This document shows, piece by piece, positions 1 to 64,000 of a DNA stretch of 64,000 bases. The notes beneath the pieces were generated by a model. It was given only the letters and a program-made list of their open reading frames with translations, was not told where the DNA came from and made no database searches. This DNA comes from Euprymna scolopes (taxonomy: Eukaryota). Within the stretch, counting starts at the first letter, position 1, and each line of letters begins with the position of its first letter. The DNA lies in NCBI GenBank assembly GCA_053919585.1, contig CM132787.1; one strand, written 5' to 3'. The position numbers were made by a program, and so were the translations under genes.

Positions 1-1061
1 TTTAGATTTGTTTATAACGCTTGATTCTATTATGTGTGTGAGCTTATCCTTATAGGAGATTTGATCTTTCCATAATCACAGCCTTGTAACAGTGTCGTCA
101 TCAATTACGCTCTTGATCATGGTGATGTCTTTCTGTGAGACCTAGGTGTCTTGGAGACATTAAACCCTGCGTCGTATCATCTCCAATGTTCTCAGTAACC
201 AATATATTCAGATCTGTTACCATACCAGAGAACTACTGCACTTTTTCACTAAAAAGAAATAAATTCACGCGTTTTAATACTACAAATCTCTAAATTCGAA
301 ACTTTTCTGATTTGAATGTTTTTCCACAGGATTTAGTGTGATATAGTTCGTCCTGGCTACCTGATACCCCTGGCATGCCAACATGAAACACATATAATTT
401 GGAAAAAATATTGTTTACCGATTTCCTAATTTGTGGGTCGTCTATTCCTTTGAAATTTTTTAAGTAATTACAGTTCTAAACTATTTTTTCTTCGGTAAAC
501 ATTCACGTAAATGTTATGACCATTATAAAACTATTGCGTAATTTATTAGTCAATACATTGTGTTTCATTGATAATTTAGCAATCACATATTTGAAGAACT
601 TATCAAATATAAAAGCATTACATGCACAACAAAAAATATATCGGTCGAAACTTTATGGTCATAACAAGTTGTGATAAATATTTAAAGCATATCGATAATA
701 AGATATAACATCGGATCACGTCAATTGCATGCATTAAATAACAAGCATAACATCTATGAATTTAGTACTTAACTTTTTCACTCATTAACCACTACCGATT
801 TCTGATTTAGGCTCTAAGCAGTAAACAATTGCGAGAAGGTAAGCGCACGTGCAAAATTTTACTTAATTATATTTTCCCAGCAGGAAAACCAACGAAAGTA
901 AGCGTTTGCACCTGATTTCGTTAAGTGATGAACATCCCCTGAAACGCTTTGTTTACTTACATTTAATTCTCTTTTATTTTAAAGTGTTATTCTGGCTTCT
1001 GCAAAACATATTGATATGTTAAGTTTCCTTAGTATTTAGAGAAACATATTTTTTTGTATAG

Positions 1062-1309
1062 TGCTATCTAAAATTTCAGGTGTGTAGACTTTAAATTGTT
1101 GGAGCAGTTTGGTAGATTTCTCGAAGGTCAAATCCTTGAACATTGACCACTTAACGGCCAAATTTCTGGGCGAGAACGGATTAGAAAGATTTTCCCAAAT
1201 CTAACTACACAGAATATTAAATTCCGAGTCTTTAGACTGAAAATTTACAGAGTTATTGCATGGGAAGTGTACACAGACACAGGCACACGTTCACTTATAT
1301 AAGAATAGA
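1062..1309 (-). mobile_element. Non-autonomous Helitron family A, 5' portion
   Basis: The minus strand begins TCTATTCTTATATAAGTGAACGTGTG, followed by a GT/CTGT microsatellite. The body aligns by eye to the copies at 16670, 32323 and 37891-41665. Confidence 0.7.
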
Positions 1310-1314
1310 ATTAT

Positions 1315-1520
1315 TGTTGTGTCGTGGAACAACAATGAGAATAAGAACAATCAAGTATTAACAATAATGTAAAAATATAGGAAAGTGTGTATGTTTGCTG
1401 GGCACTCGGCTAGGAGTTGAAGTGCAGTCGCATATCTTCCACCGCTGTTGGAATTACTAGCGCTATTTATAGTGATAATCGGTGTAAATTCCTCTGTTCA
1501 AGGAAGGTCGTCTGGTATTA
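1315..1520 (-). repeat. 3' LTR of the Gypsy element
   Basis: Shares GGCACTCGGCTAG.AGTTGAAGTGCAGTC and TAATCGGTGTAAATTCCTCTGTTCAAGGAA with 6159-6387. It lacks a ~20-bp segment present in the other LTR. Confidence 0.9.
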
Positions 1521-4330
1521 ATAACGTTTTTGTTTTGTGTACACCCTAATCGGTTCTGATGGTTTCCGTTTTCTGTTTGATCTTCTGTTCTCCGGAACTG
1601 TCTCTGGTATGGGCACCTGAAAAGTACCAAACACTTTGTCAATGATGTCCTCCTCGGGAGATCTGGTCACCTCACTGGTCGAGTATATTTTCCGAATTTG
1701 GTTAATGTTACGCGTGTGCACGAAGGCTGGTCCCTTAATCATGTAGCCCAAAGTCGGGCTCCCAGAAAATCCTATTATACTTGTTAATCTGGGAGAAGAC
1801 TTTTCTCCAACTTTATACCCTTTTTTTGTGATCGTTTTTTTTTCTTTAGGTTTGGGTTATCCTGGTTTAGTAAGAACCTGTGAAAAAGTTTTTTTACAGA
1901 GCTCTCTGGAAATAATCAAGGAATTACTATGCATGTCTAGTACTTCTTGTGTGGTATGGTGGAATGGTTATATGCCCGATTAGATTATCCTCGCAAAAAT
2001 GTTTAAATTCGGTAGACGTAAATTGCGTTCCATTGTCTGTAACAATGCAGTCTTCTACTCCAAACCTAGCGAATCGTTCATACATGAAGTTTATAGTTAC
2101 CTCGGATGTGAGATTCTTACATTTTTATGCTTCTGTGCGTTTAGAAAGGTTGTCTATAACAATGAGATAGTAGACCCCATCTAGCGGTCCTGCAAAGCCT
2201 GAATGAATCCTAAACCAAGGTCGGTCCGTTTTTTGCCCAGGATCCGCTTATAATCGGAGGAGCTTTCATAGCTAAGGCGCATTCTCTACACTCCCTGATA
2301 TTTTCTTCTATATCCTTATCCATGTTTGGTCAATAAACGAAAGAACGCATAGGGCTTTTCATGATTGATATACCTGGATGTCCTACATGGAATTTCTTGA
2401 GCATTTTCTGTAATCTCGCAGGAATTACGACCCTGTCACTATATAACGGGCCTTTATGACAAATTGATTAAATGTATTCATCCAGATCGTTATCGTAGAT
2501 CCTTTCTTTCGTGTGTATAATAACTCCGTCCACATCTGCTTTACTCTTAATCTCATCAAGCGTTACTGGAAATTCTTTTATTGTGTCACATATAGTATTT
2601 TTAACTCAACTTCCGCTTGAATGGCTTTATTACCACATGCTCTCCTGGTTCTGTCTGCTTAGGTATTAACCTCAATAACCCGTCTGCATGACCACCTTTT
2701 TTAGATGGTACACACCTAATTTGAAAATTGTAATTCAGAAGTATGTACCCCCTGTTTGGAGTCTATTCGCCGTATGTTGCGGAAGTCCCTTTCTCGATCC
2801 GAAAATCGTTAATAATGGTTTGTGGCCCGTTTGTAATAGAAATTGCCTAACGTGCAGGATCCTATGACATTTCTTAACCGCGAATATAATGCATAACGTC
2901 TCTTTTTTCAATTTGCGAGTACTTCTTTTCGACTGGCAAACGTGATCAAGGTGAATGTGCTATGGGTTTCAATTTTCCATCATCCATTTTGTGTAAAATG
3001 CATGCTCCTATGCCCTGAGAGATGGCATCGCTTGCAACTATAATTTAACGTTAAGGATTATAATCTGCCAGAAACAAGTCAGACATTAATGTCTCTTTAA
3101 TTTTCCGAAATGCTTCTTCGCACTCTTGTGTCAAGACCCAGTTTTGCTCGTACCTTAAGAGTTCATTTAAAAGCAAAATTAGTTTACGCATATTTTGCAC
3201 ACATATATTGTAGTAATTGGGCAAACCAAAAAAACTTTATAAAGACACAATATATTCTGGAGCAGACGTATTCTTAACTGCATCCGATCTATCTGAATCG
3301 GTTCTTCTTCCATGTTTATCGATGATTTGACCCAAGTATTTTATTTTCTCCATGAAAAATGTACATATTTACTGTTTTATTTTACTGGATCCTTTTGACT
3401 ACTTAGTGTACATGAGCTTTGTGTTGTTCTTTTCAAGCGCTTTTCATTAACACATCGACCATTTACACTACTGCTAAAGAAAACCCATTAAACATAATGC
3501 CCATACATCGCTGAAAAATCGCAGGGCGACTTTAATCCCAAAAGGTAGCCTGTTAAACTTTTACAATCCCTTATATGTATTAATACATAGCAGCTTTGAA
3601 CACTCCTCATCGACTGGAACTTGTAAGTGCGCGTCACTGAGGTCGATTTTAGAAAAATATTTCCCTCCGCTTGGTTGCGCAAATATCTCTTCAGGGCTCG
3701 GAAGAGTATAATGATGATCTTGTAATAGCCTGTTAAAGCCTGCCGCGATGTCGGCGCAAACCTGAATCTCCTTACTCTTCTTTTTGTTGTATACCGTTGG
3801 TGCGGCCTACTCACTGATATCAATTTTTCCGATGACACCCGTGTTTTCGAGTTGTTCTAATTTACCGTCTATTTGTTCTATAGATGCGTATGGAGCATTT
3901 GTTTTCTTTCTGAACACTAGCTGTTCATGTACTTTTACGTTTGCTACCGCTTTTCTACACCTTCCCAAACCGCCTGAAAATACGTCTGGAAATTTCTCTT
4001 TTAACTCCCTGTTAAGTTTTTCTGCCTCCCCATTCGAATCCTCAACCTTTTGGCAAAATATGCTTAAAGGCAGATCCCATAGTCTAAATATTTGGTTGTT
4101 TGATTTTCGCAGAACAAAAATTCTGATTTTCGGCTTTGTTCTTGAAAAAAACAATATTAATAACTAATTCTCTGTCGAAGGTAATTTTTCGCCACTGACG
4201 CTTCTCACCGTTTTATGTTATTTAATCATAGTTCGTCTCACAAGCCTCTTCCATGTCTGTACATTAATAATAAAAATCTCAGACTCAATATCAAGCTATA
4301 GCCTTACTTTCTTTTTAAACATTTTGGCCT
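1518..4330 (-). pseudogene. pol: Gypsy pol (protease, RT, RNase H, integrase) with frameshifts, stops and deletions
   Basis: Minus-strand motifs: LDIES (decayed LDTGS, ~4285), FPDVFSGGLGRC...LEQLENTGVI (RT N-terminus, ORF 3807-4154), VASDA (RNase H, ~3030), HVGHPG (integrase Zn-binding, ~2380) and IVTDNGTQFTSTEFKHFC...PPYH (integrase core, ~1950-2045). Confidence 0.9.
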
Positions 4331-4376
4331 GTACATATTCCCGGATATTTTGTTCCTCAGTGTAAATTTTCGTAAG

Positions 4377-5364
4377 TTAAATGGATGTTATTCTACCAGA
4401 TTTTCTTCTACAATGCGATGTTTTATGCCCTTTCTGGTGGCAGTTGCCACATTGTTTGAATTTGTACGGACACTTATTGTACCAAGGTTTATTTCCACAC
4501 CTCCAACATGGTCCAGGTGGATCTTCCTGCTGTTTCTTTCTCTGGTTATTTTTCTTTTGATCGACCTTTTTAATATGCGACACTATGTTTTCCTCTATGT
4601 TACGACTATCTTATTTCTACGCAATAGACCATTCACAGTCTTTCGCTAAGTTTTTTAGTTTAAAATTCGGTTCGTTTTCGTGTTTATTTAAAATACGACG
4701 CCTAATTTCAGCCTTTTTGTTAATATCAGCCCTTGCAAATATTAAACTTTTAAAATTATCTGCTGATAATTCCTCCTGTTAAAAAAATCGTCGCAATGCT
4801 TGCTCCCTATAGTTGCATAAGTAGCGTAGTTGTCTTACTCTCTATTAACATTCATACATTTATATCGCCTATGGAAAAGAGACGTTTTTTGCTGAAAACA
4901 CTTTTGTATGTAGCGTAATTGTTTCTTGGAAGCTCAACTCACTGGCCTCTTTTGGGGGAATAAAATTCACGAACTTGGTATGTTCGGCTGTTCCCAATTT
5001 CCTTAGCAAAAGCCAACTTTTCCACGTCTCACTAGGAACTACAGTCCGATATAAAAATATCCTCATACCGCTTATAGTGCTGGATGAAAGTGACATCGTC
5101 TTCTGGATTATAATTGAAATTTCCAATAGCGGCCCACACACATGTTTTAGAAAATGCGTTATGACTATCGTCCGCTTTAGTTATCTGTGTCGCCTGCAGC
5201 ATTTCTTGATCCTCCTGTGTTTTCCTCAATATTTCCTCTGAGCATTTCTTTTGTTGATGCATTTTTTCTTCAAATGCTTGTTTAAATCTCCTTTCTCTTC
5301 CTACTTGTTGCTGAATTTGCTGCTTTTGCAACGCATAATTTTGCTCTGCTTGGAACTGTAACAA
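4377..5364 (-). pseudogene. gag: Gypsy gag, frameshifted, with tandem zinc knuckles
   Basis: ORFs 5032-5364 (FNYNPEDDVTFIQHYKRYEDIF), 4869-5141 (LLLRKLGTAEHTKFVNFIPPK) and 4377-4583 (CWRCG...CPYKFKQCGNCHQKGHKTSHC). Confidence 0.88.
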
Positions 5365-6143
5365 TTACAACATAAAAACTTTGAATTTCACATTCACCAT
5401 ACGAACTCACTTTCCAATTTACACTTGTACTAAAGAAATAGTAAAAAAAGAATCAACCAAGTTTTCTTTCCTAATTCTTTTGTGTGAAGAACAACAGTTT
5501 ATCAGTGTATTTGTAATTTAATTTGTTGAACGCTATATTTCTAGTCTTACTTGAAACAATCTAGCGAAATATTCGTTTAATATTTTTTTTATTTGCACGC
5601 GTTGTTACGTAGCTAAAATAAAACTCGTCGCTTTAAATATCCGACGAATTCCTATGGGAAACCTTTTAGGTTTTTCCCTCTCTCTCTCTTTGCCTTTTGC
5701 AAAAAAATGACTTGGTTCTTTACGTGTTTGCTAAGCACAAATGACGTACACGAATAATAATTTTCACGGCCTGTCTCTTTGTCTCTTGACAAAGTCAAGC
5801 ATGTTTTTTTTTTCAAATCCCAGATGTTATCGAAATAACGATAAGCTTACACGGTATTTTCTAGTTGGTGTTGGACATTAAACTTTGCCGAAGAAAATTC
5901 TTACCGTAAGAAAAATGGACCGTTTTTATCTTTCCAAAACACTTGGTAAGTGTATCCAATTATTAAATGATTGACAACATTCGAGTTGTACGCTGTAGAT
6001 TTTAGTAGTAAGTGTTTTTCCCGTCGCCAAATTACTATTGTAGTAATTACTTACCCGTTGACGAAGGTGTTGTGCCGTAGCGATTTTATGAATCTTTATG
6101 TCAATCACATTTGGTGATTCTCTGCACTGATGGTCGTTTCGAT

Positions 6144-6155
6144 TCCTTGTCACCA
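6144..6155 (-). promoter_or_regulatory. Primer-binding site, tRNA-Ser(GCU)-like
   Basis: Minus-strand TGGTGACAAGGA lies 3 nt inside the 5' LTR. It differs from TGGCGACGAGGA (complement of the tRNA-Ser-GCU 3' end, recalled from memory) by two CpG-type transitions. Confidence 0.7.
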
Positions 6156-6158
6156 ATC

Positions 6159-6387
6159 TGTTGTGTCGTAGAATAACAGTGAAAATAAGAACACTCAAGT
6201 CGAGGTGCGGTTAAGGAACATCTGTAATAAGAATAATGTCCAAAGATAGAAAAGCGTGCATATCTGCTAGGCACTCGGCTAGCAGTTGAAGTGCAGTCAC
6301 ATATCTCTCGCCGCTGTGGGAATTACTAGTGCTATTTATAGTGCTAATCGGTGTAAATTCCTCTGTTCAAGGAAAGCCGGTATAGCA
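6159..6387 (-). repeat. 5' LTR of the Gypsy element
   Basis: TG...CA termini (TGTTGT...TATAGCA) and direct repeat of 1315-1520. Confidence 0.92.
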
Positions 6388-6994
6388 TTTATGTATTTCG
6401 GAATTATGAATGTTTATCGGGATTTCTATGAACAATATCTCATACATCCACTGTTAATCCAAAATCCTCCAGTATAAAAGCGAATTGACTGCTTTAACAG
6501 TACTCGCTGTAAAACGTTAGACCATTGCCGATTATATATCCTGGCAAACCGTTTATACTTCTGAATTGATTGTTACTTTGTCATTCTTTTATTTGAATAT
6601 ACGTCAACCAGATTAAAGGTAGTTTGACTTATAATATATTATAGAAAATTATGTTTCAACCAAATTTTTGTCTTTATTAGATTTACAAATTGTTTATTAT
6701 TAGTTTGAGTAGTATTATTATTAGTAGTATAGTATTAATATTAGCATAAGTATTGGTGGTTGGAGTAGTTGTGTTCTTGTTGCTCCTGATGTTACTGATA
6801 TAATTATAACCATCAGGGAAACCAGAGGTTCTCATTATTGAATCAAGACTATTACTATGACAGTTTCATCATGCTCTAAACACTATATAGCTTCCGTTTT
6901 TTTTCCAATTATGCTGCATAGTTCGAAGGATGTCAAAACATCGTTAAACTCATGACTATATATATATATTAATTGTCTGTATTTTTGAGATGAG

Positions 6995-7719
6995 TTGTTT
7001 TCATTGATTGAGATTGTCGGACTGACTTCCTCATCTTGGTTGTAATTGTCACAACGTTTCGGCCGTTTTGCCCTCCGGCCTTCGTTAGGTGAACGGTTTG
7101 TTAGGAGTCTCGAACCCAACCCTTTATTATTATTACGGGGGTACCGTGTTCGGACTCCAGCTAGGCTTTGGGACATAGTTGCTGGTTCTCTGTTTTTCAA
7201 TGTTACTTTTTCACTGCCTTCGTTCAGGATGTTGTTATTCAAGGTTTTCTCTCTCTATCAGAGGTGTCCAAATTGCATTCAGCTCTATGCTTGGTTTGCT
7301 CAGTAGGTTTTTATGTCCGAGCATGTGAGCTGTTTCTTTAAGTTTTCTCACTTTCCAGTTCTCTCTGTTTATTATTTTTACTTCATCCCATAGGGGGCGA
7401 TGACCCCCCTCTCCATCCAGACATGGTTGGCTATACCCGATTTTTCGTCTCCCCTTTAGTTACCGCTTTTCGGTGTTCTTCCACCCTTACTTTAAGGGGG
7501 CGGCATGTTTCACCCTTGTAAACCTTTCTGCAACTGCATGGGATGGAGTATATGCAGTGTTTGGTCATGTTCTCATCCATGCGGGGCTTCACTCGTACCA
7601 GGTGTCGTCTGAGTGTCGACTCGCTTTTGAATACCGTCCTGATGTTGTAGGGCGCACATATTCTCTGAATCTTTTCGGAGATGCCTCGTATGTATGGTAG
7701 GCAGACCGTTGGAGGTTTT
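6995..7719 (-). mobile_element. Penelope-like retroelement 3' end (GIY-YIG endonuclease plus 3' terminal region), cut by a gap
   Basis: Manual minus-strand translation gives TVCLPYIRGISEKIQRICAPYNIRTVFK...CIYSIPCSCRKVYKGETCRPL/KVRVEEH...SGIANHVW, the Penelope/Poseidon-type linker and GIY-YIG motif, with frameshifts. A hammerhead motif follows downstream. Confidence 0.92.
7049..7092 (-). ncRNA. Minimal type I hammerhead ribozyme (PLE-associated), core mutated
   Basis: Minus strand: UCAC-CUAACGA-A-GGCCG(GAGGGCAAAA)CGGCC-GAAA-CG-UU-GUGA. Stem I UCAC/GUGA, 5-bp stem II, palindromic minimal stem III, and a G5-to-A core change. Confidence 0.8.
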
Positions 7720-10260
7720 NNNNNNNNNNNNNNNNNNNNNNNNNNNNNNNNNNNNNNNNNNNNNNNNNNNNNNNNNNNNNNNNNNNNNNNNNNNNNNNNN
7801 NNNNNNNNNNNNNNNNNNNNNNNNNNNNNNNNNNNNNNNNNNNNNNNNNNNNNNNNNNNNNNNCAATTAAATTTGGTAAACCCGCTTAAAAATATCGTAT
7901 AGATATCGCTAAAGTTTTCATAAAATTGAATATACGGATACGAATGTTAAACTAGGGAAGCGTTTTCTTCTATATTGCCTGGGGTGTGCGTGGAAATTTC
8001 ATACACTTAGAAGCCCAGCGTATTATGTTCATTTTTCACAGAGAATTAAATACATCTCCGGCTCATATTCAAATAGTTTGAAAGACTTCCCCGAACATAG
8101 GTGTCTGATAAAAAAATTCACTGGCGAACAATCAAGACAACTATACACAAGTCCTAACGTAAAAAGCAATGCAAATGCTCAATGGCAGTCGAGTAATAGT
8201 AATAACCGATTTTAACGATTGGAGCCATTATACTAAATAAAAATAAGTTGTATATCAAATATGTCTAATTTGGCAGCGAATTATAAGTAACACAATATGA
8301 CGTGAGAAAATAACTCAAGACAAAATGGCAAAGAGAAGTTATTATCGTTATAAATATCATTTATCGCCTTTTTTATTCAATAAATAATCAAACATGTTAA
8401 ATTATTTATGGGCGAATAACCTAATAAAGTCTAAATGGGACAGAATATTGAGTTACTGGTATCCTGTCCATAGTATGTCTGTGAATATATGCAATTAATT
8501 TTATTTCTTATGTCAAAAAATAATAATCAATATGATTATCGGTTTTTTTATAATGAGAAAGTTTATAAATATTTATAATCTTTAAAAAGTTCAACAAAAT
8601 ATAAATTGCATTTTTATTAGTGCATGAGGCACATCATATTGACTGTAAATAAAATATATTTTTTATATTCTAGTATCTTCTTACTAATAACAATAAAATA
8701 ATAAAATTATATTTATTCATTAAGACAACATCTTCAGAATAATATATAGCAGCAACGTTTAGTATCTGTTCTGAGACTACATCACTTTTCTGTCCTCGTT
8801 ATGTGGACGAGAAATCCTTGTTAACTTGTTTTTCTTACAAAATAAACAGTCTGAAAAAAGTTAAACCACTAACATCTCAGCAAGCTAGATAGAAAAATCG
8901 AGTTTGCCTCTTTGAAAACAAGAGCAAATTAGTATAAATATTTGAAAAATATTATGCGGTCTCTAGTTTCGTTTTTGAATTGAATAAACGCTTTAAAATA
9001 AGGTGAACAACTAAAATCTTAGCCAGCTAGGTAGAAAACGAACACTTAGAAATCGACTTTCCGTTTTTGAAATATAAAGGGAATCGACTAAAAATATTCT
9101 TTAAAATATTAGGTGGGTAGTCTCTTTTTAAAACAATGTCTCCTTCAAGAATAGTCCTAAAATGTGCGTATGCATTTTTGGTACAAGGCTATTTGTAAAT
9201 AATCTTTTCCTGTGCAATTCAAGTTTTCAATAACGCTGTTAGAAATTGAGGGTAGTAGCAACAGCAATAGTTATAGCGGGCAGTTATTAAATGTTATGTT
9301 ATGTTAGTATGAATAGTTGTCCAGTTTAAGGACCGATTTTGTAATTTTTTTTTTGAATCGATATTATATTAAATTATAGAAAATAATATCTGAAGTGTAA
9401 CAGAAGAATATGGAGGTTATTAATAATTAATTAATATAAGTAAGTCATTAAATATTTGGTGAAGAATTTAACTCAATAGTCTGAAAGTAATATTTTGTCG
9501 AGCAGTTACTTGCTCGACTAAATAAATAAAAAGTTTGCTACCTGGAAATAGCACGGGGAACGGACGTTGCCCGGAATTTAATAGGGATCAATGAGTTTTT
9601 ATACTCCCATATTTTATTAAACCGAAATCGGTTTAAAAGCCCATTTTTACATCTAATCGATTAATTGGCGTCTTTAGTTGGAGGCCCAATGCAGCGCAAC
9701 GGAGGAGAAACGCCATATGCTTCTCTGCATAACTTCGTGCACAGTAAATCATAGTTTACATTGCATTGTAGTGAAATAACTGTTAATATTATTATCTATT
9801 TTTTATATAATACAATTTTAAATGCAAATGTCATATATCACTGTTTGGTTGTGAACTAAATAGAAACAAAAGTTACGAACGCACACTTTCTATATAAAAA
9901 AAAAATTGTGGATTTTATGTAATGAGATGTTCTATTTGTGCGGTGATAATGCGCCAGCTTTTTCTAGTCTCGCACAAAACACGCGTTCACATCTGAAGCT
10001 ATATTACTTGTCATATACATACGCGCAAACAAACATACGGGCGCACGTCCACACACGTACATATATTCACGTTCACGTATATACACGCACATTCACGTGT
10101 ATACACACCCACACACACACGCTAACGTACACACATTTACCCACAGACGCGAATACGTACGCATACATGGGCAACGTCACGTCTCTTTCAAAGGAAATCC
10201 ACACATGCGCAAAAGACCACCGGAAACAACTATAAAAGCAAGAGACAAGCTGTTTCCTAC

Positions 10261-10732
10261 CCTTTCGCGACTCGTCTTCCGAGCAAGTGGTCGGCGGACC
10301 AGCCGCCTCCATTGCGGCGCACGTACGCCTCACGCCACCTGCTACTATGTTGGGCAAAGGCTAACAGACAGTACGTACACTTTCTTTCTCTGCCCATGAA
10401 CTGGATTGACTTTCTCACTCTTTTTCCCCCTTTTGCTTTGGTCAATCAGCCAGACAACTCGTATCTACAACTTGTGCCTCAGAACACCTCCGCGTAGCTG
10501 ACTGCTAACATCGCACGCTGCTTAAATGATCTCAACCCTCTCTCTCTCTTTCTCTTTCTACATGCCGGACTGCCATTTCTCGTTTCTCTACTCCATTCCG
10601 TTTTCTTGCCACGCGCGAACAAACGTTGGTAACCCGAACGTGAGATAAACACGCATTTTCTTTTTCTTTCTATACCATCAGTCCCGCAACAAACGATGGT
10701 GACACCCGCGCGGATATGAACACGTGTTACAC
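10261..10732 (-). other. CpG-rich segment, candidate host-gene exon with a short coding start (MEAAGPPTTCSEDESRK)
   Basis: Local GC/CpG enrichment. GCAATGG start context at 10312, donor AAGG|GTAGGA at 10261/10260, and possible acceptor TTTTAG|G at 10733. No homology recognised. Confidence 0.25.
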
Positions 10733-11089
10733 CTAAAACATTCATTTTTCAACAGAAAATAAACGACATGTTTATTTTATCCAGCAATTGAGTTTTTGTT
10801 TCCTTCATTCCATTCTTTTCATTATTTTCTTTTGTAGCGAGTTAGGATATTTATATCCTGGTCCGCAACAATAATGGGTTTAACTAATGTATAAAATGCA
10901 ACATTGCAATATTATGGTTCAATTGTGCTCTAATCAGCATAATTTATTTCAAACATGCCACAAGAAAATAATATTGAGGGTCCTTGTGTGATAACAAAAC
11001 TTCACAAATACAATCGTGATGTTAAACTGTATAAGGCGTGCATATTTTGTGAAAATTGCTTGTTTCTCGTTTCATCTGAAATTCGATTA

Positions 11090-11250
11090 TTAAATATCGG
11101 TACTTATAAAATACATTTCGATACAAATCCTTCCTAAAAACAATGCCAGGTACATAGAATATAATTCTTTTAAATTTCATGAAAATCGGCTCAGCGTTTT
11201 GGGAATCAAGCTCACACACATGAACAAAGCTAGTGTTTATATAGGATATA
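11090..11250 (-). mobile_element. Possible 5' remnant of a second, Lep1-like Helitron family
   Basis: AAATTTCATGAAAATCGGCTCAGCGTTT, a CA microsatellite and TTTATATAGGAT resemble the reverse-complement 5' end of Lep1-type Helitrons. Confidence 0.35.
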
Positions 11251-12117
11251 TATAGCATTATTCTTATAAATTTATATTATATGTTCCATTAATTATTTGC
11301 GTAATAATCATCCTGATCCTGTCTAACTTCGTGTTTCGACTTTCTGAAAGAACTATTAAAATTAGTTTTTTTTTTAATATATAGCGATTATCGTAAACAA
11401 AAATCACTTATAAGGAGCGTAACTATAATATTTCGTATATTTGATATGACATTTTATTAAGATCAATGTACAAAATACATATAAGTGTTTAAATCTAAAA
11501 TAATGTCTTCAATTTTTTATTGAGTCAGAATGGATAAAAAAGGATTGACAACTACATGGTTATGATGCATTAACTTTTGCATTCATAACATGGAACTTGA
11601 ATGTACATGTTGCTTGAATTGACGGTTTGAGACTAAGAACGATTTCCCTCTCATAGAAGTGCGTCAAAAGCAGAGATGTATAATTGAATTCCTCTAGGCC
11701 AAAACATCTATTGATTAACATTATCCGCTCATATTGTATGTTTATACAACCGATTGTAACGAGATGGGTTCGTTTAGTTGAAAGTGACCATCGGGATCTG
11801 AATAACGAAGCGCGCTTCGGGCGCTCATGCTAAATCAACACCCGGGAAAATATTGCACGCCTCCACACTCTAATTCGCGCTGACCCATGAATAGCGGTCA
11901 ATGTAAAGAGAGTTTAATGTTCATGTTAGTGCACTTGAGAATATGTTGTCATATTTAAGTGTGAGCTATGTGGATTCACCGAATTCAAACGCAGAATCAT
12001 ACTGTCAACGGCCGAGATATCTGTCTGGACTTTTTGATTCAGTACAAAAGTGAAGGTGACAGGATCTATGATTGCAATATAACTAGTTACGAATCGTATT
12101 GTTACAACTACGAGCCG

Positions 12118-12195
<78 letters not shown>

Positions 12196-12251
12196 CCTTA
12201 ATTGGAATTCATTTTTTGAGATGAGCATTATATATTAATTTTTTCTTTTTA

Positions 12252-12377
12252 TTATTTCGGACTATTAGTCTCATCTTTATCTGACGAAGGCCAGAGGAAG
12301 TTGGCCGAAACGTTGTGAACCAATAAAAAGATCCAAAAACAACAACTAATAAAGATGAGACTAATAGTCCGAAATAA
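12252..12377 (+). mobile_element. 126-bp foldback element: perfect 29-bp inverted repeats enclosing a hammerhead (PLE 3'-end derivative)
   Basis: TTATTTCGGACTATTAGTCTCATCTTTAT (12252-12280) is the exact reverse complement of 12349-12377. The downstream motif AAGATGAG.......AGTCCGA is shared with the PLE end at ~7016-7036. Confidence 0.85.
12276..12319 (+). ncRNA. Minimal type I hammerhead ribozyme, intact core
   Basis: UUUAU-CUGACGA-A-GGCCA(GAGGAAGU)UGGCC-GAAA-CG-UU-GUGAA. Stem I has 5 bp with two GU pairs, and AATAAA follows at 12322. Confidence 0.82.
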
Positions 12378-13034
12378 AAAAAAAAATAAAATTAATACGA
12401 GCCAGAATTCAAACGTTATTCTATGAAATAATAAAGAATACACAGGCAAAATTATGTTAAACGTCCTTACGTACAGGATAAGTCGTCTTTATTTTTTAAA
12501 GCACGTGGAAAATTTAACCCTACCCAGCACGTTAAAATGTAGATAAAAGCCATGGATCAACCGTGTAAAAGCATAGAAGTGGAAAATGTTTCGTTTGACT
12601 AACGACAACATACAATTTGGAACACACAGAATATATGAAAATGTTGGAGTGGGCGGTGGTGTCAAATCAACAAAATATTCACGAACTGGCACCATCAGAT
12701 TGCACTTGTTCCCATATCTGAAGGATACATAAAGTGGGCAATATTGTCTTCACAACAACGCAGCCACAAAGACTTTACTGCATCGGTAAACACTGGATTT
12801 TAATGACATAGACATTCATACCTTCCTTCATATCGCTTCGATTTTACTTCACATAAGGGCCTTTCTCTTCAATATGCCTGCANNNNNNNNNNNNNNNNNN
12901 NNNNNNNNNNNNNNNNNNNNNNNNNNNNNNNNNNNNNNNNNNNNNNNNNNNNNNNNNNNNNNNNNNNNNNNNNNNNNNNNNNNNNNNNNNNNNNNNNNNN
13001 NNNNNNNNNNNNNNNNNNNNNNNNNNNNNNNNNT

Positions 13035-13243
13035 CACATAAAATTAATATACGAAAGTAGAGATTTATGGGTAAACTTTAAGTATTTACTTCAAAAGTGT
13101 TCAATACGTAGGTAGAACTAGTTAGTAAGTTATAAAATGTATATGGCGATTAAGCTACACTGAATATTCCGCGTTTCATCCACTCTAGGACTCTTCAGGC
13201 TTATAAGCTAGCGTAGCGTAATCGCCATATACATTTTATAATT

Positions 13244-13248
<5 letters not shown>
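13035..13248 (-). mobile_element. Hammerhead-bearing repeat (PLE-like terminal region, family 2) with inverted duplication
   Basis: 13035-13203 is the reverse complement of 31660-31830. 13123-13160 and 13211-13248 form a 38-bp inverted repeat with 3 mismatches. Confidence 0.8.
13151..13203 (-). ncRNA. Type I hammerhead ribozyme, GUA cleavage site
   Basis: Minus strand: UAAGC-CUGAAGA-GUCC(UAGAGU)GGAU-GAAA-CGC(GGAAUAUUCA)GUG-UA^GCUUA. All core nucleotides and three stems are present. Confidence 0.88.
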
Positions 13249-13328
<80 letters not shown>

Positions 13329-14700
13329 TATGAGGGGGGTTCGTGCGCGTGCATGCGTATATAATGATATACACCCCCCCAAAATATATATATACCGTGT
13401 AAATCGAGGAAAACTTTCGAGCTATTAAAAACATGTGTATTTCATTTAATAACAACAAAAAAAAGTAACCCATAGCATAACTTTGGGTTAATATCGTATA
13501 CTACTAATGATGTTCAACCGAACACCTAAACAAGTATTTATGCTACAAGTATTTTAATCGATGTCAAACCATTAATTCTAATACATATATAAAACAAATT
13601 TTTATAACATTTTACATGTTATCTTCGTATATTAACTTTGACCGTCTAAAATTATAAGACTATTTATTACTGCTGCGTAATAAACGTAACAGAAAGAAAT
13701 GGATTCGAACGTTGTATAAAACTTACGTATGTACAAATTGGTTTCTTCCGAAATGTGTTCGATATTGCAATGACACAACAATAATTCCATCTCTGAGGGT
13801 GAATATAAAAAGTCACGCATTTATCTTATCTAGTAAACTGATTCGAGGTACACAGATACGTTATTACTGTGTAGCTCCTATTACGATTGTTTTATGTATA
13901 TGCATCTCATGATTACCTCTTCTCATACTTTTCTATTTGTTGGACGTGATGCAGTTATATTTCAAATAAAATGTTTATCTAACGTCCATTTGGATGAAAT
14001 GGATGTGCGTGCTTATATATATATATACATATATATATATATAATGTCATTTCGCGCTTTTACTATAGGTTGTGGGATCAGAGTTAAACAATGTATTCGT
14101 CGTTGGTTTCCGTCTCTCACTCTCAATCTCGCGTTGTTTTCACCAGTTTCAAAGAATATTAAAGGAATCATCCTATAGAATTTGATTTTGTCTGAGACAG
14201 AAATACTGTTGGTTTAGTTTAGAGTTAATTATTAAATATAGTTTTCTTTGTTCTCTAACGTAGATTGTAAGTGTATAGGGTGAAACGCTAGGATTAATAT
14301 GTAGTGTATGTTAAGGTTTCGTTCATGGAAGAGTATTGCTTTATATTAAATAAATATATTTTTCTCCAGTATAAAAGTGTGTGTTTTTTATGAGATAAGA
14401 TTTCAGAACATTAAAATGGATTATGCGCCTTATCCTAACCTTGAAAAGACGAAACTAAGTTGGTATATTTACGTTTAAACGCGCATTGCATGTGTGCCTG
14501 TAAGTATTGTTTGATTCTATTTGGGATATTATTTATAAAGATAATGACGTTGTTTAAAATGACTTATAATTTGGTTGTACGCTCTTTATATGTGTTTTCC
14601 TATGTTTGTCGGTCTGTAATCCACACAATCACGCCAAAGATTTACAGGCATATTTTGTGGACGCATCTAAAAATATATATTTTTTTCATCATTTACTTAC

Positions 14701-15007
14701 ATTTACATTTATGCAAAGTAACGAGGGTCATGTCCCTGTAGATAAACGACGAGTACAGTCCAAATCTGATTCGTCATAATCCTGAAGAATTTACTTGCAT
14801 GGATGCATTGAAAGCGACATTTATTTCCTCATCTTCCATTCAGATGTCCTTTTACAATAATCACGGCTGTTGTTGTTGTATTGAAACCGGCGTCGAGCAT
14901 ATAGATAGTTAAGGCGGACGAGATCCCCTATTTTTGGTCTTTTTCAAACAAATGGTTTCATACAGGTGAACAATTGGGTTTATCAATGCAGAAAACGAAA
15001 GTGACGT
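14701..15007 (-). other. Candidate non-coding (5' UTR) host exon
   Basis: On the minus strand a ~30-nt almost pure pyrimidine tract and CAG (15040-15008) precede it, and a consensus GTAAGT donor starts at 14700. Only short ORFs lie inside. Confidence 0.3.
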
Positions 15008-15559
15008 CTGAAAAAAGAGGAAAAAGAGTGGAGAGGAAGATAAGACTCTCAATATCCGCTCAAGTAAAAATGCGAAGTAAATCTCTCAGGCGTGAAGGTT
15101 AAAGAAAGGTTATGGAAAACCGAAAGTGTTTTCAACGCAGCTATCGCGATTGAAGTCCCTTATTCGTTCACTCAATCATAAACTAAGAGAGACAGAGCAA
15201 TGATAAAGACGGCGGTGCAGCAATGATTTCTTTTTACTCGCGCGTTAAGCTCATTATGGCAGTAAACGGAGAGTTCATCTGGCGATTTGCCTAAGAAAGA
15301 TAAATCTATTGTTGAGGCAAAACAACTTGTTCATTTTATTATTTTGCCGTTTTTACTATTGTTTTTCTCTCTTCTCCTATTATTACTTCCTCAACATTTC
15401 TTTTACTATTTTAAGTATTATCTGTTTAAGCATTTGTTAACAACCTCTGAATTCTATAGTTTCTTTAATTACCCCTGTACGCGTTTAGTTTGTATAACAT
15501 CACGATATAATTTAAACGTAATTTAGATAACATGTAATATATATGCATGTATATATCTA

Positions 15560-16669
15560 TCTATATATCCATAAAAGTGAAAGTGTCGGTCTGTCTGTCT
15601 GTGTATGTGTGTCTGTCTGTGTACATTTCCCGACACAGTACCTGTGACAATTTTCAGTGTACAGTCGCGAAATTTGATATAGACAGTGTGGAGATTTGGG
15701 AAAGTCTTTGTAATCAATTTTCGGTTATAAATGTTTCTGTTAAGAGGTCAAAGTTCAAGGATTTGACTTTTGAGAACCCCACCAAACTTCTCCGCCAATT
15801 GTTGGTTAAAAACAATTGAAATTTTTGATATAGGTTCCTTGGAAATGGATCTAACTTAGTAACTGGATTCGAGCACAAAACAATAAATGTTGGGTCATAA
15901 TACAGGTACAAGGTTTAAAAAAATTGACCTCTTCGGTCTCTACCAAATTACGCAGAAATATTGTGGTCCAAACATATGAAATTGTACATGAAGTGTAATC
16001 AGAGATAGGGCAAGCTCGGTTTGGGTAGAAACTTTGAGCTACCAATATATAAATATATGTATTTCTTTCTTAGAACTGCACGCCTGTGGAACTCTTTTCC
16101 GTCTGCCTGCTTCCCACCTGACTACACCCTGTATGGCTTCAAGTCCAACGTAAACCAATACCTGAGGAACCTCCCCCTTAAGTAGGCACTTTATTAAATT
16201 TCCACACTAACGTACTGTACTTACAATAGCCCTTATCCCTGAGTGGCTTCCGGGCCTTGATAAGTGGTGACCACCTTGTAAAAAATGTATTTTTGCCTGT
16301 CCGCCTGATACCACGACGGATTTTGACAAGATCAGTATTGTTTTTAAGGTCGACCGTTTAGACACCAAATACCGAAAATTTGACTAAGAACATTAATTTC
16401 TTCACTCTCAACTGGACACTTTTCAACAGGAAGGGGCGCTTTTTCTCAAATATTTTCGAAAGTCATTCCCTCTTTTCGATGATATAACCTTAATTTTAAC
16501 CTACTGCACTTCCGGTTTGGATGTGGTCGTAACAGTAAAAACGTCACGTTTTCCCCCGTCCTTTTCCGCTTTTGCAGAACGGGTTCGAGTCTGCCTTCCT
16601 ACTACCACTTTTTTTTTTGGCTCAACACACACCTACAAACAGCCGGGCAATGACGGGCACATATGCTAG
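15560..16669 (+). mobile_element. Non-autonomous Helitron family A, long variant, complete, carrying a LINE fragment
   Basis: 5' TCTATATATCCATAAAAGTGAAAGTG, (CTGT)n microsatellite, a decayed 3' hairpin CCGGGCAATGACGGG and terminal CTAG at 16666-16669. Confidence 0.85.
16065..16284 (+). mobile_element. CR1-type LINE 3' fragment inserted in the Helitron
   Basis: Encodes FFLRTARLWNSFPSACFPPDY...FKSNVN, ends in an A-tail, and has an 8-bp TSD ATGTATTT (16057-16064 and 16285-16292). Its 3' end matches that of 27824-28426. Confidence 0.85.
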
Positions 16670-17540
16670 TCTATATATCTATAAAAGTGAAAGTGTATGT
16701 CTGCCTGCCTGTGCATGTGTCTGTCCGTATACATTTCCCTACACAATAACTCTGTCGATTTTCAGTCTACAGACCCGAAATTTTATATACAGCGTATGGA
16801 GATTTGGGAAAATTTTTGTAATTCTTTTCGGCCAGAAGGTTGGCTGTTAAGGGGACAAATTTCACCGATTTGACCTTTGAGAACTCTACCACACTACTCC
16901 GCCAATTTTAAGTATATACAATTGAAATTTTAGGTATAAGTTTCGTGAAAATGGATCTAACGTAATAAGTAGATTGGAGCCCAAAACAATAAATGCTGTT
17001 AGGTCATAAAAGGGGTGAAAAAATAAAACGTTGACCTATGCGGTCTCTACCAAATTACTTTGATAATTTCTCGTCTAAATATTTACAAATTTCCATAAAG
17101 GATATTCAGAGATAAGGCAAGCTTTTTAATCGGTTTGGATCGAACATTTGAGCTATATAAATGCATGTATGTATGTTTTCATGTCTGCCTAAAACTTTCG
17201 ACAGAAGCGACGGATTTTCACAAGATCAGTATCGTTTAGAAGCTTACGCTTGATAGGACAAGTAATGAAAAATTGGCTAAACACATTAATTTATTTACCC
17301 TCAACTGGGCACGTTTCTACTGGGAGGGGTCGCTTTTTTTAGCGATATTTTCGAAAGTTATCCCCTCTTTTAGATTGTCTAGCCTTAATTATAGCCTACG
17401 TCAGTTCCCGTTTGGCGGTGGTCGAAACAGAAAAGACGCCACTTTTTTCCGTTCTTTTCCCTCTTCGCGGTACGGGTTCGAGCCTGGTTTCCTACTACCA
17501 CTTTTTTTACTCAACACCCACTTCCACATACCTTGCCAAC
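16670..17540 (+). mobile_element. Helitron family A, second tandem unit (long variant, cut by a gap)
   Basis: Starts with TC directly after the previous CTAG and is colinear with 15560-16669. Confidence 0.85.
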
Positions 17541-17817
17541 NNNNNNNNNNNNNNNNNNNNNNNNNNNNNNNNNNNNNNNNNNNNNNNNNNNNNNNNNNNN
17601 NNNNNNNNNNNNNNNNNNNNNNNNNNNNNNNNNNNNNNNNNNNNNNNNNNNNNNNNNNNNNNNNNNNNNNNNNNNNNNNNNNNNNNNNNNNNNNNNNNNN
17701 NNNNNNNNNNNNNNNNATGGTAAGGCTACACATAATATTCCCTGTGAGCATTTAGCAGGCGTCCACACACAGACACACCCACACCTACACACATACACGC
17801 ACGCACACACACACACG

Positions 17818-17865
<48 letters not shown>

Positions 17866-17866
<1 letters not shown>

Positions 17867-18750
17867 GAGTTTCCTTCAATAAATTTCAATAACCTTTTAG
17901 TATGGTCACTTTCAGTTATATACACACATGGGAGTCAAGTCAACCTCCTATGGTTGCAGTACACTTCTACCATTTCGACAACTTCGGAAATGCCTCATGA
18001 AAGTCCTTTTTTGTGAGCACGTTTATGACCTCCGTCACAGCCTCGTCCACCATGTTTTGCTTGAGCTTAGCGAATAACCAAATATTACAGACAGCAGTAT
18101 CTAAATTATAGAAAGGGGTAGGAAATGGTTAGTGCCAAACTTTGCTCAAATTGTTTGTGACAAAAACGCATCACCCTTTAGATAAACATCACACAAATCT
18201 TGTGAGTCTTCAGTTGCTGTAAAACAATTGTAAGCGCAGTTCACTGCACTGATATTAAAACTTTACATTTATTGTATCTATAGACACACAACACCCCTTA
18301 TCTACAACATTCTTAATTTAGCCAATGAATTCTTGTGTTCTGACTTTTACAAAAATCTTCGAGAATTCTCGTAATCCCCCAAAGACTGCTTGTCTTCCTT
18401 GAATCTTTTATGCAACTCAGAAACTGATTCATGCAAGATGGTTCTTAACAAACCAAAATATTCCGCGTTTTTTTCATTGTGTCCAAATTAAAAACATGAT
18501 TTTATTGCATATAGTTCTTCTAAGGTTTCCGCACACGCAGAGTGCATTTTTGAAATTCATCAGCTTTAATGATCAAATATTAGTAAAATGTAGTCAATAC
18601 CTGTTGTATTTAGTTATTGAAACTTGAATTCATAAACATTAGTCAGACATATCCCAGTATGTATGGCAAAAAAAACGTATTGAAGTTCCAATCGTCTGCG
18701 GCAATTATAACACTTGCCCAATCGGATATTATTTTTAAATTTAAAACGAT
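17866..18750 (-). mobile_element. Degenerate mariner-type DNA transposon
   Basis: TA followed by a CGAG...CAATAAATTTC terminus. The minus strand retains the C-terminal pattern EAVTEV...FHEAFPKLSKW*KCTATIGG. The far boundary is uncertain. Confidence 0.6.
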
Positions 18751-19050
18751 TATGGTGTGATTTTATACCACCATATATGCAATTTTTATCTATTCTTCTT
18801 TATTTAAATTATTTCTTATCCATTCATTCATTATTTAGGATGAGACACAATTGTATACAGTGTACTGATTGGGTTGAAAGATATTTACAAAATGCGGGAT
18901 GAATAAAAAATAATGACCAATTTTAAGCAAACAGGATATTTTATGAGAAGGAAAAAGTACCCATAATTACATTGTCTGTAACTTGTTATAAACACTAAAA
19001 ATATTTGATTATTACTATTATTCGTTTGTATAAAGTAACATAAAATAATT

Positions 19051-19093
<43 letters not shown>

Positions 19094-19974
19094 CCGTAAA
19101 TCACGTCAAAGTATGCCATTATAAGCTCTATCAGAAAAGTAGGTAGATACTCTTTTAGAGAATAATCTTTACATTTATTTCAATCTGGTACTTACTAGGA
19201 TAATCAAATGAAAATTGTGTGTCAACGTGTTTATCCATTTTGATAATTGGCAGAAAACCATTATTTTTAAATATAAGTTCATATAAAAGAATATCGTTCA
19301 GTTTAATATATATATCTATATAAATAAAATAATTAATATATTCATGTATATGTGTGTATGATATTCTATGAGAGATAAAACTCTTAAAGTACTTGTTGCA
19401 TGACACTGACATAAACAAGAAATATTACTAATACACGAAGATGATGTATAACGCTGGAGCAGATAAATAACATGTACATAAATATGTTGGCAAGCAGAAA
19501 TAGAAAATATTTCTTCCACCACTATATATTACTTTTGCTCACGCGCAAATTCGTTCATAGCGTGAAGTTGTTTTATTTTAAATCTTCATCTTCTATCTGG
19601 ATTATACACTCTACTTCGCTACTTTACAGTAAGGGCACTAGCCGTTTTCGCGTATTAAATTACAATTTGCTAGTGGTTTCTAGCAAAACTGTTAACTAAA
19701 GCAGTTAAAATAGTGATCACCATGTACAATTGCAGCAGCACATTCACATATGATACATTAGCAGTGTCAGAAACCGACGTTAAAAATTGAATAATTCCAC
19801 CTCCTAATTTTCAAGCTTATAACTACTAGAAAAATGTAATTCAAACTCTAATGTTTTTGTCAATTAAAGAAGCAAGGCCGAATTTTAAAAGAATAACTGG
19901 TTTAATAGCAAATTATGCAATATTTGCTTTTCGTTAATCGATGTTCTTTAAAAAAAGATTTTCAAAAACAACTT

Positions 19975-20956
19975 CATGGCTAGGAAGAGGTGGAGGTCAG
20001 GAGAGTAAGGGGTATGGGGGTTGATTGCATAACCACACGCCCTTACTTCTGATGTGGCGACATGCGAGTTGTGGACCGGAGCGTTGTCCTCCAGGAGGAG
20101 GGTATCTTTGCTGATCTTGCCCCGCCTCTTTGATAGATCCCCTTAATTTGCTCAAAAGTATAGCATAATAGACTCCTGTAATTGTGGTACCCTTTGCCAA
20201 GAAATCTGTCATCATTAATCCGTCCTGGTCCCAAAAGACTGTGACCATGACCTTGCCAGCGGAGTGTGCGTCCTTGCCTTCTTTGGAGGTGCTGAGTCCA
20301 AGTGCTTCCACTGCATTGACTGGGATTTGGTCTTTGGATCATACTGATGGACCCAGGTTTCGTCATGTGCAATCAGTCTTTTGAAAAACTTTGATTAATC
20401 TCCTTTGCACATCTCTAAATTCGTCCTCGAGCACTCGACGCGTTCTCGCTTCTGGAATTGTGTGAGCAATCTGGGAATCGCGCTGGCAGACACCTTGTGC
20501 ATTTGCAAATGGTCATGAATGATAATTTCCACAGACCCTGTACTAATCTTGACATCTTGGGCAATTTCGCGAATAGTAATGCGCCGATCTTCCAAAATGG
20601 CAGTCTCAACGTAACGGTCAGATGCCTCATGTATAGCAGAAGGAAGCTCATGTATAGCAGAAGGAAGGTGACCAAGTATGGGAGCTGTTTCCACAGACTT
20701 CCGGCCATGTTTGAATTCACGATGCCAGCATTTTACAAGGTCATATGATGGGCATTATTACTATAAGTTTCTTTCATTTCATCAAAAGTCCCCTGTGGTG
20801 TGCGTCCTTTCAAATACAAAAAAACGGATCACTGCTCGACATTCAACAGGCTCCATGCCACACCGACTAATTCAAATACCTGTAAAACAGAAACCACATT
20901 TAGTTCAGCACTTTAATTGGCCAGTGGGTTAGAGCATTTCTTATTGCACGCCCTTC
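19975..20956 (-). mobile_element. Mariner transposase pseudogene
   Basis: AILEDRRITIREIAQDVKISTGSVEIIIHDHLQMHKVSA..IPRLLT, YDPETKSQSMQWKH, AGKVMVTVFWD, DNAPVH and PYSPDL motifs across frameshifts. TIR-like CGAAGGGCGTGCAATAAGAAATG. Confidence 0.93.
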
Positions 20957-22538
20957 GAAGGGTAATATGCCCTTGTCTGTGCCGATCAAATGTGTCATGT
21001 TTGAAGGTTGAGTTAAGTAGTAAAGCAGTTGAGTCAATGCATGTCTTGCAAAAAATAAATAAATAAAATAACTAGTGTATCTCTTCCACACCTCTGGATG
21101 TTTGGAATGTGGACCCCTAACGTTAGAGAAGAATACCTTCTTGTGCTGGTTTACGTTGATGTTTGGTGTTCTTAGTTCATTCAGTTAAAAATTATTTTAT
21201 TAACTTGGTGAAATGGACAGTTTATTCAGATAAATGACAGCAGAACTCATTTCAGAAGCACTTAGAAATGGAGGCAAAGGAAGGCAAATATTCTTTGTTG
21301 ACAAATGAAATAGAATAGCGGAACAATTATCACTAATATAGTCACAGATGATCACACCAAAAGGTAATGCATGGTCCAGACGCTATGCAGCAAATAAAAG
21401 TATTTTGTACCTGTTGATAGCGCAGCCTCTTTTTTTTTTGGTTACAGCAATAATCGGGAACTTGACTATTAGGCGGGCAACAAAAGTCTAATTAACATAA
21501 ACGTTTGCTACCTATGCCCTTGTTAATGGCACGTTTACAGGAATATGATTAAATATAAAAAGAAAGATTACTCTAGAAGCCCCCCCCCGTTACGATATAT
21601 AGAAACTACTCTCCTTTTGTCAGTAACATAACTCATGGGCTATTAGGAAACTAGGAGTGTGGAGACGTCACATGGTAGCCGAAGAACGATCTAACTATTT
21701 TGGTACTCTCAATTTGGCTAAAAATTAAGTAAACTTCATATTATACTTATTATATCTTTTCACGGATATTTTCGGGTAAATAGAAAATAATATTAACACG
21801 CATCAAATATTTCTCTGGACAATATTCTATGATGTTTATTTTAAATGGCTGCTTGCTCAGATCACTTAAAAAATATCGTGCCAACTTTAAATGTCGAAAT
21901 TGGCAAGCCCCTCAAGTTAGAATACAGCGTGAATGACAAATCCGCAATAGCAAACTTTTACACTGTGTCCTAAACATTATTTTCAATCCGTAATGATATA
22001 ATTTTTGTAACACAGAGCAACTAATGACAAAACGTAAAAAAATAAGAAGAAATTTACAATCTCTAAATGGATATTTTTAAAATTATTACCAACATTATTA
22101 ATAACAAGGATTATCAAAACATTAGAAAATTTGATCTCAACACTTACAAAGAAGAGTTCCTCACTTTGTTTGTGGAATTCAATGTGCAAAAAATAGCGTG
22201 CAAGAGCGAGGGAGGAAACACAATTGAGTACAGAGAGAGAAATAAGGAAATATACAGAGATGGCCAACTTCAGCCAGTTTTGAGGCGGTGACATAGAAAT
22301 TTAGACACTTCTGCATACTTAATTCAGAGGATGGCAGAAGTGTGCGTATATCTCTTGAAAGAAAATAAAAAAATAGAATTTTTATTTCAGTTGCTTCTAC
22401 TTTGATTGTGTTTAAATAAAGAAACCGGAAACAAAACAAACAATGATATGTAACTAACTAGCGTTAAAGAATCTCTATCGCTCTCCGCACCTTTTCTGTT
22501 TCCCTCTCTCTTTATATATATAGGTGGGTAGGTAGTTA

Positions 22539-22922
22539 GTCTTGCATAATTTTACCTGAAGTCTCGGGAATTCCTGTAAAGCATGAATTGGGATAGACCA
22601 ACACACATCAGTTTAAGCTAACGTTGTAACAGACGAAGATTAATGTAAACAAAAATAAAAATAAAACAAAACAGAAAAAATAAAAAAGCAAATAATCAAA
22701 TTTAACAAAGAATTACTTTTATGGGACTAAAAACAATATTTCTTTTTATTGATTTATTATATTTTATCTTTATTTTCCAAATATTTTTCAACAGAGACTT
22801 TATTTTCTTCAGGAAAAGATGGAAGTTTTACTTTTTATTAAACCGGAAACTGTTTGTTACAAGTCTTCTTTTTTTAAATTTCTTCCGTCACTTTTGGGGG
22901 GGGAGCGATTGGGGTCCACATA

Positions 22923-22983
<61 letters not shown>

Positions 22984-23708
22984 AGAAAATACGAAGAAAT
23001 GTCTTTGCAAAAAGTGTAAATTTTTAGACGAAAATACAGGGGAGAAATTATTTCTTTTTGCAAGAAAACTTACTATTCTTATTTATTTATTTATTCATTT
23101 TTTACGGTTGTGCATTGACGGCCGGATAACTTTCTCGAGATGAGGATATTCTCTTAGGAATCTTTACGTCGGTCGACTGTTAAACAGTTAGCAACGCCAA
23201 AGAGGAAAGTGATGGGAGAGAGAAAATGTGTAAATGTGCTTTCATATAATAGCGCACCCTTTGCATATTTTTAAGGGTAGACATTTCGAACGCCTATAAA
23301 TAAATGATTTTTAGTATTGTGTAAATATCCAGCGTAGATTGAGACGAAAAACTATCCCATGCGCAAGGATATCCGTTGTATGCACTGTCAATTTGTTCAT
23401 CTACAGAAGGAACCATCCTTACACAGGATTTTTCCATAAGCATTTGTGTTTACAATTGTTACAATTCGAAAGTCGTTTGCTTCCATTTAAATAGCGCCTT
23501 TTCATTGGCTAGTCAAACACACAGCCAATGAATTACAAACAAAATTAATAATCGGAACACTTTGCATAAAATTAAAAAAATAAAAAAAATAAAAAATCGA
23601 TTTACCGTTTTAAGATTTGAACAACTTTTGACTGGAACCGATGATTGCCGGTCTCGCCCGATCTATGGTGGCGGGAATTCCCGAGAATCCGGGTAAAACT
23701 ATGCAAGA

Positions 23709-23709
<1 letters not shown>
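22539..23709. mobile_element. Non-autonomous TIR DNA transposon (MITE-like), ~60-bp imperfect TIRs, flanked by TA
   Basis: GTCTTGCATAATTTTACCTGAAGTCTCGGGAATTCC (from 22539) matches the reverse complement of GGAATTCCCGAGAATCCGGGTAAAACTATGCAAGAG (ending 23709). No coding capacity inside. Confidence 0.8.
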
Positions 23710-23771
<62 letters not shown>

Positions 23772-23804
23772 ATTATCATTATTAACTTCACTAATTAAAT
23801 ACCT

Positions 23805-23935
23805 GCACACTAGTTTGATCCTTTCGCGAATCATCAGTGTAGAGTGTCACGATTGAGACCAGTCGATAGATTCGAACACGGCGACATAAATCATCTCTGG
23901 CTTGATTAGCAAGGATAGTATCTAATCAGCTTCCG
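23805..23935 (-). mobile_element. tRNA-related SINE-like remnant with a degenerate hammerhead
   Basis: Minus-strand B-box GTTCGAATC (23877-23869), then ~30 nt later ACA-CTGATGA-TTCGCGAAAGGAT-CAAA-CTAGTGT. Confidence 0.4.
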
Positions 23936-24518
23936 TTAAGGTTTATTTCATGTGTTACATGCGTTTGGCAAACGCATGTGACACGTACAATAAACTTTTT
24001 TTATCTCCCCTCTCTCTCTCTCTCCCTCTCTCTCTCTCGCGCGCCATCTCATCAATTCATATACTCCAGTGTATCGCTAAACAACTTTAATAAAAACAGC
24101 CAAATCTTAAAACACCAAATTGAAATGCCTCCCCTCTTCCTCTTACCCCAGCCTTTTATCACCCCCTCTCCCCTACTTATATCACTATATATTCACCTAC
24201 GCCTAGTTGAATTTACTAACCCCCACACACACTACAATCTAATGTATTTTAAACTTCCAAATTTAATATTGTTGATCGCCGCCCCCCCCTTATTTTCTCT
24301 TCTCTTCTTTCTATTTTTTTCTCTCGTATTTTTTTTTTAAATCGTTCTTCCAACTAATAATAGTCACTTCTGTAAGGTCTGGCGAGGCTACTGGATCGTA
24401 AATATAGTCCGGCAACTGAAACATATGTAACTGACTAGATAAAACGGTAATACAAAATAAAACGCATATTGGAGCACTGTATTCAGTCAGGTTTTACTAC
24501 TTACTATTTTTGCTACAT

Positions 24519-24577
<59 letters not shown>

Positions 24578-26421
24578 ACACGGTAAAACAAAAACTTTGG
24601 GAGCTGGTCTCATGAGTTTGATTTAAACACATGACGATATCGATTGAAAACTGTAACATGCATGCCCCATGGATATAAATTTATGCATGTAATAATATTT
24701 AATAATAAAACTAATTACAAAAATACGTCTCGGATGATTCATTCATGTGTAAATAATTAACAAAAAAAGCTGATAGTTCTTTAAAAGAAAAGAGTACACT
24801 AACGTCGGGATACAGATAAATAACAGCCTTTCGAAGCTGTTAAAATCGCCGAAAACAACAACAACACATTTACGTGTTTAGGGCGTGAAATGTTAATAGA
24901 ATTCTTACATTCTGGGTCAAAATAATACATCCAGATCAAAGAAAAAAGATTTTTAATACGGTTATCATTAATGACACCTCCCTAATATAATAATACTTTT
25001 TATCCTCCTTATCCTATTAGTATATTTCATATTGATTCTAAACTATGTCTGCATTTTTGTGGCGATCTTACCATTTTAAAACTTACTGATACAGACCGAT
25101 GTTAATTCTGTGTATCAAACACTGTGTAAAATACTATTATATTAATAATAGAGAAATTAATAATTATTCACCATTTTAGCACCAAAATATACAGACGAAG
25201 CAACATATAAAGATGTATGGACATATTAACCAACAAAATCATTAAACACAAATCGACCGTTATGTACACAAGCGGGGATGTCATATTTGTTTAAGGAATG
25301 AATCCATCATGTGAATTCTATATAGAGAAGAGAGATGAGTAGAGACAGAGAGAGCGAGCGTAAGTGGGAGAGAGATTAGAGTATTGGCGAACTAAGTTAA
25401 TTGGAAATTTTTAGCCTCGCGTATTCCAATGATGTGATATGAAAACTGATAATCTCAAACCAAGCCTGGAATCGCATAGGTGAATGTGTAAGAAGAAGCT
25501 TTATTCATTCTCGAATGTTATTTAAAATGTGTTTATTCAGGAAATATAGAGATAATACGCGACAAATTGTCAGGTACATTTTATGATTGATTTCAGGTTA
25601 GGCAATTTCTGTTTCCACCTCAAAGTTGACACTGCATAGCACAGCACATATAACATGCGGACGTGCTCAGAATTACTAAAAGAATCCAAGTTGACTAGCA
25701 TATATCATGCGCCTTAAAGAAATTGCTCATATAAAATCACACATCGAAAAAAACACACACCATAAGAGTGACATGTTACTATGTATTTACAAATAAAACC
25801 AATCATTTGTAAATAAGATCATTCTGTGTATTAGTTTGGACAAATATTCTTATTTTAGCTTTTATTTTCACGACATCAGGACCAATGAAAAACGCGTTCT
25901 ATCTGCAGGTAAAGCTTCTCGAATTTTCAAGCCTAAATTTTTAACGCATACACATTTCTCACTAAAAATGTACTTCATCCATGTATTGAATCATTCTGAT
26001 TCTATCATAAACATTTAAATCTGTAATTTTTGTTAGGAGAAACATAAATACCTTAGGCTCAATAAAACTGCGTTCACATCCAGTATTCAGAAATGCTTCT
26101 TACTTTCGTTATTTTACTTCACATGTACGATTAACGTTTTCCCAAATACGAATTATGCACCTTAATAAACGCATGTTATATTAGTCGATATTATTTTAAT
26201 ATAATAAAGATAATAATTGATACGGGAAAATATTTATTATTAAATCCCCAAAATAAAGTTGTTAAATCCTCATCTAATCCATAATTACTTGCACGTAAGT
26301 AGTTTTTTTGTGAAAAAAATAATATCGATGATTTTACTTAAATAAACAGTAATATCGCTTTCCCGAATTAATATGCACATAATATACAATATAATCTCAC
26401 CTTTAAATGTATGTATGTATG

Positions 26422-26452
<31 letters not shown>

Positions 26453-26459
26453 GGTCTGG

Positions 26460-26566
26460 TGTGGACGTGTGTTAAAAGCACACATATGTCTTAGCGTCTT
26501 TCTGTGCTTCTCCCATACAAATCAACCCCACGTGCACGTTGTGACCACTGCACCACAAACGGGGTT
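26460..26566 (+). ncRNA. Candidate HDV-like ribozyme (degenerate, P4-less) at the RTE 5' end
   Basis: P2 AACCCC/GGGGUU, P3 ACG/UGU, L3 UGCACGU, P1' GACCACU, P1.1 GC/GC and J4/2 CAAAC. The P1 candidate UGUGGAC pairs at 5 of 7 positions. Confidence 0.55.
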
Positions 26567-27823
26567 CTGATGAATGGCGGGTGTCCTGCGCCGCATAACT
26601 TGACCTCCACTGCCTTGTGGGCCAAGCTTATTTAACCAAAGGCTAAGGTTGAGGTAACCCTTACACCTCCAGAGGAGCTTAGGCCCTGTAAGCTGCGGCA
26701 TATATGACCCACCGGCGTGTGGAATATGCTCTGGTGCCCATAAACCTAAGTTCCAGTCATGGCTCAAATGGCATGGTGGGTGGAGAGGGATCTGTAAGCC
26801 GTAGTGAAGGCAACCTCCCTAGGAGAAGGAAAACTGGTATAAAACCTGCGATGACTGCTGCATCCAATGATGTCGATTTGCTGTTCTTTTGTGATCAATG
26901 TTGCAGTTGTTTAGAGATTGGGATTGTCTCTGTGCAAAGTATTTCCAATCCTCATGCGCAGGCATTACTCGATATAAATTAGATACACTTTTTAGCATCT
27001 CGTGTATCTTTATAGCAAAAAAGATTGGATGTAGCCTAAAACGGCAACACATTCAATGAAGTTGGAAAATACGATTATAAACGTAACTGGCAATAAGGGA
27101 ACTGGAATTTCTAGGGCCTGGCCCGGCAGGTATTTCACGGCTCCACAGCCTGGACCCGGTCGTCATCATGATACTGCGAGAAAATATACGACAATGACCA
27201 TCGGCTGTTGGAATATGCGGACGCTGCTTGACTTTCCGTCACCAATAACACATCCAGAGCGTAGATCTGCACTTGTATCTAAGGAACTTCAACGTTATGA
27301 CATGGCCATAGTTGCTCTGTCTGAGACCAGGCTGGCTGATGAGGGACAGTTTTCTGAGTTGGTTGGGGCCTACTCCATTTTCTAGAGTGGTAGAGCGGAT
27401 GGATGTAAGAGGGAATCAGGCGTGGCTTTTGCTATAAATGAATTAATTCTTTAAATGTAAATGGTCGTTATACAACTTTTTGAGTGTCTATGCACCCAGT
27501 ATGGATGCATCAGAAGATGAAAAGGTTTATTTCTACCTACCTTTGTGCAGTTTAGTTAGACGCATTCACTCTGCTGATAAGATCTTCATTCTTGGAGATT
27601 TTAATGCTAGAGTAGGATGAGATTTTTTAACCTAGGACATGATGGCTAAACGCGGAGCGTCAAGCGTAATAGCAATGTTCTGATGTTGTTGCAGTTTTGG
27701 TCAGAGATGGGTTTTAAAATCGGTAACACCGTGTTCCAACAGAATGACAAATACAAGACGGCCTGGATGCATCCTGGTTCCAAAAAAAATGGCACTTGAT
27801 AGTGTTAGTCAGAAAACGTGACA

Positions 27824-28426
27824 TTTTTTTTTTACAAAGCCATCACCACATTATCAAGGCCCAGAGGCCACTCAAGGATAAGGGTTAAAGAGTGTACAGT
27901 AGAAATTGGTCAATATAGTAATCATTAGTAATGAAAATTTGGCAAATTTAATAACCTATATGGAACGGCCCATCAAGAACTTATTTACTTTAGACTTGAA
28001 CACAACCATATTGTAGTCAGCCGGAAAGCAGGACAACGGAAGGCAATTCCACAGGCGTGCAGTTCTAAGAAAGAAGCTTTGTTCATGGAATTTACGTTTA
28101 GGTTTAGGCACAGATAAAGAGTGGGGGGAAATTATTGATAGTTTTTACAGCTAGACGAGTGTTTCTTGTGAAAGTTTGGCGAGGGGGACCATAGATGTAA
28201 GCTCAGTTGAACACTTTCCATGAAAATAACGATACATCAGAGACAAACTCGCAACATCTCTTCTGTGAGATCGAGGTTGCAAGGAGGAGAAAAGGGCATC
28301 TCCTACGAGGCTACGAAGTCTATTTTGAACTCTATCAAGGCAGGACAAGTCCTTTCTAGCAGCTCCTGCCCAGATATGGCAACAGTATTCCATCCTTGGA
28401 CGTACCTGGCTCTTATATAGATAGAG
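27824..28426 (-). mobile_element. CR1-type (Zenon-like) LINE 3' fragment nested in the RTE
   Basis: LYKSQVRPRMEYCCHIWAGA...LDRVQNR...LQPRSHRRDVASLSLMYRYFHGKCS, with poly(T) at 27824 as the minus-strand A-tail. The second RTE copy (~35165-35210) shows the empty site. Confidence 0.9.
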
Positions 28427-31108
28427 TGATATCTGCAGTCTTCGTGTCATGCGGGTGCGTTGTGCAAAGATTAAGTGTATTGTGAAGCTCAAGATCAGGG
28501 GAGCTAGTGTGGCTATCCCAAAGCGACTTAATGTTGCCCGTATAAAGGACAGTATTGTGAGAGACAAACTAGTGAAGGAGATCGAAGATATAGATTGTGA
28601 AAATACTTGGCCTGCTTGTAAGGAATCTGTCTATGAGTTATGTGAGAGAGTATTAAGTTATTGTGAGCGTAAACATCAGGATTGGTTCAATGAAAATGAT
28701 ACTGAAAATCAGGCTCTACTTGGATGGTGAGCAAGATCGATTGAGAGACAAGTTGATGGCAATCAAGCACGAGGTGCAGAGGAGGTTGCGTAACATGCAG
28801 GATGAATGGTGGAGGCAGAAAGCTGAGGAAATACAGCTCGCCTCGGATTCGAACAAGACCAATGTCTTATACAGCCTACTGCGCGCAGTTTACGGCCAAT
28901 TCAGATTACCTATCACTCCTCTGCGATCGAGAGATGGTGGGGTTCTTCTTCGAAGCCCTACTGACATTCTTCATAGATAGAGGGAACATTTCGATGACCT
29001 CCTGTACAGACCTTCTTACGTTGATCAGGAGTGTGTTATGTCGAACCCTAGCAATCCGGTCAAGGATATCTTTTTAGAGGTTCCTTCTCTCCAGGAGTTT
29101 GAAACAGCTGTCATTAAGCTGAACAATGAAAAGTCTCCTAACCCGAATCGTTTGCATGCGGAGATCTTTAAATGTTCTCGACCCAAGATGATGCAACGCT
29201 TAGCGGGATTGTTGCAGACTGCTTGGCGCGATGAGTGTATTCCGCAGGATTGGCGGGATGCATTGATGGTAGTGCTATACAAGAGGAAGGGTAGCAGAGA
29301 TGAATGCGGAAATTATCGAGGCATCTCTTTGCTGCCAATAGTCGGTAAGGTGCTCTGTAGGATAATACTAGACAGAATGCTGGAGCATATTGCTGATGAT
29401 ATTTTGCCTGAGTCGCAGTGTGGTTTCAGAAGTTGTTGAGGGACAGTGGATATGATTTTTACGGCCAGGTAAATGCTGGAGAAATGTATAAATAGCAAAA
29501 GGGACTGTATCAGGTGTTCATCGATTTAACTAAGGCATTTGATAGAATCAATAGGGATGCTTTGTGGGAGATTTTAAAAGGCTTGGCTGTCCTGACAAGT
29601 TTGTTACCATCTTAAAGCTCTCCCACGATAATATGAAGGTTGTGATCAACGTTGGGGGAAAGCTGGCTGATCCTATCTGAGTAAAAAATGGTGTTAAGCA
29701 GGGAGACAGTACAGCACAGACACTCTTTGTGGTGTATTTCACCATGGTTTTTCGGATGGCATTTGGTGGGTGCTCTGATGGTGTCTATATTCGGTACCGA
29801 ACTACTGAGAGGTTGTTCAACATTAAGCGCTTCAATGCAAGTACAAAGGTACTCACCAACCCGATTCGTGCCTTGCTCCATGAGGATGACTGTGATCTGG
29901 TGGCTCATACGGTGACTGATATGCAGCACCTTGTGGACGCTTTTGCGGTTGCCTGCAGCGCATTGGGCTTGCCCATCAATCTGAAAAAAATGTATCAGCC
30001 TGCTCCGGGCATGCCATACTATGAGCCATCAGTTTATATCTGTGGGTCAAGGATAGTGGTTGTCTCTAAGTTTTCATACTTGGGTAGCACACTGAGTATG
30101 TCTGGTGCCCTGGATGATGAGGTATCGTTACGGATCAGCAGGGCAAGTGATGTCTTCGAAGAGTTGGACGGGCGTTTGTGGAGACGTCATCGGATCTTGC
30201 TGCCAACCAAGATTAAGGTTTATGCCGCATGCGTTCTCTCTACTCTTCTCTATGTTTGTGAAACTTCGAAAACATACAGTGAGCATTAAAGACGTCTCGA
30301 GCGGTTTCACCAGATGTGCCTACGGCGAATCTTAGGTGTGGGGTGGCAGATGTATGTCAGTGGTGTGGAGGTTCTTGATCGGACCCAATGCATTAGCATT
30401 GAGGCTCACGTTATTAAGTATAGGCGGAGATGAAGTGGGCATGTGGTGAGGATGTTAGACAGTCGACTTCCCAAACAGTTCCTTTATGGCGAGCTCACTG
30501 AGAGAAGACGTCTGGCTCAAAGATTAAATGCTTGTTTACGATTCACCTTAAAAAAGCGGGATTGATGAAAGGAACTTGGAGAGTCTTGCTTTGGGTTGAG
30601 ATGGGCATTGCGGGCAGGTGTGTGCAAGTTTGAGGTGGATCGAACCCAGTATGAGCGGCTGAAGCGCGATATCCGGAAAGGGAGAGTGAAAGGAACCGTG
30701 GATGAGAGAGAGAGCAAAATTGGTCTGGAGTGTGAGGTGTGCGGAAAGAATATGTCTTAGCAGAGCTGGGCTGATGAGTCACCAGTCTACTCATCGGCGC
30801 AGCGGGCCGCAAAGCAGTCTTGAATTGCCAGAGTTAACCTGTGTCAGCTGACGCGGATGTAAAAAACGACAGGCGTTTGAAACGTCATTTGATCCTGCAT
30901 AGAAAAGAACATCCCAAACGTGCTGCTAGTCGTGCACATGTCTGTACAATGTGTCCTAAGTAATGCCAGAGTTAAGCAGGGCTTAAAAGCCACATTCAAG
31001 CAGCACACTACTGAATGTTTTCGTGTTTCTATACACCTTTTTTGTGCTATATCGAGTGATGGTTATGTTCGAAAGCGAATTTGCTGCCATCATGTATGTA
31101 TGTATGTA

Positions 31109-31424
31109 AATTTTGACAGAGGCAAGGATTTCTATGAAATCGATATCATTTTTACGCTCCAGATTTCGAATGACAAATATCGAAAATTGGCTAAAACATT
31201 AATTTATTCACCCTCAACTGGGCACTTTTCTACAGGGAGGGGCCACTTTTTCCTTAAGTCACCGCGTGTTTTCGATTGTCTAGCTTGAATTAAAACCTAC
31301 GTTACTTCCGGTTAGGAAAACGGCGCAACTGCAACGACGTAATATTTTAAGTTCCTTGCCTCTTTCGTTGTAAGGGTTCGAGCCTGCCTGTCTACTACCA
31401 CTTTTTTTTTTGCTCAACACACAC
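31109..31424 (+). mobile_element. Helitron family A, internal fragment of the long variant
   Basis: Aligns to 17195-17530 (AAAATTGGCTAA...CCCTCAACTGGGCAC...GGGTTCGAGCCTG...CTACTACCACTTTTT). Confidence 0.8.
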
Positions 31425-31832
31425 CTTGTTTTTATATATGTTGAGGATTTCTAGTTAGCATATCAGCTATTATTATATAAAAAAAGGAAGGGAAAATCCA
31501 CCGTAAACCACTAACCTAGTTCTAAAACATATCCTTTGTTCGATAAAATGCATGCCCATTGGCTGATAGGAAGGGGCGCGGTGGATACTAGAAAGCTGAT
31601 TGGGTAACTAAAAATCCTCAACAAATATAAAAACAAGAAGCAACCACAGAATTCGCGCATAAGCCTGACGAATCCTATAGTGGATGAAACGCAGAAATAT
31701 TCAGTGTAGCTTAATCGCCATATGTATATTATAAATTACTAACAAGCTCTACTTACGTATTGAGCACTTTTGAAGTAAATACTTAAAGTTTACGCATAAA
31801 TCTATACCTTCGTATATTAAATTTATGTGAGT
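31425..31832 (+). mobile_element. Hammerhead-bearing PLE-like terminal repeat (family 2) with a 44-bp inverted duplication
   Basis: 31425-31468 is the reverse complement of 31594-31637 (5 mismatches). Two ATTGG boxes and TATAAAAA precede the hammerhead. The 3' part is homologous to 13035-13203. Confidence 0.78.
31660..31713 (+). ncRNA. Type I hammerhead ribozyme, GUA cleavage site
   Basis: UAAGC-CUGACGA-AUCC(UAUAGU)GGAU-GAAA-CGC(AGAAAUAUUCA)GUG-UA^GCUUA, with predicted cleavage after 31708. Confidence 0.9.
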
Positions 31833-31911
31833 AAATGAAATAGTTATATATATATGTGTATATATATATATATGCTTGTGTGTGTACGTGTGTCAAAGAA
31901 TGAAGGAGTCC

Positions 31912-31998
<87 letters not shown>

Positions 31999-31999
<1 letters not shown>

Positions 32000-32264
32000 G
32001 GACTCCTTCACTCTTTGACAGATTATGATTAACCAGGAATGAGTGCCTGCGCGTGAAATCCTGTGGCTCTCCTAAGTAAACATTGTTTAATTGCCGTTGT
32101 AATGGAGTGTATGTACAAGAGGACTGGGAACAAATGCCCAGATAGCCGGAAAGCACTTACAGCGGCTAAAATTTCCAAATATTTACCCATCTGGTAATAA
32201 CCAGGCTCATCATTGCTTAACATCTGTGATCCGTCGAGAACCGGTGTTTCAACGCGTTTATGCC

Positions 32265-32267
<3 letters not shown>
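31999..32267 (-). mobile_element. 5S rRNA-derived SINE (SINE3-like), ~270 bp, embedded in (TA)n
   Basis: The minus-strand head 32267-32155 reads TACGGCATA..CGCGTTGAAACACCGGTTCTCGACGGATCACAGATGTTAAGCAA...GCCTGGTTATTACCAGATGGGT...GCTGTAAG, colinear with animal 5S rRNA. A ~155-bp non-5S body follows. Confidence 0.82.
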
Positions 32268-32322
<55 letters not shown>

Positions 32323-32327
<5 letters not shown>

Positions 32328-32712
32328 TGTATGTCTGTCTATGTACATTTCCCTACGCAATAACTCTGTCAATTTTTAGTCTATAGACTCGAAATTTAAA
32401 ATACCGGGTACTGAGATTTTGGAAAATCGATGTGACGGGTGTCAGCCAGAAATTTGGCTGTTAAGGAGTCACATTTCAACGATTTTACCTTTAAGAACTC
32501 TACCAAACTCCTCTGACAATTTTCGGTCTAGACACTTGAAATTTTAGATATAGGTTATTTGAACCTGGATCTAACTTAATAAAGTGATTTGAGCCCGAAA
32601 CTATAAATTTTAAGGGGTTATAATAGGGGTCAAATTAAACAAAAAATTACTCTTTTTTTTTTGCTCAGCATACACCTCCAAACACCCGGACAACGTCGGG
32701 CTGAAATGCTAG
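32323..32712 (+). mobile_element. Helitron family A, short variant
   Basis: 3' hairpin CCCGGACAACGTCGGG with CTAG at 32709-32712 followed by T. Closely similar to the inverted copy at 41295-41665. Confidence 0.85.
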
Positions 32713-32774
32713 TATATGTATATAGTGAGTGAAAGAGAGAGAGAGAGAGATACAGGGGGTTTACAAAGTCTGGC

Positions 32775-35436
32775 TACATTATGTAGGAGACATCTACGCC
32801 ACTAGCAGCAAGTTCTTGATGTTCTCTTCTATGTATAATTAGATGCCGCTTCAAACCAGCTGCTGTTTTGTACGTCCGCCCGCAGTTGACACGGGTTAGC
32901 TCTGGAAACAAAAGAATGCTTTGTGTCCGACTGCGCCGATGAGTAGTTGGTAGCTCATCAGCCCAGCTCTGCTGGGACATAATCTTCCGCACACCTCACA
33001 CTGCAGACCAATTCGGCGCCCCAAACTATCCACAGCTCTTTCCACCCTCCCTTTCTGGATATCGCGCTTCAGCTACTCATACTGGGTTCGAGCTCCCTCA
33101 AACTTGCCGACACCTCTACTCTGTTTCCACTCTCTGCGATCCAAAGCTAGACTCTGCTAGGTTCTTTCATCTATATCACATTTCTTTTAGGTGGACCTGT
33201 AACAATCTTTGAATCTCATTTGAGGTTTTTAAGCTCGTTATAAATGAGTTGTTGGGAAGTCGACTGTCTAACATCCTCACAATATGGCCACTCCATCTCA
33301 GTCTATGTTTGATAATGCTAGCTTCAATGCTTAGATATTGGGTCCGTTCAACACCTTCAACTTTCTGACATACATGTGCCAACCTACATCTAAGATTTGC
33401 TGTAGGCCCATCTGCTGAAAGCGTAAGAGACGTCTCAAATGCTTCCTGTATGTAGTCCAAGTTTCACAGGCATAGAGAAGAGCAGAGAGGACGCATGAGG
33501 TATACACCTAAATTTTAGTTGGCAGCAAGATCCCATGACAGCTCCACAAACGCCTGTCAAACATTCCGAAGGCATCACTTACGCAGCTGATCCGTAACGC
33601 TACCTCATAATCCAGGGCACCGGACATACTCAGTGCGCTACCCAAGTATACACACTTAGTGACAACCGCTATCCTTGCCCTACAGATATAAATTGATGGC
33701 TCATCGTATGACATGCCTGGAACATTAAGGCAGTTTTTCTCAGATTGATAGTCAACCCCAATGCGCTGCAGGCAACAGCAAAGGTGTCCAAAAAGTGATG
33801 CATATCAGCCATTATGTGAGCCACCAGATAAGAGTGATCCTCATTTAGCAAGTCATGGATCGTGTTGGTGAGTACCTTTGTACTTTCGTTGAAGTGCTTA
33901 CTGTTGAACAACCACCAGTAGTTCGGTAACGAATATAGACACCATCAGAGCAACCCCGAAATACCATCCGAAATCCAGGGTGAAATATAACGCAAAGAAT
34001 GTGAGTACTGGAATGTCTTCTTACTTAACACCATGTGCTACTGAGATAGAATCAGCCAGCTTTCGCTTAACGTTGATCACAGTCGCAATATCATCATGGA
34101 AGAGCTTTAATATGGTTACAAACTTGTCAGGACATCCGTGCGTTTTTCAGAATCTCTCACAAAGCATCCCTGTTGACTTCTCAAAAGCCTTGGTTAAATC
34201 GATGATACAGTCCCTTTTGCTGTTCTATACATTTCTCCTAGGGTTGTCCGGCTGTAAAAATCATATCCATTTTCCCTTTATATCTTCTGAAACCATAGTG
34301 CGACTCAGGCAAAATATCATCAGCAATGTGCTCCAGCATTCTGCCTAGCATGATCCTACAGAGCACCTTACCGACTACTGACAGCAAAGAGATACCCCAA
34401 TAATTTCCACATTCATCTCCGCTAGCCTCCCCTTTTTATACCACAAACATCAATGCATCCGCCAATCTTGCGGAACACACTCATCCCGCTTACCAGTTTT
34501 TAACAAGTCCGCTAAGTATCGCATCACCTTGGGTCCAGAACATTTAAAAAAGAGTTTCCATTCCTCAGCTCATGAACAGCTACTTCAACATCCTGGAGAG
34601 AAGGAACCTCTGCTAAGATATCCTTGACTGGATTTCTAGGAATCGACCTAACAAACTCCTTATCATGCTAAGGTTTGTTCTGAAGGTCATTCGAATGCTC
34701 CCTCCATCTCTGAAGAATGTCAGTAGAGTCTCGAAGAAGATCCCCACTATCCATTGAGCGCAAAGGAGTGATAGGTGATCTGCATGATCCGTAAACCGCA
34801 CGCATGAGGCTGTATAAGACATTGGTGTTGTTCGCATCCGAGGCAAGCTGTTTTTCCTCAGATTTCTGCGTCTAATATTCATCCTGCATGTTTCGCTACC
34901 TCGTCTGCACCTCGCGCTTGATTGCCTTAAACTTGCCCCTAAATCGATCTTTCTCAACATCCAAACCACCCTCGAGATGTGCATGCAAAGCCCTGGCTTT
35001 TGAATCAAGCAGAGCCTGAATTTCAGTATCATTCTGATTTAACCACTGCTGAGGTTTACGCTCAATATATCCTAATACTCTCTCATATACCTCATAGACA
35101 AACTCCTTAAAAGCAGGCCAAGTGTTTTCACATGCAATTTATTCCATCTCCTCCAGCCTGCATGAGACGGACACTGCAGATATCACTCATCTCACGTTTT
35201 CTGACTAACACAGAGTCTATCATGTGCTCTTTGTTTGCAACCAGCATTCATCCAGCGTCTCTTGTATTTGTCCTTCTACTGATACACGGTGTTACCGATT
35301 TTAAAACCCACCTCTGAACAAAACTGCAACAACACCAGACCATTGATATTACACTTCCCACTCCGTGTTTACACAGCACGTCCAAGGTTTCAAAATCTCT
35401 TCCCACCCTAGCATTAAAATTTCCAAGAATGAAGCT
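32775..35436 (-). mobile_element. RTE/BovB-type LINE, second copy, 5'-truncated and degraded
   Basis: ORF fragments YLGSALSMSGALDYEVALRIS, SIEASIIKHRLRWSGHIVRMLDSRLP and CGRTYKTAAGLKRHLIIH. Colinear with ~27580-30920 in reverse orientation. Confidence 0.93.
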
Positions 35437-36203
35437 TCCTTACCTCTTTTGGACCTCAGATGAAGCCATCTTTCATCTTGATGGAAAGGCGAACTCCACG
35501 AAAAATGTCTTCCGGGGGTCGCCCAGATTCAATGAAGTAGCCAACAACCCCTGCACTTTCATAAGTCCAAGGTGCGGGTTGTAATCTCGACCACATGCAT
35601 CATCAGACCAATATTCATCTAAGAATCAGGCGCATCAATGACAGTCACCAAGGAGCGGAATATGGTGGTTTTCAAAACCTTCAAAAGTGAGCTCCAGACA
35701 ATCTACCCGTCGCTCATGAGAAAGTTCTGGTCCCAGCAGTATGGAGCAAGTTCTAACACCTCAAACCCGTCCCGTGATTGGCTGAAACAGAAATTTGGAG
35801 GCCGGATGATCAGTCTCTGGTTTTGAGTTGGCACCTCATAGCCCGGACATAAACCCCCCAGATTTTTTTCTTTGGGCCTATATTAAGGGCAGATCTTACG
35901 CAAGGAAACCCAGAAGCATCAGGGAATTTAAGGAAGCCATCAGGGAGGAGATGAGAGCCATTAATAATTTGGTCTGTAAGAACGTCATGGACAACTTCGT
36001 GGTGCGCCTCAAGAAATGCACGGGGCTAAATGGAGGCCATCTAGAACATACATTGTAGCACGGAGAAAAGGGGCAAAGCGCCTAGTGTTTGATGTGATGT
36101 TTATAATATAATAAACTAGGTATGACCAAAGTTACATTTCATTCGGTACAAACACTAAGAAACGGGGCCTAATTAGAGTTTAGGCCCCTTTTTGGGGGCC
36201 ACC

Positions 36204-36206
<3 letters not shown>
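35437..36206 (+). mobile_element. Tc1/mariner-superfamily transposase 3' half (DD41D/rosa-like), with right TIR
   Basis: WTSDEAIFHLDG, WSQQYGA, APHSPDINPPDFFLWAYIK and VRLKKCTGLNGGHLEH. Ends GGGGGCCACCCTG followed by TA. The subfamily is tentative because of an indel between D2 and D3. Confidence 0.88.
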
Positions 36207-36240
<34 letters not shown>

Positions 36241-37821
36241 TCTTTGTCGCAGATCTAAACTGACAACAAAGAGAGTTTAATGCCAAAACAGTAACATAAA
36301 TTCTTGTAAATGTCGTCAACATATAATAAATAGTGCAACAAGGACTACGGTAAAACAAATTGTGAGAAGATTGTTTTGTAAAATAAGAGATAATATAGAG
36401 TCCAAATTGCCTTAACCAACATATAGTTAAATCTGGTACAACATCAAACAGTTAACCGTATAGATGCAATAAACACTGGCAATATCACAAAAATCGATAA
36501 GACTTGACAACACAAAACCCAGTAAAGTTGATTCTGTCGAACGATGCAGATTAAAAAGTTATAAATAATGCTCTCTGTATATTAGATCTTTAAATTAGTG
36601 AAGATATGTAAATTATGCATTAAATATATAATATTAAAAAAATATATTATTTATTTATTAATTATTAAATTAAAAATGCACTAAATTAACATAAACAAAT
36701 GTATTATTTTATTATAACTAAATTTTATTTAAAAAAAAACTCTAAATAAGCAATAATTTTTACTCCATTTCTACTTGGGTTAATGCCAACCTGTTTCTTA
36801 TTGTGAATTTTGGAAGTTTTGATGCGTTTGATATTTAATATAGGAAATAAAAATATATTTAATATTCTTTAAAATTGAGTATACACTTTACTCATTAATG
36901 TCATATATGCTCTGTAATATCATTGAGCTTCATAAATCCACTTATTTATTTATCGTTAAGCTATTAAATAATTGTACTAATTTTAGTTATCATCAATTAC
37001 ATCGCAAGTAAAAAAAATAAGTAAACACGTAGGCATAAACATAAATATAGTACAATTATCTGGTTCGTGCAAATAACACAAGCTCACACCCTCTCACAAT
37101 GTCTTAATCTTTTATCAAGAAGTAGGAGCTGCAAAAAATAATGGAAGAACACAGCTACAGATAGTTAGGCTTATTTAGTTCTAAATCAAATGCCATCTAG
37201 GAGAAATTAAGAAAAGTGTGTTTGCACTAAGCGGGAGAGGATCAAGGAAACAATAGAATAGGTTACACAATAAATTTCATCGTCGACAATCATGTTTGTC
37301 AAGCTCTTTTATTTTCGCGTAAATAATAGCCATAGAAATACTAAATGTAAGAAAAAATTTAGGCTTAGTACTAATGCTCAAATCACTCTTAACATTAATT
37401 GTTTCTTGTTTTTCATTTTACCTTGTATTTTTTATATAAGTACTTTACATAATATATTTAAAAATAAAAATTGATCAAGAAAGTTACTGATTTAAATATG
37501 TTTAATATTGTGTTTTATTATTCGGCACAAATCAACACGACATCATCAATGTCTGCTATAATCTGCTCTTACTTTTTATTATTATTATATCGCTGTAGAT
37601 ATTTTCACCTAATATCATATTTCCAATATCCCATCAAGTTGAAATCAATAATATATGGCTTCATTTTACAGTTATCCTTCTATATTTATTGCGCAATTCA
37701 TACGTTTCAATTTTCTAATATTGAAGACCAACATCTGACCCTTAGGCGTTTCATTACAATATGTTTGCAAATAGTTAATCATTCATATAAATATCGTTTA
37801 ACACACACACCCACACACATA

Positions 37822-37890
<69 letters not shown>

Positions 37891-37894
<4 letters not shown>

Positions 37895-38678
37895 CATTTC
37901 AGCCCGGTGTTGTCCGAGTGTTGGAGGAGTATGTTGAGCAAAAAAGAAAGATATTGTTTTTTTAATTTGACGCATATTATGGCCCCTTAACATTTATTGT
38001 TTTGTGATCAAATCAGATTATTAAGTAAGATTCATATCCGAGGAACCTATATCTAACATTTAAAGATTGTAGACCCAAAATTGTCGGAGGAGTTTTGTAG
38101 AGTTCTCAAAGGCCAAATCGTTGGACTTTGACACCTAAACAGCCAAATTTCTGGCCGAAAACCGACCACAAATATATTCACAAATCTCCGCACCCCGTGT
38201 ATCAAATTTCGAGTATGTAAACTGAAAATTGAGTTATTGCGTAAGGAAATGTACACACAGCGGCACACAGACACGTCCACTTTTATAGATATACTAGCAT
38301 ATGTACCCGGCGCTGCCCGGGTATTTCGAGGGGTATGTTGAGCAAAAAAAGCGTCAATTTTTGTAACTTTGACCACTATTATGACCCCTTAACATTTATT
38401 GCGTTGGGCTCAAAACAAGTTATTGAGTTAGATCATTTGCAAGGAATGCATATCGAAAATTTCCAATGTTTTGCCCCCAAATTTTTGTAGGAGTTTGGTA
38501 TAGTTCTAAAAGATCCAATCGCTGTAATTTGACTCCTTAACAGCAAAATTTGTGGCCCAAAACCAATCACATCGATTTTTTCCAAATCTCAGTACCCTGT
38601 GTATCAAATTTCGAGTCTGTAGAATTAGCAAAGGTAATGCGTAGGGAAATGTACACAAACAGACACACAGACAAACAG

Positions 38679-38710
<32 letters not shown>

Positions 38711-38925
38711 CCATACTATATACGTACTAACGTGGGTGCCCTGCGTTTCCCGGGTATTTGGAGGTGGATGTTGAGCAAAAAAAAAAAACTGTCAATGTTT
38801 TTAACTTTTACCCCTCTTATGACCCCTTAAAATTTATTGTTTTGGGATCAAATGAAGTTATTAAGCTAGACCAATGTCCAAGGAAGCTATATTTAAAATG
38901 TCCAGTGTTTAGCCCCAAGGCTGTC
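37891..38925 (-). mobile_element. Helitron family A tandem units (37891-38293, 38294-~38680, 38727-~38925 truncated)
   Basis: Repeated 3' hairpins (CCCGGCGCTGCCCGGG) with CTAG-like ends. Junction TTTTATAGATATA|CTAG at 38293/38294. Confidence 0.85.
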
Positions 38926-39299
38926 TAGATAGATAGATAGAATGATATATTAAACAAAAATATATATGGACAGTGTGTACTGTGAACATTTTATGCAAAT
39001 ATTATGCAAGTATAAATCATCTAGAATGTCTGCATGAATATAATTACACGTAATAGTTAACTAAAGATGATCACATCAGGAAAAAACCTAAAACTAATCT
39101 AATAGGGAATTAATTAAAATAAATGTTTAAAAGAATATGCAAATTAGCTAGATCTTCTGCAGATGAATTCAATTACATCATTCATATATAAGAAAAAGGT
39201 ATTTCTTTTTAAATAAATAGAAAAGAGGGGGTTTAATAGGAATATAAATACACGCAAAGGATACACGTATTTATAGGAGTATAGACGACAGGCAATTCG

Positions 39300-40570
39300 T
39301 CATGGTGTTGCCCGTGTGTTTGGATGTGTATGTGGAGCATAAAAAAAGCGGTAATTTTTTAAACTTTGGCCAATATTATGACCCCTTAACACTTATTGTG
39401 TTGTGCTCAAATCAAGTTATTAAGTTCAATCCATGTCCAAGGAACATGCATCTAAAATTTCAAGTGCTTAGACCCAAAATTATCGATGTTGTTCGGTAAA
39501 GTCTCAAAGGTAAAATCGTTGAACTTCGACCCCTTAACACCAAATTTCTGGCCGAACATGGATTACACAGCTTTTCCAAAAGTTCAGTACCCTGTATATC
39601 AAATTTCGAGTTCGTAAACTAAAAATGAGTTCTTGCGTGGGAAATGTACACCCACAAACACGTTCACTTTTATAGATTAAACAAAAATATATACGTACTA
39701 GCATTTCAGCCCGACGTTGTTCGAGGTTTTGTATCTGTATGTTGTGCAACAAAAAAAAAGTAGTAGTAGGAAGGCAGGCTCGAACCCGTAACGGGAAGGA
39801 GGAAAAGGACGGAAAAAAACTTGGTTACGACCACCGCCAAACCTGAACTGACTTATGCTAGATAATCGAAAGGATAGGATAACTTAAAAAAATATCGGCG
39901 AAAAAAGCGACGCCCCCCCTGTAGAAAAGTGCCTAGTTTAAAGTGAAAGTGTTAATTTGTTCAGACAATGCAAACATATATACATACATACCTTTATATA
40001 TTGGTAAAAAACAATGTTCGACTCAAACTTATTAAAAAGCTTGCCATATCTCTGAATACACTTGATGTAAAATTTCAAAAAAATTCAGAAATTGTCTCAG
40101 TAATTTGGTAGAAATCGCGGAGGTCAATGTTTGTAAACTTTGACCCCAATTATGACCCCTTAACATTTATCGTTTTGTGCTGAAGTCAAGTTATTAAGTT
40201 CGATGCATGTCCAAGGTACCTATATCTACATTTTCAAGCGTTTAAACCAAAAATTGTCGGAGGAATTTGGTAGAGACCTAAAAGGTAAAATCGTTGAACT
40301 TTGACACCTAAACAGCCAAATATCTGGCCAAAACCGATGTCAAAGATTTTCCCAAACCTCACTACTCTGTATATACAATTTCGTGTCAGTGGAGTTAAAA
40401 TTGATAAAGTTATTGCGTAGGGAAATGTACACACACTCGGGCACACACAGACACGTTCACTTTTATAGATATACTAGCATTTCAGCCCGGCGTTGCCCGG
40501 GTATTTGGAGGTGAGCAAAAAACAAGAAAAAAGCGGTCAATTTTTCTTAATTTGACCCCTATTATGAACC
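39300..40570 (-). mobile_element. Helitron family A tandem units (39300-39678, 39698-40473 long variant, 40474-gap)
   Basis: CTAG at 39698 and 40474, each followed by the hairpin. The junction at 40473/40474 is identical to that at 38293/38294. Confidence 0.85.
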
Positions 40571-41217
40571 NNNNNNNNNNNNNNNNNNNNNNNNNNNNNN
40601 NNNNNNNNNNNNNNNNNNNNNNNNNNNNNNNNNNNNNNNNNNNNNNNNNNNNNNNNNNNNNNNNNNNNNNNNNNNNNNNNNNNNNNNNNNNNNNNNNNNN
40701 NNNNNNNNNNNNNNNNNNNNNNNNNNNNNNNNNNNNNNNNNNNNNNNNNNNNNNNNNNNNAGACTCCAAATTTGATTGCTGTTGACCCTCTTGCAATGAA
40801 TTTATTTCAAGTATGATTACATACAAATCATTGAGAAAAATGGCGAAGTAAACGAAAAATGAAAAGTAATTACAAATTTAGTTCCAATTTTTGAATTTAG
40901 TAGCCATGCCCAAATAAATTTCATTTTCATCTATTGGATTAATAGATGCAACTTCATCTGCGGAGTTAAGGGTATAATAGATGTAATAGCTGATATAATA
41001 ATTAAATGAAAGATTTGGCGTAAGAAACACTTGCCTCCGAAAAATTTCCATGATGAAATAATCAAGGAATAAATTGTAAGCTTGCCAAAGTGATGCAGTT
41101 ATAAATACATTTTTCTTAGCTATTTGTTATATGCCCTGTAATTTCATAGAGCTTCATAAAGTAAGGATTGTTATAAATTAAACTTGAATTCTAAATGTAA
41201 AAGAACATATTTTTCAA

Positions 41218-41294
<77 letters not shown>

Positions 41295-41295
<1 letters not shown>

Positions 41296-41665
41296 TAGCA
41301 GGGGTGCCCGGCGTTGCTCGGGTGTTTGGAGGTGTATGCTGTGCAAAAAAACCCAAAAAAAAACAAAAAAAATGGTTAATTTTTTAAAACTTTGACCCCT
41401 ATTATAACCCCTTAAAATTTATAGTTTCGGGCTCAAATCACTTTATTAAGTTTGATCCATGTTCAAGGAACCCATATCTAAAATTTCAAGTGTCTAGACC
41501 AAAAATTGTCTGAGGGTTTGGTAGAGTTCCTAAAGGTCAAATCGTTGAAATTTCACCCCTTAACAGACAAATTTCTGGCTGACACCCGTCACATCGATTT
41601 TCTCAAATCTCAGTACCCGGTATTTTAAATTTCAGGTCTATAGACTAAACATTGACAGTTATTGC
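41295..41665 (-). mobile_element. Helitron family A, short variant (cut by a gap)
   Basis: A|CTAG followed by CCCGGCGTTGCTCGGG. The body is the reverse complement of 32360-32712. Confidence 0.85.
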
Positions 41666-42079
41666 NNNNNNNNNNNNNNNNNNNNNNNNNNNNNNNNNNN
41701 NNNNNNNNNNNNNNNNNNNNNNNNNNNNNNNNNNNNNNNNNNNNNNNNNNNNNNNNNNNNNNNNNNNNNNNNNNNNNNNNNNNNNNNNNNNNNNNNNNNN
41801 NNNNNNNCTCTTTATCTAACATCTGATATTACACGTTAATCAATTTGTCTAAAATCGCGTATGCCCTAATGAAACGCTCGCATGTTTTTACAATATTCTG
41901 AAATATATACGGTTACGTTTTTATTTTCATAATTACGAGCAGGACCTGTGGATATTCAAGAGGGGACTCAGTCATATTTAATATGTTGGTGTTGGCATTC
42001 TGTAGATGTTAAGTGTAAATAAGGATAATCTGATATTATTGCAGCTTTTTTGTTAGAACTACAAAAGTATTTATCTATG

Positions 42080-42108
42080 CTAGCACAAATGCCCCGCAAT
42101 GCCCGGTC
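42080..42108 (-). mobile_element. Isolated Helitron-like 3' terminus with a body unrelated to family A
   Basis: Minus strand CCGGGCATTGCGGGGCATTTGTGCTAG has the same hairpin-to-CTAG spacing as family A. Confidence 0.45.
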
Positions 42109-43688
42109 GTAAAGTACGCTTAAATATTATATATTAATTCTTGCAGATTTCACATATATTATTATGGAGTTAATATATATGCATATATGACCTTGCTGTA
42201 TTAGCTTAAATCGAAGCCGAAATGAAAACTTTACTAGAGTGGCATCAGTTATACGTTAAACCGAAACAAAACCTTATAAATAAGTGTTGATAACATTATT
42301 CACAAAAAAGTAGAAGACTTTCGTGTAAGCGGATATATTTGAAACTAAACCAAAAATTTCAAGCATTTTTGGTAACGTTATTTATGACAAGAGATGGCAT
42401 ACGACACGGATGTAAGGGAGACACCTAAAATAACACAGGCCATTTTATCTATATATGGATCAATCTATATTCGATGGATTAACTATGCAAATATTAAATA
42501 TTATTTAATTTGTTTATAATCACTATGACTATATAACTATAAATTAGCGTAGTTCACCCTTTGGTAACACTATAAATTTAAATTTGCTGAAGAAACACAG
42601 GTTTTAGATCTATTAAATATGTAAGTTATGTTACATCAAATTAAATCTACGGTTGCACATTCCCTGTTAGAGATATCCTCACAGTTTGTTGTCTATTTCC
42701 ATTTATTACTGTTAATTGATTTGTTCTATGTGTGGTAATTGAACTTCTTATGTCGTCGATGCTTTTTATCTTAATGTTTAGTGATGATATCCACATCAAA
42801 TAAAATATTCTGTCTATTATATAACATTAGAGAAATTCTGTTTCTACATTTGGTGAACACAGGGTGTAAAGAATCTTGTATATTTTTTTAGTTTTTTCTT
42901 CTTGTCGTAATGTATTCCCTGTATACCTTACAATTTTTCAAGCCCCAGTATCTCACACGCAGGAAGAAATATAACGACTAACTCGCTAGTTAAAAGTATA
43001 AATAGTTAATGTGCCTTCAATAATTGAAAATGTTGACCCAGACACGAATAATCAAGTAAAAATAAATTTTATAAGCACAAACATTAATTTAATACTTAGT
43101 ATAAAATAAATTTATTTTCGCACTAATTGCAATTGTAAACACAACATGCATATAATAAATATTACATGTTTAGAAAGAACATGGCTCCTTGATCAGATTA
43201 ATAACAATAAAAACACATCAAGTTATAATAATATTATTTCATATAACATATTCGTTTACTGATTCCTTTTTGCTGATTAATGCCGCTCGTATTCATTCTA
43301 CATTTTTTTACAGTTTTCTATAAGTTTCTGCGAGTCAAATATGCGTTTCATGCAATCGTACGATTGGAATACAAAGTTAACAAACTCTATGTGTCTTCTA
43401 TCTTTTGGAGTATCGTTTATTTTTATCAATAGAAGCATTGTTTTATTAATATTTAAAAAAAAGTTTAAGGAAATATGTTTAGTAATCCACTATTAGGTAT
43501 ACGTTTAATCTTTGCAGAAAGCATCTTTATTTAGAACGTAAACAATAAAAAAGGTCAAATATACAGACAGGCAGTAGACTTCACAACGATAAAAATCTCA
43601 GTTAAAACTTTTGATAAATATTATGATCGTTGTATCTTTAATGTTATCAGCTCTTTCTTAAAATTTTCTGCATTCTGAGGTATTATTA

Positions 43689-46600
43689 TTCGGTTTGCAA
43701 CTAAATCAATAATGGTCGATCTATCGAAATGACTCTTCAGTTTGTAACTTGATCAATAACGGTCGATCTATTGAAATGACTCTTCAGTTTGCAATTTCAT
43801 CAATAACGGTCGATCTCTTGAAATGACTCTTCAGTTTGTAACTTGATCAATAATGGTCGATCTATTGAAATGACTCTTCAGTTTGTAACTTCATCAATCA
43901 TGGTCGATCTATTGAAATGACTCTTGAGTTTGCAACTTAATAAATAATGGTCGATCTATTGAAATGACTCTTCAGTTTGCAACTTCATCAATAACGGTGG
44001 ATCTATTGAAATGACTCTTCAGTTTGCAACTTCATGAAAAATGGTCGATCTATTGAAATGACTCTTCAGTTTGTAACTTAATCAATAATGGTCGATCTAT
44101 TGAAATGACTCTTCAGTGTGTAACTTGATCAATAATGGTCGATCTATTGAAATGACCCTTCAGTTTGCAACTTAATCAATAATGGTCGATCTATTGAAAT
44201 GACTCTTCGGTTTGCAACTTCATCAATAATGGTCGATCTATTGAAATGACTCTTCAGTTTGCAACTTCATCAATAACGGTCGATCTATTGAAATTACTCT
44301 TCGGTTTGCAACTTCATCAATAATGGTCGATCTATTGAAATGACTCTTCAGTTTGCAACTTCATCAATAATAGTCGATCTATTGAAATGACTCTTCTGTT
44401 TGTAACTTCATCAATAATGGTCGATCTATTGAAATAACTCTTCAGATTGTAACTTGATCAATAATGGTCGATCTATTGAAATTACTCTTCAGTTTGCAAC
44501 TTCATCAACAATGGTCGATCTATTGAAATGAATCTTAAGTTTGTAACTTCATCAATAATGGTCGATCTATTGAAATGGCTCTTCGGTTTGCAAATTGATC
44601 AATAATGGTCGATCTATTGAAATAACTATTCAGTTTGCAAATTCATCAATAATGGTCGATCTATTGAATTGACCCTTCAGTTTGTAACTTCATCAATAAT
44701 GGTCGATCTATTGAAATGACTCTTCGGTTTGCAACTTCCGGAATAATGGTCGATCTATTGAAATGATTCTTCAGTGTGTAACTTCATAAACACCGGTCGA
44801 TCTATTGAAATGACTCTTCAGTTTGCAACTTAATACATAATGGTCGATCTTTGAAATGATTTTCAGTTTGCAACTTCATCAATAATGGTCGATCTATTGA
44901 AATGACTCTTCAGTTTGCAACTTCATCAATAATGGTCGATCTATTGAAATGACTCTTCAGTTTGCAACTTCCTCAATAGTGGTCGATCTATTGAAATGAC
45001 TCTTCGGTTTGCAACTTCATCAATAATGGTCGATCTATTGAAATGACTCTTCAGTTTGCAACTTCATCAATAATGATCGATCTATTGAAATGACTATTCA
45101 GTGTGTAACTTCACTAATAACGGTTGATCTATTGAAATGACTCTTAAGTTTGTAACTTCATCAATAATGGTCGATCTATTGAAATGACTCTTCAGTGTGT
45201 AACTTTATCAATGACGGTCGATCTATAAAAATGACTCTTCAGTTTGTAACTTCATCAATAATGGTCGATCTATTGAAAGGCTCTTCAGTTTGCAACATCA
45301 TCCATAATGGTCGATCTATTGAAATGACTCTTCGGTTTGCATATTCATCAATAATGGTCGATCTATTGAAATGACTATTCAGTTTGTAACTTCATCAATA
45401 ATGGTCGATCTATTGAAATGACTCTTCAGTGTGTAACTTTATCACTAACGGTCGATCTATAAAAATGACTCTTCAGGTTGTAACTTCATCAATAATGGTC
45501 GATCTATTGAAAGGCTCTTCAGTTTGCAACATCATCCATAATGGTCGATCTATTGAAATGACTCTTCGGTTTGCATATTCATCAATAATGGTCGATCTAT
45601 TGAAATGACTATTCAGTTTGTAACTTCATCAATAATGGTCGATCTATTGAAATGACTCTTCAGTTTGTAACTTCACCAATAATGGTCGATCTATTGAAAT
45701 GATTCTTCAGTTTGTAACTTAATAAATAACGGTGGATCTATTGAAATGACTCTTCAGTTTGCAACTTCATTAATAATGGTCTATCTATTGAACTGACGCT
45801 TCAGTTTACAACTTCATCAATAAAGTTCGATCTATCGAAATGACTCTTCAGTTTGTAACTTCATCAATATTGGTCGATCTATGTAAATAACTCCTCAGTT
45901 TTCAACTTCATAAATAATAGCCGATTGATTGAAATGACTCTTCAGTTTGCAACTTCATCAATAACGGTGGATCTATTGAAATGACTCTTCAGTTTGCAAC
46001 TCCATCACTAAAGGTCGATCTATCGAAATGGCTCTTCAGTTTGCAACTTCATCAATAATAGTCGATCTATTGAAATGACTCTTCAGTTTGCAACTCCATC
46101 AATATGGCCGATCAATTGACATAGCTCTTCAGTATGCAACTTCATTAATAATGGTCTATCTATTGAACTGACTCTTCAGTTTGTAACTTCATCAATAATG
46201 GTCGATCTATTGAAATGACTCTTCAGTTTGCAACTTCATAAATAACGGTCGATCTATTGAAATGACTCTTCAGTTTGCAACTTCATTAATAATGGTCTAT
46301 CTATTGAACTGACTCTTCAGTTTGCAACATCATCAATAATGGTCGATCTATTGAAATGACTCTTCAGTTTGCAACTTTATCAATAACGGTCGATCTATTG
46401 AAATGACTCTTCAGTTTGCAACTTCATTAATAATGGTCTATCTATTGAACTGACTCTTCAGTTTGTAACTTCATCAATAATGGTCGATCTATTGAAATGA
46501 CTCTTCAGTTGGCAACTTCATCAATAACGGTCGATCTATTGAAATGACTCTTCAGTTTGCAACTTCATTAATAATGGTCGATCTATTGAACTGACTCTTC

Positions 46601-49600
46601 AGTTTGCAACATCATCAATAATGGTCGATCTATTGAAATGACTCTTCAGTTTGCAGCTTCATCAATAATGGTCGATCTATTGAAATGACTCTTCAGTTTG
46701 CAACTTTATCAATAACGGTCGATCTATTGAAATGACTCTTCAGTTTGCAACTTCATTAATAATGGTCTATCTATTGTACTGACTCTTCAGTTTGTAACTT
46801 CATCAATAATGGTCGATCTATTGAAATGACTCTTCAGTTGGCAACTTCATCAATAACGGTCGATCTATTGAAATGACTCTTCAGTTTGCAACTTCATTAA
46901 TAATGGTCGATCTATTGAACTGACTCTTCAGTTTGCAACTTCATCAATAATGGTCGATCTATTGAAATGACTCTTCAGTTTGCAACTTTATCAATAACGG
47001 TCGATCTATTAGAATGACTCTTCAGTTTGCAACTTCATTAATAATGGTCTATCTATTGAACTGACTCTTCAGTTTGTAACTTCATCAATAATGGTCGATC
47101 TATTAAAATGACTCTTCAGTTTGCAACTTCATAAATAACGGTCGGTCTATGGAAATGACTTTTCAGTTTGCAACTTCATCAATAACGGTCGATCTATTGA
47201 AATGACTCTTCAGTTTGCAACTTCATCAATAATGGTCGATCTATTGAAATGACTCTTCTGTTTGTAACTTCATCAATAATGGTCGATCTATTGAAATAAC
47301 TCTTCAGTTTGTAACTTAATCAATAATGGTTGATCTATTGAAATGAATCTTCAGTTTGTAACTTGATCAATAATGGTCGATCTATTGAAATGGCTCTTCG
47401 GTATGCAAATTTATCAACTATGGTCGATCTATTGAAATAACTCTTCAGTTTGTCACATTCATCAATAATGGTCGATCTATTGAAATGACTCTTCAGTTTG
47501 TAACTTCATCAATAATGGTCGATCTATTGAAATGACCCTTCAGTTTGCAACTTCCGGTATAATGGTCGATCTATTGAAATGATTCTTCAGTGTGTAACTT
47601 CATCAATAACGGTCGATCTATTGAAATTACTATTCAGTTTGTAACTTCATCAACACCGGTCGATCTATTGAAATGACTCTTCAGTGTGTAACTTCACTAA
47701 TAACGGTTGATCTATTGAAATGACTCTTCAGTTTGTAACTTCATCAATAATGGTCGATCTATTGAAATGACTCTTCAGTGTGTAACTTTATCAATGACGG
47801 TCGATCTATTAAAATGACTCTTCAGTTTGTAACTTCATCAATAATGGTCGATCTATTGAAAGGCTCTTCAGTTTGCAACATGATCCATAATGGTCGATCT
47901 ATTGAAATGACTCTTCGGTTTGCATATTCATCAATAATGGTCGATCTATTGAAATGACTATTCAGTTTGTAACTTCATCAATAATGGTCGATCTATTGAA
48001 ATGACTCTTCAGTGTGTAACTTCACCAATAATGGTCGATCTATTGAAATGATTCTTCAGTTTGTAACTTCATAAATAACGGGTGATCTATTGAAATGACT
48101 CTTCAGTTTGCAACTTCCTAAATAATGGTCGATCTATTGAAATGACGCTTCAGTTTACAACTTCATCAATAAAGTCTGATCTATCGAAATGACTCTTCAG
48201 TTTGTAACTTCATCAATATTGGTCGATCTATGTAAATGACTCCTCAGTTTTAAACTTCATAAATAATAGCCGATTGATTGAAATGACTCTTCAGTTTGCA
48301 ACTTCATCAATAAGTGTGGATTTATTGAAATGACTCTTCAGTTTACAACTCCATCACTAAAGGTCGATCTATCGAAATGGCTCTTCAGTTTGCAACTTCA
48401 TCAATAATAGTCGATCTATTGAAATGACTCTTCAGTTTGCAACTCCATCAATATGGCCGATCAATTGACATAGCTCTTCAGTATGCAACTTCATTAATAA
48501 TGGTCCATCTATTGAACTGACTCTTCAGTTTGTAACTTCATCAATAATGGTCGATCTATTGAAATGACTCTTCAGTTTGCAACTTCATAAATAAGGGTCG
48601 ATCTATTGAAATGACTCTTCAGTTTGCAACTTCATTAATAATGGTCTTTCTATTGAACTGACTCTTCAGTTTGCAACATCATCAATAATGGTCGATCTAT
48701 TGAAATGACTCTTCAGTTTGCAACTTTATCAATAACGGTCGATCTATTGAAATGACTCTTCAGTTTGCAACTTCATTAATAATGGTCTATCTATTGAACT
48801 GAAACTTCAGTTTGTAACTTCATCAATAATGGTCGATCTATTGAAATGACTCTTCAGTTGGCAACTTCATCAATAACGGTCGATCTATTGAAATGACTCT
48901 TCAGTTTGCAACTTCATTAATAATGGTCGATCTATTGAACTGACTCTTCAGTTTGCAACATCATCAATAATGGTCGATCTATTGAAATGACTCTTCAGTT
49001 TGCAGCTTCATCAATAATGGTCGATCTATTGAAATGACTCTTCAGTTTGCAACTTTATCAATAACGGTCGATCTATTGAAATGACTCTTCAGTTTGCAAC
49101 TTCATTAATAATGGTCTATCTATTGAACTGACTCTTCAGTTTGTAACTTCATCAATAATGGTCGATCTATTGAAATGACTCTTCAGTTGGCAACTTCATC
49201 AATAACGGTCGATCTATTGAAATGACTCTTCAGTTTGCAACTTCATTAATAATGGTCGATCTATTGAACTGACTCTTCAGTTTGCAACTTCATCAATAAT
49301 GGTCGATCTATTGAAATGACTCTTCAGTTTGCAACTTTATCAATAACGGTCGATCTATTGAAATGACTCTTCAGTTTGCAACTTCATTAATAATGGTCTA
49401 TCTATTGAACTGACTCTTCAGTTTGTAACTTCATCAATAATGGTCGATCTATTAAAATGACTCTTCAGTTTGCAACTTCATAAATAACGGTCGGTCTATG
49501 GAAATGACTTCTCAGTTTGCAACTTCATCAATAACGGTCGATCTATTGAAATGACTCTTCAGTTTGCAACTTCATCAATAATGGTCGATCTATTGAAATG

Positions 49601-52600
49601 ACTCTTCTGTTTGTAACTTCATCAATAATGGTCGATCTATTGAAATAACTCTTCAGTTTGTAACTTCATCAATAATGGTTGATCTATTGAAATGAATCTT
49701 CAGTTTGTAACTTGATCAATAATGGTCGATCTATTGAAATGGCTCTTCGGTATGCAAATTGATCAACAATGGTCGATCTATTGAAATAACTCTTCAGTTT
49801 GTCACATTCATCAATAATGGTCGATCTATTGAAATGACTCTTCAGTTTGTAACTTCATCAATAATGGTCGATCTATTGAAATGACCCTTCAGTTTGCAAC
49901 TTCCGGTATAATGGTCGATCTATTGAAATGATTCTTAAGTGTGTAACTTCATCAATAACGGTCGATCTATTGAAATGACTATTCAGTTTGTAACTTCATC
50001 AACACCGGTCGATCTATTGAAATGACTCTTCAGTGTGTAACTTCACTAATAACGGTTGATCTATTGAAATGACTCTTCAGTTTGTAACTTCATCAATAAT
50101 GGTCGATCTATTGAAATGACTCTTCAGTGTGTAACTTTATCAATGACGGTCGATCTATTGAAATGACTCTTCAGTTTGTAACTTCATCAATAATGGTCGA
50201 TCTATTGAAAGGCTCTTCAGTTTGCAACATGATCCATAATGGTCGATCTATTGAAATGACTCTTCGGTTTGCATATTCATCAATAATGGTCGATCTATTG
50301 AAATGACTATTCAGTTTGTAACTTCATCAATAATGGTCGATCTATTGAAATGACTCTTCAGTGTGTAACTTCACCAATAATGGTCGATCTATTGAAATGA
50401 TTCTTCAGTTTGTAACTTCATAAATAACGGGTGATCTATTGAAATGACTCTTCAGTTTGCAACTTCCTAAATAATGGTCGATCTATTGAAATGACGCTTC
50501 AGTTTACAACTTCATCAATAAAGTCTGATCTATCGAAATGACTCTTCAGTTTGTAACTTCATCAATATTGGTCGATCTATGTAAATGACTCCTCAGTTTT
50601 AAACTTCATAAATAATAGCCGATTGATTGAAATGACCTTTCAGTTTGCAACTTCATCAATAAGTGTGGATTTATTGAAATGACTCTTCAGTTTACAACTC
50701 CATCACTAAAGGTCGATCTATCGAAATGACCCTTCAGTTTGCAACTTCATCAATAATAGTCGATCTATTGAAATGACTCTTCAGTTTGCAACTTCATCAA
50801 TAATGGCCGATCAATTGAAATAACTCTTCAGTATGCAACTTCATCAATAATGGTCGATCTATTGAAATTACTCTTCAGTTTATAACTTCATCAATAACGG
50901 TCGATCTATTGAAATTACTCTTCAGTGTACTACTTCATCAATAACGGTCGATCTATTGAAATCACTCTTCAGTTTTCAACTTCATCAATAAAGGTCGATC
51001 TATCGAAATGACTCTTCAGTTTGCAACTTAATCAATAATGGTCGATCTATTGAAATGACTCCTCAGTTTTCAACTTCATAAATAATAGCAGATGGATTAA
51101 AATTACTCTTCAGTTTGCAACTTATCAATAACGGTCGATCTATTGAAATAACTCTTCAGTTGGCAACTCCATCAATAATGGTCGATCTATTGAAATGACT
51201 CTTCAGTTTGAAACTTCATCAATAACGGTCGATCTATTGAAATGACTCTTAAGTTTGCAACTTCATCAATAATGGGTGATCTATTGAAATGACTCTTCAG
51301 TTTGCAACTTCATCAATAATGGTCGATCTATTGAAATGATTCTTCATTTTGCAACTTCATCAACATTGGTCGATCTATTGAAATGACTCTTCAGTTTGCA
51401 ACTTCATCAATAACGGTCGATCTATTGAAATGACTCTTCAGTTTGCAACTTCATCAATAACGGTCGATCTATTGAAATTACCCTTCAGTTTGTAACATCA
51501 TCTATAATGGTCGATGTATTGAAATGAGTCTTCAGTTTGTAACTTGATCAATAATGGTCGATCTATTGAAACGATTCTTCAGCTTGTAACTTAACTAATA
51601 ATGGTCAATCTATTGCAATCACTCTTCAGTTAGCAACTTCATCAATAACAGTCGATCTATTGAAATTATTCTTCAGTTTGTAACTTCATCAATAACGGTC
51701 GATCTATTGAAATTATTCTTCAGCTTGTAACTTTATAAATTATGGTCGATCTATTGAAATGATTCTTCAGCTTGTAACTTAATCAATAATGGTCGATCTA
51801 TTGAAATGATTCTTCAGCTTGTAAATTAATTTCTAATGGTCGATCTATTGAAATAGATCTGCAGCTTGTAACTTAATCAATAATGGTCGATCTATTGAAA
51901 TGATTCTTCAGCTTGCAACATTATCACTAACGGTCGATCTATTGAAATGATTCTTCAGCTTGTAACTTAATCAATAATGGTGTATCTATTGAAATGATAC
52001 TTCAGCTTGTAACTTAATAAATAATGGTCGATCTATTGAAATGATTCTTCAGCTTGTAACTTAATCAATAATGGTGTATCTATTGAAATGAGTCTTCAGC
52101 TTGTAACTTAATAAATAATAGTAGATCTAATGAAATTATTCTTCAGCTTGTAACTTAATCAACAATGGTCGATCTATTGAAATGAGTCTTCAGTTTGTAA
52201 CTTTACGTATAATGGTCGATCTATTAAATGATTCTTCGGTTTGTAACTTAATCAATAATGCTCGATCTAATGAAATGACCCTTCAGTTTGCAACTTCATG
52301 AATAATGGTCGATCTATTGAAATGACTCTTCAGTGTGTAACTACATCAATAACGGTCGATCTATTGAAATGACTCTTCAGTTTGTAACTTCATCAACAAT
52401 GGTCGATCTATTGAAATGACTCTTCAGTTTGCAACTTCATCAATAATGATCGATCTATTGAAATGATTTTCAGTTTGCAACTTCATCAATAATGGTCGAT
52501 CTATTGAAATGACTCTTCAGTTTGCAACTTAATCAATAATGGTCGATCTATTGAAATGACTCTTCAGTTTGTAACTTCATCAATAACGGTGGATCTATTG

Positions 52601-55600
52601 AAATGACTCTTCAGTTTGCAACTTCATCTAAAATGGTCGATCTATTGAAATGATTATTCAGCTTGTAACTTCATCAATAATGGTCGATCTATTGAAATGA
52701 TTCTTCAGCTTGTAACTTAATCAATAATGGTCGATCTATTGAAATAATTCTGCAGCTTGTAACTTCATCAATAATGGTCGATCTATTGAAATGATTCTTC
52801 AGCTTGCAACCTTATCACTAACGGTCGATCTATTAAAATGATTCTTCAGCTTGTAACTTAATCAATAATGGTGTATCTATTGAAATGATACTTCAGCTTG
52901 TAACTTAATAAATAATGGTCGATCTAATGAAATATTCTTAACCTTGTAACTTAATCAACAATGGTCGATCTATTTAAATGAGTCTTCAGTTTGTAACTTA
53001 ACGTGTAATGGTCGATCTATTAAATGATTCTTCGGTTTGTAACTTAATCAATAATGGTCGATCTATTGAAATGACTCTTCAGTTTGCAACTTCATCAATA
53101 ATGGTCGATCTATTGAAATGACTCTTCAGTTTGCAACTTCATCAATAATGGTCGATCTATTGAAATAACTCTTCAGTTTGCAACTTAATCAATAATGGTC
53201 GATCTATTGAAATGACTCTTCAGTTTGCAACTTCATCAATAATGGTCGATCTATTGAAATGACTCTTCAGTTTGCAACTTCATCAATAATGGTCGATCTA
53301 TTGAAATAACTCTTCAGTTTGTCACATTCATCAATAATGGTCGATCTATTGAAATGACTCTTCAGTTTGTAACTTCATCTATAATGGTCGATCTATTGAA
53401 ATGACCCTTCAGTTTGCAACTTCCGGAATAATGGTCGATCTATTGAAATGATTCTTCAGTGTGTAACTTCATCAATAACGGTCGATCTATTGAAATGACT
53501 CTTCAGTTTGTAACTTCATCAACACCGGTCGATCTATTGAAATGACTCTTCAGTGTGTAACTTCACTAATAACGGTTGATCTATTGAAATGACTCTTCAG
53601 TTTGTAACTTCATCAATAATGGTCGATCTATTGAAATGACTCTTCAGTGTGTAACTTTATCAATGACGGTCGATCTATTAAAATGACTCTTCAGTTTGTA
53701 ACTTCATCAATAATGGTCGATCTATTGAAAGGCTCTTCAGTTTGCAACATGATCCATAATGGTCGATCTATTGAAATGACTCTTCGGTTTGCATATTCAT
53801 CAATAATGGTCGATCTATTGAAATGACTATTCAGTTTGTAACTTCATCAATAATGGTCGATCTATTGAAATGACTCTTCAGTGTGTAACTTCACCAATAA
53901 TGGTCGATCTATTGAAATGATTCTTCAGTTTGTAACTTCATAAATAACGGGTGATCTATTGAAATGACTCTTCAGTTTGCAACTTCCTAAATAATGGTCG
54001 ATCTATTGAAATGACGCTTCAGTTTACAACTTCATCAATAAAGTCTGATCTATCGAAATGACTCTTCAGTTTGTAACTTCATCAATATTGGTCGATCTAT
54101 GTAAATGACTCCTCAGTTTTCAACTTCATAAATAATAGCCGATTGATTGAAATGACTCTTCAGTTTGCAACTTCATCAATAAGTGTGGATTTATTGAAAT
54201 GACTCTTCAGTTTACAACTCCATCACTAAAGGTCGATCTATCGAAATGACCCTTCAGTTTGCAACTTCATCAATAATAGTCGATCTATTGAAATGACTCT
54301 TCAGTTTGCAACTCCATCAATAATGGCCGATCAATTGAAATAACTCTTCAGTATGCAACTTCATAAATAATGGTCGATCTATTGAAATGACTCTTCAGTT
54401 TATAACTTCATCAATAACGGTCGATCTATTGAAATTACTCTTCAGTGTACTACTTCATCAATAACGGTCGATCTATTGAAATCACTCTTCAGTTTTCAAC
54501 TTCATCAATAAAGGTCGATCTATCGAAATGACTCTTCAGTTTGCAACTTAATCAATAATGGTCGATCTATTGAAATGACTCCTCAGTTTTCAACTTTATA
54601 AATAATAGCAGATGGATTAAAATTACTCTTCAGTTTGCAACTTATCAATAACGGTCGATCTATTGAAATAACTCTTCAGTTTGCAACTCCATCAATAATG
54701 GTCGATCTATTGAAATGACTCTTCAGTTTGAAACTTCATCAATAACGGTCGATCTATTGAAATGACTCTTAAGTTTGCAACTTCATCAATAATGGTTGAT
54801 CTATTGAAATGACTCTTCAGTTTGCAACTACATCAATAATGGTCGATCTATTGAAATGATTCTTCATTTTGCAACTTCATCAACATTGGTCGATCTATTG
54901 AAATGACTCTTCAGTTTGCAACTTCATCAATAACGGTCGATCTATTGAAATGACTCTTCAGTTTGCAACTTCATCAATAACGGTCGATCTATTGAAATTA
55001 CCCTTCAGTTTGCAACATCATCTATAATGGTCGATGTATTGAAATGAGTCTTCAGTTTGTAACTTGATCAATAATGGTCGATCTATTGAAACGATTCTTC
55101 AGCTTGTAACTTAATTAATAATGGTCAATCTATTGCAATCACTCTTCAGTTAGCAACTTCATCAATAACAGTCGATCTATTGAAATGATTCTTCAGTTTG
55201 TAACTTCATCAATAACGGTCGATCTATTGAAATTATTCTTCAGCTTGTAACTTTATAAATTATGGTCGATCTATTGAAATGATTCTTCAGCTTGTAACTT
55301 AATCAATAGTGGTCGAGCTATTGAAATGATTCTTCAGCTTGTAAATTAATTTCTAATGGTCGATCTATTGAAATAGATCTGCAGCTTGTAACTTAATCAA
55401 TAATGGTCGATCTATTGAAATGATTCTTCAGCTTGCAACATTATCACTAACGGTCGATCTATTGAAATGATTCTTCAGCTTGTAACTTAATCAATAATGG
55501 TGTATCTATTGAAATGATACTTCAGCTTGTAACTTAATAAATAATGGTCGATCTATTGAAATGATTCTTCAGCTTGTAACTTAATCAATAATGGTGTATC

Positions 55601-58600
55601 TATTGAAATGAGTCTTCAGCTTGTAACTTAATAAATAATAGTCGATCTAATGAAATTATTCTTCAGCTTGTAACTTAATCAACAATGGTCGATCTATTGA
55701 AATGAGTCTTCAGTTTGTAACTTTACGTATAATGGTCGATCTATTAAATGATTCTTCGGTTTGTAACTTAATCAATAATGCTCGATCTATTGAAATGACC
55801 CTTCAGTTTGCAACTTCATGAATAATGGTCGATCTATTGAAATGACTCTTCAGTGTGTAACTTCATCAATAACGGTCGATCTATTGAAATGACTCTTCAG
55901 TTTGTAACTTCATCAACAATGGTCGATCTATTGAAATGACTCTTCAGTTTGCAACTTCATCAATAATGATCGATCTATTGAAATGATTTTCAGTTTGCAA
56001 CTTCATCAATAATGGTCGATCTATTGAAATGACTCTTCAGTTTGCAACTTAATCAATAATGGTCGATCTATTGAAATGACTCTTCAGTTTGTAACTTCAT
56101 CAATAACGGTGGATCTATTGAAATGACTCTTCAGTTTGCAACTTCATCTAAAATGGTCGATCTATTGAAATGATTATTCAGCTTGTAACTTAATCAATAA
56201 TGGTCGATCTATTGAAATGATTCTTCAGCTTGTAACTTAATCAATAATGGTCGATCTATTGAAATAATTCTGCAGCTTGTAACTTTATCAATAATGGTCG
56301 ATCTATTGAAATGATTCTTCAGCTTGCAACCTTATCACTAACGGTCGATCTATTAAAATGATTCTTCAGCTTGTAACTTAATCAATAATGGTGTATCTAT
56401 TGAAATGATACTTCAGCTTGTAACTTAATAAATAATGGTCGATCTAATGAAATATTCTTAACCTTGTAACTAAATCAACAATGGTCGATCTATTTAAATG
56501 AGTCTTCAATTTGTAACTTAACGTGTAATGGTCGATCTATTAAATGATTCTTCGGTTTGTAACTTAATCAATAATAGTCGATCTATTGAAATGACTCTTC
56601 AGTTTGCAACTTCATCAATAATGGTCGATCTATATTAATGACTCTTCAGTTTGCAACTTCATCAATAATGGTCGATCTATTGAAATGACTCTTCAGTTTG
56701 CAACTTCATCAATAATGGTCGATCTATTGAAATGACTCTTCAGTTTGCAACTTCATAAATAATGGTCGATCTATTGAAATGACTCTTCAGTTTGCAACTT
56801 CATCAATAATGGTCGATCTATTGAAATGACTCTTCAGTTTGCAACTTCATCAATAACGGTCGATCTATTGAAATGACTCTTCAGTTTGCAACTTCATAAA
56901 TAATGGTCGGTCTGTTGAAATGACTCTTCAGTTTGCAACTTAATCAATAACGGTCGATCTAGCGAAATGAGTCTTCAGTTTGCAACTTCATCAATAATGG
57001 TCGATCTATTGAAATGACTCTTCGGTTTGTAACTTGATCAAAAATGGTCGATCTATTGAAATGGCTCTTCGGTTTTCAACTTGATCAATAATGGTCGATC
57101 TATTGAAATGACTCTTCAGTTTGCAACTTCATCAATAATGGTCGATCTATTTAAATGACTCTTCAGTTTGTAACTTCATCAATAATGGTCGATATATTGA
57201 AATGACCCTTTAGTTTGCAACTTCATGAATAATGGTCGATCTCTTGAAATGACTTTTCAGTCTGTAACTTCATCAATAATGGTCGATCTTTTGAAATGAC
57301 TCTTCAGTTTATAACTTCATCAACAATGGTCGATCTATTGAAATGACTCTTCAGTTTGCAACTTCATCAATAATGATCGATCTATTGAAATGATTTTCAG
57401 TTTGCAACTTCATCAATAATGGTCGATCTATTGAAATGACTCTTCAGTTTGCAACCTCATCAATAATGGTCGATCTATTGAAAGAACTCTTCAGTTTGCA
57501 ACTTCATCTATAGTGGTCGATCTATTGAAATGATTCTTCGGTTTGCAACTTCATCAATAACGGTCGATCTATTGAAATGACTCTTCATGTTGCAACTTAA
57601 TCAATAATGGTCGATCTATTGAAATGACTCTTCAGTTTGCAACTTCATGAATAATGGTGGATCTATTGAAATGACTCTTCAGTTTGCAACTTCATTTATA
57701 ATGGTCGATCTATTGAAATGACTCTTCAGTGGGTAACTTCACTAATAACGGTCGATCTATTGAAATGACTCTTCAGTTTGTAACTTCATCAATAATGGTC
57801 GATCTATTGAAATGACTCTTCAGTGTGTAACTTTATCAATGACGGTCGATCTATTGAAATGACTCTTCAGTTTGTAACTTAATCAATAATGTCGATCTAT
57901 TGAAATGATTCTTCTGTTTGTAACTTCATCAATAATGGTCGATCTATTGAAATTAGTCTTCTGTTTGCAAATTCATCAATAATGGTCGATCTATTGAAAT
58001 GACTCTTCAGTTTGTAACTTAATCAATAATGGTCGATCTATGGAAGTTATTCTTCAGTTTGCAACTTCATCAATAATGGTCGATCTATTGAAATTACTCT
58101 TCAGTTTGAAACCTAATCAATAATGGTCGATCTATTGACATGACTCTTCAGTTTGCAAATTCATCAATAATAGTCGATCTATTGAAATGACTCTTCAGTT
58201 AGTAACTTCATCAATAATGGTCGATCTATTGAAATGACTCTTCAGTTTCCAACTTAATCAATAAGGGTCGATCTATTGAAATGATTCTTCAGTTTGCAAC
58301 TTCATCAATAATGGTCGATCTATTGAAATGACTCTTCAGTTTTCAACTTCATCAATAATGGTCGATCTATTGAAATTACTCTTCAGTTTGCAACTTCATC
58401 AATAATGGTCGATCTATTGAAATGACTGTTCGGTATGCAACTTACTCAATAATGGTCGATCTATTGAAATGAATCTACACTGTGCAACTTCATCAATAAT
58501 GGTCGATCTATTGAAATGACTCTTCAGTTTGCAACTTGATGAATAATGGTCGATCTATTGAAATAACTCTTCGGTTTGCAACTTCATCAATAATGGTCAA

Positions 58601-61600
58601 TCTATTGAAATGACTCTTCAGTTTGTAACTTCATCAATAACGGTCGATCTATTGAAATGACTCTTCGGTTTGTAACTTCATCAATAACGGTCGATCTATT
58701 GAAATGATTCTTCAGTTTGTAACTTCATCAATAACGGTGGATCTATTGAAATGACTCTTCAGTTTGCAACTTCATAAATAATGGTCGATCTATTGAAATG
58801 ACTCTTCAGTTTGCAACTTCATCAATAATGGTTGATCTATTGAAATGACTCTTCAGTTTGCAACTTCATCAATAATGGTCGATCTATTGAAATGATTCTT
58901 CAGCTTGTAACTTAATCAATAATGGTCGATCTAATGAAATGATTCTTCAGGTTGTAACTTAATCAATAATGGTCGATCTATTGAAATGATTCTTCAGCTT
59001 GTTACTTAATCAATAATGGTCGATCTAATGAAACGATTCTTCAGGTTGTAACTTAATCAATAATGGTCGATCTATTGAAATGGTTCTTCAGCTTGCAATC
59101 TTACCAATAACGGTCGATCTTTTGAAATGATTCTTCAGCTTGTAACTTAATCAATAATGGTCGATCTATTGAAATGATTCTTCAGCTTGTAACTTAATCA
59201 ATAATGGTCGATCTAATGAAATGATTCTTCAGGTTGTAACTTTATCAATAATGGTCGATCTATTGAAATGAGTCTTCAGTTTGTAACTTAACGTATAATG
59301 GTCGATCTATGTAATGATTCTTCGGTGTGTAACTTAATCAACAATGGTCGATCTATTGAAATGACTCTTCAGTTTGCAACTTAATCAATACCGGTCGATC
59401 TATTGAAATGATTCTTCAGTTTGATACTTCATCAATAATGGTCGATCGATAGAAATGACTCTTCAGTTTGAAACTTCATCAATAACGGTCGATCTATTGC
59501 GATGATACTTCAGCTTGTAACTTGATCAATAATGGTCGATCTATTGAAATGATTTTTCGGTTTGTAACTAAATCAATAACGGTCGATCTATTGAAATGAC
59601 TATTCAGTTTGCACCCTCATCAATAACGGTCGATCTATTGAAATGATTCTTAAGTTTGTAACTTCATCAAAAATGGTCGATTTATTGAAATGACTATTCA
59701 GCTTGTAACTTCATCAATAATTGTCGATCTATTGAAATGACTCTTCAGTTTGCAACTTCATCAATAACAGTCGATCTATTGAAATGATTCTCCGGTTTGT
59801 ACATTCATCAATAACGGTCGATCTATTGAAATTATTCAAGTTTGCAACATAATCTATAATGGTCGATGTACTGAAATGAGTCTCCATTTTGTTACTTGAT
59901 CAATAATGGTCGATCTATTGAAATGATTCTTCAGCTTGTAACTTAATCAATAATGGTCAATCTATTGAAATGACTCTTCAGTTAGCAACTTCATCAATAA
60001 CAGTCGATCTATTAAAATTATTCTTCAGCTTGTAACTTAATCAATACTGGTGTATCTTTTGAAATGATTCTTCAGCGTGTAACTTAATCAATAATGGTCG
60101 ATCTATTGAAATGATTCTTTAGTTTGTAAATTAATTTATAATGGTCGATCTATTGAAATAATTCTGCAGCTTGTAACTTAATCAATAATGATCGATCAAT
60201 TGAAATGGTTCTTCAGCTTGCAACCTTACCAATAACGGTCGATCTATTGAAATGATACTTCAGCTTGTAACTTAATCAATAATGGTCAATCTATTGAAAT
60301 GATTCTTCAGCTTGTAACTTAATAAATAATGGTCGATCTAATGAAATGATTCTTCAGGTTGTAACTTAATCAATAATGGTCGATCTATTGAAATGAGTCT
60401 TCAGTTTGTAACTTAACGTATAATGGTCGATCTATGTAATGATTCTTCGGTGTGTAACTTAATCAACAATGGTCGATCTATTGAAATGACTCTTCAGTTT
60501 GCAACTTAATCAATACCGGTCGATCTATTGAAATGATTCTTCAGTTTGTAACTTCATCAATAATGGTCGATCGATAGAAATGACTCTTCAGTTTGAAACT
60601 TCATCAATAACGGTCGATCTATTAAGATGATACTTCAGCTTGTAACTTGATCAATAATGGTCGATCTATTGAAATGATTTTTCGGTTTGTATCTAAATCA
60701 ATAACGGTCGATCTATTGAAATGACTCTTCAGTTTGCACCCTCATCAATAACGGTCGATCTATTGAAATGATTTTTAAGTTTGTAACTTCATCAATAATG
60801 GTCGATTTATTGAAATGACTATTCAGCTTGTAACTTCATCAATAATTGTCGATCTATTGAAATGACTATTCAGTTTGCAACTTCATCAATAATGGTCGAT
60901 CTATTGAAATGACTCTTCAGTTTGAAACTTCATCAATAACGGTCGATCTATTGCGATGATACTTCAGCTTGTAACTTGATCAATAATGGTCGATCTATTG
61001 AAATGATTTTTCGGTTTTTAACTAAATCAATAACGGTCGATCTATTGAAATGACTCTTCAGTTTGCACCCTCATCAATAACGGTCGATCTATTGAAATGA
61101 TTCTTAAGTTTATAACTTCATCAATAATGGTCGATTTATTGAAATGACTATTCAGCTTTTAACTTCATCAATAATTGTCGATCTATTGAAATGACTCTTC
61201 AGTTTGCAACTTCATCAATAACGGTCGATCTATTGAAATGATTCTTCGGTTTGTACATTCATCAATAATGGTCGATCTATTGAAATGATTCTTTGGTTTG
61301 TAACTTCATCAATAATGGTCGATCTATTGAAATGACACGTCGGTTTGTTAGTGCATCAATAATGGTCGATCTATTGAAATGATTCTTCAGTTTGCAACTT
61401 TATCAATAACGGTCGATCTATTGAAATGACCCTTCAGTGTGCAACATCATCTATAATTTCGATCTATTAAAATGAGTCTTCATTTTGTAACTTAATCAAT
61501 AATGGTCGATCTATTGAAATGATTCTTTCAGCTTGTAACTTAATCAATAATGGTCGATCTATTGAAATGATTCTTCAGCTTGTTACTTAATCAATAATGG

Positions 61601-64000
61601 TCGATCTATTGAAATGAGTCTTCGGTTTATAACTTTATCAACAATGGTCGATCTATTGACATGACTTTTTAGTTTGCAACTTCCTCAATCACGGTCGATC
61701 AATTGGGATTATTCTTAAGTTTGTAACTTGATCAATAATGGTCGATCTATTGAAATAATTCTTCGGTTTTTTGAGCTTCATTAATTATGGTGGATCTATT
61801 GAAATGACTCTTCAGTGTGTAACTTCATCAATAATGGTCGATCTATTGAAAGGACTTTGTAGTTGGCAACATCATCTATAATGGTCGATCTTTTGAAATG
61901 ACTCTTCAGTTTGTAACTTCATCAATAATGGTCGATCTAATGAAATTATTCTTCAGCTTGTTTGTTTATCAATAATGGTCGATCTATTGAAATGATTCTT
62001 CAGCTTGTAACTTAATCAATAATGGTCGATCTATTGAAATGATTCTTCCGCTTGTATCTTAATAAATCATTGTTGATATATAAAAATTATTCTTCAGCTT
62101 GTAACTTGATCAATAATGGTCGATTTATTGAAATGATTCTTCGGTGTGTAACTTCATCAATAATGGTCGATCTATTGAAATTACACTTCAGTTTGTAACT
62201 TCATCAATAACGGTCGATCTATTGAAATGACTCTTCAGTTAGTAACTTTATCAATAATGGTCGATCTATTGAAATAGTTCTTCAGTTTTTAACTTCATCA
62301 ATAATGGTCGATCTATTGATATGATTCTTCAGCGTGTAACTTCATCAATAATGGTTGATCTATTGAAATGACTCTTCGGTTTGCAACTTCATCAATAATG
62401 GTTGATCTATTGAAATGACTCTTCGGTTTGTAACTTCATCAATAATAGTCGATCTATTGAAATGACCCTTCAGTTTGTAACTTCATCAAAAATGGTCGAT
62501 CTATTGAAATGACTCTTCAGTTTGTAACTTCATCAATAATGGTCGATCTATTGAAATGACCCATCGGTTTGTAACTTAATCAATATTGGTCGATATATGT
62601 AAATGTCACTTTAGTAAGTGACTTTATCAATAATGGTCGATCTATTGAAATGACTCTTCAGTTTGTAAATTCATCAATAATGGTCGATCTATTGAAATGA
62701 CTCTTCAGTTTGTAAGTTCATCAATAATGGTCGATCTATTTAAATGACTCTTCAGTTTGTAACTTCATCAATAATGGTCGATCTATTGAAATGAGTCTTC
62801 AGTTTGTAACTTAATCAATAAGGGTCGATCTATTGAAATGACTCTTAAGTTTGTAACTTCATCAATAATGGTCGATCTATTGAAATTACCCATCGGTTTG
62901 TAACTTAATCAATAATAGTCGATCTATCGAAATGACACTTCAGTTTGCAACTTCATTAATAATGGTCGATCTATTGATATGACTCTTCAGTTTCTAACTT
63001 ACATCAATAATGGTCCATCTATTCATATGATTCTTCAGGTTGCAACTTCATCAATAACGGTCGATCTATTGAAATGACTCTTCAGTTTGTAACTTCATCA
63101 ATAATGGTCGATCTATTGAAATGACTCTTCAGTTTGCCACTTCATCAATAATGATCTATCTATTGAAATGATTCTTCAGTTTGCAACTCCATCAATAACG
63201 GTCGATCTATTGAAATGACTCTTCAGTTTGTAACTTCATCAATAATGGTCGATCTATTGAAATGACTCTTCCGTTGGCAACTTCATCAATAATGGTCGAT
63301 CTATTAGAATGACTCTTCAGTTTGCAACTTCATCAATAATGGTCGATCTATTGAAATGACTCTTCAGTTTGCAACCTTATCAATAATGGTCGATCTATTG
63401 AAATGACTCTTCAGTTTGCAACTTCATCAATTATGGTGGATCTATTGAAATGACTCTTCGGTTTGCTACTTCATCAATAATGGTCGATCTATTAAAATTA
63501 CTCTTCAGTTTACAACTTCATCAATAATGGTCGATCTATTGAATTACTCTTCGGTATGCAACTTCATCAATAATGGTCGATCTATTGAAATGACTCTTCA
63601 GTTTGCAACTTCATCAATAATGGTCGATCTATTGCAATGACTCTTCAGTTAGCAACTTCATCAATAATGGTCGATCTATTGAAATGACTCTTCGGTTTGC
63701 AACTTCATCAATAATGGTCGATCTATTGAAATGACTATTCAGTTTGTAACTTCATCAATAATGGTCGATCTATTGAAATGACTCTTCAGTTTGTAACTTA
63801 ATCAAAAATGGTCGATCTATTAAAATGACTCTTCAGTTTTTAACTTCATCAATAATGGTCGATCTATTGAAATGACCCATCGGTTTGTAACTTAATCAAT
63901 AATAGTCGATATATTGAAATGACACTTCAGTAAGAAACTTTATAAATAATGGTCGATCTATTGAAATGACTCTTCAGTTTGTAACTTTATCAATAATGGT
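43689..64000. repeat. 47-bp tandem satellite, about 430 units, continuing beyond the window
   Basis: Consensus AATAATGGTCGATCTATTGAAATGACTCTTCAGTTTG(C/T)AACTTCATC, head-to-tail with no spacers. Rare 1-2 bp indels. The unit length is not a multiple of 3. Confidence 0.99.

What the first reader, a model, noticed from the sequence alone, without database searches (positions are those of the whole stretch)
12233..12398. 126-bp foldback mini-element: hammerhead inside a perfect 29-bp inverted repeat
Seen: a perfect 29-bp IR (imperfectly ~48 bp) encloses only a hammerhead core, AATAAA and a short A/C linker. The left arm abuts CUGA exactly and supplies a stem I strand (UUUAU) that still pairs with GUGAA. 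The right arm resembles the PLE 3' sequence at 7.0 kb. It interrupts a much older mariner, and the identical arms imply a recent event. Established: truncated PLE insertions can carry inverted terminal duplications. Inference: either an extreme PLE truncation product or a mobile non-autonomous hairpin-ribozyme unit. UUUAU is shared between the IR and stem I, so the two folds are mutually exclusive and could act as a switch.
Basis: partly seen in the sequence, partly recalled or inferred. Interest (0 to 1): 0.72.

Follow-up and report, generated by a model that had tools for sequence, protein, structure and literature searches.

The report
Inverted double copy of hammerhead retroelement
The hairpin with a hammerhead motif in its loop is real, but it is an ordinary by-product: two shortened copies of a very abundant short retroelement inserted head-to-head in one event, the usual scar of Penelope-like elements.

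Summary
There is a perfect 29-bp inverted repeat (42 nt at 93%) around 68 nt that start exactly at CUGA of a minimal hammerhead motif.

The insertion is larger than reported: about 275 bp (12122-12396), flanked by a 12-13-bp target duplication inside a decayed mariner.

It consists of two 5'-truncated copies of a 454-bp non-coding, hammerhead-bearing element, joined head-to-head. That element has at least 8,563 exact core hits in this 5.9-Gb genome.
- The left copy is inverted and keeps the optional ~47-bp tail plus (TA)n.
- The right copy starts at CUGA and has the short 3' end.

In an unbiased sample of 57 loci I found 42 head-to-head junctions and no tail-to-tail ones. Breakpoints were spread over the whole unit.

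Only three other loci share this junction class. They come from different subfamilies and share no private mutations. That number fits independent pairing of two breakpoints.

CUGA is not a special breakpoint: about 46 copies start there and about 45 start one base later.

The ribozyme-competent fold costs +10.6 kcal/mol against the hairpin, so a switch is unlikely.

This matches the published Penelope-like insertion architecture and in vitro priming from both target strands. Earlier notes of this scan on other DNA of this genome describe a hammerhead-tailed, Penelope-dependent SINE that looks like the same element; I did not compare sequences.

The parts
12110..12121 (+). Left copy of the target-site duplication, ACGAGCCGGAAT (possibly 13 bp starting at 12109)
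   Evidence: Direct reading. Paralogous mariner copies L039 and L040 read ...CTACGAGCCGGAGTCCAAACG... without interruption.
12122..12189 (.). (AT)34 microsatellite lying inside the duplication-bounded insertion, at the outer end of the inverted copy
   Evidence: The same (TA)n follows the long tail in many copies of the family.
12190..12236 (-). Inverted optional 'tail' extension of the element (reverse complement of CATATAATGCTCATCTCAAAAAATGAATTCCAATTAAGGAATAAT)
   Evidence: Reference copy L024:1569-1666 aligns to 12280-12181 at 90%. The tail is present in 11 of 27 copies.
12237..12280 (-). Inverted 5'-truncated copy of the element's 3' region (the left arm of the repeat). The breakpoint corresponds to position ~358 of the 454-bp unit.
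12281..12314 (+). Minimal type-I hammerhead motif: CUGACGA, an unpaired A, a 6-bp helix II, GAAA, and palindromic ACGU in place of helix III. Predicted cleavage lies after U12314. The native stem I 5' strand (GGUUACCAC) is missing.
   Evidence: The architecture fits the min-HHR description in PMC4209133. There is no Rfam hit.
12315..12348 (+). Stem I 3' strand (GUGAACC) and the A/C-rich linker that contains AATAAA
   Evidence: subfamily A linker GATCCAAAAAC.
12349..12396 (+). 3' region of the direct copy (the right arm), ending at the short 3' end ...AAATTAAT(A), with no tail extension
12397..12408 (+). Right copy of the target-site duplication, ACGAGCCAGAAT (1 mismatch, at a CpG)
11684..12800 (+). 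Decayed mariner-type transposon that hosts the insertion (approximate extent; frameshifts and stop codons throughout)

Best explanation
The foldback is the scar of a single integration event of a short non-coding retroelement that uses Penelope-like element (PLE) machinery.

The parent is a 454-bp unit. It has a minimal hammerhead motif about 160 nt from its 3' end, two alternative 3' ends (short, or long with a ~47-bp tail followed by (TA)n), and thousands of copies.

Inferred mechanism: at integration, both strands of the cut target primed reverse transcription.
- One cDNA started beyond the long tail and stopped at unit position ~358. This became the inverted left copy.
- The other started at the short internal site and stopped at position 292, the C of CUGA. 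This became the direct right copy.
- The two cDNA ends were joined without microhomology, leaving a 12-13-bp target duplication.

The hammerhead sits in the loop only because the two truncation points differ. It is a passenger that has lost its native stem I.

Shown here: the anatomy, the duplication, the family, the variability of junctions, and the energetics. Inferred from the literature: priming from both strands and the end-joining step.
For: - Family size. At least 40 copies match CTGA-to-tail at 97-99% but carry a different, conserved upstream sequence ...GGTTACCAC|CTGA. The canonical 26-mer has 8,563 exact hits. The unit is 454 bp and also forms tandem arrays.
- Single event. One 12-13-bp duplication brackets the whole composite, and paralogous mariner copies provide empty sites.
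- Head-to-head is the rule. 42 (-,+) junctions and 0 (+,-) in 57 unbiased loci. Among the first 100 core hits, 13 (-,+) pairs against 0 (+,-).
- Junctions vary. Breakpoints are spread over positions 1-420. The 13 mini-foldbacks genome-wide show many different junctions.
- One arm long, one short. This pairing occurs in 20 of 42 junctions and short/short in none. The window copy has the same asymmetry.
- The same junction arose independently. The window copy and C8 are subfamily A, C18 is B-like, and there are no shared private changes.
- CUGA is not special. About 46 breakpoints fall at C|CTGA, about 45 at C|TGACG and about 15 at A|CCTGA.
- Literature. An inverted 5'-truncated copy adjacent to the element, a 30-40-bp tail often at only one end, and a (TA)n bias are described hallmarks of PLEs (PMC8557442). 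A purified PLE protein cleaves and extends both DNA strands and starts reverse transcription at two adjacent internal sites that delimit the tail (PMC11167929). Dual min-HHRs 100-700 bp apart on opposite strands have been reported (PMC4209133).
Against: - No autonomous PLE sharing this 3' end was identified here, so PLE dependence is inferred from scars and motif.
- The (AT)34 lies inside the duplication although the target is not a microsatellite. Its origin (templated, slippage, or later expansion) is unexplained.
- The arms differ at 3 of the outer 13 positions while the inner 29 are identical. This fits two templates or fast decay of A-runs, but it is not proof of either.
- Four loci share the (358|292) junction class. 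That is within expectation (about 2-3) but at its upper edge.
Confidence: 0.85

Rival explanations
1. A small mobile family: the hairpin-plus-hammerhead unit was itself transcribed and retro-copied, or moved as a foldback/MITE-like DNA element. This would give the 3-4 loci that share the junction.
For: Four loci match the junction pattern, and a fifth near-identical junction lies at C25:103066078. The left end of the window copy, L002 and L003 is in each case the complete inverted tail plus (TA)n.
Against: - The copies sit in different subfamilies and share no private substitutions.
- Junctions differ by 1 nt or 4 nt.
- Right ends differ: short in the window, long plus (AT)n in L003.
- 4 loci is close to the 2-3 expected if ~46 breakpoints at 292 pair independently with the ~4-6% of partners at 355-361.
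- A complete inverted 3' end with (TA)n on the left is what priming from the second strand gives. It is not what the 5' end of a transcript would give.
Confidence: 0.05
2. The foldback arose at the DNA level. Either the first cDNA snapped back and primed on itself, or a palindrome formed or shrank later during replication or repair. Two templates primed from both strands would not then be needed.
For: Some loci are perfect palindromes centred on a short palindromic filler, for example C31:28537194/28537224, which reads ...TCGTCAG-ACGT-CTGACGA.... Long inverted repeats are known to suffer central deletions (general knowledge).
Against: In the window the shorter, inverted arm carries the long tail and (TA)n, which the longer, direct arm lacks. 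Neither arm can therefore have been copied from the other. The outer parts of the arms differ at 3 of 13 positions. Long/short asymmetry is common genome-wide.
Confidence: 0.07
3. The hairpin is exploited by the host or the element. It could be a ribozyme switch, or a precursor of small RNAs made from a transcribed hairpin.
For: The hairpin is very stable (-61 kcal/mol). The family is transcribed on both strands in a poly(A) RNA run. The best Rfam matches are plant miRNA-precursor models.
Against: - The miRNA match scores 28 bits against a threshold of 140.
- The locus's unique flank has zero RNA depth, and reads entering CUGA come from canonical copies: 232 reads carry GGTTACCAC.
- The ribozyme-competent fold costs +10.6 kcal/mol.
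- The arrangement is not conserved among copies.
- Published min-HHRs need a second motif (dimers, or an engineered extended helix III) and cleave poorly in vitro (PMC4209133).
Confidence: 0.03

Closest known systems
Penelope-like element insertion architecture (inverted 5'-truncated copy adjacent to the element, optional 30-40-bp tail at one end); Evgen'ev & Arkhipova 2005, Craig et al. 2021 (PMC8557442)
   Same: - Head-to-head inverted 5'-truncated copy.
- Tail extension on one side only.
- Target duplication of variable length.
- Association with (TA)n.
- Minimal hammerhead in the repeated 3'/pLTR-like region.
   Different: - No RT/GIY-YIG ORF: the parent is a 454-bp non-coding unit.
- Here both copies are so truncated that only about 90 and about 115 bp remain.
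- The tail here is ~47 bp rather than 30-40 bp.
Minimal dimeric hammerheads of metazoan PLEs (Cervera & de la Pena 2014, PMC4209133)
   Same: - Type-I topology and CUGANGA...GAAA core.
[quoted passage not shown]
- Short helix I.
- No helix III loop, with a palindromic ACGU that could pair between two molecules.
- Dual motifs 100-700 bp apart on opposite strands.
   Different: Helix II is 6 bp here, against 7-8 bp in the Schistosoma families. In the window copy the native helix I 5' strand is replaced by unrelated sequence. Activity is untested.
Non-LTR retrozymes / non-autonomous PLE derivatives (Cervera & de la Pena 2020; bioRxiv 10.64898/2026.07.22.740005) and the hammerhead-bearing repeats of Schistosoma (Ferbeyre et al. 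1998)
   Same: Short, non-coding, hammerhead-bearing repeats in thousands of copies, partly in tandem arrays (period ~458 bp at C1:50143618-50147259).
   Different: Most copies here are dispersed head-to-head pairs rather than long tandems. Circular RNAs were not tested. The window copy is a truncated pair, not a unit.
L1 twin-priming inversions (Ostertag & Kazazian 2001; from memory)
   Same: The second target strand primes reverse transcription, giving an inverted segment within one set of target duplications.
   Different: In L1 the inverted piece is an internal, more 5' part of the same RNA. Here both pieces end in the element's 3' end and overlap in content, so both primings start in the 3' region.
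Foldback/MITE DNA transposons and miRNA-like hairpins
   Same: Terminal inverted repeats, a short loop, a stable hairpin.
   Different: The 'TIRs' are two retro-copied 3' ends of unequal length. There are no shared termini or junction across copies, and no family-level Rfam match.

Membership tests
PLE-type (Penelope-like) retroelement insertion, non-autonomous derivative | [quoted passage not shown] | tested here: met
   Window: 12190-12280 inverted, 12281-12396 direct. Family: 42 head-to-head junctions and 0 tail-to-tail in 57 loci.
PLE-type (Penelope-like) retroelement insertion, non-autonomous derivative | Optional tail extension, often at only one end of the insertion, reflecting two internal RT start sites | tested here: met
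   The left arm has the ~47-bp tail and the right arm ends at the short site. Genome-wide: long/short 20, long/long 15, short/short 0. Definition taken from PMC8557442 and PMC11167929.
PLE-type (Penelope-like) retroelement insertion, non-autonomous derivative | Target-site duplication bracketing the whole composite | tested here: met
   ACGAGCC[G/A]GAAT at 12110-12121 and 12397-12408. Paralogous empty sites confirm it.
PLE-type (Penelope-like) retroelement insertion, non-autonomous derivative | Hammerhead motif in the repeated terminal region | tested here: met
   Motif-level match that fits the min-HHR description.
PLE-type (Penelope-like) retroelement insertion, non-autonomous derivative | An autonomous partner with RT and GIY-YIG endonuclease that shares the 3' end | not tested
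   No ORF of 120 aa or more lies near the element or near the 7.0-kb relative. The genome was not searched for the partner. An earlier scan note (s1-279844) also reports that the partner was not found.
Hammerhead ribozyme (type I, minimal/dimeric) | Conserved core C3-U4-G5-A6-N7-G8-A9 ... G12-A13-A14, with helix II and cleavable H17 | tested here: met
   CUGACGA, an extra A, GGCCAG/UUGGCC, GAAA, C-G-U-U|G. H17 = U at 12314.
Hammerhead ribozyme (type I, minimal/dimeric) | Match to a curated covariance model | tested here: not met
   No Hammerhead family is matched at gathering score or at E <= 10, in the window copy or in a canonical copy. This is expected for motifs without a helix III hairpin, but it remains a failed test.
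Hammerhead ribozyme (type I, minimal/dimeric) | Intact helix I | tested here: inconclusive
   The native GGUUACCAC is absent. The substitute UUUAU/GUGAA gives 5 pairs, 2 of them G-U, and is sequestered in the hairpin (+10.6 kcal/mol to free it).
Hammerhead ribozyme (type I, minimal/dimeric) | Self-cleavage | not testable with these tools
   Needs in vitro transcription of monomer and dimer constructs.
Foldback/MITE-like mobile family | Many copies with the same termini and internal junction, each with its own target duplication | tested here: not met
   4 loci genome-wide, from different subfamilies. Junctions elsewhere are variable.
Non-LTR retrozyme | Tandem hammerhead-bearing monomers that give circular RNAs | tested here: inconclusive
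   Tandem arrays of the family exist (L066, period ~458 bp). The window copy is not tandem. Circular RNA was not tested.
tRNA-derived SINE | Recognisable tRNA-like head with A and B boxes | tested here: inconclusive
   Box-like strings (GTGGCGCAGTTGATAG, GGTTTCAATCC) are seen by eye in the 5' part of the unit. ARAGORN and Rfam find no tRNA. The window copy lacks this part altogether.
miRNA precursor | Match to a curated family at its threshold | tested here: not met
   MIR4208 scores 28.2 bits against a gathering score of 140.

The most novel reading that the evidence does not exclude
Head-to-head pairs of this family number more than a thousand by extrapolation, and many form hairpins when transcribed. 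They could act as a genome-wide source of hairpin-derived small RNAs that silence the family and its Penelope partner. The window copy would be one minimal example.

Separately, the rule 'one long tail, one short end, never two short ends' may record how a dimeric PLE complex uses its two internal start sites on the two target strands.
Probability: 0.1. Interest if true: 0.5.

Novelty: new member of a known kind. Interest (0 to 1): 0.2.

Why it matters
For this locus the result is mainly a clean negative: a striking hairpin-with-ribozyme is explained as a routine insertion scar, so it should not be pursued as a new mobile unit or riboswitch-like device.

At family level, the genome holds thousands of natural junctions of a Penelope-dependent short element. 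This is a large natural record of the poorly understood PLE integration mechanism: priming from both strands, two start sites, and joining of the cDNA ends.

Tried and rejected
- Rfam at gathering score and at E <= 10, on the window copy and on a canonical unit: no hammerhead or tRNA, only chance-level miRNA and snoRNA matches.
- ARAGORN on the unit: nothing.
- Pfam on six translated fragments of the window's mariner and on three paralog fragments: nothing. Only the PDB sequence search of a paralog gave Mos1. The window's own fragment did not.
- I suspected a breakpoint hot spot exactly at CUGA, because 6 of 13 mini-foldbacks start there. I rejected this after counting breakpoints at the two neighbouring positions: about 46 at CUGA against about 45 and about 15.
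- I considered snap-back self-priming and rejected it for this locus, because the shorter arm carries tail sequence that the longer arm lacks.
- Laying reads could not show whether the insertion is present in the related species. Run X7 covers only 12627-12800 of the flank. It also could not test small RNAs.
- I did not search for the autonomous PLE partner.
- A BLAST of a whole locus without low-complexity filtering was swamped by (TA)n hits.

Full report
**What is there.**
- The sequence at 12233-12398 contains the reported inverted repeat: arms 12239-12280 and 12349-12390, 42 nt at 93% complementarity, 68 nt apart. The perfect core is 29 bp.
- The 68-nt loop starts exactly with CTGACGA. It then has an extra A, a 6-bp helix II (GGCCAG/TTGGCC), GAAAC, GTT and GTGAACC, followed by an A/C-rich linker containing AATAAA.
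- The CTGANGA...GAAAC pattern occurs six times in the window against 1.17 expected.
- No Rfam family is matched at gathering score or at E <= 10. The same holds for a canonical, full copy of the family.
- The motif nevertheless fits the published 'min-HHR' of metazoan Penelope-like elements: type I, a long helix II with an unpaired base at its 5' end, a short helix I, and no helix III loop, with a small palindrome (here ACGU) that allows dimers (PMC4209133).

**The true extent of the insertion.**
- The left arm continues outward. Reference copy L024:1569-1666 aligns to 12280-12181 in reverse at 90%. Beyond that lies (AT)34, at 12122-12189.
- The composite is bracketed by ACGAGCCGGAAT (12110-12121) and ACGAGCCAGAAT (12397-12408).
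- Paralogous copies of the host repeat read ...CTACGAGCCGGAGTCCAAACG... straight through the site. This is therefore a 12-13-bp target duplication around a ~275-bp insertion.
- The host repeat is an old mariner. Paralogs are only 69-76% identical. A paralog fragment matches Mos1 transposase residues 128-224 at E = 0.0075. The window's own fragments are too decayed for Pfam or PDB searches.

**The parent family.**
- A search of the whole 5.9-Gb genome with the finding gave at least 40 scored copies matching only from CTGA to the tail at 97-99%.
- All of these carry a different, conserved upstream sequence ending in GGTTACCAC, the native stem I strand.
- The canonical 26-mer across that junction has 8,563 exact hits.
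- Homology among copies defines a 454-bp non-coding unit (natural references L066:2599-3052 and L055:884-1337), with CTGA at about position 292.
- The unit has two alternative 3' ends: a short one (...AAATTAA) and a long one with a ~47-bp extension followed by (TA)n.
- It also forms tandem arrays of ~458-bp period, for example four units on the minus strand facing four on the plus strand at C1:50143618-50147259.
- Earlier notes of this scan on other parts of the same genome describe a tRNA-headed, hammerhead-tailed, Penelope-dependent SINE of a cephalopod. My reading was reached independently and agrees. I could not confirm the tRNA head with ARAGORN or Rfam.

**Is the junction a family or a by-product?**
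- The junction-specific pattern occurs at four loci in the genome: the window, C8:40528854 (one T shorter), C18:113150773 (A>G), and C8:158049316 (junction 4 nt upstream). A further near-identical junction was found at C25:103066078.
- The window copy and the first C8 copy carry the subfamily-A linker. The C18 copy carries a B-like linker. No private substitutions are shared. At least two origins are therefore independent.
- For an unbiased view I took the first 100 genomic hits of a 24-mer present in every copy's 3' region, fetched the 57 loci and mapped them on natural reference copies.
- There are 42 head-to-head junctions and no tail-to-tail junction.
- Breakpoints fall all over the unit and are denser towards the 3' end, as expected for 5'-truncated cDNAs.
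- Thirteen 'mini-foldbacks' with at most 30 nt between the inverted tail and helix II exist genome-wide, with many different junctions.
- A second foldback of the same design, from another hammerhead family, lies 0.9 kb downstream in this window.

**Is CUGA a special boundary?** Six of the 13 mini-foldbacks start at CUGA, so I tested for a hot spot.
- Of 67 copies with a non-canonical base before a perfect CTGACG...27-mer, about 46 are true breakpoints with very varied partners.
- One base downstream the estimate is about 45 (13 of 20 sampled, out of 69). One base upstream it is about 15 (11 of 20, out of 28).
- CUGA is not unique. Tens of copies start at any given base in this region.
- About 46 breakpoints lie at 292, and about 4-6% of partner breakpoints lie at 355-361. 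Two or three loci of the window's junction class are therefore expected by independent assortment. Four are seen.

**Mechanism.**
- One target duplication brackets both copies, so they arrived in one event.
- Both outer ends are element 3' ends, so both were made by priming in the 3' region of the RNA.
- The shorter, inverted arm carries the long tail and (TA)n, which the longer, direct arm lacks. Neither arm can be a copy of the other, which excludes simple snap-back synthesis at this locus.
- This is the architecture described for PLEs: an inverted 5'-truncated copy next to the element and a tail extension often at one end only (PMC8557442).
- It also matches the in vitro behaviour of a purified PLE protein. 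[quoted passage not shown] Its hammerhead is not needed for insertion (PMC11167929).
- Genome-wide, 20 of 42 junctions pair a long with a short end and none pairs two short ends.
- Still inferred rather than shown: the joining of the two cDNA ends without microhomology (T|C at the junction), and the origin of the (AT)34.

**The switch idea.**
- UUUAU can pair either with AUAAA of the right arm or with GUGAA. The two folds are exclusive only for these five pairs.
- Forcing the hammerhead-competent fold (stem I formed, core unpaired) gives -50.4 kcal/mol, against -61.0 for the hairpin. The penalty is 10.6 kcal/mol.
- In the published tests a single min-HHR did not cleave; weak cleavage needed dimeric or trimeric constructs or an extended helix III.
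- In a poly(A) RNA run the family is transcribed on both strands. However, 232 reads entering CUGA carry the canonical GGTTACCAC, and the locus's unique flank has no RNA depth.
- Nothing supports a function for this copy.

**Age.**
- The direct arm is 98% identical to a reference copy.
- The duplication has one CpG-type mismatch.
- The arms differ at 3 of their outer 13 positions.
- Twenty-nine identical bases say little at this divergence.
- The insertion is much younger than the mariner, but it is not demonstrably recent.

**Limits.**
- Masked N at about 12880-13030 was left untouched.
- The organism's name is coded in the tools.
- No partner PLE was sought.
- Presence in the sister species could not be read from the contigs.

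Noticed in passing
window 13104-13267 (minus strand): A second mini-foldback of the same design, from a different hammerhead family (CTGAAGAGTCCTAGAGTGGATGAAAC at 13198-13173). It has inverted arms and (TA)n at 13227-13290.
   Followed up: partly
window 6960-7100 (minus strand): A related element 3' end with the same helix II/GAAACGTTGTGA layout, but its core reads CTAACGA (G5>A). Its tail shares the GATGAG...AGTCCGA...CTCATCTCAAAAAT...TTAATATATA motifs. No ORF lies nearby.
   Followed up: partly
G000:C1:50143618-50147259 (L066): A large palindromic array of the 454-bp unit: about 4.9 tandem units on the minus strand face about 4.2 on the plus strand. The period is ~458 bp and units within the array are 99.8-100% identical.
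   Followed up: partly
L051 (G000:C1:12576100-12578600): Tandem runs of a 97-nt mini-unit covering only positions ~357-452 (the 3' hairpin region plus tail), 2 copies on one side and 3 on the other of a head-to-head centre. It looks like repeated copying of the 3' end alone.
   Followed up: no
G000:C31:28537194-28537251 (L140): A perfect palindrome in which both arms start at CTGA, separated by the palindromic filler ACGT. At this locus snap-back synthesis is plausible.
   Followed up: no
L132, L134, L139, L151 (four chromosomes): A recurrent junction class: an inverted copy ending at TTCCTATC (unit ~274) is joined to a direct copy starting at CTGA. It is seen four times. I did not test whether these are independent events or copies.
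   Followed up: no
L066:2680-2775 (5' part of the unit): Strings resembling Pol III A and B boxes (GTGGCGCAGTTGATAG, GGTTTCAATCC). ARAGORN and Rfam find no tRNA.
   Followed up: partly
element 3' region, e.g. L024:1571-1629; window 12351-12357 with the reverse complement of 12218-12224: A conserved AGATGAG...CTCATCT stem encloses the short/long 3'-end boundary. It is also present in the 7.0-kb relative, and could be the RNA structure where reverse transcription starts.
   Followed up: no
window 31665-31690 (+), 18525-18563 (-), 58245-58292 (-), 62990-63038 (-): Further CTGANGA...GAAAC pattern hits. The one at 31665 resembles the 13.2-kb family. The others have long spacers and may be chance.
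   Followed up: no
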